Shown: piece by piece, positions 1-64,000 of the stretch
Layout: the number at the start of each line of letters is the position of its first letter
Numbering within the stretch: position 1 is the first letter of the stretch
NCBI RefSeq assembly: GCF_000143415.4
Contig: NW_003314322.1
Span: 1,128,067-1,192,066, forward strand
Length of the DNA: 64,000 bases
Origin: Selaginella moellendorffii
Lineage: Eukaryota > Plantae > Lycopodiophyta
Reading direction: 5' to 3'
Translations under genes and position numbers: made by a program
The notes under the pieces: generated by a model
Seen by the model: the letters and a program-made list of their open reading frames with translations, nothing else
The model's database searches: none
What the model was told of the DNA's origin: nothing

Positions 1-445
1 GTAAATGGTACCGCCATTGACACCAAGGTGAGTGCGTCTTTGCGATGAATAGAGGCGCTTTCGACGCGAATGTACACCAAGGTACCTATGGTCTAGGTGA
101 TTTTTGTACACTCTCGTCGGCACTTGCGATTTCTACTTGTTTCTTGAGGCTGGAGGCCGTCTAATCTGGCGCAGTGCGTGAGATTCAAAAGGTTCGAAGT
201 GCTTTCTCTGGAACTGTTACTGGAAGCTAACAACTCTTCATTGACAGAGCAACGAGCAAGGCTTACATGGATAGAGCAAACGTTGCTGCATTGATTTGAC
301 GACTTGTTTCCCTTAGCTCTATATAATTCTTCTATCGATTCTTTGCATTACATGCCACCAAGCACCAACTACAAATGCTCAAGCCCAATCGATCCAGGGC
401 CGTTCGTCAACCTCCGGCAAGGCGTGTTTTTTCTAGGGTTCAGCA

Positions 446-1821
446 ATGAAGCATAAGATCTTACCGCTGCTCAAGGCGGTGAGGCAGGATGCGCTGCGCT
501 CTGGGGATGCTAAACTTGCGAGGTGGTGCAAAGATTTGGCCCGTGAGGCGGTCGCCGAAGGTAGAGAGCATAGGTGTCTCAGGGAGTTTTACGGGTCTGG
601 GAGTTTCACTCTCACCGATATCGGTGTCGTGGGTCGTGCCGTGCTCATCCTCTACGTGGGGAATCTCTTCTCCAGCACACTCGAGAAGCAGCGCTGCATC
701 TTCAGCTCGCTGGGCAGTGTCAAGGAGGTGGACTTGGACCTCCTGGTCGCGGCCGCGTCCAGGCTCCGCAAGCTGGACTGCTCTCCAGCTTACGAGGAGG
801 CGATCTGGGGAGTCTTGAAGCGAGTGTGCTCCACGGACTATTTCCTGAAAGAGGTAATGCTTTCCTAGTTTATAGCACATATACTCTTCGCTAAAGGTAA
901 GGTCTCTTTTAGGATCTGGCGACTGCCAGCCGAGTTTTCGGCAAGGTCATGGCGGCAGGAGGCGATTGTCACTCGCAGCAGTTGATGAACGCCATTCTTC
1001 AAGCCTACCGTGAAGTGGAATACGTCCACTATGACTCCAGGAGTTGTAACCGACTGGACTTTGACCCAGCCAAGCCCATCGATGAGGTCGTGGCACTCGT
1101 TGTGGCACCATTGGAGCCGGGGGAGCTGCTCAGGGGAATCAACGATTCTCCAGTTCTGGAGCAGCTGACGACGAGGAGGCCAGATCAGCAGTCGCTGATA
1201 CCTCATACCGAAGCCGTGATGGTTTGCATTGAGCACGCAGTGATGTGGCTCTGCAAATCCAAGCTTCGGGTTTTCTACCCGCTTGCTATGACTTGTAAGT
1301 TTTTCCAAGTCTGTAAGCTTTCTAGGTCCGTGCTTTAATGGTTTTTATGCTTACCTTGTAGACCAAGATATAGCAAAACTTTCCATCGAGGACGAGAGGT
1401 TGTTCCAAAGGTTTTGGTACGTCGCTATTGAAATGTACCTCATAACTAATGTGCCAATCAAACAGGAACGTTCGTATCCCATCACCTCTGGAACGAGGGC
1501 TCCGGGTTATAGCCATAGATGATAGGTTGCCTATTATTTCTTTTTTCGTGTGTAATATTTACGCTTTTTCACTGCAGTGATGCACTCATGGACGGGGATC
1601 TGCACTATGTCCATGCTGAAGATTACAAGAGCATCACCCCGGTCCTCCTCGAGGATATGTCCATCAAAGAACTTGAGGTTCTCAAGAAACTCGCGTTTCA
1701 TTATCGGGCCACTACTGCAAACTTGGAGTACGAAAGAAGTGTTGCTTGTGGCATAGCGGCAGATTTCTTCATGGAATACGGGAGATCGGAGCCACCTCAG
1801 TATCGCTATCTTTTAACCTGA
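446..1821 (+). CDS. Multi-exon gene of unknown function (may begin upstream of 446 or outside the window)
   Basis: ORFs 446-868, 949-1338 and 1519-1821 are separated by short GT..AG intron-like segments (GAG|GTAATG near 853, TTTTAG| near 912, T|GTAAGT near 1295, CTGCAG| near 1577). No domain recognised. Confidence 0.4.
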
Positions 1822-2199
1822 ATGTTTTCGTATTTTAACTTTTTCGGTAAGCCCTTTTTTTGGAACAACGAGAAATAAAATTGAAACTAAGCAGAAATTA
1901 CAGAAACTCATAACTCAAAACTCTTGGTTAGACATGGCTCACATTTAGTTTGTTTTATCGGTTGATCTGCCCGTGCGGGTGCATTAGACTCGTGGAAACC
2001 ATGCTTTCGGTCTAGCTTCAAAATTAATGTCTAAAGCTAACACTGTTTCTTCTAAAGGTAAAAGAACCAGTTTTATAGTAGTAGTTAACATTTACATTCA
2101 CCTTATATAATAAAAAAAAAATAGAAATGTTTATTTAGTATTCTGACACTTAAAATTAAAACTGTTTACATTTTAAAATATAATTATTACAAGAGCATT

Positions 2200-4500
2200 A
2201 CCAAAAGCAAAGTAACTCCAATTTCATAGGCTCCATGGAAAGACAGAGCTATATCCTTCTAGGTTTTGTGTTTATAAGTGATATATAAGGTAGTTTTTAC
2301 ATATTTTTTGCTTCTAACTATTAATAAAATATTGAAATTATCATATTATTGAAATTTGAAATGATAATAATGTTTAAGGTAAATCCTTTTTGGTTTGATT
2401 TATTGCCATTAATTTGATGTTATTATTTTTTGCTGATGTGAGAGCGTGATTTGGATTGGAGAGCTATAGATGATGCAATCCTAGAAGATGTTCAAGGATT
2501 AAACATCTTTTTATTTTTTTTAATGTTGGGTATAAAATTTGATTTCTTTAGAAATAAATGAGAGGATGAATCAGAGATTTCATAGGGTGACTATCACTTA
2601 AAAATGCTACTTGATATGTCATCTTCCTCTACAGTAATAGTATATAGTTTTCATTCTTAGTTCAGTGTTTCATAAGTTAGGTTATCCTCATATAGCCAAG
2701 AATATTAAAGTCCTAAAACACTCTTGGTTTATTTATTGCTTAATATTATTTATGATATTATGTAATAATTTTGAAATTATAAAATTTAGATTCTTTAGTG
2801 AAAAGGAAGATTTTCTTGACCAATCAATTGTGAGGAATCCATTGCTTCCAACCATTCTTCAATACCTCATAAGTAGAGCTCTTCATCCACAAAGTTCCTT
2901 GCTTTAATGATATAATAAGCATGCAACAGTGGATTGCTTTTATTGAGAACTGGCTTGGAAGTGTTCCTACAAAGCTGAAGGCCACAACAACCTATAAATA
3001 TAATAAGCAATGATCAAGGTGGCACCTTCATTCTTATAACTTTGAAAAAGATAATGGAAAGACATCTAGGAGTGTCCAGTGGAAATTCTTATCTGCAAGA
3101 GATTGTTAGAGTAAGTTTTACTAGATTTTTTCTGTTTATGAGCTTCACCCATCATTAAAACTATCTAGTAATTGAAAAATTAATATGCAAGGTTAAATTT
3201 CTATAATTTATAAACATATTTAACTTTATAAATCTAAGATGATAGTATATACCAGAATATCTTAGGATATACCTAAGAATGTCAAAATTAACAATATCAC
3301 ACCCCACAACACCAAAAACTTGATTATGTGTGGCACAACAATAGAAACAACATTATTGGATGAGGACAATAAAGCATTTGCAACCTTAAGTTACACATTT
3401 ATGATGGTGTGAAATAGAAAAAGAAGGGAATGCAGTAGGAAGAGAAAATCTAATTGCTTCACTCTTAAAATTGGCAAAACCAAAAGTGTTTCTCTTTAAG
3501 AATGCCTCTCATCTTGACATAGAAATATGTACATCAATCCCTACTATACACAAGAATGGATGGCCATTCATTGATGGACAACCCATATACTATAATACTA
3601 TAGTTAATGTATTTACTTTGTAATATAATACATGTATTATCCCAATATTTTGCACTAAGATTCTACAAAATTGGTTCTTAGGATTCTTTTTCTTGTGGAA
3701 ATGCTGATGATCACTAGAACTTGCTTCTTCATCTATCCAACAGGTACTTAGCAAGTCTAAAGTCAAGAGTCATGGAAGCTCTAGAAGGAGTTTTTGACTG
3801 GAAAACTACATGACAGTGTTTTTTTGCATCATATCTTAACACTATGATAGGCCATCACAGGCACTATGTCCAGATTCCCCAAGCTAGACCATATAAAGAG
3901 TAGGATTTGATAACTTGTGTTGGTTGGCTTCTCTGCATTGAGATCACATCACTACAGCTATTGGCATCTTTGCTAGCAAAAAAATAAAAGAAGCCTTAGT
4001 AAAGAAACTTTAATCACTAAATAAATTTGGTAAGTAAATAGAATCAATACAAGAAATCTATAAAAAGAAACAAGTTCTATGCTACTTAAACTAAATACAT
4101 TGTTATTAGTAGTAGAAAATTTTATTCTCAAATTTCTGAGTAAATACTGAGGCTGTATACAATACTTCATTAAGAAATCAAAAAAATATTGACTAGATAT
4201 CTGAAGCCTCTTAAATAGTATTGAAAGAAGTAAGAGTATAGGTATAAGAAGCTTTATGACAGATGTAAGTAAAGTAAATAACATATACTTCCTGAATAAT
4301 TACTTATATACATACATAATAAAGAATAGTAGTTGAATTAAAATTACAATCACCTGTTTTTTTCTTTGTCATAACACTCATATTTTTGGTTGTCAAGGAC
4401 TAGAGGAAATAGAATGTTGCAAAGGGATGTAACACCTTCTACATTTCAATTGTGTTCATGATGCTTGAGGTTAGATAAAATTAAACATGGATCAATCAAT
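2200..4500 (-). pseudogene. Heavily eroded coding relic (gene or transposase) in AT-rich, CpG-poor DNA
   Basis: The minus-strand frame at about 3620-3970 is flanked by splice-like sites and interrupted by stops explainable as CAG/CGA/CAA deamination. Family not identifiable. Confidence 0.25.
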
Positions 4501-4803
4501 GACTTTCTTGTGAGACACAAAATCCCTAGGCCCCAAAGTGGAGCCGAAGGGGCGCCACGTGGTAGTGGCCGAAGCGAAAGCCAAACGAGCGTAACACATT
4601 TGGACTAAAAGCTCCGCCTTGAAAGGTCGAGAGCGGGAGTGGAACTCCCAACGAAGTGCTCGAGGAACAAGCACAAAGAGAGTAATAAGCGAGATGGAGT
4701 CCGAGATGGACCCGAGATGGAGTCTGAGATGGAGTCCGAGATGGACCCGAGACGGAGTCCAAGATGGAGTCCGAGATGGACCCGAGATGGAGTCTGAGAT
4801 GGA

Positions 4804-6522
4804 TGTAAGCGACTAAATTTTCCATTCTACTTTAGTCACTTAACCACACCTCTGACCACTTGGAGGAGTCTCATTCACAACCTCCATAAGTCCAATCCAG
4901 GACTTGGGACTTGCTAGCCCCGAGAATGGCATCCATGCCACTCAACATTTGCACTTGGTCCAAGTGCTCCACGTGACCGATCCCATGACCGACACTCAAA
5001 GGTACCACCGACATAGCAGCCCGTTACACTAAGGCCATGCCCAATCACCTTTGCCATACTGGTAGTCCAATACCACTTGCATCACCGTCTTGGCTCTCCA
5101 AGACTAGGCAAACCATCCGTGAGTGGTCATCTCAGATCCACTCCTTAGCATCCTTAGGATGCCCACCGACAAGGGGAATAGCCTTCCCTAATATCCCTCT
5201 GTCAGTCCCCACTAAGTCCCTTTCTGCCCACTGGATCGAGACCCACAGGCCCGACCACTAAGTCCCACGGTCCTCTGGGACTTCCTCACCACATGACTGT
5301 GTCCTTGGTCACTACCCCAGAGGACTGCTCCTCTTCCTTTCCACAGTCTGGGCCTTTGGGACAACATTTCGGAACACCGTGGCCTTACGCGAGCCACCTG
5401 GGTACTCTCCTCGCCTTCTGCCCTTGGGTGCTCTAGCCATGGGCTTAGAGCGGGTTCCGTTGAGCCACACCAGGTATCCAAGTAGGTAGTGCCACCCACA
5501 CTTGGACTGGGAGCATCGGCCAGTCGATCTCCCGGGGGAACTAGAGCCGGCTCTTGAACACTTCACCAAGCTACCCCGCTTGTCGGTCCGTGTTCACTCT
5601 AGTTTTGGACTTCCCAATGGGCAGCTCATCACCCAACACTGGGTCCGGCCTTCATGGGCCAAACTGGCCTTTCCTGGCCAAACTGGCTCCACTGCAGTCC
5701 TCCCCCTACTATACTTTTGGAGCTCACCAAACCCCCCAGGGTCTGGGAGACGAACGCTTTGGGCTTTCACCCTCTCAGGCTCCGGACTCGGACTCGGACT
5801 CGGACTCGGACTCGGACTCGGGTTCGGACTCGGACTCAGGGTCGGGTTCGGTCTCGGCCTCGGCCTCGGTCTCGGTCTCAGTCCCAATCTCGGTCTCGGT
5901 CTCGGTCTTGGTCTCGGTCCCGGTCTCGGTCTCGACTTCGGACTCCATCTCGGACTCCATCTCGGACTCCATCTCGGGTCCATCTCGGGTCCATCTTGGA
6001 CTCCATCTCGGACTCCATCTCGGGTCCATCTCGGACTCCATTTCGGGTCCATCTCGGGTCCACCTCGGACTCCATCTCGGACTCCATCTCGGACTCCATC
6101 TCGGGTCCATCTCGGGTCCATCTCGGACTCCACTTCGGACTCCAACTCGGGTCCATCTCGGGTCCACCTCGGACTCCACTTCGGACTCCATCTCGGACTC
6201 CATCTCGGGTCCATCTCAGACTCCACTTCGGACTCCAACTCGGGTCCATCTCGGACTCCACTTCAGACTCCAACTCGAGTCCATCTCGGACACTCCCACA
6301 TGTCATGTGTTGGTCCTTTTGGGTCCCTTTTTGGAGCCTCGCCTTTTTCTCGCTTCGTTCTCGTTCCTCGAGCACTTCGTTGGGAGTTCCACTCCCGCTC
6401 TTGACTTTTCAAGTCGGAGCTTTTGGTCCAAACGTGTTACGCTCGTTTGGCTCTCGCTTCGGCCACTACCATGTGGCGCCCTTCCGGCTCCACTTTGGGG
6501 CCTAGGGATTTTGTGTCTCACA
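4804..6522 (+). mobile_element. Solo LTR, family S copy 2 (1719 bp), inserted in opposite orientation into the repeat array of copy 1
   Basis: Starts TGTAAGCGAC, ends GTGTCTCACA. TSD ATGGA at 4799-4803 and 6523-6527. Confidence 0.92.
5778..6292 (+). repeat. Compound minisatellite inside family S LTR: (CTCGGA)n, (CTCGGT)n, then 11/12-mers GTCCATCTCGG / CTCCATCTCGGA
   Basis: Directly visible. Also at 4690-4803 and 6523-6912 (reverse) and 55640-56020. Confidence 0.95.
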
Positions 6523-9500
6523 ATGGAGTCTGAGATGGACCCGAGATGGACCCAAGATGGACCCGAGATGGGACTCGAGATGGACCCGAGATGGAGTCCG
6601 AGATGGAGTCCGAGATGGACCCGAGATGGAGTCCGAGGTGGAGTCCAAGATGGACCTGAGATGGACCCGAGATGGAGTCCGAGATGGAGTCCGAGATAGA
6701 CCCGAGATGGAGTCCGAAGTCAAGACCGGGACCAAGACCGAGACCGGGACCGAGACCGAGACCGAGACCGAGACCGGGACCGAGACCGAGACCGAGATTG
6801 GGACCGAGACCGAGACCGAGGCCGAGGCCGAGGCCGAGTCCGAGTCCGAGTTCGAATCCGAGTCCGAGTCCGAGTCCGTGTCCGAGTCCGAGGCCGAGTC
6901 CGAGTTCGAGTCTGAGAGGGTGAAAGCCCAAAGCGTTCGTCTCCCAGACCCTAGGGGGTTTGGTGAGCTCCAAAAGTATAGTAAGGGGGAGGACTGCAGT
7001 GGAGCCAGTTTGGCCAGGAAAGGCCAGTTTGGCCCAGGAAGGCCGGACCCAGTGTTGGGTGATGATCTGCCCACTAGGAAGTCCAAGATTAGAGTGAACA
7101 CAAGCCGACAAGCGGGGTAGTTTGGTGAAGTGTTCAAGAGCCGGCTCTAGTTCCCTCGGGAGATTGACTGGCCGATGCTCCCAGTCCAAGTGTGGGTGGC
7201 ACTACCTACTTGGATACTTGTCGTGGCTCAACGGAACCTTGCTCTAAGCCCATGGCTAGAGCACCTAAATGCGAAAGGCGGGGAGAGTACCCATGAGGCT
7301 TGTGTAAGGCCACGGTGTTCCGAAATGTTGTCCCAAAGTCCCAGACTATGGAAAGGAAGAGGAGTAGCCCTCTGATGTGGTGACAAAGGACACGGTCACA
7401 TGGTGAGGAAGTCCCAAAGGACAGTTGGACTTAGACGTCGGGCCTGCGGGCCTTGATCCAGTGGCAGTGTTGGTGAACACAGCCATCGACAAAGAGGGAC
7501 TTAGTTGGGACTGGAAAAGAGATATTGAGGAAAGTTATTCCCTAAGTCTGCAAGTATCCTAAGGATGCTAAGGAGTGGATCTGGAATGATCACTCATGGA
7601 TGGATGGCCTAGTATATGAGAGACGGGATTGCAATGTAGGTGGTGTTGGACCATCAGTGTGACCAAGGTGAATAGGTATGGCCTCAGCGTAACGAGCTGA
7701 TATGTCGGTGGTACCTTGGGGTGTCGATCATGGGATCGGACACGTGGAGCACTTAGACCAAGTGCAAAGGTTGAGTGGCATGGATGCCATTCTCGGGGCT
7801 AGCAAGCCCCAAGTCCTAATTGGGACTTATGGAGGTTGTGAATGAGACTCCTCCAAGTGGTCGGAGGTGCGGTTAAGTGACTAAAGTAAAATGGAAAATT
7901 TAGTCGTTTACATTTCTCTTGTCACTTATCTTTTAGAAATGACTATGGCAACATTCCTTTCACAATGCATGATAGAGGATATATGATATGTAGCAACAGT
8001 GATATTTATGTTGTTTTCAAGAATTAGGAAAAAAAACCAAGCTTTTTTGTATCCAAGAATTATCAAAGGTCAAAAGGAGCACTAAAGCCAAAGCCAAAGG
8101 ACAATATGGTTGATTGCATTGATCGTATTATCAATCAATGAAACTTTAATCAAAGAGTTTAGAGGATTTTGCACACACCATTAATTTAAGTGATTTAATG
8201 ATAATGCGTTCATATTACATTAGATTTTGCAAACTCTAATTTAATAATTGAATTTAATGGTAATTTATTCAAATAAAAAATTAATATTAAATTAGTATAA
8301 TGCTATAATTAGAATTTCTTTTGGTTTCTTTATTTTGATAAAATTGTAATTCAACCCTTTTTGTAATATTAGGATTAAAATATTCAGAAATATTCTATAG
8401 AGCAAGTAGTGGCAATGCCCAAGGAGTAGTAAAGTGTCATGTTGACAAATGTACCATGGCAAAGACAAAATAAAAGATCAATTATTAGGTATTTTAAAGT
8501 ATTTCTAGCATATTTTAAAGTATAGAACATACACTAAATATTTTCAACCAATTTGCTGGGAATACTATAAATGATTAAAGTAGTTTATTATATTTACTAA
8601 AGGCTTTAACTCAATTAATGGTGGAAATCTTGACCTAGGTTCTTATAATGTTATTGTTAAAGGTCTTGGCCTAAATGTTGGAGATATTGTTGATATTTAT
8701 TTTTCTAAGATTTCTAAGTGTTATTACACAGCATAGAAAATTATTAATTTTTATGTCTATTGTTTTATAAATTTTGTTTTTATTATATTAGTGTATTTAA
8801 TTAAATTAAGATGTGATCACATGTATATAACAATCCTTGAAAATTGTAGTTGCATCCAATATTTTTCAACTAGTATGAGCTTTATGGATAAAGGCATCAA
8901 ATTTTGCCATGATGATATTGATATTAATATTTTTTAATTTCTTAACTAATATATATAAAATATATATATATATAATATAAAAAAATACTGTAAGCTTATA
9001 TAGTTAAAAATAAATTATTGAAAAAACAAAAGAAAATAATAGCTTCTTTTATTTTAAAAAATTATAATATTCTTATATTATTTATTAAAAAAATTAAAAA
9101 ATAATTTATGTAACCATAAACCCAAGATAGAATTTGTTTTGTAATGTGGTTTAATTTTATATTATATTTTACTTAGTAATTTTCTAAGCTAAAAAATCAA
9201 GAGAAAAAACTTAAATAAAATCAAAGAAAATTATGTTTTTTTATAAAGATTGAGTATGATTTATATGGTTCTCTTATATTTTGTAGATCTAACTTAAAAT
9301 ATTTATTAATTAATAATTTTAAACTTAATATTTAACTGCTGGATACTAATATTATAATAATTAGATTAAAAGTGTTTTCCATTTGAGAGTGTTTGAGAAA
9401 TATTCCAAGAATATTATCTTTGGATGGAGTAGATTAAATGTTATAATATGATCAATGGCTAAAATTTATTTTGTGGTCTTAAACCATTTTACTTTACCTG

Positions 9501-9841
9501 AGTAAAAAATGGATTCAAATTAAAAGTAAAATTCTGTAAGAAATTTCTTTCTTTTAGAGTATTTCAAGAATATTATATTTGGATGGGCTAGATTGAATGT
9601 TATGCTAAAATTAATTTGCTGTTGTTTACTTAAGGGAAATTAGTTTTATTTTCTAACTTTTACCCGTGGAAAAAACAATTTAAATTTAAAAAACAATTTC
9701 AGATAAAGCTACTGCTCCAGCTAAGTGTTTGAACAAGCCTCTGTGGGATAACTTCCAGGAGCCCCACTAATTTAAGTAGTTCAGCCACTCCAAAATAAAA
9801 GTGGCTCACAAATACATCGTGGGAGTGGATTGGATTGTGTT

Positions 9842-10100
9842 GCTATGCGTGGAAGAGTGTGCACAGCTAGAGAGATCTTTGAAAAGGTGGCAGACCATTT
9901 CGTCACACGTTTGAATGTTAGAATGCAATGATCATGGTCTACGCTTATAGAGGCTTTTGCTGCTCAAATCTCTCCAGATCCATTTATAGAGTACACCAGT
10001 GCGTTCGCCACCAATGTATCCACTGTCGTGAAAAGAGAAGCCCTGATTAGGGCCTCCCTCTTCTCACAGATGGCTGAGAAGGACTTGGCGAACTCTGCCG
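9842..10100 (+). pseudogene. Decayed PLS-type PPR fragment
   Basis: Translates as AMRGRVCTAREIFEKVADH ... *NAMIMVYAYRG ... ASLFSQMAEKDLA, matching PPR consensus A..IFD.M / WNAMI..YA..G, with stops and frameshifts. Confidence 0.6.
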
Positions 10101-10658
10101 CTAACAAAGTTTTTCGCTGCTGCCTTTTGACCCTTTGATGATTAGGTTCTTCAGATTAAACAGAAAAAGAAAGGAAAAAACAAACAATGAAAATGTAGAA
10201 GAGTCGCTATCGACAGCTCAGCATTGTTCTGTGTACTCGACAACCTAGAGAAAAAGGGAAAGATTATAGGTGTTTGATATAAGCATTAAATACTTGATTA
10301 AATGACTAAACAATGGCATGGGTGAAGTGTTCTAGCAAAGAAAAGTAAGCGAACTTAAAACTTTCGTGCAGACTGGACAATCTTGTTGTGCATCAAAACT
10401 CCATCTTGCAGTGAAGGTGGATCAGTGCACCAGTGGAGAGCTGTGAGGAAAGCTACCTTCTTTCCTTCTCCTTACATTTGATCTAGGAGTTTGATGCACT
10501 CGTTGCTCCATCCATTTTCTTTTAGGGCGCGGGAGAATGTGGATCGAATGTAGCGTGTTCCAAGGCGCTTGTCTGGGCGCGATCACGCGAGATCGCTGCG
10601 GCGCTGGCGCCAGCATCATCGGCGTGGAGCGGCGATTACCCGGTAATCGGCGGCAGAG

Positions 10659-12341
10659 ATGGAGTGATCGCCCTTGCGTGCTCAGCGCCGCCAAAAACGC
10701 ACGAGTGGCGCCTGGACAAGCGCGACGCTCTTCTACTTCTTCTTCTTCTACAAGGTTCGCTCGTTCTTTCTTTCTTGTGCTTGCGTGCTTTCATTCTTCT
10801 TCGTCATGCGCGTGTGTTTTGTTCCCTTGGTGCTTCTTTTCCAGGTAGCAAGTGTAGCATTTGCTCTAAGTTTTACTTTCCTGTGCTTTTAGATCGCCTC
10901 AAGCGGTGGAGCTCCTCCACCACCTTACCATGGTGTCGATGCTACGCTTCGGGGACTGGCAGGAGCAGCGGAAGGATTTGGTGCCGCTTCGATCGGTGGC
11001 CTCGAAGGCGATACTTATCCCGTCACCAATCTCCTTGGTAAGAAACGGAAATGAAAGCTTTCATGGAGTGTTTCTTAGCTCGTGTTCCCGTGCTTGTACT
11101 TTTATAGATGACGGTCCTGGAAGTCTTCGTTATGCTGCTGCTCGAGACGAGCCACTCTGGGTTGTGTTTAACGTTTCAGGAACAATTTCTCTAGCGTCCC
11201 CGCTCAGAGTCACGTCCCACAAGACGATCGATGGCCGCGGCCAACGGATCAAAATCACTGGAAACGGTCTGCTCCTGCAGAGCTGCGAGCATGTCATCGT
11301 AAACAATCTCGAGTTTGAGCGAGGCCGCGGCGATGCCATCACAATTGTCGCTGACGCCAAAGACGTGTGGATCGATCGCTGCACGCTCTCGGACTACAAT
11401 GACGGCCTCATTGACATCACGAGACGGAGCACTCGCGTGACGGTTTCCAGGTAACTCGAAGAAGTCCACGCAAGTTTTTTACTGGGCCTTTCCCTTTCGT
11501 TCTCTTTTGCAGATGTCACTTTTATCAGCACAAAAAAACGATGCTTATCAGTGCCAATCCTCGTCACGTCGGGGATAGAAACATTAAAGTTACAATCCAC
11601 CATTGTTACTTTGATCAGACGCAAGAACGACATCCTCGAGTGAGATTCGCGAAAGTCCATCTTTACAACATCTACTTTCGGGAGTGGGGGGTGTATGGTG
11701 TTCGCGCTAGCGTGGAAGCTCAGGTGCTCTGGTCTGATCTGATCTTATTCCATCACGCTTAACTTCATCCTCGTTTTTTTCTCGTAAATGTTGGCAGATT
11801 GTCTCGGAGCACAACGTTTATGAGGCCGGAACCAGCAAGCGTGCTTTCGACTATTTTATTGAAAAGGTGACGCATCGCGGCCCATGTCCTTGACTGTCTT
11901 TTTCTCTTTTGGGCATGAAAGCCACTCAACTTTTTCTCCTTTCTCCCTGTCAATCTGTCGAGATCGTATTTTAATCTTTGCCCCCTTTTTGTTCCAGGCT
12001 CCCGATAGTGATATAGCCGTTGCTGGCAGCATCAGCTCTGATGGAGATGTGTTTCTCAATGGAGCCGAAGGCCCAGCAAACTCCACTGCCTTCCTTCCAG
12101 AAGATTACTACTCGATGAATCCCAAAGTGCATCCGGCAGGCAAGCAGCTTGTCAGAGTGATCAGGGAGACGGCTGGGTGGCAAAACATACCGCTTCCCGG
12201 CAGCTCGTCCGTCAAGGTAAGTTCGATTTCTTTTTCTAAGTGCCTCGATCAATTCCCGTTTGATTTCAGAAAAGCGACTCGCGTTTTGATGAGCACCACC
12301 GTTGTCATCACCAAGCGTCTTACTGCGCAACCAGAAGCTAA
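10659..12341 (+). CDS. Pectate lyase (PL1 family), multi-exon; 5' end uncertain, TGA at codon 3 of the likely first exon
   Basis: Motifs AEGFG, DDGPGSLR, KTIDGRG, WIDRC, DGLIDIT, RHPRVR, VHLYN; short GT-AG introns. Confidence 0.88.
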
Positions 12342-13501
12342 ATTCCGAAGCAGGAAAAGCCTGCCGGATCATGGGGACGGCATGGTGGAGCTCACGAACT
12401 CTGGAGTCGGTTCCTTCACGCGAGCAGCCTGAGAGCCACCGCCCCTCCCAGTGAGACTGGAATTTACGTTTTTTTTTACTCGGCTCTAGAAGGTACGCTA
12501 AAACACAGGCCGCGAAGAATCGACCAAATCTCGACCAACTTCGGACCGAGTCAAGCGAGAAACGAGCCATTGATTCCATCCAAGACCGAGTTAAAGAGAC
12601 CCGAGTGAAGAAGATGGTAGGAAAAGTTTATCTATCTTTTCTTAACAAAGAACTTGTGTGTCAGGTTGACTACTATGGCTCTCTCACGCTGGTGAGCAAA
12701 CTTTCGAGTAGAAAAAAAAAAAGAAAAAGAAAAATGGAGCAGTGAATTTTTTTCGATTCTTTTGTTTTGGGCGATGAGCTACGACGAGCGAGAAGTGACA
12801 CGGTTGGTTTTGGAGTGGTTTGGCTCTTGTCACGGAGCCATGAAAATCGTTTCGTTGGTACCAGCGTTTCAGGCAAAAGGCTGGCGGTATCCAATGTTGG
12901 CTCGCTGGAGCTCGGTTGGCTATGGCGGTCATACATAGAGATTCATTCTTACACACAAAAGAAGGATTTTTTAATTTTTTTTCTCTTAGCTAAGTTTAAG
13001 CAGCGGGTGTGAGTGATTCCAGTGTTCCCCCAAATTTGGGGAGGGAAACAAGGGCCGCTGATTCCACCACCACTGATTAAACTCGGGGCCTTGAAAATTC
13101 CTTGCGTTTCTCTCCAATCAGTTCTAAAGCTCGCGAGCTACTAAGTAAGAACTCGAGGTCTTCCAAGTAAGCTCTCTCAGATCTTTTCTCTAGTTTCTTT
13201 TTGGTCGCTCCTTTCACACATGTGAGAATTCATGCCTTTCATTGATTCCTCCATTCATAGATTCTAATTTCTGCGCTAGCTTTCTTTCTCCACTAGCGAG
13301 GCCGAGCTAGTGCTAGCCTCGTAGCTAGCGTTTTCTTTCTCCGCGCGCTTTCTTCCGCTCTTTCGAGATCCTTTCATCGATCCATCCCTTCTTGCCGAGC
13401 TCCCGCGTTTCGCTACGCATCCACATTTCGTCCAGATCGCGAGCACCATCCGGATCGCGAGCGCCACGCAGTGAAGAACAAGGAAGGAGAGCTCCAATCC
13501 A

Positions 13502-15613
13502 ATGGCGATGGCGTCGCCGCTAGCGCTGGTGGCGATGCTAGTCCGCTACTCCCTGCTGATCATGGCGATCCTGGCGATGGTGGCGATGGGGGAGGAGGAC
13601 GACTCCCTCTTCACCGTGGCCAAGCAGTTCAAGCGCTCCGTCCAGAACGTGGCGGCGGGCGAGCCAAGCTCCGGGCTATGGACGTCGCGCGCGCGGCAGC
13701 GTCCCCTCCCCACCAACAAGTTCTGGCAGAACTTCGTGCTCAACAGGGGATCCTCGCCGGAGTACATCCACCCCTACACCATCCAGGCGGGCAACTCCTC
13801 CATCGCCATCGGCTACCCCAAGCGCCAGGCCTCGCCCACCTTGATCGCCCAGATCCACGCCAACGATCTCTTTGTCTCCGCGCGATCGCCATCATCGCCC
13901 ATCATCCAGGTCTCCCACCACGACGACCTCACCGTGACGCTCTCCCTCGGCCAGGCAATGCGCGCGCACCTCCTCCGCGGCAGCCCCTACGTCTCCTTCG
14001 TCTTCTCGGACGCCACGCCGCTCATCGCCAGCGCGCACGCCATCGCCAATCTCTCCCGGAGCGCCGACTCCACCAAGCACACGCTCTTCCTCGCCAATGG
14101 CCAGAGGTGGGTCGTCTACTCCTCCGCGCCGATCCATCTCCAGCTCGATCGGTCCGCGCAGCAGCTCTCGGCCAGCGGCGATGGCTACTCGGGCGTTCTT
14201 CGCATCGCGCTCGTCGCCACCCCCAGCGCCGAGCCACTGCTCGATCGCTACAGCGGCTGCTACGCGGTGGCGTCCTGGGTCTCGATCGACACCGTCTCCT
14301 CCGCGCCGCGCGCCTCCATGGCCTTCACCTACAAGACCCAGGGCCGTGGCGACCTCCTCCTCCTCGCGCTCCCCCTCCACCGCGCCGCCATGGACTACGC
14401 CACCGCCGGCGCGCGCCCGCTCCCCCAGCTCCGCTACGCCAGCATCGACGGCGAGCTCCAGGGCGTGGTGGGCAGCCTCTGGAAGCTCGACTCCAGCGCG
14501 CCCATGGCCGCCATAGCCTGGCACTCGGTGGCGGGGATCCGCGAGCCCACTGCAGCTGGGCGGCTGGGCGCGGCCCTCGCCCGCGACGTGGCGGCGCTCC
14601 GCCCGATCAACACCTCCTCGACGTACTTCTTCGGCAAGGCGGTGGCGCGCGCCGCGCGGCTGGCGCTCATCGCCGAGGAGATCGGTGCGCCCGACCAGGC
14701 GGCGGCGGTGGCGGCGTTCCTGGATTCCAACCTCAGCCCCTGGTTCGATGGATCCAACGCGGGGAACGCGATCGTCTACGATGGGCAGTGGGGTGGATTG
14801 GTGAGCCAGGCCGGGGCTTTCGACTCGGGCGCGGACTTTGGCCTGGGAGTGTACAACGATCACCACTACCACTGGGGCTACTTCGTCTACGCGGGCGCCG
14901 TGCTCGCCAAGCTCGATCGCGGCTGGGGCGAGCGCTACCGCACGAATCTCTACTCGCTGGTGGGCGACTACATGTCCCCGGCGCCGCCGCGCTCCGGATC
15001 ATCGCGCGCGAATTTCCCGCGCTTCCGCCACTTCGATCCGTGGGTGATGCACTCCTGGGCGGGCGGGCTGACCGAGTTCGCGGATGGGCGCAACCAGGAG
15101 AGCAGCAGCGAGGCCGTGAATGCCTACTACGCGGCGGCGCTGCTGGGGCGAGCCTACGGCGACGAGGATCTCGCCAACACCGGCAGCGCCATCGCTGGAT
15201 TCGAGGCGCTGGGCGCGAAATCGCTGTGGCACATCCGCCGCGACAGCGATCTCTACGAGCCGGAGTTTGTTCGCGAGAATCGGATGAGCGGCGTGGTGTG
15301 GGCGAACAAGCGGGACACCGCGCTGTGGTTCGCGGCCACGTCGGTGCTCGAGTGCCGCGTCGGCATCCAGGTCATACCGGTGACGCCCGCCACGGAGGCG
15401 CTGTACGACGACGTGGACTACAACCGGCAGCTGTATGAGTGGGCGTCGCCGGCGGTGCAGAGCGACACGTGGCGGGGGTTCGCGCTGGCGGTGCAGGCCA
15501 CGTATGATCCGGCACGCGCGCGTGCCAACGTGGAGCTCCTGGAGAGGTTTGACGATGGGAATTCCTTGTCCAATATGTTGTGGTGGGTTTACACGAGGCC
15601 CAGCATCACGTAG
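13502..15613 (+). CDS. Glycoside hydrolase family 81 endo-1,3-beta-glucanase (beta-glucan-binding protein-like), N-terminal hydrophobic signal
   Basis: Intronless 703 aa; LPTNKFW, RGSPY, YNDHHYHWGY, HSWAGG, DGRNQESSSEA, FDDGNS motifs. Confidence 0.96.
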   Translation: MAMASPLALVAMLVRYSLLIMAILAMVAMGEEDDSLFTVAKQFKRSVQNVAAGEPSSGLWTSRARQRPLPTNKFWQNFVLNRGSSPEYIHPYTIQAGNSSIAIGYPKRQASPTLIAQIHANDLFVSARSPSSPIIQVSHHDDLTVTLSLGQAMRAHLLRGSPYVSFVFSDATPLIASAHAIANLSRSADSTKHTLFLANGQRWVVYSSAPIHLQLDRSAQQLSASGDGYSGVLRIALVATPSAEPLLDRYSGCYAVASWVSIDTVSSAPRASMAFTYKTQGRGDLLLLALPLHRAAMDYATAGARPLPQLRYASIDGELQGVVGSLWKLDSSAPMAAIAWHSVAGIREPTAAGRLGAALARDVAALRPINTSSTYFFGKAVARAARLALIAEEIGAPDQAAAVAAFLDSNLSPWFDGSNAGNAIVYDGQWGGLVSQAGAFDSGADFGLGVYNDHHYHWGYFVYAGAVLAKLDRGWGERYRTNLYSLVGDYMSPAPPRSGSSRANFPRFRHFDPWVMHSWAGGLTEFADGRNQESSSEAVNAYYAAALLGRAYGDEDLANTGSAIAGFEALGAKSLWHIRRDSDLYEPEFVRENRMSGVVWANKRDTALWFAATSVLECRVGIQVIPVTPATEALYDDVDYNRQLYEWASPAVQSDTWRGFALAVQATYDPARARANVELLERFDDGNSLSNMLWWVYTRPSIT

Positions 15614-15761
15614 GAGCTTTTTTCATCGTTTTTACTTTCTACTATCTATTACACCTGTTGTAAAAAGAGCTGCGCGCCAATCTTTGAATTCGAATCAAGC
15701 GGGATATACTCCGGCATCTTGGGGATTTGCGTGCTAATTTCATAGATGAGGGGAGTCGAGT

Positions 15762-15856
15762 AGAAAGTTTCTTCTCTCAGCGCAATGGGAAGAAAGTTTC
15801 TTCTCTCAGCGCAATGGAAGAAAGAAAGTTTCCTCTCTCAGCGCAATTGGAAGAAA
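15762..15856 (+). repeat. Three tandem ~29-32 bp units AGAAAGTTTCTTCTCTCAGCGCAATGG upstream of the PR-1 TATA-like box
   Basis: Visible triplication; CCTATAAGA follows at about 15874. Confidence 0.85.
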
Positions 15857-15955
15857 CCTCGAGGAACCGGGTGCCTATAAGATCAATGTAGAGAGTTTCT
15901 ATCATCGCAATCTCCAGCAATCGGGCAGATCCATGCGCGAGAATCCTACGAAAAT

Positions 15956-16461
15956 ATGGACTTGCTCCTTGTGATTGCTCTTGTCTCTATGACCATCGGA
16001 CTCGCCGACAGCTACAGCGCTGCGATTCGGGCCAACCTCCAGCAGGATAATTCCATCGATCAAGAGTTCCTGGACGCGCACAACGCCGCCAGGGCCGCGG
16101 TAGACGTCCCGCCGCTCTCGTGGGACGCGAGCCTGGCCGAGTTTGCTCGGGGCTGGGCGTCCAAGCTGCGAGACAACGGCTGCACGAACTTGGTTCACTC
16201 GGGGGGCATGTACGGGGAGAACTGTGGTACGGGCCCGGAAGCCCCAGCGACGCCGTGGGGCTGTGGGTGGCGGAGCAGCGCTTCTACGATCCGGAGAGCA
16301 ACCAGTGCAAGAGTGGCGAGGTGTGTGGGCATTACACCCAGGTTGTCTGGTCGAGGTCCCAGAAGCTCGGATGCGCGTATCTGAGCTGTGGAAATGGATT
16401 GTTTGTGGCGAGCTGCGACTATTATCCGAGAGGAAACATTGTTGGAGAGACACCATTCTAG
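15956..16461 (+). pseudogene. PR-1 / CAP-domain secreted protein split by a 1-bp deletion near 16222 (pseudogene or sequencing error)
   Basis: Signal peptide, FLDAHNAARA and HSGGMYGEN in one frame; CGHYTQVVW, LGCA and CDYYPRGN in the next. One added base restores YGENLWYG. Confidence 0.85.
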
Positions 16462-17056
16462 AGCGGGGTTTAAGGTCTAACAAACCCTAAAGGTAGTATA
16501 AAGGTAGGGTTTAAGGACCTTAAAGGTATAGATCGTTCAAGGGTTTAACGATCTGTTGCTAAAAGTTGTGAACAGGAGTTTGGATAGGCTTGGTTGCGTG
16601 ATCATGAGCAGAATATGCGCCCTCCTTCTACGTTTGCCTGAATCGTTGGATCCAAGCCGGCGCCGACAAGATTCCCGTGCACACAAAGCGCTGTTTTCTT
16701 GCGCTCGCTTTTGTTTGTTATGGCTCGCCTCGCGTCAAAGCACAAACTCCATGACACCCCAAAAGCCTTCCCTCGTTCTCCTCCTCCTCCGAGAGCAAGA
16801 ACAAGGAGAGAAAGAGAGAGAGGGGGGGAGATCGGGGAGATAGTTTGTTTTGCTTATGGTTTGGGCGATAATAGATATAAGTATTCTCAGTCGACACAAC
16901 ACAACAGAGAGTCGATCCATGCAGAACTGCGCCACCCCACCCCTACTCTTACCCTTCTCCCAGCTCCACTTGGAGTGATCTTCGAAAGTTCCAGTACCAA
17001 AGATCCAGCAAAAGCCCAATTTCCCATCTCGTCAAGCTCGCTGGATCCGAGAGATC

Positions 17057-19168
17057 ATGACCAACAACAACAGCTTGATCACATTCATCCTTCTCGCAAT
17101 CGCCGTCAAAGCACTCGCGGGAGACGATGATCAATGCTTTGGCAGCATCAACAACGCGGCGGCGGGCACTCCCTCGCAGCTCTGGTCCACCGATCTCCGG
17201 AGCTCCGGCGCTCCACTCCCCACCAACGCATTCTGGCTCAACTACGTGCTCCAGGACGGATCCCAGCCCGAGTACATCCACCCCTACTCAATCCGATTCA
17301 AGCAAGGCCTCGTCTCCCTGTGCTATCCCAAGCGCCTCCTCCAGCCCACCGCCGTGATCCAGGTCCACACCGACGATCTCTCCATCTCGTGCAAGGAGGA
17401 GCCCGGCACCGCCTTCGCCGTCTCGGCCTTCGACGACCTCAGCGTCACGCTGGCCAGCCAGGGCCGCCGCCTCACGGTACCGCTGGTCCGCGGCAGCCCC
17501 TACGTCACCTTCCTCTTCCGCGGCGGTACGCCGCTACTGTCCACCATCAACGCGGTGATCAACGTCACCTCCAACCCGGACGCCACCAAGCACAAAATCC
17601 TCTTCAACAGCGGCCAGACATGGCTCCTCTACTCCTCCTCGCCGCTTCCAATCTCCATCGACGCCACCACCAGCAGCTTCGCGCTCCGGGCCGACGCCAG
17701 GCCCTTCACCGGCACGATCCGCGCGGCAGTGCTCACCGACCCCGCCTCGGAGCCCACCCTGGACACATACAGCCAGTGCTACGCGACGCGCGGTACCGTG
17801 GAGTTTCCAGCGCCCTTCACAATGCAGCACAAGTACACCACCGCCGGCAGCACGGGGGAGCTCCTGCTGCTCAGCCTGCCCATGCACCGCAGCATACTGC
17901 AACAAGCCGGCGGCACGGGTACGAACGCCGCCCGCGGCATGCCGTCGCTGACGTACAACAGCATCGACGGTCAGATGGAAGGCGTGGTGGGCTCCACGTG
18001 GACACTCCGGGCGGGCGGTGCCAACGTCAGCTGGCATTCACCGCGCGGACTCCGTGCGGACCCAGCGGCGGCACACGAGATCAGCGCCGCGCTGCAGCGG
18101 GACGTGGACGACCTCCCGGGCGTCATAGTGAACTCGTCCACGTACTTCTTCGGCAAGGCCGCTGCCCGTGCCGCACGGCTCGCGCTCATAGCCGAGGAGG
18201 TGGCCAGGCCTGACTTGACGGGGAGGATTGCCGCCACCTTGAGGAACTCGCTCGCGCAGTGGCTGGACAGTAACCACGCTGTCAATCCAAACATGAGTAA
18301 CAGCATTGGCTATGATCGCCAGTGGGGAGGCCTCGTGAGCAGCGACGGTGCTGCCGACAGTGGTGCCGACTTTGGCCTTGGAATGTACAACGATCACCAC
18401 TTCCACTGGGGCTACTTCGTCTACGCGGGAGCCGTGCTCGCAAGAATGGACCCGGAGTGGGGGAGCCAGCACCGCTGCCAGCTCTACTCTCTCGTGTCCG
18501 ACTACATGCAGCACGGTACCTCGCAGCACAACTCGGGCAGTGCCGCGCGGTACCCCCGCCTCCGCCACTTCGACCACTGGCTCATGCACTCGTGGGCCGC
18601 GGGGCTCAAGAACTTCGCCGACGGCCGCAACCAGGAGAGCACCAGCGAGGCCGTCAACTCGTACTACGCGGCGTCGCTGCTGGGCTCCGCCTTCCACGAC
18701 GCGGCGCTGGCCGAGCTCGGCGTCACGCTGGTGGCCTTCGAGACGCACGCCGCGCAGTCGCTGTGGCACGTACCGCTGGGCAGCGAGCTGTACGAGGCTG
18801 AGTTTGTGGCGCGCAACCGGATGATCGGGGTGCTCTGGGCCAACAAGCGCGACACGGCTCTCTGGTTCGGTCCGCCCGAGTGGCTGGAGGTCCGGCTGGG
18901 CATCCAGGTGCTGCCAGTGACGCCGGTGACCGAGGTGCTTTTCTCGGACACCGGCTTCGCCAGGGAGGTGGTGGAGTGGGCGTCTGCGGCTATGGACTCA
19001 CGGCCCGAGGCCTCTGACGGCTGGAAGGGGTTCGTCTTCGCGCTCCAGGCGAGCTACGACCCCGCCACTGCTCTCCACCACGCCAGGCAGCTCAAGGAGT
19101 TTGACGACGGCAACTCGGCCTCCAACTTGCTCTGGTGGATCCACACACGGGCTGCCAATCGGATCTAA
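17057..19168 (+). CDS. Second GH81 endo-1,3-beta-glucanase paralogue with signal peptide
   Basis: Intronless 703 aa; LPTNAFW, YNDHHFHWGY, DGRNQESTSEA, FDDGNS. Confidence 0.96.
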   Translation: MTNNNSLITFILLAIAVKALAGDDDQCFGSINNAAAGTPSQLWSTDLRSSGAPLPTNAFWLNYVLQDGSQPEYIHPYSIRFKQGLVSLCYPKRLLQPTAVIQVHTDDLSISCKEEPGTAFAVSAFDDLSVTLASQGRRLTVPLVRGSPYVTFLFRGGTPLLSTINAVINVTSNPDATKHKILFNSGQTWLLYSSSPLPISIDATTSSFALRADARPFTGTIRAAVLTDPASEPTLDTYSQCYATRGTVEFPAPFTMQHKYTTAGSTGELLLLSLPMHRSILQQAGGTGTNAARGMPSLTYNSIDGQMEGVVGSTWTLRAGGANVSWHSPRGLRADPAAAHEISAALQRDVDDLPGVIVNSSTYFFGKAAARAARLALIAEEVARPDLTGRIAATLRNSLAQWLDSNHAVNPNMSNSIGYDRQWGGLVSSDGAADSGADFGLGMYNDHHFHWGYFVYAGAVLARMDPEWGSQHRCQLYSLVSDYMQHGTSQHNSGSAARYPRLRHFDHWLMHSWAAGLKNFADGRNQESTSEAVNSYYAASLLGSAFHDAALAELGVTLVAFETHAAQSLWHVPLGSELYEAEFVARNRMIGVLWANKRDTALWFGPPEWLEVRLGIQVLPVTPVTEVLFSDTGFAREVVEWASAAMDSRPEASDGWKGFVFALQASYDPATALHHARQLKEFDDGNSASNLLWWIHTRAANRI

Positions 19169-19182
19169 CTAGCTTAGCCGAG

Positions 19183-19512
19183 AAGCCTGCTTGTGTGCGT
19201 TAACCAGTAAAGCTATCACCACCTTGTTGATGAGAAGCTCCAGCTATGGCATAGAGTTGAAAGCGTTTCCCAGCTGACTCGATAGATCTTCGCCTGTACT
19301 CTCAAGCTCCGAAAGATTCGACCACCTTGAAAAAAAAGCTCGAGTTTTGCAGCCTGTGTGCGTTAACCAGCTTCAAAGTTCTTACCACCTTGCTGAAGAG
19401 CTATCGCATAGATTTGCAAGCGTTTCCCAGCTGCCACGATAGAGCTGTCCCCTGTACTCTCAAGCTCCGAAAAAAGTCGAGAGATTCCCTTGAAAAGAAA
19501 GCTCGAGTTTTT
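19183..19512. repeat. Degenerate two-copy tandem duplication (~165 bp unit) between convergent GH81 and PPR genes
   Basis: TGTGTGCGTTAACCAG, AAGCGTTTCCCAGCTG, CCTGTACTCTCAAGCTCCGAAA and AAAGCTCGAGTTTT each occur twice in the same order. Confidence 0.8.
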
Positions 19513-19526
19513 CCCACCTGGCTATC

Positions 19527-21152
19527 CTACCTTCTCTGACCGGCTGCCGAGGCTTTGAAAGCGTTTTCGAGCTGAACAAACACCGCCGACGTTCTCAGCT
19601 CCTTGGATCCGAAAAGAAGAAACTCGGCCGCCTGCTGTCCCCGGCCGACGTCTTTGTGCATTCCGCAGCCTCCCAGCAACGCCTCCAGTGTCACCGAGTC
19701 GGGATCATACGGAGTAGCGTCGATCACATCCACGGCCTCGTCCAGCCGGCCAGCTCGGGCCAGCATGTCCACCATGCAGCAGTAATGGTCTCTCGTCGCC
19801 GCCACGTCGTGGTCCGCGAGCATGGAGCGAAAGCAGCCGAGTCCCACGTCTACGAGCCCGGCATGGCTGCAGCAGCTGAGGATGGTGATGAAGGCCACCT
19901 CGTCCAGCTCCATCCCCTGGAGCTCCATCTCCTGGAACGCTTGGACGGCATCTCTCCCGTGCTTGTTTAGAGCGTAAGCTCCCACCATCGCCGTCCACGA
20001 GACCAGGCATCGGTGTGGAGCCGAGTCGAAGGCCTCTCGAGCTTCTTGCAGGCTTCCTTTCAAGCCGAAGGCCGTCACCATTGCGTTCCAAGCCATAGCC
20101 GGGTGGCAGGGCATTCTCTCAAACACCGCCTTGGCTTTGTCGTGGCGGCCTGCGAGAGCGAAGGCCTGGAGCAAGCCGGTCCAGGAAGCAGCATCGCGGC
20201 TGTGCATCGCCTCAAAAATCTTCTGCGACTCTTGGAGATGGCCATGTTGAACATTCCCTGCCAGCAAAACGTTCCACGTAAACGAGTTTCTCTCCGGCAG
20301 CCTGTCAAACATCTCCTTGGCTTGCTCGAGCTCCTTGCGCTGGACGAGAGCAGCCAGAATCGCCGTGCACGACACCACGTCGTGCTCCACCATCCTGTCG
20401 AATCCCATCTTGGCCGATTCATAGTCGTCGCGAAGAACATAAGCTTGCACCACCGAGGTCCACGAAACCACTGTTCTCTCGGGCATCTGCTCGAACAACC
20501 TCTTCGTGTCTTCCACACTGCTCTTTCCCGAACCAGACAAGGCCAGCATCGAGTTCCAAGACACCACCGTCCTCATCGGGATGTTCTCAAACACAGCTTG
20601 ACAATCGTAGAACCGGCTGCCGCTGGCAAAAGCCGAGAGCATGGCGTTCCAGGACACCTCGTTGCGTTCGGGCATGTCGTCGAAAATGCTCTTGGCTTCC
20701 ACCACCAGTCCCTGCCTGGCAAATGCTTGCAGCACTGAAGTCCAAGTTACTGTGTCCACCAGTGGCATCCTGTAGAACAAGCGCTCGGCTTCCTCCATAT
20801 ACGCTGCCTGAGCATAGGCCACCAGAACTGTGTTCCAGGTTGCAATGTTCCTCTCGGACGAGCCGTCGAACAAGTGCTTCACCCTGTCCAGATACCGGTT
20901 CTGGGCATACGCCTTCATCATCAAGTTGACGGAGTACGTGTTCGGCTCTGTGATACTATCGAACACTTGGACTGCATCCTGTAAACATCCACACTTGCTG
21001 TACATTTCGATGAGAAGGTTGGCTAGGTAGATGTTTCCTCTGTTGCTGCCGCTGGAGATGAAGTCATGAATTCTCTTCCCCTGAGAGAGGTCCTTCAGGT
21101 CTCCGCATCGTCTCAAACTGCGAGCGAGAGCTTCGATGGATACAAAACGCAT
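19527..21152 (-). CDS. PLS-class pentatricopeptide repeat protein with E-type C-terminus and no DYW domain
   Basis: Intronless 541 aa; repeated F..MPER..VSW..ML.A.A..G units; CSHAGLV and HYCCMVDMLARAGRL. Confidence 0.92.
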   Translation of the reverse strand: MRFVSIEALARSLRRCGDLKDLSQGKRIHDFISSGSNRGNIYLANLLIEMYSKCGCLQDAVQVFDSITEPNTYSVNLMMKAYAQNRYLDRVKHLFDGSSERNIATWNTVLVAYAQAAYMEEAERLFYRMPLVDTVTWTSVLQAFARQGLVVEAKSIFDDMPERNEVSWNAMLSAFASGSRFYDCQAVFENIPMRTVVSWNSMLALSGSGKSSVEDTKRLFEQMPERTVVSWTSVVQAYVLRDDYESAKMGFDRMVEHDVVSCTAILAALVQRKELEQAKEMFDRLPERNSFTWNVLLAGNVQHGHLQESQKIFEAMHSRDAASWTGLLQAFALAGRHDKAKAVFERMPCHPAMAWNAMVTAFGLKGSLQEAREAFDSAPHRCLVSWTAMVGAYALNKHGRDAVQAFQEMELQGMELDEVAFITILSCCSHAGLVDVGLGCFRSMLADHDVAATRDHYCCMVDMLARAGRLDEAVDVIDATPYDPDSVTLEALLGGCGMHKDVGRGQQAAEFLLFGSKELRTSAVFVQLENAFKASAAGQRR

Positions 21153-21187
21153 GTGTCAATTTACAAATCATGTACAGAGTTTTACCG

Positions 21188-24100
21188 CTACCGCCAGTAC
21201 TGTGCCCACCGATGGATCGTCTCTACCATCTGAGGAAACAACGCACTGACACTGTCGTTTATGAGCGTCTGGAAGAACTGAACGGCTTCTTCGTCATCCA
21301 GGTCGAGGCGGAACTTTTCTTGAAGCTGAAAACAAAACGAGCAAGCTCAGTACCGGAAAGATGAACGGGCGAGGGTATACTTTTAAGACTCCCTTTTCTG
21401 GATCAGAGGAGATGTCAGGCAGATTGGCCCCCGACATGAGAAAGAGAAGGTTCAATATGAGATTGCTTGATTTGCGCAGTATATTGTAAGCCTCGCAGCA
21501 GTACATCTTGAACTTCGAATAATGTTGGCTGTAAAGAGTACCCAATGAAATCATCCAAGTAGCAGCTTTACCACTAACAAACCTGTCCATTCCGCCCATA
21601 GCTTCCACCATTTCTTTACATAGCTTCATTGGAGGGGGAAACGGTTTTGAATCCCTTCCAAGAATGAAACCGAAGTCGACATGAAAGAGCCTTCCATCCT
21701 GCTGGAGAAGTAGATTGTCAAGATGCCTGCATAGAAAAGGAAAAAACGTCAATAATTTTTAAACAGCATTCAATAGTACCTGTCGCCAACACCGAGTATG
21801 TACGTTATAACACAGTATCCCGCACAGCTCTTGACAAAGGTTTCAAGGCAAGGAGAACTTATCCCGAATGGGCCCTCTTCATCGGGATGGAACTGTTTAA
21901 AGAACTGGATGATCGTCTTGTTCTCGGCCAAAACCTGTAAGAATCGTCAGAAACACAAGAGAATGCACATGAATCACGGTTACCTGAGCCAAAGGTGTAG
22001 AATGTATAAATTCCACCATACCTTCCTCGTGCGAAGTGGAGAGAACTCTGTAAGGAGTTAGCTGCAAGTCAAGGTTTTCAGACTTAAGCAGCTTGTCCAT
22101 GAGCGTTATGAGCTGAATCACCTGTAAGTTTGACAATAAAGCGATGATCAAAACACTTAAACATTTGAAATTGCGTACCAATTGATCTTGCCGCAGATCG
22201 TCCCCTTTCTTGAATATCACTCTGCACTTGCCACCCTCGACGGTCCGAAATGTCAATCGCAGCGGACTGAGGTTACTTTTGAATACGGATGACTCGGCCG
22301 GTAAAATACCGATGAGCATAATTGTGGGATCCAACGGGAAAGGCAAAGCTTCGAAAGATGTGAGTTCGTTCATAATCCCCTGAAGCATTTCCCGCAACCT
22401 GTCGATCTTCTTCTGTAAATTTCCGCGGACATTCTTTACATCCCGTGCGATAGTGCAAAGTTTCGCAAGCAGCTCAGACTGATGATGTAGCAGAGCAGCC
22501 ATTGGAGGAGCAACGGACTCGTTGAAGTGCTCCAAGACCAACCAAAAACGCTTCGCATATATGACGTCGGCAAGTTCTACGTTGAGATACCACCGCAAGA
22601 AGTTTGCTAGCTCAGTATTGTGGACAGCTGCAAGAAACAAATAGTGTAAAACTAAAAAATACGCAATGCTTACCTCTTTGAACCAGAAAATTCGCAAGGC
22701 GGGACTTGTCAGATCGCTCAAAGCGTAGGGCCTGCACGAGTTGGAATAGATACGACTGCAGTTCCTCATCGCCGGTCCTCTCGAGCACGTCAATTGCGTG
22801 GCCTCGAACCTCCTCACTTTCAAAAGCATGCGATAAAAGCTCCAACGCGTCAGCGATGTCAATCGTAGTCCACTTGTGCATTAGTTCCAATGCCTGCTTT
22901 GCTTCCTGCACCAAAAGTAGTTATAGATAAACAATAACAACTAGCTAATACCGTTGCATCGCTCCAGTCAACACATTTCAAGAACTTGGTGAGCGCTCTC
23001 TTCTCCCCCGTTAACGAGAACCGGAATTTCCACAGCGTCTGTCTTTCTTCTCCGTTCAGATTTCTTGTAGGGGGGTACTGCAAAATTCGCGCTATTTCCC
23101 TGCATCATACACCCGAGTTGTGAGAAATAGTAATCAGGAACAAGCTCTAAAGCATACTTCCGATCCGTGACGCTGGGCTTTAGTTCGTGATCAATGACGC
23201 CTCTTGTCACATGACGAGCCAGTTTTATTTGCTTGTTCTCGCAAGGATTTTGACGACCAACTTCTGGATCAGGTATCACAACCAGTTGATGTCTAGGGGA
23301 TTGGAGCACTAAATCCTGTTCGAAGAGAAAACATCAGAGCCCGAAAAGAGAAAGAACACATCACAACAAACCTGGAATGCGACAGGATGCATAAACGATA
23401 GAAGCTCCACGACCAAATGCAAGTTCTTCTGACCGATCCGTTTGCTTTCTTCCTCTTTGATTCGGTCGATGGCTTTGAAAGTCAAGTTGTCCAGCCAATC
23501 TATACGTTCGATTTGGCCTCTCTCGTATTTATTGAGAGCCTTGTCAAGCCTTTCCAGCTCTCCCCTTTCATGCTTCGGAACCTGCAACTTACTTGCTCGT
23601 CAAGAAGAGAAAGAAAGAGCTGAAAACTCACCTTGCCTGGCGTGCTACTAACGACTGCTCCATCAGCGATCCTACCACGCCACAGCCGGAGCTTTTGCTT
23701 GCCAGTCTTGAGCTCTTTCTTCTTGCTGAAAATCCGAAAGCTTGCACCACCGACAGCAACTTCTTGCCTTGGGTACGAGACGTCCCAGACCTGCAAGGAT
23801 TTTTTCTCCATTGCTCAAGACTCTTCCTTAAAGAACAAAGAAAGAAAAGGAAATTTCTTACAGTGAATGTCAGCTGCGTAGTGGCCGTCAAATCTCTGTA
23901 CTTGGCGCTGAGCGTGATCATCTCGTTCCATTTGTATGGCTTCTCGATCGGTGCCAAACTATGGACAGCTACATCAGACACAGAGAGAAAGAATTCGAAA
24001 TATTTTCCTACCGCGTCTTGGTCGGCAGGCCGAAGAGCACGCCATCGATGTAGAGCGAGCATTCCACGAACAAATCAGGGACAGGGCTGTGCTCCGCCAA

Positions 24101-24235
24101 CGCGAAATCCGTGGCATTCTTGAGAGTAGCCTCCGTGTACCGCTGGAGATCGCCCTCCAGCGACTCGACGCGCAGCGTGACGGGCAGATTGATATCGGAA
24201 GAGAGGAAGAATCGCTCGCCATTGCTGCCCGCCAT
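21188..24235 (-). CDS. VPS34: Class III phosphatidylinositol 3-kinase, many short introns
   Basis: [18 protein letters not shown] start; C2 and helical domains; [12 protein letters not shown]; GDRHLDN; HVDFGFILG; C-terminal IHRWAQYWR*. Confidence 0.96.
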
Positions 24236-24448
24236 GAAGCATACTCACTCCCCCAAGAACCCTAAACACTGCTATTACTAAAAATGCAAAGAGGAAAATG
24301 TGAATATTCGTTATGAAGTTGAAAATATTCTCCACAATGCTACTATCAAATCAAAGAGTTTCTAAGAGCATGCTTAAAAAAAGAGACCTGTACAGCTTGG
24401 AGCGAGGACCTCGCTATTCTTTTTTCACCCTCTCTCTGTGGAGATTGA

Positions 24449-25329
24449 TCACCAGATCTCACGCAGGATCCCAAACAGCGACGTCGGCTCGGCTGCTGCT
24501 TCACTCCCGGCTGGCGTTTCTTCGCTAAACTCTGGAAATTCGGTGGCTACGTCGTTGATCTTCTGGAATTCACGACCCAAAAAGAAAGAACAACGACACT
24601 CTTAGTAAACAATGTGAAAGGGAAAGGAGAAAAAGGAAGAAATGCAACTAGTACCTCTTCCGCGCTCAATGCTTCCATATCCAGTTCCAAGTTCTTCAAA
24701 CGCTCCTGGTACCATCGTCTTCCAATGATGATCATGCCGGTGACGGTGGCGACCACCACAATCGACCAGAGGGTGCTACTCCTGTTCACCTTCTTTGCCA
24801 CAAACTGGAGCCTCCTCTTGATCCATTCTTTGCCCCCACTCTTATCCTTGGCAGGGGTCTTGTTGACAATGGTGGCGGCAGCGACGATCTCCGCCGTGAC
24901 AACTCCTCCCTCGCTCTTGATCTCGCGCGAGCCCTGGCCGGAGTCCCCGAATTCCAGGGGGGCGGTCTCGCCGCTCCTGGGGCTGGACAGCGACGACACG
25001 AGAATCTGCTGCTCGATCTCCGCCGTGCCGCTGGATATCTCGCTGGCCTTGGCCGCAGCGGCGGCGGCGACATCCTCCTGCTTCGCCACATCCCCGCCGA
25101 GAGCAAAGATTTCGCCCGGAGCCGAGCCGCCGCCCACCGCCTGGCCGAAATATTGCGAATGCAGAGTGAGATCCGCCACGCCGCTGGAAGAATCGTGGGA
25201 CGGCGCCGCCTCGGCAGCTGCTAGGGCAGATTTGAGGTCCGCCGCGGAAGATCCTGTCATGGACATGGAGAGAAGCTCCCAATCGGTGGGGACATCGGAT
25301 TTCTTGTTGTTGCCGCTGCTGTCGTCCAT
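24449..25329 (-). CDS. ATG8-interacting protein (ATI1/ATI2-like), two coding exons (25329-24655 and 24562-24449)
   Basis: N-terminal AIM-like DWELLS, disordered middle, then WIKRR...WSIVVVATVTGMIIIGRRWYQER transmembrane segment as in the ATI family. Confidence 0.75.
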
Positions 25330-25705
25330 CGCGATGGGCGATCGAAACCCCACCTGGAACAAAGAAGAACCCTAGAATCCGGAATGCTACACACTCGGAG
25401 ATGAGACTGGAAACCCCAGTGCTAGTCACTATTTTTGCCAAGCCCGTCCTCCACGTAAGCGAAACACCGGTATCCACGCAAGTAAAATAAAGAAATATCT
25501 ATCGGCATCGTATTGATTGCTAGTCTTCCAAAAAATTCCCAGATTTGGATTACCTTTGGAACGATCTAGCTCGAAACTGGCAAACTATTTGAGATCTTTG
25601 GAACGATCGAGCTCCAAACTGGTAAAATGATAAAGAATGATGCAGATGTATCGAAAAGAAGAATGTAAAAATTCGTCTACCATTGTGGATCAATCAATCA
25701 AGTTC

Positions 25706-27503
25706 TCATCCTTGAATGAGTGGGAGGCCAACAGCGATGACGATGAACGTTGCAGGAGCTCCAAATCTCAAGTGATTCCAGAAGGAGAGATTGTATGGAT
25801 GCTCCTCCATTCTGCTGGCCTGCTCGCTCACGATTATGTTGGCCGCCGATCCAACCAGCGTCAAGTTTCCAGCCACGGTGCTCACCCAGGCGAGGATCAG
25901 CCACGCTTTCTTCACGCTCGCTCCCTCGGTTGCGGCGGCCGAGGCTGCTACTCGAGCACCCAAGAGAAGAACTAGAATGAAATCCAAAAAGAAGAGATCA
26001 TGAGCAAAGAAGAATGCTCTCCTTCCAAACTTACCTGTAGGCACATTTGATGCAACGTTGGAGAGGAGGATTACCACCGCGGACAGAATTGCAATTCCAG
26101 CAGCCGTGTTGATGCGAGCGTGTGGTTCGACGGCGTCCCAGAGTTGTCCAGGAGCGCCAGTCCGGTTGAAACCACGCACTGCTATAAACATCCCCGAGAA
26201 GAATACCAGCAGGGAGTATGATACCTGGTGTAACCAGTGACGCAAGTAAGTACCACCTAAGAAAAAGATAGAAAAGTTTGGTGCTTGCCTGGTCGAGGCT
26301 CGGACTAGCATCCGTGAAGTCCAACACCATGAGAACAATCGCCGCGGTGATGGCCGTCCATGAGAGATCCAAGCCGTAAAGGAACGCCACCAGCATGCCG
26401 ATCGTCACCAGATACACGGACACCTTCCAGACCTTCTTCCGGAGTCTTTGAAACCGAGTGAGACTTGCCTGTGGAGTGTCCTGAAGCTCGACGCGAGGAG
26501 GAACTTGGAAGTGCCCAGAACCTCTCGGCTCTAGCCGCAGGATCTCGTTGATGGCAATGAGCGACGGGCGTTGAAGGTGGCGGGACGACGAAATTGATCT
26601 AGGCAGCGGAGGAGCTCCAGCTTCTTGCGTCAATTGTCCGTCGGGTGTGCTAGTAGATGCTGCTACACTCTTTCCAAGGTCGGGTGTATCAGCTGCTTGT
26701 CCTTCCAGGTCTGGAGTTTGGTAAGAACTGTCCTGCTGTTTTGGTTCTTGTCGATGATCTTGCTGCTGGATTCGTTGTTCTTGAGTGAAGCTCAATCCAG
26801 AATTGAGCAGCTCCATCTCCGGCCGCTGCTGCTCTAGTTTGATCGAGATGTCACTACTCTCAGCGTCCTCGTCCACACCTCGCAGCTTCTTCCAGTAGTA
26901 AGCCAGCAAGAGCAGCGTGTTTGCAATGAGTCCCAGGACCATGGCCGGCACCACCCCACCCAAAAACTTGCCAAACGCGATCTTGCTCTCCACGGCGATC
27001 ACCAAGTTCTGTGGATTGCCGATCGGGGTGGCCGCGGAGCCAATGTTGGCACTGGAAGCAAGAGCAATCAGAAAGGGCTGAGGGGGGAGCTTCTTTTCTC
27101 TGCATACCTCAAGAACAAACTGCGTGAGCACGACACAGGTGGTGTCATTGGTGAAGAGCGCGCTACACAGCGCCGAGAGGAGGCAAAGCCGACATAGTAG
27201 ATCCTTGCCGCCGAGGCTCCGCCACGAGAGGGCGTGGCCCAGGTACTTGAACGCGTCGGCCCTCTCCAGATAGACGCTTACGACCATGGTGCCGAAGAGG
27301 AGCCCCAGAATCGGCAGATCCACGGCCGCGAATGCCTCGGCCGGCGAGAGAACCTGGAAGACGACCATGAGGCAAGCGCCGAGCAGCGACCCGGCAGTCC
27401 TCCCGATCGGCAAGAACGGCACCACGGGCACCACCGCCATGATCCAGAAGACACCGAAGGCGAAGCATCCGAGGACGACCTTGGGCGTCGACGCCCACGC
27501 CAT
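25706..27503 (-). CDS. LSI2: Silicon efflux transporter Lsi2-like (ArsB/NhaD superfamily), three exons
   Basis: [62 protein letters not shown]. Confidence 0.93.
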
Positions 27504-27804
27504 GGCGGCAGCTTCTCCGCACCGAATCGATCGAGCCTGGCTCGCCGCCCTAGCGCGAAGCTGCGCGACCTAAAATATTTCATCCCACCGTGACACATTT
27601 AAGCGCGCCAATGACGTCGGCATATTCTGGGTTTAGGGCTCAAGTAGAATTCAAAGTTTCGCGCCAATGTCTCTAAGAATATGCTGGAATTTAGGGTAAG
27701 CACTTTCTCGCCTTGTAGCGATGCGGTGGACGATGGCCACGAAGACTCCCCTCGGCTCTCGTTAGGTCCATGGCGATGGTCGATAGGGATCGATAGGGAA
27801 GATC

Positions 27805-30800
27805 TTGCGTCTAATGGGGGCGGCCCTTCTCCTTGTGATAGCCATTCTGCGCAGCTGCCACTCCTTGACGATCCACCTGTGCGATTTGGACGCCGGCGAG
27901 GAGAATGCTCTCGCGGCCCTGATGCAATCACGCATCGGTGTGTTCTATTCCTGCGATCGGTCGGGGCATGTTAAATCCTTGGAGTTGTATGCGAAGGATG
28001 CGAGAATCATCCCCAGGCAAGTTTGTGATTTTCCATGGCTGGTAAGCTTGTCCGTCGTTGGTGGTGAGAATTCCCTCCCCTCTTGCTCTTGCGGGATTGC
28101 TAGCCTCGAGCATCTAGATCTCTACTCGTTTTCGTCGGAGTCCTTTCTTCCAAGTTGTGGTCCCCGTGATCTTCCTAGCTTGGTGTTTCTTCAGTTTTAC
28201 AGTGTCAATGCCTCGATCCCCATGGACACGGTTTGCAGTCTCTTCCATCTCGAACAGCTCCATATTATAGAGAGTTATTTGTTTCGAGGATCCATAGCTT
28301 GTGTCTCCAGGCTTTTGCATCTTACCACCATTCAACTGACTAAGTGTGGCTTGATGCTTGAGATTCCATCGGAGTTATGTGAGCTAGAACGCTTGACAGA
28401 ACTGGATATGAGTCAAAACTCCCTCTTTGGTCCCATCCCTCCGTGTCTAGGATCCTTGAAAAATCTTACTGAGCTTCTTCTCTTCCAAAACACCCTGAGT
28501 GGGAAAATCCCAGCCTCTCTCGTCCAGCTTAAACTTCTCAAGAGCCTAGTCCTGTATGCCAATAACTTGGAAGGTCCTATTCCACCACTTCAAGGCAATA
28601 AGATCGAGGTTTTGGATCTATCAAGTAACAACCTCACAGGTACATTGCCGGATGTCATAGCAAACTTATCGAGCTTGAGAGTACTCTCAGCAGCCAATAA
28701 CTCACTTAGCGGCGTTCTTCCTCGTTTCGCCAGCAGCTCCAGGATACAGGAACTTGATCTTTCAACAAACGAGTTTTATGGGCCGCTCCAGCCAACTATA
28801 TGCAACCTCACAAGGCTAAGTGTTCTCAGGCTTTCACGTAACTATCTCAACTCGGACTTCTCGTTAACTCCCAATTGTTTCCAGAGCATAACAGAGTTGG
28901 ACTTGCACGCCAACCAGCTCTATGGACGCTTGCCTCCAGGTTTGCTGAGCTTATCCACTTTGGAGAGAATAGATCTTTCTATGAATCAGTTCACAGGCTC
29001 TCTACCAGCACTAGGCCACAACATGACCGGTTTGACATCCATGGAACTATCCAACAACTGGCTAACAGGAACTCTGGAAGACTTGCGTTTTAACGAGCAG
29101 TGCAATCTTGGAGTTTTAGACTTGTCACACAATGACATCGGTGGCAGCATACCAGGCTACATAAGCAACTGCAGCGGATTAAGTGTGCTAAATCTCAATG
29201 GCAATTCTTTTCGAGGGACTATTCCATGGGAACTCGGCAACTTGGTTGGCTTGCGTACGGTAATGCTTCGGGGTAACAGGCTAGGCGGGGAACTCCCAGA
29301 GAGTTTAGGAAACTTGACAGTGTTAACTGTTCTAGAACTGAGCGAAAACAGTTTTACAGGGAAGCTGGAATCGACGGGTATAAACAGGCTGCGGTATCTC
29401 AACCTTCTTCTACTCAGGTCGAACGCCTTCGATGGATCAATTCCAAACTGGATTGGGAGCTTTTCGGCTTTCCTCTCTGGAATAGATCTTTCACACAACA
29501 GGTTCTCTGGACAACTCTCTCGTGACATAGATATGACGGGCTTGGGAATCATTCCCCTTCCAAGGTTGCCATTGCCGCTACTTGGCTTGCCAATGGTAAA
29601 CGACGTACTTATCAATCTGAAAGGACAGCTTCGTCGTTATGATAGCATGCCATACCAGATAAGTTTTCTCGATCTCTCCAGCAACTTTTTAGAGGGAGAG
29701 CTTCCGGACTCTTTTGGTAACATGCAGCGGCTCATGTACCTGACACTCTCGGGAAACAGGTTCAGTGGAAAGATCCCGGCTAGTTTTGGAAGACTTTCAG
29801 TGCTTGAGGGCCTAGACTTGACAAGGAACACACTATCTGACTCAATTCCGGAGACTCTCGTCAATCTTACTAAGCTGGGATACTTCAACGTTTCTTACAA
29901 CAATCTCTCAGGAACAGTTCCCTCCAAAGGCCAGTTTTCTACTTTCGGCTGCGATTCATATATCGGAAACAAGTACCTCAACCTGCCCTGCTCCCAAGTT
30001 CTAGAAAGCGGGCTTGTGCAGAGAAAGATGGTAATTGGTTGGCATCGCGGGTTGATACTTGGTTTGATAGGCGTGGCCATTGGCTGCGTCGTACTTCTGG
30101 TTGGGTTTGCGTTCCTCTACTACTACAAATGGAAAGTCAGAACTCCAGAAGCAGCTGGCGAGCAGAAACTTTGCTCGATCTCGTCAAGCATGAGAAAAAG
30201 CGAGCTCTGGACCGCCACCCAAGGCTTCGACGCCAAAAACATAATCGGAACAGGCGCTTCGAGCACTGTTTACAAAGGCAGGCTAGCCCGGGATGGAAAG
30301 TGTGTGGCCATCAAAGTTTTCAGGCCTCGCAAGGATGATTGGAACTCGGCAACGGAAATTGAAGCCTTGAGCAGAATTAAGCACAGGAATTTGGTCCGTT
30401 TTCTCGGGGTCTGCTGGGAGGACGACTGTAAGGCACTTGTGTTTGATCTCATGCCGAATGGAACACTCGACTCACATCTCCATGACGTTTCCGAGAAGGT
30501 TAAGGTTTTCACCATGAAACAAAGGCTGAAGGTTGCTCTCGGAGTGGCTTACGCTGTTCGATACCTCCACCACGAACTCAATGCCGGCGAAGCAATCGTT
30601 CACGGAGACTTGAAGCCGAGCAACATTTTCCTGGATGACGAGATGGAAGCGCACGTCGGAGACTTTGGAGCGGCCAGACTCTTGCAAGCTGTTAATGCCT
30701 ACGAGGATTCCAAGTCGGAGTTGAGAGGCTCCCTTGGCTACATGCCACCAGGTACGCTTTACAGCTTCTTTTTAAACTTTTTCGATGCTTCGAGTTTCCA

Positions 30801-31127
30801 GAGTTAGCGGTCTCGAACAAGCTTTGCGCGAAGACCGATGTCTACAGCTATGGAATCATCCTTCTGGAAATGCTCACGGGCAAGCGACCCACGAATAGCA
30901 TGTTTAAAGACGGGAGCACCCTTCACGACTGGGCTCGTTCCAGCTTTCCAAATCTGGAAATCTTGCTGGATCCAACACTGTTGTCTCAGGAAGAGCCTCT
31001 CGAGTTCCCGGTGGCAAGAGAACTCTTCCGGCTCGGCATTCTCTGTAGCAGCGAGCAGCGCGAGCACCGGCCAACTATGGACTTCGTCACGTCGATGCTA
31101 GCTCAAATAAGCAGCCTGGGAAACTGA
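27805..31127 (+). CDS. LRR receptor kinase: island-domain ectodomain, transmembrane helix, non-RD kinase; one intron at about 30752-30801
   Basis: Signal peptide, about 20 plant extracellular LRRs, TM GLILGLIGVAIG, kinase motifs VAIK, HGDLKPSN, DFG, GYMPP|E, DVYSYGII. Confidence 0.95.
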
Positions 31128-31162
31128 ATGGTAAGCCTTCTTTAAAGAAGAAAACCCGACGC

Positions 31163-32790
31163 TCATATGCTTATATCTTTGTAGCGCTTGAAAATCTCCT
31201 CTACTCCTGCGGTAACTTCCTCCGGAAGGGGCCTCGGAACTTGGAAGGCATCGATGTTCTCTTTGAGCTGGTCCATCGTCGTGGCACCAATGATGCTGCT
31301 GGTCACAAAGGGACGATCGCGCACAAATCCGAGAGCAAGCTGGACTGGAGTTAAGCCGTGCTGCTCGCCGAGGCTCACGTATTTGTTTACGGCTTCCTGG
31401 CGAACAAAAACGGCACACACATCGCGTAAGTATGATGGAAGCTTGTCATGACCGACCTGTGCAAGAGATGTCTTATATCGTCCCATGTATCCAGGGAATG
31501 CGTTCAATCGTCCTCGCTTCGCAGCGGGGCTGTCAGGATTGGCGTACTTTCCACTCAACGCACCGCCAGCCAGTGGAGAGTACGCCAGCAATCCAACGTT
31601 GCAGTTGTGATGGCTACACACCTCCGTTAAGTCGACTGTTCACAGGAAGAGTTGCCAGACGAAGTCCACGAGATTGATTGGATGCGAGTTTGTACCTTCC
31701 AAGCGGCAGCGAACGAGCAAGCTGTAGCTGTTTTGGATGCTCACGATCTTGGGAAGGCCGAGCTTCTCCGCAGCATCAGTGAATCTCATGACGCCGAACG
31801 ATGTTTCATTTGAGACGCCAATGTAGCGAACCTGGCGTATCGTGAGAACGATGAATCAAAACAAGCTTTCAAGCGAGAACCTTTCCCTCCTGAATGACCG
31901 AGTTGAGAGCTTCCAGTTGCTCCTCGAACGACACGCTCTCTCGCCACCTCGATACATCGTAGAAAAACTCGCCAAAGAGGGGCACGTATCGATCAGGCCT
32001 GAATCAAACTATATAGGAGAAGAAGCAAACAAAAAGATAGAGGAACCATACCAGTGTATCTGTAGAAGATCAATGTGGTCCGTCCCGAGGCGCAGCAAGC
32101 TCTTCTCCACACTTTCTTTCACGTTTGCTGCGTCGACTCTCACAGTCTTTCCACTCTCACGGAGGTAAGATGATCGATCGGAATAGCCTGAAACTTTAGT
32201 CGCGATTATTACCTGGAGAAACCAACACGCATGCCAACAAGATAGTTTGCAAAAGTAAAAAGAAAAAGGAGAAAAATATAAACTAGGCAAACAAAAGCAT
32301 CAAGAAATCTAGAGCTTACCTTGTCGCGCGATTGGTTTTTCAGCCAGGAGCCAATGTAGCGATCTGTCCGCCCTTGTGTCTCTTTCGCCGGAGGAACAGG
32401 ATACTGTCAGACAAGCCATGTAAGATACTTCCCAAGATAATACCAAAGCATTCTATACCATCTCGGCAGTGTCGAGTATGTTGATTCCATTCTCGAAGGC
32501 ATAGCTTAGTTGCTCGTGAGCGTCGGCCTCGCTGTTTTGGACCCCCCAGGTCATCTACAAGCAAGCCGCAAGCAGCGCGATGGATTGACACTCTCAAAAT
32601 CCAAGCAAAAAAAAACAGTGCAACTTACAGTTCCCAGCGTGACTTCGCTGACGACGAGCTCCGAGTCGCCGAGCTTGTTGTAGCGCATCGAGGCGCTCGC
32701 ACGGGCGGCTACATTCCTCCTGGATGTAAATCGAAAATTCCTGCCAGCATTGAGAGCTTGCAATGGAGGAGGAGGAGCCACGGTAGCCAT
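31163..32790 (-). CDS. Aldo-keto reductase (Tas-like) with transit-peptide-like N-terminus, multi-exon
   Basis: LGDSELVVSEVTLGT, DTAE, IIATKV, SLLRLGTDHIDLLQIHW, LLAYSPLAGG, SSIIGATTMDQLKEN. Stop is 35 bp from the convergent RLK stop. Confidence 0.93.
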
Positions 32791-33463
32791 GGCAAGCCCT
32801 AAGCTTTAAACCTTGCATGGATTCATTTTTATTTGGGAGAATTATTCGATTTAGTAAAAGGTTGATTTTAGTAAAAGATTTTATATATATATATATACTA
32901 CTTTATAATGTATATTCATATTAAAATTTTCATTATTACTATAAAATCCCTTTGAGTGTAATTATAAGCAATGTTCTATAATATTTTAGGTGTAATTTAT
33001 AAATAAATTTTATTTTAAATTTAAATACAATACTAATATCTATTTTTGGTTTGCTGAAGCAAATCTGTATGGTAATGAATATACCTAGATTATGCTTGAA
33101 TATTCAAGGATATTCTACCATCTAACAGTTCTTATTTATTTAGATTAATCTTGTAATTATAATTTATAAACATGTTTATAAATTTTCTTAAACACTTTTT
33201 AATATATTCTTTTTTATTCTGCCATCTAATGGTTGATATGTAATAAGATTAATCTTGTGTTATAGTAAACTTTTATTTGATCAATTGGATTAATAAATAG
33301 GAATAACACTAATATTGAGTAAACCAAACATTGCTACATGCAATGCGTAGCAAAAAAAATTTCAATGTCATGAACCTTTCATATTCATATATATATAAAA
33401 CAAGATGTACGGGTTTGAAATACTTAACACCAGACCTTAGGTTGATCCACCTTTTCTCTTTCA

Positions 33464-34548
33464 GGAAGCTTGTCATGACGGACCTGTGCAAGAGATGTAT
33501 GATATCGTTCCCTGTATCCAGGAAACATGTTCAATCGTCCTCACTTCGCAGCAGGGCTGTCAGGATTGGCAGACTTTCCACTCAATGCACCGCCAGCCAG
33601 TGGAGAGTACACCAGTAGTCCGACGTTGCAGTACTTTGTGATGGCTTAAGTAGACTGTTCACAGGAAAAGTTGGCAGACGAAGTTCACCAGATTAATAGT
33701 TTGTTCCTTCGAAGCGGCAGCAAACAAGCAAGCTATAGCTGTTTTGGATGCTCACGATCTTGGGAAGGCCGAGCTTCTCTGCAGCATCGGTGAATCCCAT
33801 GACACCAAACGATGTTTCGTTTGAGACACCAATGTAGCGAACCTGGAGTATCGTGAGAAAGATGAATCAACAAGCGAGAACCTTTCCCTCTTGAATGACC
33901 GAGTTGAGAGCTTCCAGTTGCTCCTCGAACGACACGCTCTCTTGCCACTTCCATATATCATAGAAAAACTCGCCAAGAACTCTCGCGGAGGTAAGATGAT
34001 CGATCGGAATAGCCTGAAACTTTAGTCGCGATTATTACCTGCAGAAACCAACACGCAGCAAAAGTAAAAAGACAAAGGAGAAAAAGATAAACTAGGCAAA
34101 CAAAAGCATTAAGAAATCTAGAGCTTACCTTGCGTGATTGGTTTTTTGCCAACGTAGCGATCTGTCCGCCCTTGTCTCTTTGGACAAAGGAACAGGATAC
34201 TATCAGACAAACCATGTAAGATACTTCCCAAGATAATACCAAAGCATTGCATTTCACTCTATACCATCTCGGCAGTGTCGAGTATGTTGATCCCATTCTT
34301 GAAGGCATAGCTTAGCTGCTCGTGAGCATCTGCCTCGCTGTTTTGGACCCCCCAGGTCATCTACAAGAAAGCCTTGATCAATCAAAATCCAAGCAAAAAA
34401 ACAAGTGCAGCTTACATTTCCCAGTGTGACTTTGCTGACAATGAGCTCTGAGTTGCCGAGCTTGTTGTAACGCATCGAGGAGCTGGGGCTCGCTGGGCAG
34501 CTACATTTCTCCTGGATGTAAATTGAAAATTCTTGCCAGCACTGAGAG
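33464..34548 (-). pseudogene. Tandem partial duplicate of the aldo-keto reductase gene
   Basis: Colinear with 31437-32758 including introns, but lacks the start region and last exon, and has an internal deletion near 33980 plus frameshifts. Confidence 0.9.
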
Positions 34549-35534
34549 CGGAGCCCTGAACTTGATTACAAATCCAAAGCATAGGAAATTAATATAATAC
34601 TAATATTAATATAAGTATAAATATTATAATAATGTAATTATAAATTAATATTAAATTAAGCATGAATTTTATCAGTTTGAAACACAACATCTATTGATAA
34701 ATTTTGACTTATAACAACTTTGAAATTGGTGATGTAAATACATTCACTCTCAAGCGGCTTAGAGGACTCAAATACCTTCTTTGGCAAATATTTAATTTAA
34801 AACTGCATGTTGTAAGATAATCAAATTGTGGCAATACTCTTAAAAAATGGTAATATATAATAATTTTAACCACTGTGAATAATTATATTTATTCTGATAC
34901 TTATTTAATTTTTTTTCTAAAGAATAAAAAACGTATTAATACTTTGTTTCATTTGTGAAGAAAAAATTAAAACAACAATTTCTCTTATAATTTTCTTGGT
35001 TTTCTTAAAAAAATCCTATAGATATCTAGAATATACTTGGCTATTTTAAATATTCTACCATCTAACTATTTATTTAGATTAATCTTGTATTTATAATAAT
35101 TTATACCTTTCCTAAACACTTCCTAGTATATTTTTATTTATTCTAGTGGTGCAATAAGATTAATCTTGATTTATAAATTATAAACATATTTATAATTATC
35201 GATCAATTGAATTATTCAAAAATATTAAATAAGAATGACACTACTATTAAGTAAACCAAGCATTTCTGCATTCAATGTGCAATAAATTATTATAATTACT
35301 ATCACTCTTATAGAATTTATAGATGAAATAAATTCTTTAACAGCCCATGATAGATCTTAGTAGCATATAATATACACTAATTTATTCCATATTACAACAT
35401 GGCTACTAGCTATAATTTTTTTTATCCTAGTAAAGCATCTTCAAAGACTTATTTCAGTCCAGGCTAGATTCTTGCTAGTATAAATATATATCAATTAAAT
35501 TATCATGGCTAATCAAAGTATAATATTAAAACAA

Positions 35535-35963
35535 TTACCATTCATAAGCTCTAACAGGTATAGACCATCCTTGAGATGTATGGGTTTGAAATATTGCATA
35601 TCCAAAAACATGCCATTCAACACCAGCTTTACCTCCATATTCAGGATTTCCTTGTTTATATGCTGTTATAACTTTGGATTTCCCATCACTTACAATCTTT
35701 AAATTGCACCAAAATTCAGTTGTGCCAAACCATCTATCATTGAATGTAAAAGGGGGATACATTGCTCTATCCTGGATAACATACTTTTGGATATCATCAT
35801 CCTTGGATTGGCAATGTACTTCTAGTGGAGAACCTACTCTATTTATAACATGTATTGTGGTACCATAGGCATTAATGGTTGCATTATTACATTCACACAT
35901 AGATATTATATCAATTAGAAATACTAACAAAATCACCTTGTAGTTGTATTTCGCTAGAGCCAT
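35535..35963 (-). CDS. S-protein homologue (SPH, self-incompatibility S1 family) secreted small protein
   Basis: Signal peptide, then TTIHVIN...LEVHCQSKDDD...FTF...FGTTEFWC and C-terminal YEW. Confidence 0.85.
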   Translation of the reverse strand: MALAKYNYKVILLVFLIDIISMCECNNATINAYGTTIHVINRVGSPLEVHCQSKDDDIQKYVIQDRAMYPPFTFNDRWFGTTEFWCNLKIVSDGKSKVITAYKQGNPEYGGKAGVEWHVFGYAIFQTHTSQGWSIPVRAYEW

Positions 35964-36067
35964 AACAATGTTGTATATTAAGTTTCATTTATAATAAGTA
36001 AGTTGAATATTTCGTTTTTAATAATGATATTTAAATAAAACAAAATTTGTTTTGTTCCATTCCAGCT

Positions 36068-37314
36068 ATGGACGGGGTCTCCAAGAGCGTGCTCGTCATC
36101 GGGGCCACGGGCTACATTGGCCGCTACATCGCCCTAGCCAGCGCCGCGGCCGGATTTTCGACATCGGCGCTCCTGCGCGCCAATTCGGCGGCCGCGCCAA
36201 ATCCAAGGAGGGACAAGGCCATCGAATCCTTGCACGCCGCAGGGATTAGCATCAAGAATGTGAGTGTCGGATCATAGATTTCGGGCTGGCTATCGATTCC
36301 CTGTCCCTTGCTCCATCCAGGGATCCCTTGACGATCGTGAGAGCTTGATGCTGGCCCTGGAAGATGTGGACATCGTAATATCGGCCGTCGGGATACCTCA
36401 AATTCTAGAGCAGCTAAATCTCGTCGAGGCCATGAAGGAGAAGAAAACTGTCAAGGTCTCGAAAGAAAGAGAAGATCTCTCCCCCATCTCATAGGTACTT
36501 CTTTCTTCTTCGTAACTTAGGCTAACGCGAGTTTTTTTCTTTGTTTTCTTTTGCTATGTGCTACTAGAGATTCGTTCCATCGGAGTTTGGCCAGGATGTC
36601 GATAAGGTGGTTTGTCTAAAGCCGGCCCAGGAGGTGCTGAGCGACCCAAAAATTCGCGTTCGCCGTGCCATAGAGGCCGCTGGAATCCCATTCACGTACG
36701 TTATCACGAATGCTTTTGCAAAGTTCCATTTCAACATGCGAGAGGAGAATGGACGACTCTCTCCTCCCGAAAGGTTCGTCATATATGGTGATGGAAACAT
36801 TAAAGGTATATACATCTTCTCTCCTTTTTTTTTCTTTTCTTCTTCCTGGCTTGTCTGATGCTATGTGTGCACGCAGCTAGTTTTGTTACCGAGGAAGATA
36901 TCGGAGCCTTCACTGTCAAGGCTGCTGCCGATCCAAGAGCATTAAACAAGACGCTACACATGAGACCACCTGCGAATGCCTTGTCGCAGAACGAGACTGT
37001 CGCGATCCTGGAGAGAGAAACCAAGCGGCAACTGAGAAAGGAGGTGATGTCGCAGGTTGAAATGCTGGAATCCATACGAGGTCATGTTTTCCTTGCCTTC
37101 GAATGTTGTGACAGCCCACGCTCACACTCAGCCCACTTGTTCCACAGAATCCTCCGGAGGCTTCCAAGCCGTCATACTGTCGCTCATGTACTCTGCTTAC
37201 ATCAGAGGCGATACTTTTGGTTTCGAGCTGGGGCCGAATGACGTGGTGGCGCATGAACTATACCCGGACGCCAGTTTTACCGATGCACACGGCTATCTCA
37301 GTAAGTTTGTCTGA
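36068..37314 (+). CDS. PIP-family NADPH reductase (isoflavone / pinoresinol-lariciresinol / PCBER-like), five exons
   Basis: VLVIGATGYIG, RFVPSEFG, catalytic K in PKIRVRRAIEAAGIPFTY, YGDGN, ELYPD. Confidence 0.92.
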
Positions 37315-38070
37315 GGGCTCGCCTCTATATTGCTTGCCTCCTTTCTCTTTTGTAAAGTGGTGAGTAAATGTCTACGCATAACACTTTTCTTTTAGCCTTG
37401 TCGGACTGAGATAGCGCTCGAAAGCTTGTGCTTGCTCTGAATCTTGCAATGGTGGCAAGCGAGAGAAATGCTTTAGTATTTCTGGAACAGGAGGAGCTCA
37501 CTCACCCACACAACACACACAACAGTGGTGCGATGGGACAGGGAGCACAAACTCACGCAGTAAGCAAAGCATTATCGCTCCGCCTGATAACACGTGCTTT
37601 GTTTTATTCGCTAAACAGGTCCCCGGAAAGCTTGGCAGCCGCTTTGCTCGATTGTTTCTCGCAAAAACTTTTGGATGAGAGCCGAGCGAGCGAGCCATGT
37701 TCAAGACGACAGAGAGCCAATCATGCCCTGCAAGCTTTGACTGCTTACTTCCGTCTTGCAACCATCTTCGTTCCATACAAGGAAAGGAGAAAAAATGAGA
37801 AGAAGCATTCTCTCGGCTGGGGGACTGGGAGGAAAATAATTCACACGACCAAGTAAGCAGTAATGCCTGGGCCACCTGCAATAATTTTGTGAGACAGATC
37901 CCTGTGGCCGAATGGAATCGGAGTTTAGTGTTCCTGTTCACAACGAATTGGTGGCCACATATTCCCATGGTAGTTTCTCTCTTCCTTTTTCATGTCTTCT
38001 TTGTTCGTATTTTTTATAGTTTCGTTTCGTGGCAGTACCGATGCACCTTTATTTGTTTCAGGTTTTGGAG

Positions 38071-38091
38071 TGACTCTTCCAAGCAAGCAAG
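38071..38091 (+). promoter_or_regulatory. Possible nitrate-responsive element (NLP-site-like) upstream of the NPF gene
   Basis: TGACTCTT-N10-AAG resembles the tGACcCTT-N10-AAG consensus, but the AAG half lies in an (AAGC)n run. Confidence 0.25.
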
Positions 38092-38418
38092 CAAGCGCTT
38101 CTAGTTCTCACATGCCGCTTTCATCTTTCCTTGCACATATCGGATGTGGAGTCCAACTGGCTCCAAGTTCGGAATGATTCAAGGCTCAGACATCTGCCGG
38201 GCGTGTCGCGCACTTCATGCAGGTACTTGATCATTGGATTTCTCTCAAGCTTCCAGTATTTAAGTCGCTTGTTGGTGTTGTCTGTGCATGTAGCTACAAG
38301 ATCGCTGTGAGATCCTTGGCAGCCAAAACTTGGTGAGTTTGCAATTGCTTTGGTTATGCTGGCTGCATCGCGTTGGCTCCATCCATCTAGTCTAAACTGG
38401 TTTTCCTCTGCAAAGGAA

Positions 38419-40350
38419 ATGAAGAAATCCTCGGAGTCGCAGGAAATCCTACAAAATGGATCCATGGACTACAAGAGGAGGCCGGCTGTGAAATGCCAAA
38501 CCGGTGGCTGGAAGTCGGTGATCCTCATACTAGGTGCGTGAGTGTTTTTGCAACTTTACTCTCACGCTACAGAGATTGATGAGAGGGACACTGTTGCTGA
38601 TCCCTTGCAGGAACCGAGCTCTGCGAGAGGCTTGCCACTCTCGGAATCGGTCTCAACCTCATCACCTATTTGGTCACCGAGTTGCATCTCTCACCATCGC
38701 AAGCTCCAAACATCGTGACCAACTTCCTCGGCACGTCCTACGTGTGCTGCCTGATCGGAGGATTCGTGGCCGACACTTGCCTTGGCCGGTTCTGGACAAT
38801 CGTGAGCTTCTCCTTCGTACAGTTCATGGTATGTTTTCCACACGCTTCAAATGCCACAGAAAGAGGCTGACTTTTCCAGTTTTTCTCGAGCAGGGAATGC
38901 TGCTTCTCACACTCTCCGCCGGCATTCCGTCGCTAAGGCCTTCCAAGTGCAATGCCGAGGACTACAAAACTTGCCAGCCAGCTCGAGGCATGGAACTGGC
39001 GGTGCTCTACATGGCCTTGTATATGACCGCTCTTGGGACGGGAGGCATCAAGGCATGCGTGTCCGCCTTTGGAGCCGACCAGTTCGACGACTCGGATGCC
39101 AAGGAGAGGCGCAGCATGGGGCATTTCTTCAACTGGTTCTTCGTGGCGATATCCATCGGAACTCTCCTGGCGGTGACGGTGCTCATTTACATCCAGGACA
39201 ACGTCGGGAGGAGCTGGGGATATGGCAGCAGCGCAGGCTCCATGTTCATGGCGATATGCGTCTTCCTCGCCGGGACGCCACTCTATCGCTACAGAGCTCC
39301 CAACGGGACGTCCATCGTCTCCATTGCGCACGTCCTGGTAGCCGCATTTCGCAAGCGACACGGCATTCCAGGAGACGAGAAAGATTTATACGAGGATCCG
39401 GGGCAGCAGAGTGCCAGATTCACTAGAACCAGTGGCTTGAGGTACGAGATTTTCTAGAACAAAGAACGTGCTTTACAAAATCTTTCCTTGCCAGCTTTTT
39501 GGACAAGGCCGCAATCGTGGAGACCGGAAGTAGCAGCGAGAAGCAGAGCCCCTGGAGGCTGTGTAGCGTCACCAAGGTGGAGCAAGTGAAGATGCTGATC
39601 CGGATCCTGCCGATATGCGCCACCTCCGTGCTCGTGTACACGGTCTTCGCGCAGATGACGACGCTGGCGGTGGAGCAGGGTGCTACCATGCACAGGAACC
39701 TCGGCAAGCACTTCAAGTTCCCTCCGGCATCGCTGGGAGTGTTCGTCCAGCTGAGCGTGATCATCGCCACCCCTCTCTACGACCAAGTCTTCCTCCCGGC
39801 CGTGAAGCTCCTGCGGCGGAACCAGATCACCATGCTGCAGCGCATCGGTGGCGGGATGATCTTCTCGTGCCTGGCGATGGTGATCGCGGCGATGGTGGAG
39901 AGGAAGCGGCTGGCATTGGCGAGGGAGCACGGGCTGCTCGATCGACCAAAGGCCACAGTACCGATGAGCATCTTCTGGCTGGTCCCCCAGTACGCGCTGG
40001 TTGGAGTGAGCGAGGTGTTCACTTACATCGGCCAGCTCGAGTTCTTCTACAGCCAGTCACCCGAGGAGATGCGCAGCATGGCCACCGGGATGTTCATGAG
40101 CACCATCTCGGTGGGCTTCTTCGCGAGCTCCTTTCTGGTGGCCACCATCAACAGGGTGACGGGGGGGAGCGGCCATGGCTGGATCTCCAACAACATCAAC
40201 AGGGGGAGGATTGACAACTTCTACTGGATGCTCGCGGTGCTCAGCCTGGGGAACCTCGCCATCCACATTGCCTGCGCGACTTGCTACAAGTACAGGGCTC
40301 TTCCAGTGGCTCCCCCTCCTCGTGTCGCTGATGCTGCTCAAGAGGCTTGA
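38419..40350 (+). CDS. NRT1/PTR family transporter, NPF6-like, four exons
   Basis: TGGWKS, ELCERL (ExxER), LGRFWT, LGTGGIKACVSAFGADQFD, FFNWFF, VEQVK, LQRIG, GQLEFFY. Confidence 0.94.
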
Positions 40351-40553
40351 AGTTACGCTCGCTCGAGAGACAAAGAAGGCCTTTTTCTTAAGAAAGGAAC
40401 TATACATACGACAAAGGAACTATACATACATTCATACAGTCTTATATGAGAGAGATTTTATTCGATTGTTCTCTGCAAAGTTGGGATGATTTCATGATGG
40501 GTGTAAAAAGAATGTATTTTTTTTTTCCTTTTCGAAAGATCATGGTCGAAAGA

Positions 40554-41312
40554 TCATGAGGATTTGGTGGAGGAACTCAAAGATCGCAGCACTTCCTCGG
40601 CAGTGATCCATCCGCCGAGGCAACCCAGCGATTTATACTTGACGGCCCCCCACCTGAGAATTCGAGAAAATCGTAGAGGTGAGGCTTGATCGAAGAGAAC
40701 AGAGGAGGGAGCTTACCAGGATTTGAAAGGCATGGCAATACAATGTAGATGGAGGTGGCTCACGCTGTTATATGGAGGCCGATGGAATCCAAACCTGTAA
40801 GCACGTAAACTCGAGAAAATGTGAGTGAGGAAGCATGAAACACAGCAAGAAGGTCATAGATATGATCACTTGTAGCTCTCGGCCCCAGGAGCGTCCTTCC
40901 GCAGCAACGATTCTCCAAGTTTGAGCATCCGCTCGACTGGCAAGAGAAAGAATTATCTCTCTCTCTCTCTCTCTCAAAATCTAAGGAAACGCGGAAGGTT
41001 TTATTACCGAGTAGAGCATGCTCGTCACCCCTGAGGCTGTTGATGTTCTTGATGTGCTCGACTGGAACCACAAGGTAATGCCTGCAGCGAGCAATGAAAA
41101 TTTTCATTCCAAAACTTTGTCTATGCTACTTGGATCCTGATGGGCTCCGGTCCTCAAATGCTAGCAACTCGTCATCCTGCAGTGGTGATGGCCATGAGTC
41201 CAGCTCAAGGAAGTAGAGCTGAATAGAGAACCTGGAAGAGAATACTGCTGGTCCGGCCTGCGCATTTCCCCAGCGCGATCTCACAAAAAGGGCAAAGAGC
41301 TCCAGCGCCCAT
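40554..41312 (-). CDS. HIT-family nucleotide hydrolase (HINT4 / aprataxin-like), multi-exon
   Basis: CPFCEI, AFEDRSP, HYLVVPVEHI, FGFHRPPYNSVSHLHLHC. Confidence 0.88.
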
Positions 41313-42104
41313 CAGCCCTAAAACAAATTCTTTTTAGAAACAAGTGTTACATTTTAGAAACTAATGATTTAAAATGTCGCGAGATCATTTCTAGCTGGAC
41401 CTTAAAAAATAAAAACTTTATTCTATCATCTAAAGAACTAGAGCAAAAAAGATGTTTGTAAAATATGCCTTTAGGATATTAAACTCGATCCCTTAATATT
41501 CGCTACATAGAGAGATCGAGGCTGCCATCTCGCCATCCACAAAGATTGCTACCATTCCATGCAAGTGTGTTTCCTTCATTTTAAAAACAAGCATACTGCA
41601 GGCGCAAATAATATTGGGTTTTTAGGCATCTATTTGGCTGCCAAAAAATCTGACTATTTGCAGAGGAAGCCTTTTCCGATGAACGACTCAAGCAAACGGA
41701 TTGTGCGCTTGCGCACTTCTACAACCGAAGCTCCTCGCTCCGCAACGCGAGTTGGGTGGCTTCTTGGTTGAGGAACTCGTCCATGGCCGAGAAGTCATAG
41801 CAAAGTTGGCCCATACATGGCTTCCTTAGTACTGCGAGGGAAATGATGGACAAGCAAAGCTGCAAGGCAAGTCACAGGCAAAAGCATATTATAAACCATC
41901 GTTTCATTGCCAGGGAGATAAACACTGCAGTCTTGTATTGTTCCTCATCGAGTTTCAACTCTACGTGGCAAAGATCCAGTACTCTGACTACGAGTCCCTG
42001 CAAGAATGATCATGATGTCCGCTTAGATAGGAATTTTGACAGTTTGCTGAGCAGCCACACTTCAAATTTAGTGATTGTCAAAATTTCTATCCAAGCCTCC
42101 GGTA

Positions 42105-43680
42105 TCAGCACTGCTCTCGCCAGCTTCCAGATTTGCTGCTGCTCGGGCCAGTTTCCATATCTGCCAGAGGGCTTTGATGATCATCATCCTCATTGTCTCC
42201 ATGCCGCACTGCGCCATTGTCTCGTGCATGCCCTGCCTCGTAGATCTGATACCCAAAGCTCACAAGCCGTTGGAGGCGGAGATCCTTCAGTTGTGAGGTT
42301 CGCCCCTTAGGCTCGCAGACGAGCTCGAGAAAGTCCTCGTACTGCAACCCGAGCTTATCCCACGGGTAGGAAGGCGGTTCACAAGAGGAACCAGGCCTGT
42401 CTACAGGCAAGACCATCACCCCTTTAACCGAGTAAGGTGGGATGAAATACGGACGCTCTTTCATAGGGAATTCTTGGTGGAGGAAGGAGTAGAGCCGGTT
42501 AAGGTGCCTGGCATCGTTGTCAGACCAAAACTGAGGAATGTAGAAGGAGAAATATGCAAGGTCCTTTAACCTCTGCAAGCAGAGCCAGGTAGAATATGGC
42601 CTGCCCATCTGCTGGAGAGAAAAATGAGTGTTAGAACTTGTTCAAGGCACACGACTTAGCTATTCGTGCTCGAGTTGAAGCGGTTCCATTCGATTTGGAC
42701 GGGCTTGTAGATTCACTGGTAGACCGGCTTGTGATTCCCAATACTTTGATTTGATCAACGGAAATAGTGCTAGAATTGTGTTTGGTGAGACTGTCATTCA
42801 AGGATACCACAAGATCCCTGGATTTGTAGCATACCTTGCTACAGTTTTCCCAGGGATAACAGCAAGCATTACCAGTTCTTGCTGTAATCCCGATGCTACC
42901 AATGCTTGCTGTGTTCCAGATCCCTGGGAAATTTCTAGCAAGGTATGCATGGGAAGAGGAGAGTTGTTGTGGAGGCCCCGACCTCGAACTTGCGGCAAGA
43001 GAAACCATCCACATCATGAGATCACGGCACAGCATCCTGTCGAAAAGCTTTTGCCCGTTCACGATGCTTCCACACTTTGCAAGTTTAGTTTCCAATCAAA
43101 GAAAGCATCGACTTACCATGATGTGGGTGGCCATGGCATCACGCCTTTCAAGCTTCTGTGCCAAAGTTGTCGTCGAGAATTCCTGTAAGATTCCATTGGC
43201 ATAAAAAAAAAGTCAGAATCCGGCCATGGGCAGGGTGGCACATCCATGAGCTGGACGCCTTGGTCGGGGATGCCTCGCAGCGCAAGGGAGGAGAGGTAGC
43301 GAGAGACAGTATTATGCCAGACGCCACCATGGCAAGTTGCGTTGACAAATCGAATGAACATCAGCTCCCTGTTACGATCTGCCCATAGAGCTGGTAGAAA
43401 CATGGGCATAAATGTTCCCAGTTCTATGTTCCGCACTGCGCAGACATTGGCAGAGAAAGATAAGAGGAAATCAAGAATCTAGCTTCGTGGAACCACGCCT
43501 AGATTTGGATGCATCATGTGGGGGAGCCTCCACAAAATCGTCGACCTGTTCATGGGATCGCAGCACAATAGAGCCCTCGCTCCAATATGTAGCAAACTGC
43601 AGGCGCGCCGTCGGGGAAGCCAGCAAAGTCCGCTCGGCCATTTCGATGTCACTCGGCTCGCCCAGCTCGGCCATGACGAT
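42105..43680 (-). pseudogene. Orphan multi-exon gene of unknown function, apparently frameshifted at the homopolymer run near 43203-43211
   Basis: ORFs 43471-43716, 43113-43436 and 42105-42608 are bounded by splice-like sites. The ATG|GTAAG donor near 43116 joins CAG|QMGRPY in frame only after a shift at the T-run. Confidence 0.35.
42975..43095 (-). pseudogene. PPR motif fragment inside the orphan gene's intron
   Basis: AKCGSIVNGQKLFDRMLCRDLMMWMVSLAASSRSG matches one PLS-type PPR unit. Confidence 0.6.
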
Positions 43681-44072
43681 GTCTCTCGGCTCGCCCAGCG
43701 ACGATGATCCACTCACGGCCAGTGCCCTTGATCAGCCGCAGGACGCCTCAAAGAGCAACACAGGGACGATCATCCGACGGCCTGGATGACCATGCAACAC
43801 ACGGACGGTGGCGATGTAATCGTACACTCGCGAAAGGTTTAAGATCGTTCGTACAAGTCCTTTCAAATAACTAAAAACCTGTTATAGTTATGATAATAGT
43901 TATAATAAGAATATCCACTGGATCCCCTAGATTTTAGCTATACATATTTTCTTTTAATCAGATCATCCCTCCAGGGAGATTAAAATTACAGCGCCGTGGT
44001 ATCCGCACCTCGTGGTGCTCAAAAGAATCGAAGACAAACCTTAAAGAGAGAAACAAAATCACTTTAAGAAAC

Positions 44073-46496
44073 TCACATGCCAACGAGGGTGGCCGACTCG
44101 TTGGCTGTGCTGCCCGAGTGCTTGACGCGAGGCTTTGGCGGAGGGGGAGGATTCTCCAGGCACATACAGTCCGGGGCCGGGTACGTGTAGATCGAAGCGC
44201 TCGACTTGCGCATCTCGTGGCCCTTGACGTCGTTGTGTCTTTGCATTGCTTGCAAATGCTTTGAGAACGATTCCCAGCTGCAGTCGAGTGAAACTTAGAG
44301 AACAGAGAAAGGAAAAGAAGGGAGGAAGACGTGCTTACCTGATGCTGGGTCTGTCCAAGAGTTGCACCAGCTTTCGCTTGTCCGGACGTATCGTTTTCGC
44401 GTAGCCCTTGTTGAGAAATCGCCTATGGCCGATCAAAAAATGTGGGAAATTGCCACCTTGTGTCGTGACAAAAGCCTCGCTGTGCAGACAAACTGTATAG
44501 TCCAGTGCGGCTAATCTCGAGGAGTGCATCTGAGGAAAACCAAAGAACAAGTCATATGGTCAGGGCCTCGTTCAATATCAAAATGTAGAGCTTGCCTTGA
44601 ATGGTGCAAGCTCCTCATCTGTCAGTAACGTTTCTTTAGTTTGAAGGCTCGGAAACATCTGCTTCAGCGGAAGCATGGTTCTCTCCTCCTTGTAGATCTT
44701 CCCCGCAGCCAGAAATATGGGCGTAGAGTTCTTGAATCCCATTCCCCTGAGCATCATTCCGACCTGCAAGTGGCTTTAGACGCGCCAAAGAAATCACGAG
44801 AGCAAAGCGACGGTACCTCCAGTGGAGTGAGGGGACACTTCCCATCCATCCTGTTACCACCTGGACTGATTATACGGCCCTTCCTGTTGAACTTGCCTTT
44901 CCAGCCCTTCTCGCGTGCAGCATCCATCTCCAGCTTTTCCTCTTCGCCTCCATCGTAAATACAACACGAAAACGCCACCATGTCCTGTAAAGGAATGACG
45001 AAAAAGAAAAACAAAACGACACCGTCGTTTGTTGACATCTGCTCAGAGATGGCGAACGTAAAAAACACGTTACCTCTTCGAACCGCAAATGCACAGCGAC
45101 ATACTTCCCACCGTTCCCAGAGCTGCGCTCTACCATACGCTGAACTAGCAGCTGGCCAATGTCGGAAATCGGCTTTGCGAATCTCAGAGCCTCGTAGTTA
45201 GTGAAGCATCTAAGCCGCTGCAGAGGTAAAGGAATGTGATCATACGCTAAACGGTTTGCAAAGGGAGCTATTCTGATGACTCTGTTGCCAGCAATACTGT
45301 TTGAATTAGATGACAGTCAAAAGGTAGAAAAAAAGAGCTTACCCGGTTTCAAGGAGCTTGGGGAGGACTTTGTCGAGATAAAAGCTGGGTGGAGATAGAG
45401 CCTTGATCCTAAAGTTGAAAATATTACTGAGGTTGCCTACGCTGTCCATGAGATCATCGGGGAGCCGGCTGACAACTCTCACGTCCCTCTGGAGCGCATT
45501 AATAAAATGCTGCTCATCATATATCTCCCCGAAAGTGCTGCAATTAACAATCACACACATGAGAGTGAAGAAAGGAAAACAAAAGGCACGCACCTCCTAT
45601 CCTGCCAAACACTATTAAAATGAAACTCCGGGACAACAAGGGTCGCGTTCAAAAGTGCTGCTACAGCAACAGCGTTGCATATCTATCACCAAGGAAAAAG
45701 AGCCACGAAAAGAATCTCAATCACCCACGGCATTCTTCGAAGAAGAAAAAAAAAACCAAAAAATCCACAGACTTACGGAAGATCTCTGCTGGTTCAAGCC
45801 CCCGTTTGCCTCTATCATCACGAATCCATTCGATGGAGGTAAATCTGGACACACATGCACGAACAAAATCCAAGATAGTTAGCTCTTCTTCGTGTTTTTT
45901 CTCTAATCGAGATCGAGAAAGATGGTTGTCACTCACCAGTGCTATTCGAAGAATGACGATCCAAACAAGGAACCCAGCCCTCTCCCTCCTTTGGAAACTG
46001 CCACACAGCCTTAATCTGGAAGAATTCGCGAAGAACCAAAAAAAAAAAAAAGAAACAAAGGGAGAGGAGATTTTTCTTAGTCACACCACACAAAAGCAAA
46101 TCTCATCGATCATACCCCGGTGTTGTTGGAAGCCCGCATTGCCGGCCACAAATTCGCGAACACCTCGGGGCTCCGGTACCTGGAGCCGGGAGGATCCGGC
46201 TTCCTCACCCGCGGCAAATCCAGCGTCATGGTGCTCATGTAGAGCAGCATTCCCGAGATGTAGATAATGGGCGCAATCAGCAAGAGCTTGTGCTGCCGGA
46301 GGAGAATCGAGAGGACGAGGCAAGAGAGGCGCTGCATGAGCGTTCTTGAGGAGGAAGAAGGGGAGCGCTTGCTGCCACTGCCGCTGCCGCTGCTCCGCCC
46401 ATTCGTGCTGGCGCTGGGCGAGGACGAGAGAGGAGGAGGAAAAGAATTCTGCTGCGGCTGCTCCTGTTGCTGCATGGATCGGCTAGGCGGCACCAT
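44073..46496 (-). CDS. O-fucosyltransferase family glycosyltransferase (GT106 / PF10250-like), type II membrane protein, multi-exon
   Basis: [62 protein letters not shown]. Confidence 0.93.
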
Positions 46497-46684
46497 CAAA
46501 CCCGATCCATCACTCGATTCGCCTCGCCGCCCGCCCAGCAGCAAGCGACAGATCGATCGGGACGATATTAATGCCCAGCTCCATCCAAATTCGTATCCCA
46601 GGAACCCTAAAAAAGGGCTCGCCCACAAATAAACCCTACTGGATGAGAGAGAGAGAAGAACGTTGGCCCCTTTGAGTCCTCGAT

Positions 46685-47457
46685 CTAGGCGGCGGTGGCG
46701 GTGGAAGAAGAAGAAGCGGCGGAGCTCTCGTCCTTGGCGGCGCCAGATCTATCCTCGCCGCCCTCCTGCTGCTCGGGGTCGCCGTAGAAGAGATTGAGCG
46801 GAAAGAGATCCTTGGAGAGGGAGATTGGGCGCTTGAGATAGACGTAGCACTTCTTGTACGAGGCGGTGCGATAGAAGTACTTCTTCCGGGGATTGAATTT
46901 CTTCTTGGCGTCCATGTTCATCGTGTGGACCTTCTCCACGTCTAGGCCATAGACGAGCTGGAGGACCCTCTTGATCTCTAGCTGCATTGGACGAGAGAGA
47001 GAGAGATCGATCGATGAGTCTCAAAGAAGAGATTTCTAACGCTCACCTTGCCGGCCCTGGGATACGTCCGGAAGCACAGCTCCTTGAGATCGTTGGGGCG
47101 GGGCGGGAGCTGCAATCGCAGCGGGATGTTGGCGAGGTAGATGACCCGGCCCAGATTCTTGCACGTCGTCTTGATCGGCCCGCGGTGGCTCCACTGCCCG
47201 AATGGCGCGCCCTCCAGTGCCCCCTGCTGCGACGCCTCCAGCGCCGGGCCTGCCCTCCTCTCCCACGCCCTGGATCTTCCAGGCCCTGCCGCCGCCGCCG
47301 CCGCCGCCGCCGCGGCTCTAGCCCCCGGCCCAAATCTCCTCGCTCTCGAAGCTGCTTGCGGCGATGCCGATGATGCTGGCGCTTCAGGATCGCGCCGCGC
47401 TCCAAACCTGGCCACCGCCGCTGCCATGCGCGTCCCGAATCTCCGAGCGATCGGCAT
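46685..47457 (-). CDS. Mitochondrial-type ribosomal protein uL23 with a long Ala/Arg-rich N-terminal extension, two exons
   Basis: LGRVIYLANIPLRL...RTYPRAGK|LEIKRVLQLVYGLDVEKVHTMNMDAKKK...YKKCYVYLK...DLFP matches plant mitochondrial L23. The start could instead be 47427. Confidence 0.85.
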
Positions 47458-47517
47458 TGCCTATTTTCTCTAGAACCCTAAAAGGACATAACGGGCCATT
47501 AGAACCCTAAAACTTCG
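47458..47517. promoter_or_regulatory. Compact bidirectional promoter with two telo-box-like AGAACCCTAAAA repeats flanking GGGCC
   Basis: 60 bp between divergent ATGs; repeats at 47472-47483 and 47501-47512; site-II-like GGGCC at 47493. Confidence 0.55.
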
Positions 47518-49166
47518 ATGAAGCAGCGGCCATGGCGGATGGCGCTGGCGAGGGCGCTCCACTGGGAGAAGGACCAGCAGCCGGTGAAGCAAGCCGAGCG
47601 CAAGCTCGTGGATCGCTACATTCTCCGAGTCAAGGGCGGGCATGGCGGCGGCGGATGCAACAGCTTTGCCAAGAGCTTGAGCTCTCGGCACGGCCGTGTC
47701 AATGGTAAGCGCTCTCTTCTTCTTTTCTCTTGCATCGCAGAGGCTCCAAATGTGATGATCTAGGTGGAAATGGCGGCATTGGAGGGAAGGTGATTCTCAA
47801 GAGCACGCCAGAAGTTTACGACTTCAAGAATCTACAGCACGCTGCGGTGATCTTCTTTTTTCTTTGTTTGTTCTTGCCTTCGATCGAGCCTTTATTCTGA
47901 TCGATCTTTCATTCTTTGTTTTTCTAGACAGGCTGGTGGAAACGGGGGCTCGGGGCTTGACAGGAAGCAAACTGGGAAGAGAGGCTTGGATGAAGTAAGT
48001 CTTTGTTCTTGCCTCTCTAAGTTCTAGCGAGAATGATCGAATGAAATCTTTCTCAGGTTCTCTACGTCCCTCTGGGAACAGTCGTCCATCTTTCCGAGGG
48101 CACTCTCCCGGACATGACCCAAGACTTCCGGCAACGAGTAGCTCGGAGAACAGTGAAGCAAACTTGGGACGGTGACAAAGACTGGGTGAGGCTGAGCCAG
48201 ATGTTCTCCAAGGACATATACTCGCACAGGCCCGATCATCCTCCACCACCCCAAGAAACCTCAGAAGAACCGGAAGAGACTAGCGACGACAGTGATCTAG
48301 ACGAAGACGAAGACGAAGAAGAAGAAGATGACGATGACGACGGTGCCTCTTCCTCGTCGTCCGAGGACGCGCCGCGCGTCCTCAAGATCCCGAGACCGAT
48401 CATCCGGAGCAACGTAGCCGAGCTGCTGGAGCCCAACCAGACGCTGGTGGTAGCCGTGGGTGGCGCCGGGGGTAGAGGCAACGCGGCACTCCCCCGCTCG
48501 CTCCCGAAGAAGAGCAAGTGGCCGAACGGACTCCCGCGCCTGGAGAACGAGCCCGGCGAGCCCGGCAGCGAGGCGGTGCTCATCCTGGAGCTCAAGAGCA
48601 TCGCCGACGTTGGTCTCGTGGGGGCTCCAAACGCCGGCAAGAGCACGCTGCTGGGCTCCATGTCCAAAGCGAAGCCGTGCGTGGGGAGCTACCCCTTCAC
48701 CACGCTCAGGCCGATCATCGGGAGGGTGGAGTTCCCGGACTACTACTGCTTCAGCGTCGCCGACGTCCCGGGGCTCATCGAGGGCGCTCACGAGAACCGG
48801 GGCCTGGGGTTCCACTTCCTCCGGCACGTCGAGCGCACGAAGGTGTTCGTCTACGTGCTGGATGCGTCGCTCGGGGTGGCGGGCAGGGAGGGGGACTACG
48901 CGTGGGATCAGCTGGAGCAGCTCAAGTATGAGATGGAGTGCTACCGGAGCGGGATGACCAAGCGGCGGTCGATCGTAGTGGCGAACAAGATGGACGAGGA
49001 GGGGGCCGAGGAGGTGGTGAGGGAGCTGAGGAGGAGGACGGAGCTCCCCGTGTATCCGGTGTGCGCTGTTCTTGGCGAGGGGGTTGAGGAGCTCAAGGAA
49101 GGGATGCGGCAGATGGTGGAGTGCGATGATGGGGATGCGCCGGACTTGCAGGAGCTCAAGATTTGA
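47518..49166 (+). CDS. Obg-family GTPase, probably mitochondrial (OBGM-like), multi-exon
   Basis: VKGGHGGGGC Obg fold; ADVGLVGAPNAGKSTLL, YPFTTLRP, DVPGLIEGAH, VANKMD; acidic insertion in the Obg fold. Confidence 0.92.
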
Positions 49167-49835
49167 GGTGGTGTGTGATCTTTTGAGTTAGAGTTCCAAT
49201 GTTGGCATGGCATCTCACTACTCGGATCATCTTGGTCCTACAAGATAGCTTTTGCTCAAGATGCCGCAGTACAGTATCTTTTTGTGGGTGGTGATGCTCC
49301 ATCTCTTCTGAATTGCCCAAGAAAAAACCAGCTTATTGAAGATATGTTGGAGCGCAATCTGTGATTGTGAAACAAGAGGATTTAGATGTTTGCCACCAGA
49401 GGGCATTTGCTAGAAAGAATGCGTCAGTGGAACGATTGGGTTTGGTGCTACTCCCCGTCCAGAAGTATGCGGGAGTTTAAAATCCCAGCACAGTAGCTAG
49501 CTAGTCCAAGATTGGAATAAAGCGAAGAAAGAAGGGTGGCTCCTTCGTGTTTGGGAGATCTTACAGTGGAGCATCTATCATGTTGGTGGTGGTCACCAGC
49601 AAGATAGCGCACTTTGGACGAAGAACGTAAGAATTTTTGCTTGGTCTCTCCGTGTGGGGTTGGAGGACTGTAGCTAAAGCTTCACGACGCAAGGCCTTTC
49701 ACTCGGAGCCAAAAGCAATCAGTTTTGTGGGCTGTGGAGGCAACTTTTTTGTTCGCCGCTAGTACACGCCTTTGAAGATGGGGAGCAGCGGTATAAAGCT
49801 GGCAATCGCGAAGAACGCAGCAGCATCTTTGCAAC

Positions 49836-50975
<1,140 letters not shown>

Positions 50976-51357
50976 ATGGAAAAATCTAGCAAAAGTTTGT
51001 GAGAAAGCTCAAAAGCAATGAGACATGGCTGGAGCTCATCTACCTGGACATGTACAACAGACAGTGTTTACTGGTAATTGTCGACATTTCATTTCTCACA
51101 ATTCTTCATAAGAATTTATAACATACAAGAAAATATAATGCCTTCAAACATTCTTCTTTTTAAATAAATAAAAAATTGATAGTGTGAGAGCCAAGTGTAC
51201 GGCTACGATGCCGTATACTAATATTAGCGTAGTGGATTTTGGTAGCCGTCAGATTGGTTTCAATCCGGACCACTCGCTCCTGTATATAAGCTAGGGTTTT
51301 TGGGCTAATTGATATGCACATTTCTGTATTCCCTTTCCATATTCCATGCACTCACAT

Positions 51358-51372
51358 TGGTGGAGATGAGGG
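51358..51372 (+). other. Primer binding site of element A, tRNA-Ala-like
   Basis: TGGTGGAGATGAGGG versus the recalled complement of the plant tRNA-Ala 3' end, TGGTGGAGATGCGGG. Confidence 0.75.
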
Positions 51373-52139
51373 GCACCTTTGATTGTCCCTGGGGAGTACT
51401 TGGATTTGGGATTTCGGTTTAGATTTAGCTTTTGCATTGTCTAGATCTAGCTTTTTCCATTTCCTTTCTTTTGTTCTTTCCTTTCAGGATTTTGGTTTAG
51501 ATCTAGCTTTTTGCATTGTCTAGATCTACCATTTCTTTCCAACTTTTTGTCATTTCTCTTCTTTTGCTCTTTCTTTTTCATTCATCTTCATGGCCGATCC
51601 GCAATCTCCTCCTTTGGCTCTAGAGCAGCAGTTGGTTCAATTGCTTGATGCTATGCGCTTGCAATTGAACAACCAAACTCAGTTGATGGTGGCGTTCACG
51701 GCACATTGTTAGGAATCCCCTAATTCTTGCCACATTCCTGACTCTCGCCGGATTTCTGACCTGCAGACCACATTCCTGACTCTCGAGACACTTCCCGATT
51801 CCTGAGTCTCGAGCCACATTCCTGATGATGATGTGGCGCCTTCTCGACCTCAGCTGTATTTAGGCCATCCTCGATCCAAGAGTGGTGGAGCTTCATCAAC
51901 CTATAGTATATATAGGTTAGCCTTGTTCCATTTCTTCACAATCTGAATCAACACCAGTCTAAGGCCTTTTCTTTGTTTTCACTAGCTTTTTCTCTTTGTC
52001 TTTAGCATTTTCTAGTCTTGATCTTGTTGGGGGTCTTGACAGTTTGATTCAGATTGTGTTTTTTGCTTTTCTTTTAGCTCGTTTTGATTATTTGATTGCC
52101 TTTGTCTTTTTCCCCCTTTTCTTTTCTTTCTTCTTGCCA

Positions 52140-53111
52140 ATGGAGTCTCCAAGCCATCCTGATTTCTTTGCCGAAGTCCTTGCAAAAATCCAGTCTGAGA
52201 ATACCGAGCTGAAGGCGACCCTTCTTCGCATGCAGCAGGAGCTTGCTTCACTTTCGGCTCAAGGATCCAGCAAAGTTCCTGAACCGAAGGTGAGTTTCCC
52301 GGCGAAATTTTCAGGCAAGCGTTCGGAGCTTCGTGGATTTTTGAACCAAATGGAGCTGATCTTTGCACTTCAACATCGGCGGTACCCCACTCCCGAGTCT
52401 CAAATCAGCGCGATTGGGACGTTGCTCGAGGGTGCAGCTTTGTCATGGTTTTCTCCTCTTCTGGAGAAGAGCATGAAAGGGGTCGTGGTTCCGGAGCTGA
52501 TGGATCTTCAATTGTTCAAAGAGAAGCTCGAAGCATGTTTTGGCGAGACGGATCGGGTTCGGGCTGCTACCACAAAGATGAGACGTCTCTCTCAGGGGTC
52601 TCGTCCTGCCTCGATCTACGCTGCAGAGTTCCAACTCCTTGCCTTGGACACTCAGTGGGATGAGTGGGCCCTGATTGACCAATTTCGTTTCGGCCTCAAC
52701 AACGGTGTCAAGGATTTGTTGCTCACCATGGAGGATCCCAAGGACCTATCGGACGCCATCAACAAAGCTGTTCGATGTGACAATCGTCTCTTTGAATGTC
52801 GTCAGGAAAGTCGCCGTGCCTCTGTTTTTCCGTCCCAGACTTAGGAATCCCAGCTTGAGTCTTCGGGGCATAGTCCTGAACCTACTGCTCCGGTCCCGAT
52901 GGATATTTCTGGTACTCCCCGACTCATTAGAGGGAAGTTGAGTCCTGCTGAGAGGCAACGTCGAATATCTCATAATCTTTGCCTCTACTGTGCTGATCCT
53001 AATCACAAAGCAGCTGTGTGTCCCAGGAAGCCTCCCCGATTGCTCGAGTTCACTCTGCCTCAAAGTCCACTTCTGTTGCAGTCGGGAAACGACCCTGTCC
53101 AAACAGAGTAG
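52140..53111 (+). pseudogene. gag: gag of element B (one premature TAG at 52842)
   Basis: [47 protein letters not shown]. Confidence 0.9.
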
Positions 53112-54637
53112 AAGCTGTCTGTTTGGACTCCCCAAATAAAAATCACTTTTCTTCCTTATCAAGCTCCTCACCACCTTTCATCAAAGCCACCACCAATTCC
53201 TGCAACTTCCGCGTCCCATGTCTCCTTTCTTTCACCGGACAATCAGGACTCAAGGCTTTGGCGCTACTGGACTCGGGTGCAACTTCCTGCTTCATGGACA
53301 CGGACTTTGCTGCCCGATATCACGTTCCTCTTTCTCCTACCATACGGGATCTGAGGGTTGAAGGCATCGGCGGGCATTTTGTGTCTCCATCTTCTGGACT
53401 TAGGGAAACGTTGCCCGTTCGAGTACACATCGGGTCCACCGTCACCGATATCGCCTTCAACATCATTAACAGCAAGTCCTCCTCTGTGGTGCTCGGTCTT
53501 CCTTGGTTCCAACTACATCAGCCTCAGATTTGTTGGAAGGACTTACAGCTCATCTCTCCCACATCACCATCTCCCACGGCTTCCCCTGGTGTTCATCGAG
53601 TCCGAATCAGGAAAAGTTCCCTAAACTCAAGTCGGGGTTCTGTTCCTGACTCTACGAAGTTTTTATCCTCTTCTTTTTCCTCTCTTCCATCTTACACTGG
53701 ACAGTATCCTCGTCTCATCATTCCATTTAGTCGTACCCCTTCTCCTATCTCCACAATCACTATGAAAGAACTCCTTCATAAAGAACCTCTTTTTCTTTTT
53801 GCTTTGCATGTTTCTCCTGTCAGTCTTCCTGAGAAGTATCATGATTTTGGGGATGTGTTTGACAAGAAAAAAGCTAGTGTACTGCCTGTTCATCGGCCTT
53901 ATGATTGTCCCATTGATTTACAGGAAGGAGCGTCACCTCCGTGGGGGCCTATCTACGGGTTATCCCCGTCCGAGCTTAAGGCCCTCAAAGAGTACGTGGA
54001 TGAGAACCTTGCCTCGGGCTACATTCAGCATTCGCAGTCCCCGGCTGGAGCGCCTGTCTTCTTTGTCAAGAAGAAGGATGGGAGCTTGCGGCTAGTAATC
54101 GACTACCGAGGTTTGAACAAGGTGACTGTTCGGAACTGTTATCCGTTGCCCCTGATCTCGGACCTGTTGGAACGCCTCGGCGGTGCCCGCTTCTTCACCA
54201 AGATCGACCTCCGTGGAGCATACAACCTGATCTGGATCCGGCCTGGTGATGAATGGAAGACTGCGTTCCGAACCCGCTATGGCCACTTCGAGTACACTGT
54301 CATGCCATTTGGCGTGACAAATGCTCCAGCGGTTTTCCAACACATGGCGAACGACGTTTTTCGGGAGTTTCTTGATCAGATGGTGATCGTCTACCTCGAT
54401 GACATCCTCATCTACTCAAAAACTCAGGAGGAGCATGACGAACATGTTTGCAAGGTGCTAGTGAAGCTGCGAGAACACGGCCTATACGCGAAGCTTGAGA
54501 AATGTTCCTTTGATCAGTAGTCTATGAAGTTCCTTGGGTACATTGTCACTCCTGAGGGTATCACGATGGATCCTGCTAAAGTCAAGATTATTCTCGAATG
54601 GGAGCCTCCACAATCAATGTCGAACGTTCAGGTTTTC

Positions 54638-56254
54638 TATAAGAGACTAATTTTTCCATTCTACTTTACTCACTTAACCACACCTCCGACCACTTGGAGG
54701 AGTCTCATTCACAACCTCCATAAGCCCAACTCAGGACTTGGGGCTTGCTAGCCCCGAGAATGGCATCCATGCCACTCAACCTTAGCACTTGGTCCAAGTG
54801 CTCCACGTGTCCGATCCCATGATCGACACCCCAAGGTACCACCGACATATCGGCCCGTTACGCTAAGGCCATGCCCATTTACCTTGGTCACACTGGTGGT
54901 CCAACACCACCTACATTCCCATCCCGTCTCTCAAAGACTGGGTCATCCGTCCATGAGTGGTCATCCCAGATCCACTCCTTAACATCCTTAGGATGCCTAC
55001 AGACATGGGGAATAGCCTTCCCCAATATCTCTGTTTCGGTCCCCACCAAGTCCCTTTCTGTCCTTGGTTGTGTTCGCCAACACTGCCACTGGATCGAGGC
55101 CCACCGGCCCGACCACTAAGTCCCACTATCCTCTAGGACTTCCTCACTGTGTGACTGTGTCCTTGGTCACCACACTGGAGGGCTACCCCTCTTCCTTTCC
55201 ACAGTCTGGGACTTTGGGACACCATTTCGGAACACTGTGGCCTTACACAAGCCTCATGGGTACTCTCCCCGCCTTTCGTCTTTAGGTGCTCTAGCCATGG
55301 GCTTAGAGCGAGGTTCCGTTGAGCCACACCAGGTATCCAAGTAGGTAGTGCCACCCACACTTGGACTGGGAGCATCGGCCAGTCGATCTCCCGGGGGAAC
55401 TAGAGCCGGCTCTTGAACACTTCACCAAGCTACCCCGCTTGTCGGTCCGTGTTCACTCTAGTCTTGGACTTCCCAGTGGGCAGCTCATCACCCAACACTG
55501 GGTCCGGCCTTCCTGGGCCAAACTGGCCTTTCCTGGCCAAACTGGCTCCACTGCAGTCCTCCCCCTACTATACTTTTGGAGCTCACCAAACCCCCCAGGG
55601 TCTGGGAGACGAACGCTTTGGGCTTTCACCCTCTCAGGCTTCGAACTCGGACTCGGACTCGGACTCGGACTCGGACTCGGATTCGGACTCGGCCTCGGTC
55701 TCGGTCTCGGTCCCGATCTCGGTCTCGGTCCCGGTCTCGGTCTTGGTCCCGGTCTCGACTTCGGACTCCATCTCGGGTCCATCTCGGACTCCATCTCGGA
55801 CTCCACCTCGGACTCCATCTCGGGTCCTTCTCGGACTCCATCTCGGACTCCATCTCGGGTCCATCTCGGGTCCATCTCGGACTCCATCTCGGACTCCATC
55901 TCGGGTCCATCTCGGGTCCATCTTGGACTCCATCTCGGACTCCACTTCGGACTCCATATCGGACTCCACTTCGGGTCCATCTCGGACTCCATCTCGGGTC
56001 CATCTCAGACTCCATCTCGGACACTTCCATGTGTCATGTGTTGGTCCTTTTTGGTTCCCTTTTTGAAGCCTCGCTTATTGCTCTCTTTGTGCTTGTTCCT
56101 CGAGCACTTCGTTGGGAGTTCCACTCCCGCTCTTGACTTTTCAAGTCGGAGCTTTTGGTCCAAACGTGTTACGCTCGTTTGGCTCTCGCTTCGGCCACTA
56201 CCATGTGGCGCCCTTCTGGCTCCACTTTGGGGCCTAGGGATTTTGTGTCTCACA
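54638..56254 (+). mobile_element. Solo LTR, family S copy 3 (1617 bp), inserted in the RT/RNase H connection of element B
   Basis: TSD TTTTC (54633-54637 and 56255-56259). Removal restores [16 protein letters not shown]. 5' TG has mutated to TA. Confidence 0.92.
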
Positions 56255-58072
56255 TTTTCCTTGGCTTCGCCAACTTCTACCGCAAATTCATTGATCACTA
56301 CTCTGACATTGTCCTTCCTCTCACACATCTCACTCGCAAGGATGTTCCCTTCTCTTGGTCTGCTGCTGCCCAGCAGGCCTTCGACACACTCAAGGCGGCC
56401 TTCAGTTCTGCTCCTGTCTTGATCCATGCTGATTCCTCACAACCTTTCTTCATCGAGGCTGATGCCTCCGACTTTGCCATTGGTGCTGTGCTGTCTCAAC
56501 TCGGAGCGGATCACGAACTTCATCCGGTTGCTTTCCATTCTCGGAAATTCCAGCCTGCGGAGATCAATTACGAAATCCACGACAAGGAGCTCTTTGCCAT
56601 CGTGGATTCCTTTGGAGAGTGGCGCCGTTTCTTGGAGGGGGCAAGCCATCAAACAACAGTCTGGACGGATCACAAAAATCTCGAGTACTTTGCCACTTCC
56701 CGAGTTTTAAGCCGTCGTCAAGCAAGGTGGGCATAATTCTTGAGTCGGTTTGACTTTGTTATCAAGTACAGACCTGGAAAGTTTCAAGGCCTTCCTGATG
56801 CTCTTTCAAGGTGCTCCTATCTCAGTCTCAGGCCTGGTAATCTTGCCTTTGATCAACAAGATCAAGTTATCCTCGGTCTTGATCGGCTTCAAGTTATGGC
56901 AATTTCCCTGGCCCCTCAGGACTCCTCCTTGATGGATGCAATCAGAAACGATCTTCAATCCGATGATCTCGCTAGCGACATTTTCCCCCATCTTCAGGCT
57001 GGACACCCAGTGACTCCCGACTGCCGGCGATTTGACGAGTTCGAGTTCTTAGATGGCTTATTGTACCGTGGGGAGCAGCTTTACGTTCCTGAAGGTGATG
57101 CTCGAAGGTTGGTCCTGATGGCGTGCCATGATAGCCCGACTGCTGGTCACTTCGGCATTGCGAAAACCTATGAGCTAGTTGCACGGGACTTTTGGTGGCC
57201 TCACATGGACGACTACATCAAAGATTTTGTTACCTCCTGTGACACTTGTGCCCGGAATAAGGTACCTCGCCACCTTCCTTCAGGTTTGCTTCGTTCCCTT
57301 CCGGTCCCTTTAGGTCCTTGGGAATCCATCTCCATGGATTTCTTGAGTGATCTTCCGAGTTCTGGAGGCTTCAACAGCATTTTAGTCGTGGTGGATCGCT
57401 TCACAAAGATGGCACACTTCTTGCCATGTACCAAGGAGTTTTCGGGCGAGGACATGGCAAAACTGGTATTCAGGGAAATTTTCTGACTTCATGGGATTCC
57501 TACAGATGTGGTTTCGGATCGGGGGCCTCAGTTCATCTCTCATTTCTGGCAACGGTTTTTACAGCTGCTTGGAGTGAAGGCCAACCTCTCTTCGGCATAT
57601 CATCCTCAAACTGATGGGCAATCTGAGCGAACGATTCAGACGTTGGAACAATTCTTGAGGTGCTTCATCAACTATCATCAGGATAACTGGTTCGATATCC
57701 TTCCCCTTGCTGAGTTTTCCTATAACAACTCTGTTCACTCCTCTCTTCGAGTTTCCCCCTTCTTTGCGAACTCTGGCCGAAATCCCCGATTCAATCTCTC
57801 ACTTCCTTCTCCATCTGAATCCTCTCGTTCAAATCCCCGCTCTGAGGCATTTATCTCCAACCTCCAGGAAATCCACAACTCCATCTCCTTCCACCTCCAT
57901 CGTGCTCAGGAATCTCATAAAACATTTGCCAATGTCCATCGTCAGGATTGTTCCCCTTACAATATCGGGGATAAAGTCTGGCTCCTCAGGCAAAATATCT
58001 CCACCACCAGGCCCTGTCCAAAACTCGATTTTAAACGCCTTGGTCCTTTCCCTATCACTGCCATCATTAATC

Positions 58073-58665
58073 TGTAAGCAACCAAAGGGAACGACTCGAG
58101 AGACAATCCATGGGGTTCAAATATAAAGGGAAAGGGCCCATGAACAAGAGTGCACCCCCTTTTCCAATTGGTTAAGGGTCTTGGGATAATTAGAGTTAAG
58201 CGTCCTTGGGTTTGAATAGTACTGGGCTGGGTGACCTCCCGGGAAGTCCAAACTCAGGAGTTTACATTTGGTATCAGAGGGGTCTCGGGTCCGACTCTGT
58301 TGGTTGGCTAAGGGAATCGCACCACATGTTGATTGACATCTGGCTGGTCCAGTTTGCTCCCGCTGGGCTCGACCCGAGGGGTAGGGTGTCAAGAGAGCGA
58401 GGCTCTCGGGAGAGCTGCGGCTCTCAGCTTCCGTTCACGAGGGCGTGAACTTGCAGGGAAGCGTGGTGGATTGTAAGCAACCAAAGGGAACGACTCGAGA
58501 GACGATCCATGGGGTTCAAATATAAAGGGAAAGGGCCCATGAACAAGAGTGCACCCCCTTTTCCAATTGGTTAAGGGTCTTGGGATAATTAGAGTTAAGC
58601 GTCCTTGGGTTTGAATAGTACTGGGCTGGGTGACCTCCCGGGAAGTCCAAACTCAGGAGTTTACA
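58073..58665 (+). mobile_element. Element C: 593-bp TRIM with 5S rRNA-derived LTR segment (Cassandra-like)
   Basis: 194-bp LTRs at 58073-58266 and 58472-58665 (1 mismatch); TSD TAATC; tRNA-iMet PBS TGGTATCAGAG at 58269; 205-bp non-coding interior. Confidence 0.93.
58194..58249 (+). promoter_or_regulatory. 5S rRNA internal control region (box A - intermediate element - box C) in the TRIM LTR; second copy at 58593-58648
   Basis: AGTTAAGCGTCCTTGGGTTTGAATAGTACTGGGCTGGGTGACCTCCCGGGAAGTCC matches the 3' half of plant 5S rRNA as recalled. Confidence 0.88.
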
Positions 58666-60157
58666 TAATCCTATCACTTATCGCCTTGCACTTCCCTCCT
58701 CATATCAAATTCACCCCGTTTTTCACTCCTCTCTCCTTGAGCCTTATATTCCCAGTCCTATTCCAAATCGGGTCATTCCTCCGCCTCCACTAGTGCAGTT
58801 CGAGGATGGGTCTGAGTACGAGGTTGAGGACATCCTTGATTCCAAGATTTCACAGTCTAAACTCTACTATCTGGTGGACTGAAAGGGTTACGGACCTGAG
58901 GAACGCACTTGGGAACCTGCGGACAACCTGATTCATTCTCCTGACCTTGTTCAGGACTTCCACCGCCGCTATCCTTCTCGTCCCAGTCCTCATTTTTTTT
59001 CTCCCTCTCCCATCCCTCGCCACTCATCTCATCCTCCTCTTCGTTCTCGTTCACATCCTCGTTCCACTCGTTCTTGAGGAGGGGGTGCTGTCAGGAATCC
59101 CCCAATTCTTGCCACATTCCTGACTCTCGCCAAATTCCTGACCTGCAGACCACATTCCTGACTCTCGAGACACTTCCCTATTCTTGACTCTCGAGACACT
59201 TCCCGATTCCTGAGTCTCGAGCCACATTCTTGATGATGATGTGGCGCCTTCTCGACCTCAGCTGTATTTAGGCCGTCCTCGATCCAAGAGTGGTGGAGCT
59301 TCATCAACCTATAGTATATATAGGTTAGCCTTGTTCCATTTCTCCACAATCATTATGAAAGAACTCCTTCATGAAGAATCAACACCAGTCTAAGGCCTCT
59401 TCTTTATTTTCACTAGCTTTTTCTCTTTGTCTTTAGCATTTTCCAATCTTGATCTTGTTGGGGGTCTTGACACACATGGTACAACTCCTCCTGCTCTTGG
59501 TGCCAATCCTCGCGTTCGGCCGGAGTTCTTTCGTGGGAATCCTGGGGATGATGTGTACCATTGGTTCGATCACTTCACGGTGATTGCCACATATCATTCT
59601 TGGGATGATGCTCGACGTTTGCGTGAGTTCCCCACATGTCTCCAAGGGACGGCATTGCAGTGGTACAATGGATTGAGCGCAGCCACTCGTGGCGATTGGA
59701 GTATTCTTCCGGACGTCTTCAAACGCGCCTTTGGACACGCCGATGATTGTGATGATGCCTTCCAACAATTGCATCGTCTTCGCCAAGGGCCATCTGAGTT
59801 GGTGATGCAATTTGGCGTTCGTTTCCGAAGTCTTTTGCTTTGTGCGGAGCCAAATATGTCGGAGCGGATCAAGCTAGGAATGTTGTGGCCAGCACTTCGT
59901 CAAGATTTTGTTGGACTTGTGCATGCACTTGCTCCTGCCACCCTTGACGATGCTCTTCGCTTGGCACAACGTTATGAAACGTCGCCTCTTCCACTTCTTG
60001 CTACACGTCCTTCAGCTCCACTTCCTATGAGTGATGGTCCTGTTCCCATGGAGGTTGATGCTGCTGCTACTCGAGTCCAAGGACAAGGGCGAGGACGTGG
60101 TCGTGGCCGTGATGTTCGTTGCTGGGCGTGTGATGAAGTTGGTCATACTTATCGGCG

Positions 60158-63100
60158 TTGTCGGCACTTTCCGGATTGGCGACCTCCATTTCCTGGGTGG
60201 AGACCTTGGCGTCAGCAACGTCCCGTTGGTGCTGCTGCGGTGGAAGGTTTGGATACCGAGGTGCATTCGGGAAACGAGGAGTCGCGCGAGTAATGGAGGG
60301 ACCTTGCGCGAATAAGTTAGTGACCCCTCCATCTTTCTTTCGGGAGTATCATCAAGGGGTTCACTCGGCACCAGTTCATCCAGTGTTTACTTTCCAAACT
60401 CGTTTTTATAACAAGAGGTCTCCTATTCTTCTCTCCGTGTTGGTTGATACAGGTTCGAGTTTATCTTCTATTGCTCGACCTGTTGCCACACATTGTCGTC
60501 TACACTTGCGTCGTGCGGCGGATCCAGTTTTCATTCTTTATGGCAACGGCCGTACACATGCATGTGCACGAGATGAGGCAGACCTGGTTGTGCGTGTGGG
60601 CGATCTCGAGCTTGAGTTGCAGTCATTGTGGGTGGTGCCAAGTCAAGCTTTTAACCTCATTCTTGGTATGGATTGGTTGCAGCACAATCATGCCAAGTGT
60701 GACTTTGAGGCTTCTCCCCCTTGTCTCATACTTCCTTATGTTTCATCCATTCCTCTCACTTCCGTACCTCTTCGTCCCTCTACTTCTACCTTTGCTTTCA
60801 TTACTTTTGTTTCCCCACTATTTCCTCTTGTGTTTCCATCTTGTTCTGCTCTTCCCTTTTCCGATCCCTCCGATGGTCTTTGTGTTGCAGCTGTTGACCA
60901 GCTCATGAAGGAGTATTCTGATCTCTTTGAATTTGATCTATCGTCTGGGGCCAAGATTGCCACACGTCATCCCATTCCAACCGGGGATGCTTGTCCAATC
61001 AAGGTTCCTGTTCGTCGTCGGTCACCCAAGGAGATCAAGATTTTACGTGCAAACGTCAAGGAGATGTTGGAGAAGGGTGTTATTCGGAAGTCGCGGAGTC
61101 CTTGGGCATGTGAACCTCATCTTGTGACGAAGCCTGATGGGAGTATTCGTTTCTGCATTGACTATCGTCCGTTAAATGAAGTGACGATCCCGGACGTGTA
61201 CCCTCTTCCTCACAGTGCTGATCTCTTGGATCGTCTGGGGCGAAGTCGTTGGTTCACCAAGCTAGATCTTGCTTCTGGGTATTGGCAAGTACCGATGGCC
61301 AAAGCAGATATTCCTAAGACTGCTTTTCGTACACCATTTGGTTTGTACGAGTTCTTGGTGATGCCGTTTGGTTTGAACAATGCTCCAGCAACTTTTCAGC
61401 GGATGATGGACGAGGTTCTTTGCGATATGCCGGAGGTGACAGCTGACTTCATTGATGATGTCTTGATCCACTCGGAAGGGACGTGGGAGGAGCACATTCG
61501 TGATGTTTGTAAGGTGTTGGATCGGTTACGCGACGTTGGTTTAAAGCTGAAGCGTTCAAAGTGCGTGTTTGGGTCCAAGGACACAACTTATCTTGGGTAC
61601 CGTATTTCTCGTGAGGGTTTGCAAGTTGATCTTGACAAACTTATGGCTGTTCTAAAGTTCCCTACTCCGAAATGTGTGAATGATGTGCAGCGTTTTTTGG
61701 GTAAGGTGCAGTATCTCGGTCGTTTTGTGGATCATCTTTCCGATCGCACTACACCATTGCGAGCGTTGCTGAAGTCATCAACGTCATCTTTCATCTGGTC
61801 TCCGGATTGTGAGCGGGCATTCGTGAATCTCAAAGAGCTATTGACGACTCCTCCGGTTTTGGCATATCCTGACTACACTCGACCTTTTATTTTGCGTGTG
61901 GATGCTTCTGACATTGGTCTTGGAGGTGTGTTGATGCAAGAGAGCTCGAGTGTGCCTGGTCAACGCCATCCCATTGCATATATAAGCCGTACATTACAAC
62001 CAGCGGAGATGAACTACTCCACAACGGAGAAAGAGTGTTTAGCAGCAGTCTGGGGTTTCAAGAAACTTTATGCATATCTACATGGTTCTCAGATGTTACT
62101 TGAAGGTGACCATGCTACTGTTACTTCATTATTGAAGCGGAAGAACCTGGTTGGTCGTACGGCTCGATGGGCTTTGAAGCTTCAGATATATGATTTCGAT
62201 GTTGTTCATCGCCCAGGGAGTTCTATGGCTGATGCTGATGCCCTTTCTCGAGTTCCTCTTCCTTCTCCACTCACTTCTCATGTTTCTGACGAACCTGTTG
62301 TTCCAGCATCTGTGGATTTTCTAGATGAGGATTCTGTGCCGTCAGCAGTTGCTGTCCTTGACGTTCAGTGTCCACAGGGTGCAGCGCAAGATCTACCTTC
62401 TCTTGATGAGGTTCGCGAGGCTCAAAAGATTGAGCCGTGGATTCGAAGGCTTCGAGATGGGTTTGAGAATCCTGCATCACTTGCTGATGACTTGCCTTTC
62501 CAGCATTTACATTCTCAATATCGCCTTGAAGATGGCCTTCTTTATTTTGTGGGGACGGATCCTGATGATCATTTACGTCTGGTGGTGCCTTCGGTGTTTA
62601 TTCCGCAGTTTCTCCATGCCTACCATGATTCTCCTGTTCTAGGTGGGCATATGGGACACCGTCGTGTCACCGAGAAACTGCGCAGATCTTTCTATTGGCC
62701 AGAGATGCGACGTGATATTATCCGGTATGTGCGTAGCTGCATTTGGTGCCAAGCTCGTAATACTCCCCCTTGTGCTGCGGAAGGACGGTTGGAGTCAATT
62801 GCAGTTTCTCGTCCGTTTGAGTTGGTGGCGTTTGATCTTATGGGACCTTTTCCACAATCGACTGCTAGCAATGAGTATGTTATTATTGCTTCTGACTACT
62901 TGATTCGTTGGGTGGAAGTTGGTGCTCTTGCTAGTGCCTCTGCAACTGCTGTGGGATACTTTCTCCTCAATCGAGTGGTGTTCCAGCATTCTTGTCCAGA
63001 GCGGATTCTTTCGGATAATGGTCCTGCATTTATGGCTGAGGTATTTCATGTTTTGACATCTCGGTTGGGGATACGCCACACTTTTACGAGTGCTTATCAT

Positions 63101-63757
63101 CCACAATCAGACGGTCTGGTGGAACGGCTCGTTCGGACATTCAAAGGGATGATTGCGAAGTATGTGAACTTTCAGCATTTGGATTGGGATGGTTATTTGC
63201 CGTCTCTTCAGTATGCCTATGTCACAGGGGTGCAGAGTTCTGTTGGTGCTTCACCATATAAACTTCTATATGGTCATGATCCAATATTACCAACAGAGCT
63301 GGGTTTACCTTCACGATTGCCACGAGCTCCTGATGCTAGGTCATGGGATCAATATTTGACAAGCATTCTTCCACTTGTCCGAGCAGAGTCTGCTAAACAC
63401 TTAGGCCGCGTACAAGTGGGACAACAACGGCGCTACAATTCCCATCATCGTCCACCTGCAGAGTATAAAGTGGATGATTTGGTGTTAGTCCGTTTTCCCC
63501 ATCTTACGGTACATGGTTTATCTAAGGGGCTCCTTGCGCAGTGGAAAGGACCGTATCGGGTGTTGCGGCAAGTTGGACCACAAGTTTATGAGGTTCGGCA
63601 TGACGTTCAGCAGGCCGATCCTCCGGAGATTGTGCATGTGCAGCGGTTAAAACGCTTCATACAAAGGGATCAGGAGCAGTTAATACCGTCGACAGATCCA
63701 CCGATGCCTCCTCTTGACGTTCCTCCAGATCCCGGCCCATCCACAAGAGAACCCTGA
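60158..63757 (+). CDS. pol: Uninterrupted pol ORF of element A (PR-RT-RNase H-integrase), entered by -1 frameshift near 60269
   Basis: VDTGS, DYRPLN, MPFGL, FIDD, VDAS, HDSPVLGGH...CIWC, LSDNG, GLVER, WKGPY; no chromodomain. Confidence 0.93.
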   Translation: MSALSGLATSISWVETLASATSRWCCCGGRFGYRGAFGKRGVARVMEGPCANKLVTPPSFFREYHQGVHSAPVHPVFTFQTRFYNKRSPILLSVLVDTGSSLSSIARPVATHCRLHLRRAADPVFILYGNGRTHACARDEADLVVRVGDLELELQSLWVVPSQAFNLILGMDWLQHNHAKCDFEASPPCLILPYVSSIPLTSVPLRPSTSTFAFITFVSPLFPLVFPSCSALPFSDPSDGLCVAAVDQLMKEYSDLFEFDLSSGAKIATRHPIPTGDACPIKVPVRRRSPKEIKILRANVKEMLEKGVIRKSRSPWACEPHLVTKPDGSIRFCIDYRPLNEVTIPDVYPLPHSADLLDRLGRSRWFTKLDLASGYWQVPMAKADIPKTAFRTPFGLYEFLVMPFGLNNAPATFQRMMDEVLCDMPEVTADFIDDVLIHSEGTWEEHIRDVCKVLDRLRDVGLKLKRSKCVFGSKDTTYLGYRISREGLQVDLDKLMAVLKFPTPKCVNDVQRFLGKVQYLGRFVDHLSDRTTPLRALLKSSTSSFIWSPDCERAFVNLKELLTTPPVLAYPDYTRPFILRVDASDIGLGGVLMQESSSVPGQRHPIAYISRTLQPAEMNYSTTEKECLAAVWGFKKLYAYLHGSQMLLEGDHATVTSLLKRKNLVGRTARWALKLQIYDFDVVHRPGSSMADADALSRVPLPSPLTSHVSDEPVVPASVDFLDEDSVPSAVAVLDVQCPQGAAQDLPSLDEVREAQKIEPWIRRLRDGFENPASLADDLPFQHLHSQYRLEDGLLYFVGTDPDDHLRLVVPSVFIPQFLHAYHDSPVLGGHMGHRRVTEKLRRSFYWPEMRRDIIRYVRSCIWCQARNTPPCAAEGRLESIAVSRPFELVAFDLMGPFPQSTASNEYVIIASDYLIRWVEVGALASASATAVGYFLLNRVVFQHSCPERILSDNGPAFMAEVFHVLTSRLGIRHTFTSAYHPQSDGLVERLVRTFKGMIAKYVNFQHLDWDGYLPSLQYAYVTGVQSSVGASPYKLLYGHDPILPTELGLPSRLPRAPDARSWDQYLTSILPLVRAESAKHLGRVQVGQQRRYNSHHRPPAEYKVDDLVLVRFPHLTVHGLSKGLLAQWKGPYRVLRQVGPQVYEVRHDVQQADPPEIVHVQRLKRFIQRDQEQLIPSTDPPMPPLDVPPDPGPSTREP

Positions 63758-64000
63758 CGGCCTTCCATTATTCCGAGAGGAGGGGATGATGTGAGGGCCA
63801 AGTGTACGGCTACGATGCCGTATACTAATATTAGCGTAGTGGATTTTGGTAGCCGTCGGATTGGTTTCAATCCGGACCACTCGCTCCTGTATATAAGCTA
63901 GGGTTTTTGGGCTAATTGATATGCACATTTCTGTATTCCCTTTCCATATTCCATGCACTCACAATAGTAGTGTTATTCTTACTTATTAATCCAATTGATC

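What the first reader, a model, noticed from the sequence alone, without database searches (positions are those of the whole stretch)
27805..31127. Receptor kinase joining an RLP-type island+4-LRR ectodomain to an FLS2-like non-RD kinase
Seen: the LRR stack is broken by a non-LRR island ending in K-x5-Y (KGQLRRY, 29620-29640), followed by exactly four LRRs, a GQFSTF cap and a GxxxG-containing TM helix. The kinase has HGDLKPSN (non-RD), ELWTATQGFDAKNIIGTGASSTVYKG, and one intron after GYMPP. Known: island+4LRR, Kx5Y and QxxT typify kinase-less LRR-RLPs and the RD-kinase LRR-Xb group (PSKR/BRI1), whereas the kinase features typify LRR-XII immune receptors (FLS2/EFR), which lack islands. Inference: a domain-swapped immune receptor, in effect an RLP with its own non-RD kinase that may not need SOBIR1.
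Basis: partly seen in the sequence, partly recalled or inferred. Interest (0 to 1): 0.75.

Follow-up and report, generated by a model that had tools for sequence, protein, structure and literature searches.

The report
Island-bearing receptor with immune-type kinase
A Selaginella gene encodes an intact, expressed cell-surface receptor that joins the island-plus-four-repeat outer domain typical of kinase-less immune receptors to an FLS2/EFR-type kinase, and the same rare design also occurs in another lycophyte, in ferns and in conifers, so it is an old receptor type rather than a one-off accident.

Summary
The genome is Selaginella moellendorffii. The gene (ATG 27814-30751, 50-nt intron, 30802-31127) encodes XP_024545094.1, 1087 aa, which NCBI misnames "GSO1". 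All the cited motifs are at the stated places. A spliced RNA contig confirms the intron.

The kinase sits in the LRR-XII clade (100/97). Grouping it with Xb kinases is rejected (AU p=0.0004). Its intron lies at the AP|E codon, as in XI and XII genes.

The ectodomain has a 48-aa island ending in KGx4Y in the same register as receptor-like proteins (RLPs). Four LRRs, a QxxT cap and two GxxxG motifs in the TM helix follow. The AlphaFold2 model shows the island as a loop plus a beta-hairpin, not an LRR. The last-four-LRR tree alone leans to RLPs but is not decisive (AU p=0.19).

This is not a unique recent swap. The same architecture occurs in Diphasiastrum, Adiantum, Pinus and Cryptomeria, and in none of the angiosperm XII hits. 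Published source data count 36 such XII receptors among 19,626 and do not discuss them.

A second copy in the same genome, 96% identical overall, differs mostly in the island. An earlier scan note (s1-337512) probably describes it.

The immune role and independence from SOBIR1 remain inference. Verdict: a real, rare variant of a known kind, of moderate interest.

The parts
27814..27864 (+). Start codon and predicted signal peptide (MGAALLLVIAILRSCHS, aa 1-17)
   Evidence: Read from the sequence. Identical to the N-terminus of database protein P0001.
27865..29514 (+). N-terminal part of the ectodomain: irregular LRRs, then about 16 regular plant-type LRRs (aa 18-567). Pfam detects no LRRNT_2 cap.
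   Evidence: Pfam LRR_1, LRR_8 and LRR_14 hits. PDB sequence matches to GSO1, FLS2, BRL2 and RXEG1 ectodomains.
29515..29658 (+). Island domain (aa 568-615): a Pro/Leu-rich loop followed by a beta-hairpin that ends in KGQLRRY (Kx5Y, 29620-29640)
   Evidence: RLP profile 8.3 bits against XII profile 0.1. AF2 gives a loop plus strands at aa 597-602 and 605-609, pLDDT 54-77. Eight of the 27 differences from the second genomic copy fall here.
29659..29946 (+). C3 region: exactly four LRRs (aa 616-711), the last ending in the QxxT cap GQFSTF (29929-29946)
   Evidence: four LRR strands at aa 618, 642, 666 and 690. C3 tree and profiles.
29947..30048 (+). Extracellular juxtamembrane stretch (aa 712-745), net charge +2 over the last 20 residues
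   Evidence: mean charge is +3.9 in XII and -2.9 in RLPs.
30049..30126 (+). Transmembrane helix GLILGLIGVAIGCVVLLVGFAFLYYY (aa 746-771) with GxxxGxxGxxxG
   Evidence: GxxxG is present in 4% of 195 XII TM helices and 80% of 30 RLP helices.
30127..30751 (+). Intracellular juxtamembrane stretch and kinase subdomains I-VIII. Contains K834 (VAIK), the HGDLKPSN catalytic loop at 30601-30624 (non-RD), DFG at aa 950-952, and GYMPP at the exon end.
   Evidence: Pfam Pkinase 4.3e-31. Kinase tree places it in XII at 100/97. AU test rejects Xb, p=0.00036.
30752..30801 (+). Intron, 50 nt, GT-AG, phase 1, inside the E codon of the (A/P)PE motif
   Evidence: Sequence. Spliced RNA contig at depth 61 in run X1. 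Same position in Marchantia and soybean XII genes and in Selaginella and Marchantia XI genes; absent in an EMS1-like Xb gene.
30802..31127 (+). Exon 2: kinase subdomains IX-XI and the C-terminus (aa 980-1087) with the stop codon
   Evidence: Pfam kinase C-lobe hit. tblastn of P0001 is 100% identical.

Best explanation
This is an intact, transcribed, single-pass receptor kinase gene of Selaginella moellendorffii. It belongs to a rare and so far undiscussed architecture class. The ectodomain ends in the island-domain-plus-four-LRR (ID+4LRR) module known from kinase-less LRR receptor-like proteins (RLPs) and from the Xb receptor kinases BRI1 and PSKR. The TM helix carries GxxxG motifs. The cytoplasmic part is a non-RD kinase of the LRR-XII (FLS2/EFR/Xa21) clade.

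Shown here: the gene structure, its expression and splicing, the XII placement of the kinase, and the island with its RLP-type motifs. Relatives with the same architecture also exist in a second lycophyte, in ferns and in conifers.

Inferred mechanism: a ligand binds the LRR surface together with the island. The C3 region, with the QxxT loop and the island lysine, then recruits a SERK/BAK1-type co-receptor, as in RXEG1, PSKR1 and BRI1. The receptor's own non-RD kinase, not the adaptor kinase SOBIR1, is transphosphorylated and starts a pattern-triggered-immunity-like output.

On origin, the most likely reading is that this gene is a divergent member of an old lineage of island-bearing XII receptors of non-flowering vascular plants, not a recent Selaginella-specific swap.
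For: Gene and expression:
- One continuous ORF plus one exon equals XP_024545094.1 at 100%.
- RNA contigs cover most of the gene and splice 30751|30802.
- The catalytic K834, D932 and DFG motif are intact.

Kinase:
- The best 120 hits are nearly all named At3g47570, Xa21 or EFR-like, at 38-46% identity.
- The IQ-TREE tree puts it in the XII clade at 100/97, apart from the XI/MIK2-like clade (97/93) and the Xb clade (100/99).
- The AU test rejects Xb, p=0.00036.
- The Xb reference sequences were checked against BRI1 in the PDB: 319 and 265 bits.
- The intron at AP|E is shared with XI and XII genes and is absent in an Xb gene.

Ectodomain:
- The island ends in KGx4Y in the RLP register, and the cap is QxxT.
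- The TM helix has GxxxG.
- The AF2 model shows a loop plus a hairpin, then four LRRs.
- The top Foldseek matches are BRI1 and BRL2, with RXEG1 and PSKR1 also high in the list.
- On the C3 tree it lies on the RLP/PSKR side of a 93/88 split.

Old lineage:
- The same architecture with non-RD XII kinases occurs in P0373 (Diphasiastrum), P0402 and P0495 (Adiantum), P0029 (one continuous 1232-aa ORF on a Logan contig), P0118 (Pinus) and P0169/P0496 (Cryptomeria).
- The fern and conifer members form one clade in both the kinase tree (99/93) and the C3 tree (98/90).
- Joining the query's kinase to that clade is not rejected (AU p=0.059).
- Both halves of the query are about equally distant from everything else, at 33-46% identity.
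Against: - In the best kinase tree the query does not sit with the fern and conifer island-bearing clade. It sits near an island-less Cryptomeria XII receptor (weak, 90/51) and the FLS2-like group.
- Monophyly of all six island-bearing kinases is rejected (AU p=0.005). More than one origin, or many island losses, are needed.
- C3 alone does not discriminate well for the query: +5.7 bits, AU p=0.19.
- The island loop has low model confidence (pLDDT 54-77).
- The extracellular juxtamembrane stretch is basic, unlike RLPs.
- No ligand, co-receptor contact, kinase activity or immune output was tested. Sampling of relatives was limited to the best 120-150 hits per search.
Confidence: 0.6

Rival explanations
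1. A lineage-specific domain swap. Within the lycophyte lineage, an unequal crossover or gene conversion inside the long first exon joined the ID+C3(+TM) part of an RLP- or Xb-type gene to an XII receptor kinase gene. Similar events happened independently in other lineages.
For: - Island-bearing kinases fall in three places in the kinase tree, and their joint monophyly is rejected (AU p=0.005).
- RLP-like features run from the island through the TM helix (GxxxG) and stop before the kinase.
- Conversions between LRR-RLK clades are documented in maize (PMC7318236).
Against: - No donor-like sequence exists on either side. The nearest relatives of both halves are only 33-46% identical, including the ordinary Selaginella XII receptors P0404 and P0480.
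- The query plus the fern and conifer clade is not rejected as one group (p=0.059).
- The juxtamembrane stretch between C3 and the TM helix is RLK-like, which does not fit a single clean junction.
- The C3 tree is unresolved.
Confidence: 0.22
2. A relic of the ancestor. ID+4LRR joined to a XII-like non-RD kinase is the ancestral state, from which immune LRR-RLPs arose by loss of the kinase and ordinary XII receptors arose by loss of the island. The query and its fern, conifer and lycophyte counterparts are survivors of that state.
For: - Island-bearing members lie in the basal, poorly resolved part of the XII clade and as sister to core XII.
- Their islands carry the lysine motifs that are found in over 75% of RLP islands and under 5% of Xb islands (PMC10834447).
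- Three of the six have GxxxG in the TM helix.
Against: - It needs six or more independent island losses on the kinase tree, against three gains.
- The C3 tree is a polytomy.
- The published model derives RLPs and Xb from a common ID+C3 ancestor (PMC10834447, PMC13006823).
- No bryophyte example was seen here. The Marchantia XII receptor P0049 has no island.
Confidence: 0.13
3. Convergence. The island is a lineage-specific insertion, or a degenerated LRR, in an ordinary XII ectodomain, and its resemblance to RLP islands is superficial.
For: - The first 30 island residues are Pro/Leu-rich low-complexity sequence with low pLDDT.
- C3 profile scores for RLP and XII are close, 120.4 against 114.7 bits.
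- The AU test does not exclude the XII/XI side (p=0.19).
- Kx5Y alone is a weak motif.
Against: - KG-x4-Y lies 17 residues before the DLS of the next LRR, exactly as in RLPs.
- The local sequence NLKGQLRRY nearly matches NIKGQARRF of an RLP.
- The QxxT cap, the count of four LRRs and the GxxxG motifs co-occur.
- The same combination recurs in five other non-flowering plant proteins.
Confidence: 0.05

Closest known systems
LRR-RLK subgroup XII (FLS2, EFR, Xa21; clade XIIa)
   Same: - The kinase lies inside the clade (100/97).
- The catalytic loop is non-RD: HGDLKPSN, a form also found in 27 of the 213 related kinase domains tallied from the first two searches.
- The juxtamembrane motif E-L-x-x-A-T-x-G-F is present.
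- The gene has two exons with a phase-1 intron at AP|E, as in Marchantia and soybean XII genes.
   Different: - Ordinary XII ectodomains are uninterrupted LRR stacks with a G[VI]F.N cap, a strongly basic juxtamembrane stretch and no GxxxG in the TM helix.
- This protein has a 48-aa island, a QxxT cap and GxxxGxxGxxxG.
- Pfam detects no LRRNT_2 cap.
- Only 36 of 19,626 XII receptors in Ngou et al. 2024 have ID+4LRR.
Immune LRR receptor-like proteins of the ID+4LRR clade (Cf-9, RLP23, RXEG1, EIX2)
   Same: - The island sits before the last four LRRs.
- Kx5Y is in the same register, the cap is QxxT, and GxxxG is in the TM helix.
- The best collinear C-terminal ectodomain hits are mostly EIX2- or RLP12-named RLPs.
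- It lies on the RLP side of the C3 tree.
   Different: - It has a full, apparently active kinase in place of a short tail.
- The juxtamembrane stretch is basic rather than acidic.
- It has no Yx8KG motif.
- RLPs signal through SOBIR1. Here that would not be required, which is an inference.
LRR-RLK subgroup Xb (BRI1/BRL, PSKR1/2, PSY1R, EMS1)
   Same: - ID+4LRR on a receptor kinase, with a QxxT cap.
- The top Foldseek matches of the model are BRI1 and BRL2 ectodomains.
- The expected mode of SERK recruitment through C3 is the same.
   Different: - The kinase is not Xb (AU p=0.00036). It is non-RD rather than RD.
- It has the AP|E intron, which the tested Xb gene lacks.
- The island has the Kx5Y motif, which is rare (under 5%) in Xb islands (PMC10834447).
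Island-bearing XII receptors of other non-flowering plants found here (Adiantum MCO5601966.1, Pinus PITA_30571, Cryptomeria XP_059068627.1, Diphasiastrum KAJ7517770.1)
   Same: - RLP-type island ending in KGx4[YF].
- Four LRRs, except three in the Cryptomeria model.
- A QxxT/S cap in four of the five. Diphasiastrum has G in place of the Q.
- A non-RD XII kinase.
   Different: - They are only 31-35% (ectodomain) and 36-43% (kinase) identical to the query.
- The fern and conifer proteins form their own clade. The query and the Diphasiastrum protein are placed elsewhere in the basal part of XII.

Membership tests
LRR-RLK-XII (defined by the kinase) | Kinase domain groups inside the XII clade | tested here: met
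   IQ-TREE, 62 kinases: XII clade including the query at 100/97; XI/MIK2-like at 97/93; Xb at 100/99. The 120 best kinase hits are nearly all XII-named.
LRR-RLK-XII (defined by the kinase) | Non-RD catalytic loop (H-C/G/S-D) | tested here: met
   HGDLKPSN at aa 930-937. Among the 213 related kinase domains tallied from the first two searches, 143 have C, 27 G and 5 S at this position.
LRR-RLK-XII (defined by the kinase) | Uninterrupted LRR ectodomain without an island | tested here: not met
   48-aa non-LRR island before the last four LRRs. At that position the XII profile gives 0.1 bits here, against 30 bits for a true XII receptor.
LRR-RLK-XII (defined by the kinase) | Gene structure: one phase-1 intron at the AP|E codon | tested here: met
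   30752-30801, confirmed by RNA. Same position in Marchantia XII and soybean XII genes, and also in XI genes, so it is not exclusive to XII.
LRR-RLP, ID+4LRR clade | Island domain placed before exactly four C-terminal LRRs | tested here: met
   Sequence parsing and the AF2 model.
LRR-RLP, ID+4LRR clade | Lysine motifs Kx5Y and/or Yx8KG in the island | tested here: met
   K603-x5-Y609 is present in the RLP register. Yx8KG is absent (M594). The definition needs only one of the two (PMC10834447).
LRR-RLP, ID+4LRR clade | QxxT/S loop in the last LRR | tested here: met
   GQFSTF at aa 706-711. XII receptors have G[VI]F.N at that position.
LRR-RLP, ID+4LRR clade | Acidic extracellular juxtamembrane stretch | tested here: not met
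   Net charge +2 over the last 20 residues. RLP mean is -2.9 and XII mean is +3.9.
LRR-RLP, ID+4LRR clade | GxxxG motif(s) in the TM helix | tested here: met
   Two motifs here. Found in 80% of 30 RLPs and 4% of 195 XII receptors.
LRR-RLP, ID+4LRR clade | No kinase domain (short cytoplasmic tail) | tested here: not met
   A full kinase of about 300 aa. It is therefore not an RLP.
LRR-RLK-Xb | Xb-type RD kinase | tested here: not met
   The loop is HGD. The AU test rejects the query plus Xb as one clade, p=0.00036. The higher PDB score to BRI1 than to FLS2 is also seen for a true XII control, so it is not diagnostic.
LRR-RLK-Xb | ID+4LRR ectodomain | tested here: met
GSO1/SGN3 (LRR-XI), the name given by NCBI | Kinase in the XI clade and a long uninterrupted LRR ectodomain | tested here: not met
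   The kinase lies outside the XI clade and the ectodomain has an island. The name reflects only generic LRR similarity to 6s6q.
SERK-dependent receptor (functional class) | Ligand-induced binding of a SERK co-receptor through C3 | not testable with these tools
   No Selaginella SERK sequence was on hand for a complex prediction. The claim is inferred from the QxxT and Kx5Y motifs only.

The most novel reading that the evidence does not exclude
Island-bearing XII receptor kinases of lycophytes, ferns and gymnosperms are the surviving kinase-bearing relatives of immune LRR-RLPs. On this reading the kinase that RLPs lost was a XII-type non-RD kinase, SOBIR1 later took over its role, and flowering plants kept only the kinase-less form.
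Probability: 0.15. Interest if true: 0.85.

Novelty: new variant of a known kind. Interest (0 to 1): 0.55.

Why it matters
Current accounts (Ngou et al. 2024; the 2026 Plant Journal review) describe two branches from the ancestral island-plus-C3 ectodomain. One is the kinase-less immune RLPs, which need SOBIR1. The other is the developmental Xb kinases.

A third combination, the same module on an immune-type non-RD XII kinase, is tabulated in that paper's source data (36 of 19,626) but is not discussed. Here it is shown to be encoded by an intact, expressed gene. It also recurs in lycophytes, ferns and conifers, with a well-supported fern-plus-conifer clade.

This offers natural test cases for two open questions:
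- whether an RLP-type ectodomain can signal through its own kinase without SOBIR1;
- what kind of kinase the ancestors of RLPs carried.

It could also guide the design of self-contained chimeric immune receptors. None of this is proven by sequence alone.

Tried and rejected
1. PDB ranking of the kinase (BRI1 190 bits, FLS2 164 bits) looked like evidence for Xb. A bona fide XII control gave the same order (180 against 172). It was rejected as non-diagnostic.

2. My first LRR-gap scan flagged about 60 XII receptors as 'island+4'. All were single 25-residue LRRs that the pattern had missed. I raised the threshold to gaps of 30 or more residues and read the hits by eye.

3. Angiosperm XII proteins with 84-92% coverage of the island region in the word search (P0009, P0340, P0098) turned out to be slid LRR alignments without any island.

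4. Summed HMMER scores in the region and representative searches are inflated by repeated LRR matches, so I used collinear single stretches instead.

5. C3-only tests, both the profile log-odds and the AU test, were not decisive for the query.

6. A search for paralogues within the window found none.

7. DNA for the Diphasiastrum, Adiantum and Selaginella relatives could not be fetched. Of the island-bearing relatives, only P0029 (unnamed Logan contig) is checked against DNA.

Exon 1 and exon 2 were searched by reference. The full-length sequence used afterwards is the stored database protein P0001, which one search returned and which matches both exons at 100%.

Full report
**Identity and gene model**

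The window is from Selaginella moellendorffii. Exon 1, translated by reference, matches XP_024545094.1 (P0001, 1087 aa) at 100%. NCBI names that protein "LRR receptor-like serine/threonine-protein kinase GSO1".

The ORF list starts at TTG 27805, but the real start is ATG 27814, which gives a signal peptide MGAALLLVIAILRSCHS. Exon 1 runs uninterrupted from the signal peptide through the whole ectodomain, the TM helix and kinase subdomains I-VIII, to 30751. A 50-nt GT-AG phase-1 intron (30752-30801) splits the E codon of the PPE motif. Exon 2 ends with the stop at 31127.

The full-length sequence used later is the stored protein P0001.

RNA evidence comes from two runs kept as contigs. They cover most of the gene at low depth (2-9x). 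One contig at depth 61 splices exactly at 30751|30802, so the gene is transcribed and the model is right.

**The observation**

- KGQLRRY at aa 603-609 (29620-29640)
- four 24-residue LRRs at aa 616-711, ending in GQFSTF
- a TM helix with GxxxGxxGxxxG
- ELWTATQGF...GTGASSTVYKG
- HGDLKPSN (30601-30624)
- GYMPP at the exon end

K834 (VAIK), D932 and DFG 950-952 are intact, so nothing argues for a dead kinase.

An AlphaFold2 model of aa 430-748 was built on a 58-row alignment (mean pLDDT 87, pTM 0.87). It shows regular LRRs, then a loop and a beta-hairpin (aa 597-602 and 605-609, pLDDT 54-77) in place of one repeat, then exactly four LRR strands and a cap. The island is therefore not a degenerate LRR, although the confidence of the loop is only moderate. 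The top Foldseek matches are BRI1 and BRL2, with RXEG1 and PSKR1 also high in the list. All plant LRR ectodomains score similarly, however.

**The kinase is XII**

A region search with the kinase returns almost only proteins named At3g47570, At3g47110, Xa21 or EFR-like, at 38-46% identity.

I built a careful IQ-TREE tree of 62 kinases:
- The query and all other island-bearing kinases fall inside the XII clade (100/97).
- XI and MIK2-like kinases form a separate clade (97/93). It includes MpRGI-like and a Selaginella At5g63930-like protein, named.
- Xb kinases form another separate clade (100/99).

The Xb references were validated by their PDB scores to BRI1, 319 and 265 bits. The AU test rejects the query plus Xb as one group (p=0.00036).

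The query's best PDB kinase hit is BRI1 (190 bits), ahead of FLS2 (164). A true XII control gives the same order (180 against 172), so this ranking says nothing.

The intron position is an independent character. The phase-1 intron at AP|E is at the same codon in a Marchantia XII gene, a soybean XII gene, and Selaginella and Marchantia XI genes. An EMS1-like Xb gene reads straight through that site.

**The ectodomain end is of the RLP/Xb type, but the tree alone does not prove it**

In the alignment, the query's island end (VLINLKGQLRRY, 17 residues before the next DLS) lines up with RLP islands such as LILNIKGQARRF. XII receptors have a plain LRR there. Profile scores for that segment are 8.3 bits (RLP) against 0.1 (XII). 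A true XII receptor scores 30 against the XII profile.

The cap GQFST is a QxxT motif. XII receptors have G[VI]F.N at that position. GxxxG occurs in 80% of 30 RLP TM helices and 4% of 195 XII helices, and the query has two. The juxtamembrane stretch, however, is basic (+2; RLP mean -2.9, XII mean +3.9).

The evidence from the four LRRs alone is weaker:
- The ML tree puts the query on the RLP/PSKR side of a 93/88 split, inside a polytomy.
- Profile log-odds favour RLP by only 5.7 bits.
- Forcing the query to the XII/XI side costs 10.7 lnL, AU p=0.19, which is not significant.

**Not unique to Selaginella**

I read the C-terminal ectodomains of all kinase-bearing hits. This turned up the same architecture with non-RD XII kinases in five other sources:
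- Diphasiastrum complanatum (KAJ7517770.1): 70-aa island, Kx5Y, catalytic loop HLD.
- Adiantum nelumboides (MCO5601966.1 and MCO5607966.1): Yx8KG and Kx5F, four LRRs, NQFDSF cap, one GxxxG.
- An unnamed Logan contig (SRR8210167): one continuous 1232-aa ORF, so not a gene-model fusion.
- Pinus taeda PITA_30571.
- Cryptomeria japonica XP_059068627.1: three LRRs after the island in the current model.

None of the angiosperm XII hits has an island. Apparent high-coverage matches were slid LRR alignments. Selaginella also has ordinary island-less XII receptors, P0404 and P0480.

The relationships among the island-bearing kinases are as follows:
- The fern and conifer proteins form one clade in both the kinase tree (99/93) and the C3 tree (98/90). 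They are 41% identical to each other over their full length. This is a conserved family older than the fern and seed-plant split.
- In the best tree the query's kinase lies elsewhere in the basal part of XII.
- Monophyly of all six island-bearing kinases is rejected (p=0.005).
- The query plus the fern and conifer clade is not rejected (p=0.059).

**Literature**

Ngou et al. 2024 (PMC10834447) state that 94.7% of receptor kinases with ID+4LRR are Xb, and that the lysine motifs mark RLP islands (over 75%) rather than Xb islands (under 5%).

Their source data list the following counts as total, with ID, and with ID+4LRR:

| Subgroup | Total | With ID | With ID+4LRR |
|---|---|---|---|
| XII | 19,626 | 874 | 36 |
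| Xb | 4,463 | 2,326 | 2,070 |
| RLP | 26,435 | 16,334 | 14,700 |

The combination has thus been counted, but it is not discussed there or in the 2026 review, which describes only two branches, RLP and Xb.

**A second copy**

The 90% cluster of P0001 holds XP_024533224.1, on another scaffold. It is probably the other haplotype or a recent duplicate, and probably the locus of the earlier scan note s1-337512.

It differs at 27 positions. Eight of them lie in the 48-aa island (Fisher p=9e-6). K603 and Y609 are conserved. This fits either a fast-evolving ligand-contact surface or a weakly constrained loop. DNA of that copy would be needed to tell the two apart.

Its gene model also reads the intron through as 17 extra residues, which looks like an annotation error.

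**Conclusion**

Shown here:
- a real, expressed receptor kinase;
- an LRR-XII non-RD kinase joined to an ID+4LRR ectodomain end with RLP-type motifs;
- membership in a rare architecture class that is also present in another lycophyte, in ferns and in conifers.

Inferred:
- SERK recruitment through C3 and the island;
- signalling through its own kinase without SOBIR1;
- an immune role.

Open: whether the class has one origin, several origins by recombination, or is a relic of the ancestor of RLPs.

Noticed in passing
window 28940-28989: One low-depth RNA contig (3.6x, run X1) skips a 50-nt GT-AG stretch inside exon 1. Removing it would shift the frame after about aa 375 and truncate the receptor. 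Another run reads straight through. This may be a minor alternative or noisy splice.
   Followed up: partly
window 30860-31200 and beyond: RNA depth rises from 2-9x over the receptor body to 61-96x at its 3' end, in contigs that run on past 31200. The convergent aldo/keto reductase gene on the minus strand (exon at 31163-31621, PF00248) probably overlaps the receptor's 3' end.
   Followed up: partly
window 26031-27503 (-): A 490-aa ORF directly upstream, on the opposite strand, is a CitMHS-type (citrate/arsenite-pump-like) membrane transporter (PF03600, 2.6e-61).
   Followed up: partly
P0515 (XP_024533224.1), another scaffold of the same genome: A second copy of the receptor, 96% identical overall. 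Eight of its 27 substitutions lie in the 48-aa island (Fisher p=9e-6). Its gene model translates the intron as 17 extra residues, which is probably an annotation error.
   Followed up: partly
P0496 (Cryptomeria japonica XP_059068627.1): This protein is named 'BAK1-like' by its source. It is in fact an island-bearing XII-type receptor kinase, with only three LRRs after the island in the current model. P0001 itself is misnamed 'GSO1'.
   Followed up: partly
window 2001-4000, 8001-10000, 34001-36000: Three AT-rich blocks (25-31% G+C) lie in a window that otherwise has 46-64% G+C. They were not examined.
   Followed up: no
window 58073-58665: Another first-stage note on this window reports a TRIM retroelement that carries a 5S rRNA. 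It was not examined here.
   Followed up: no
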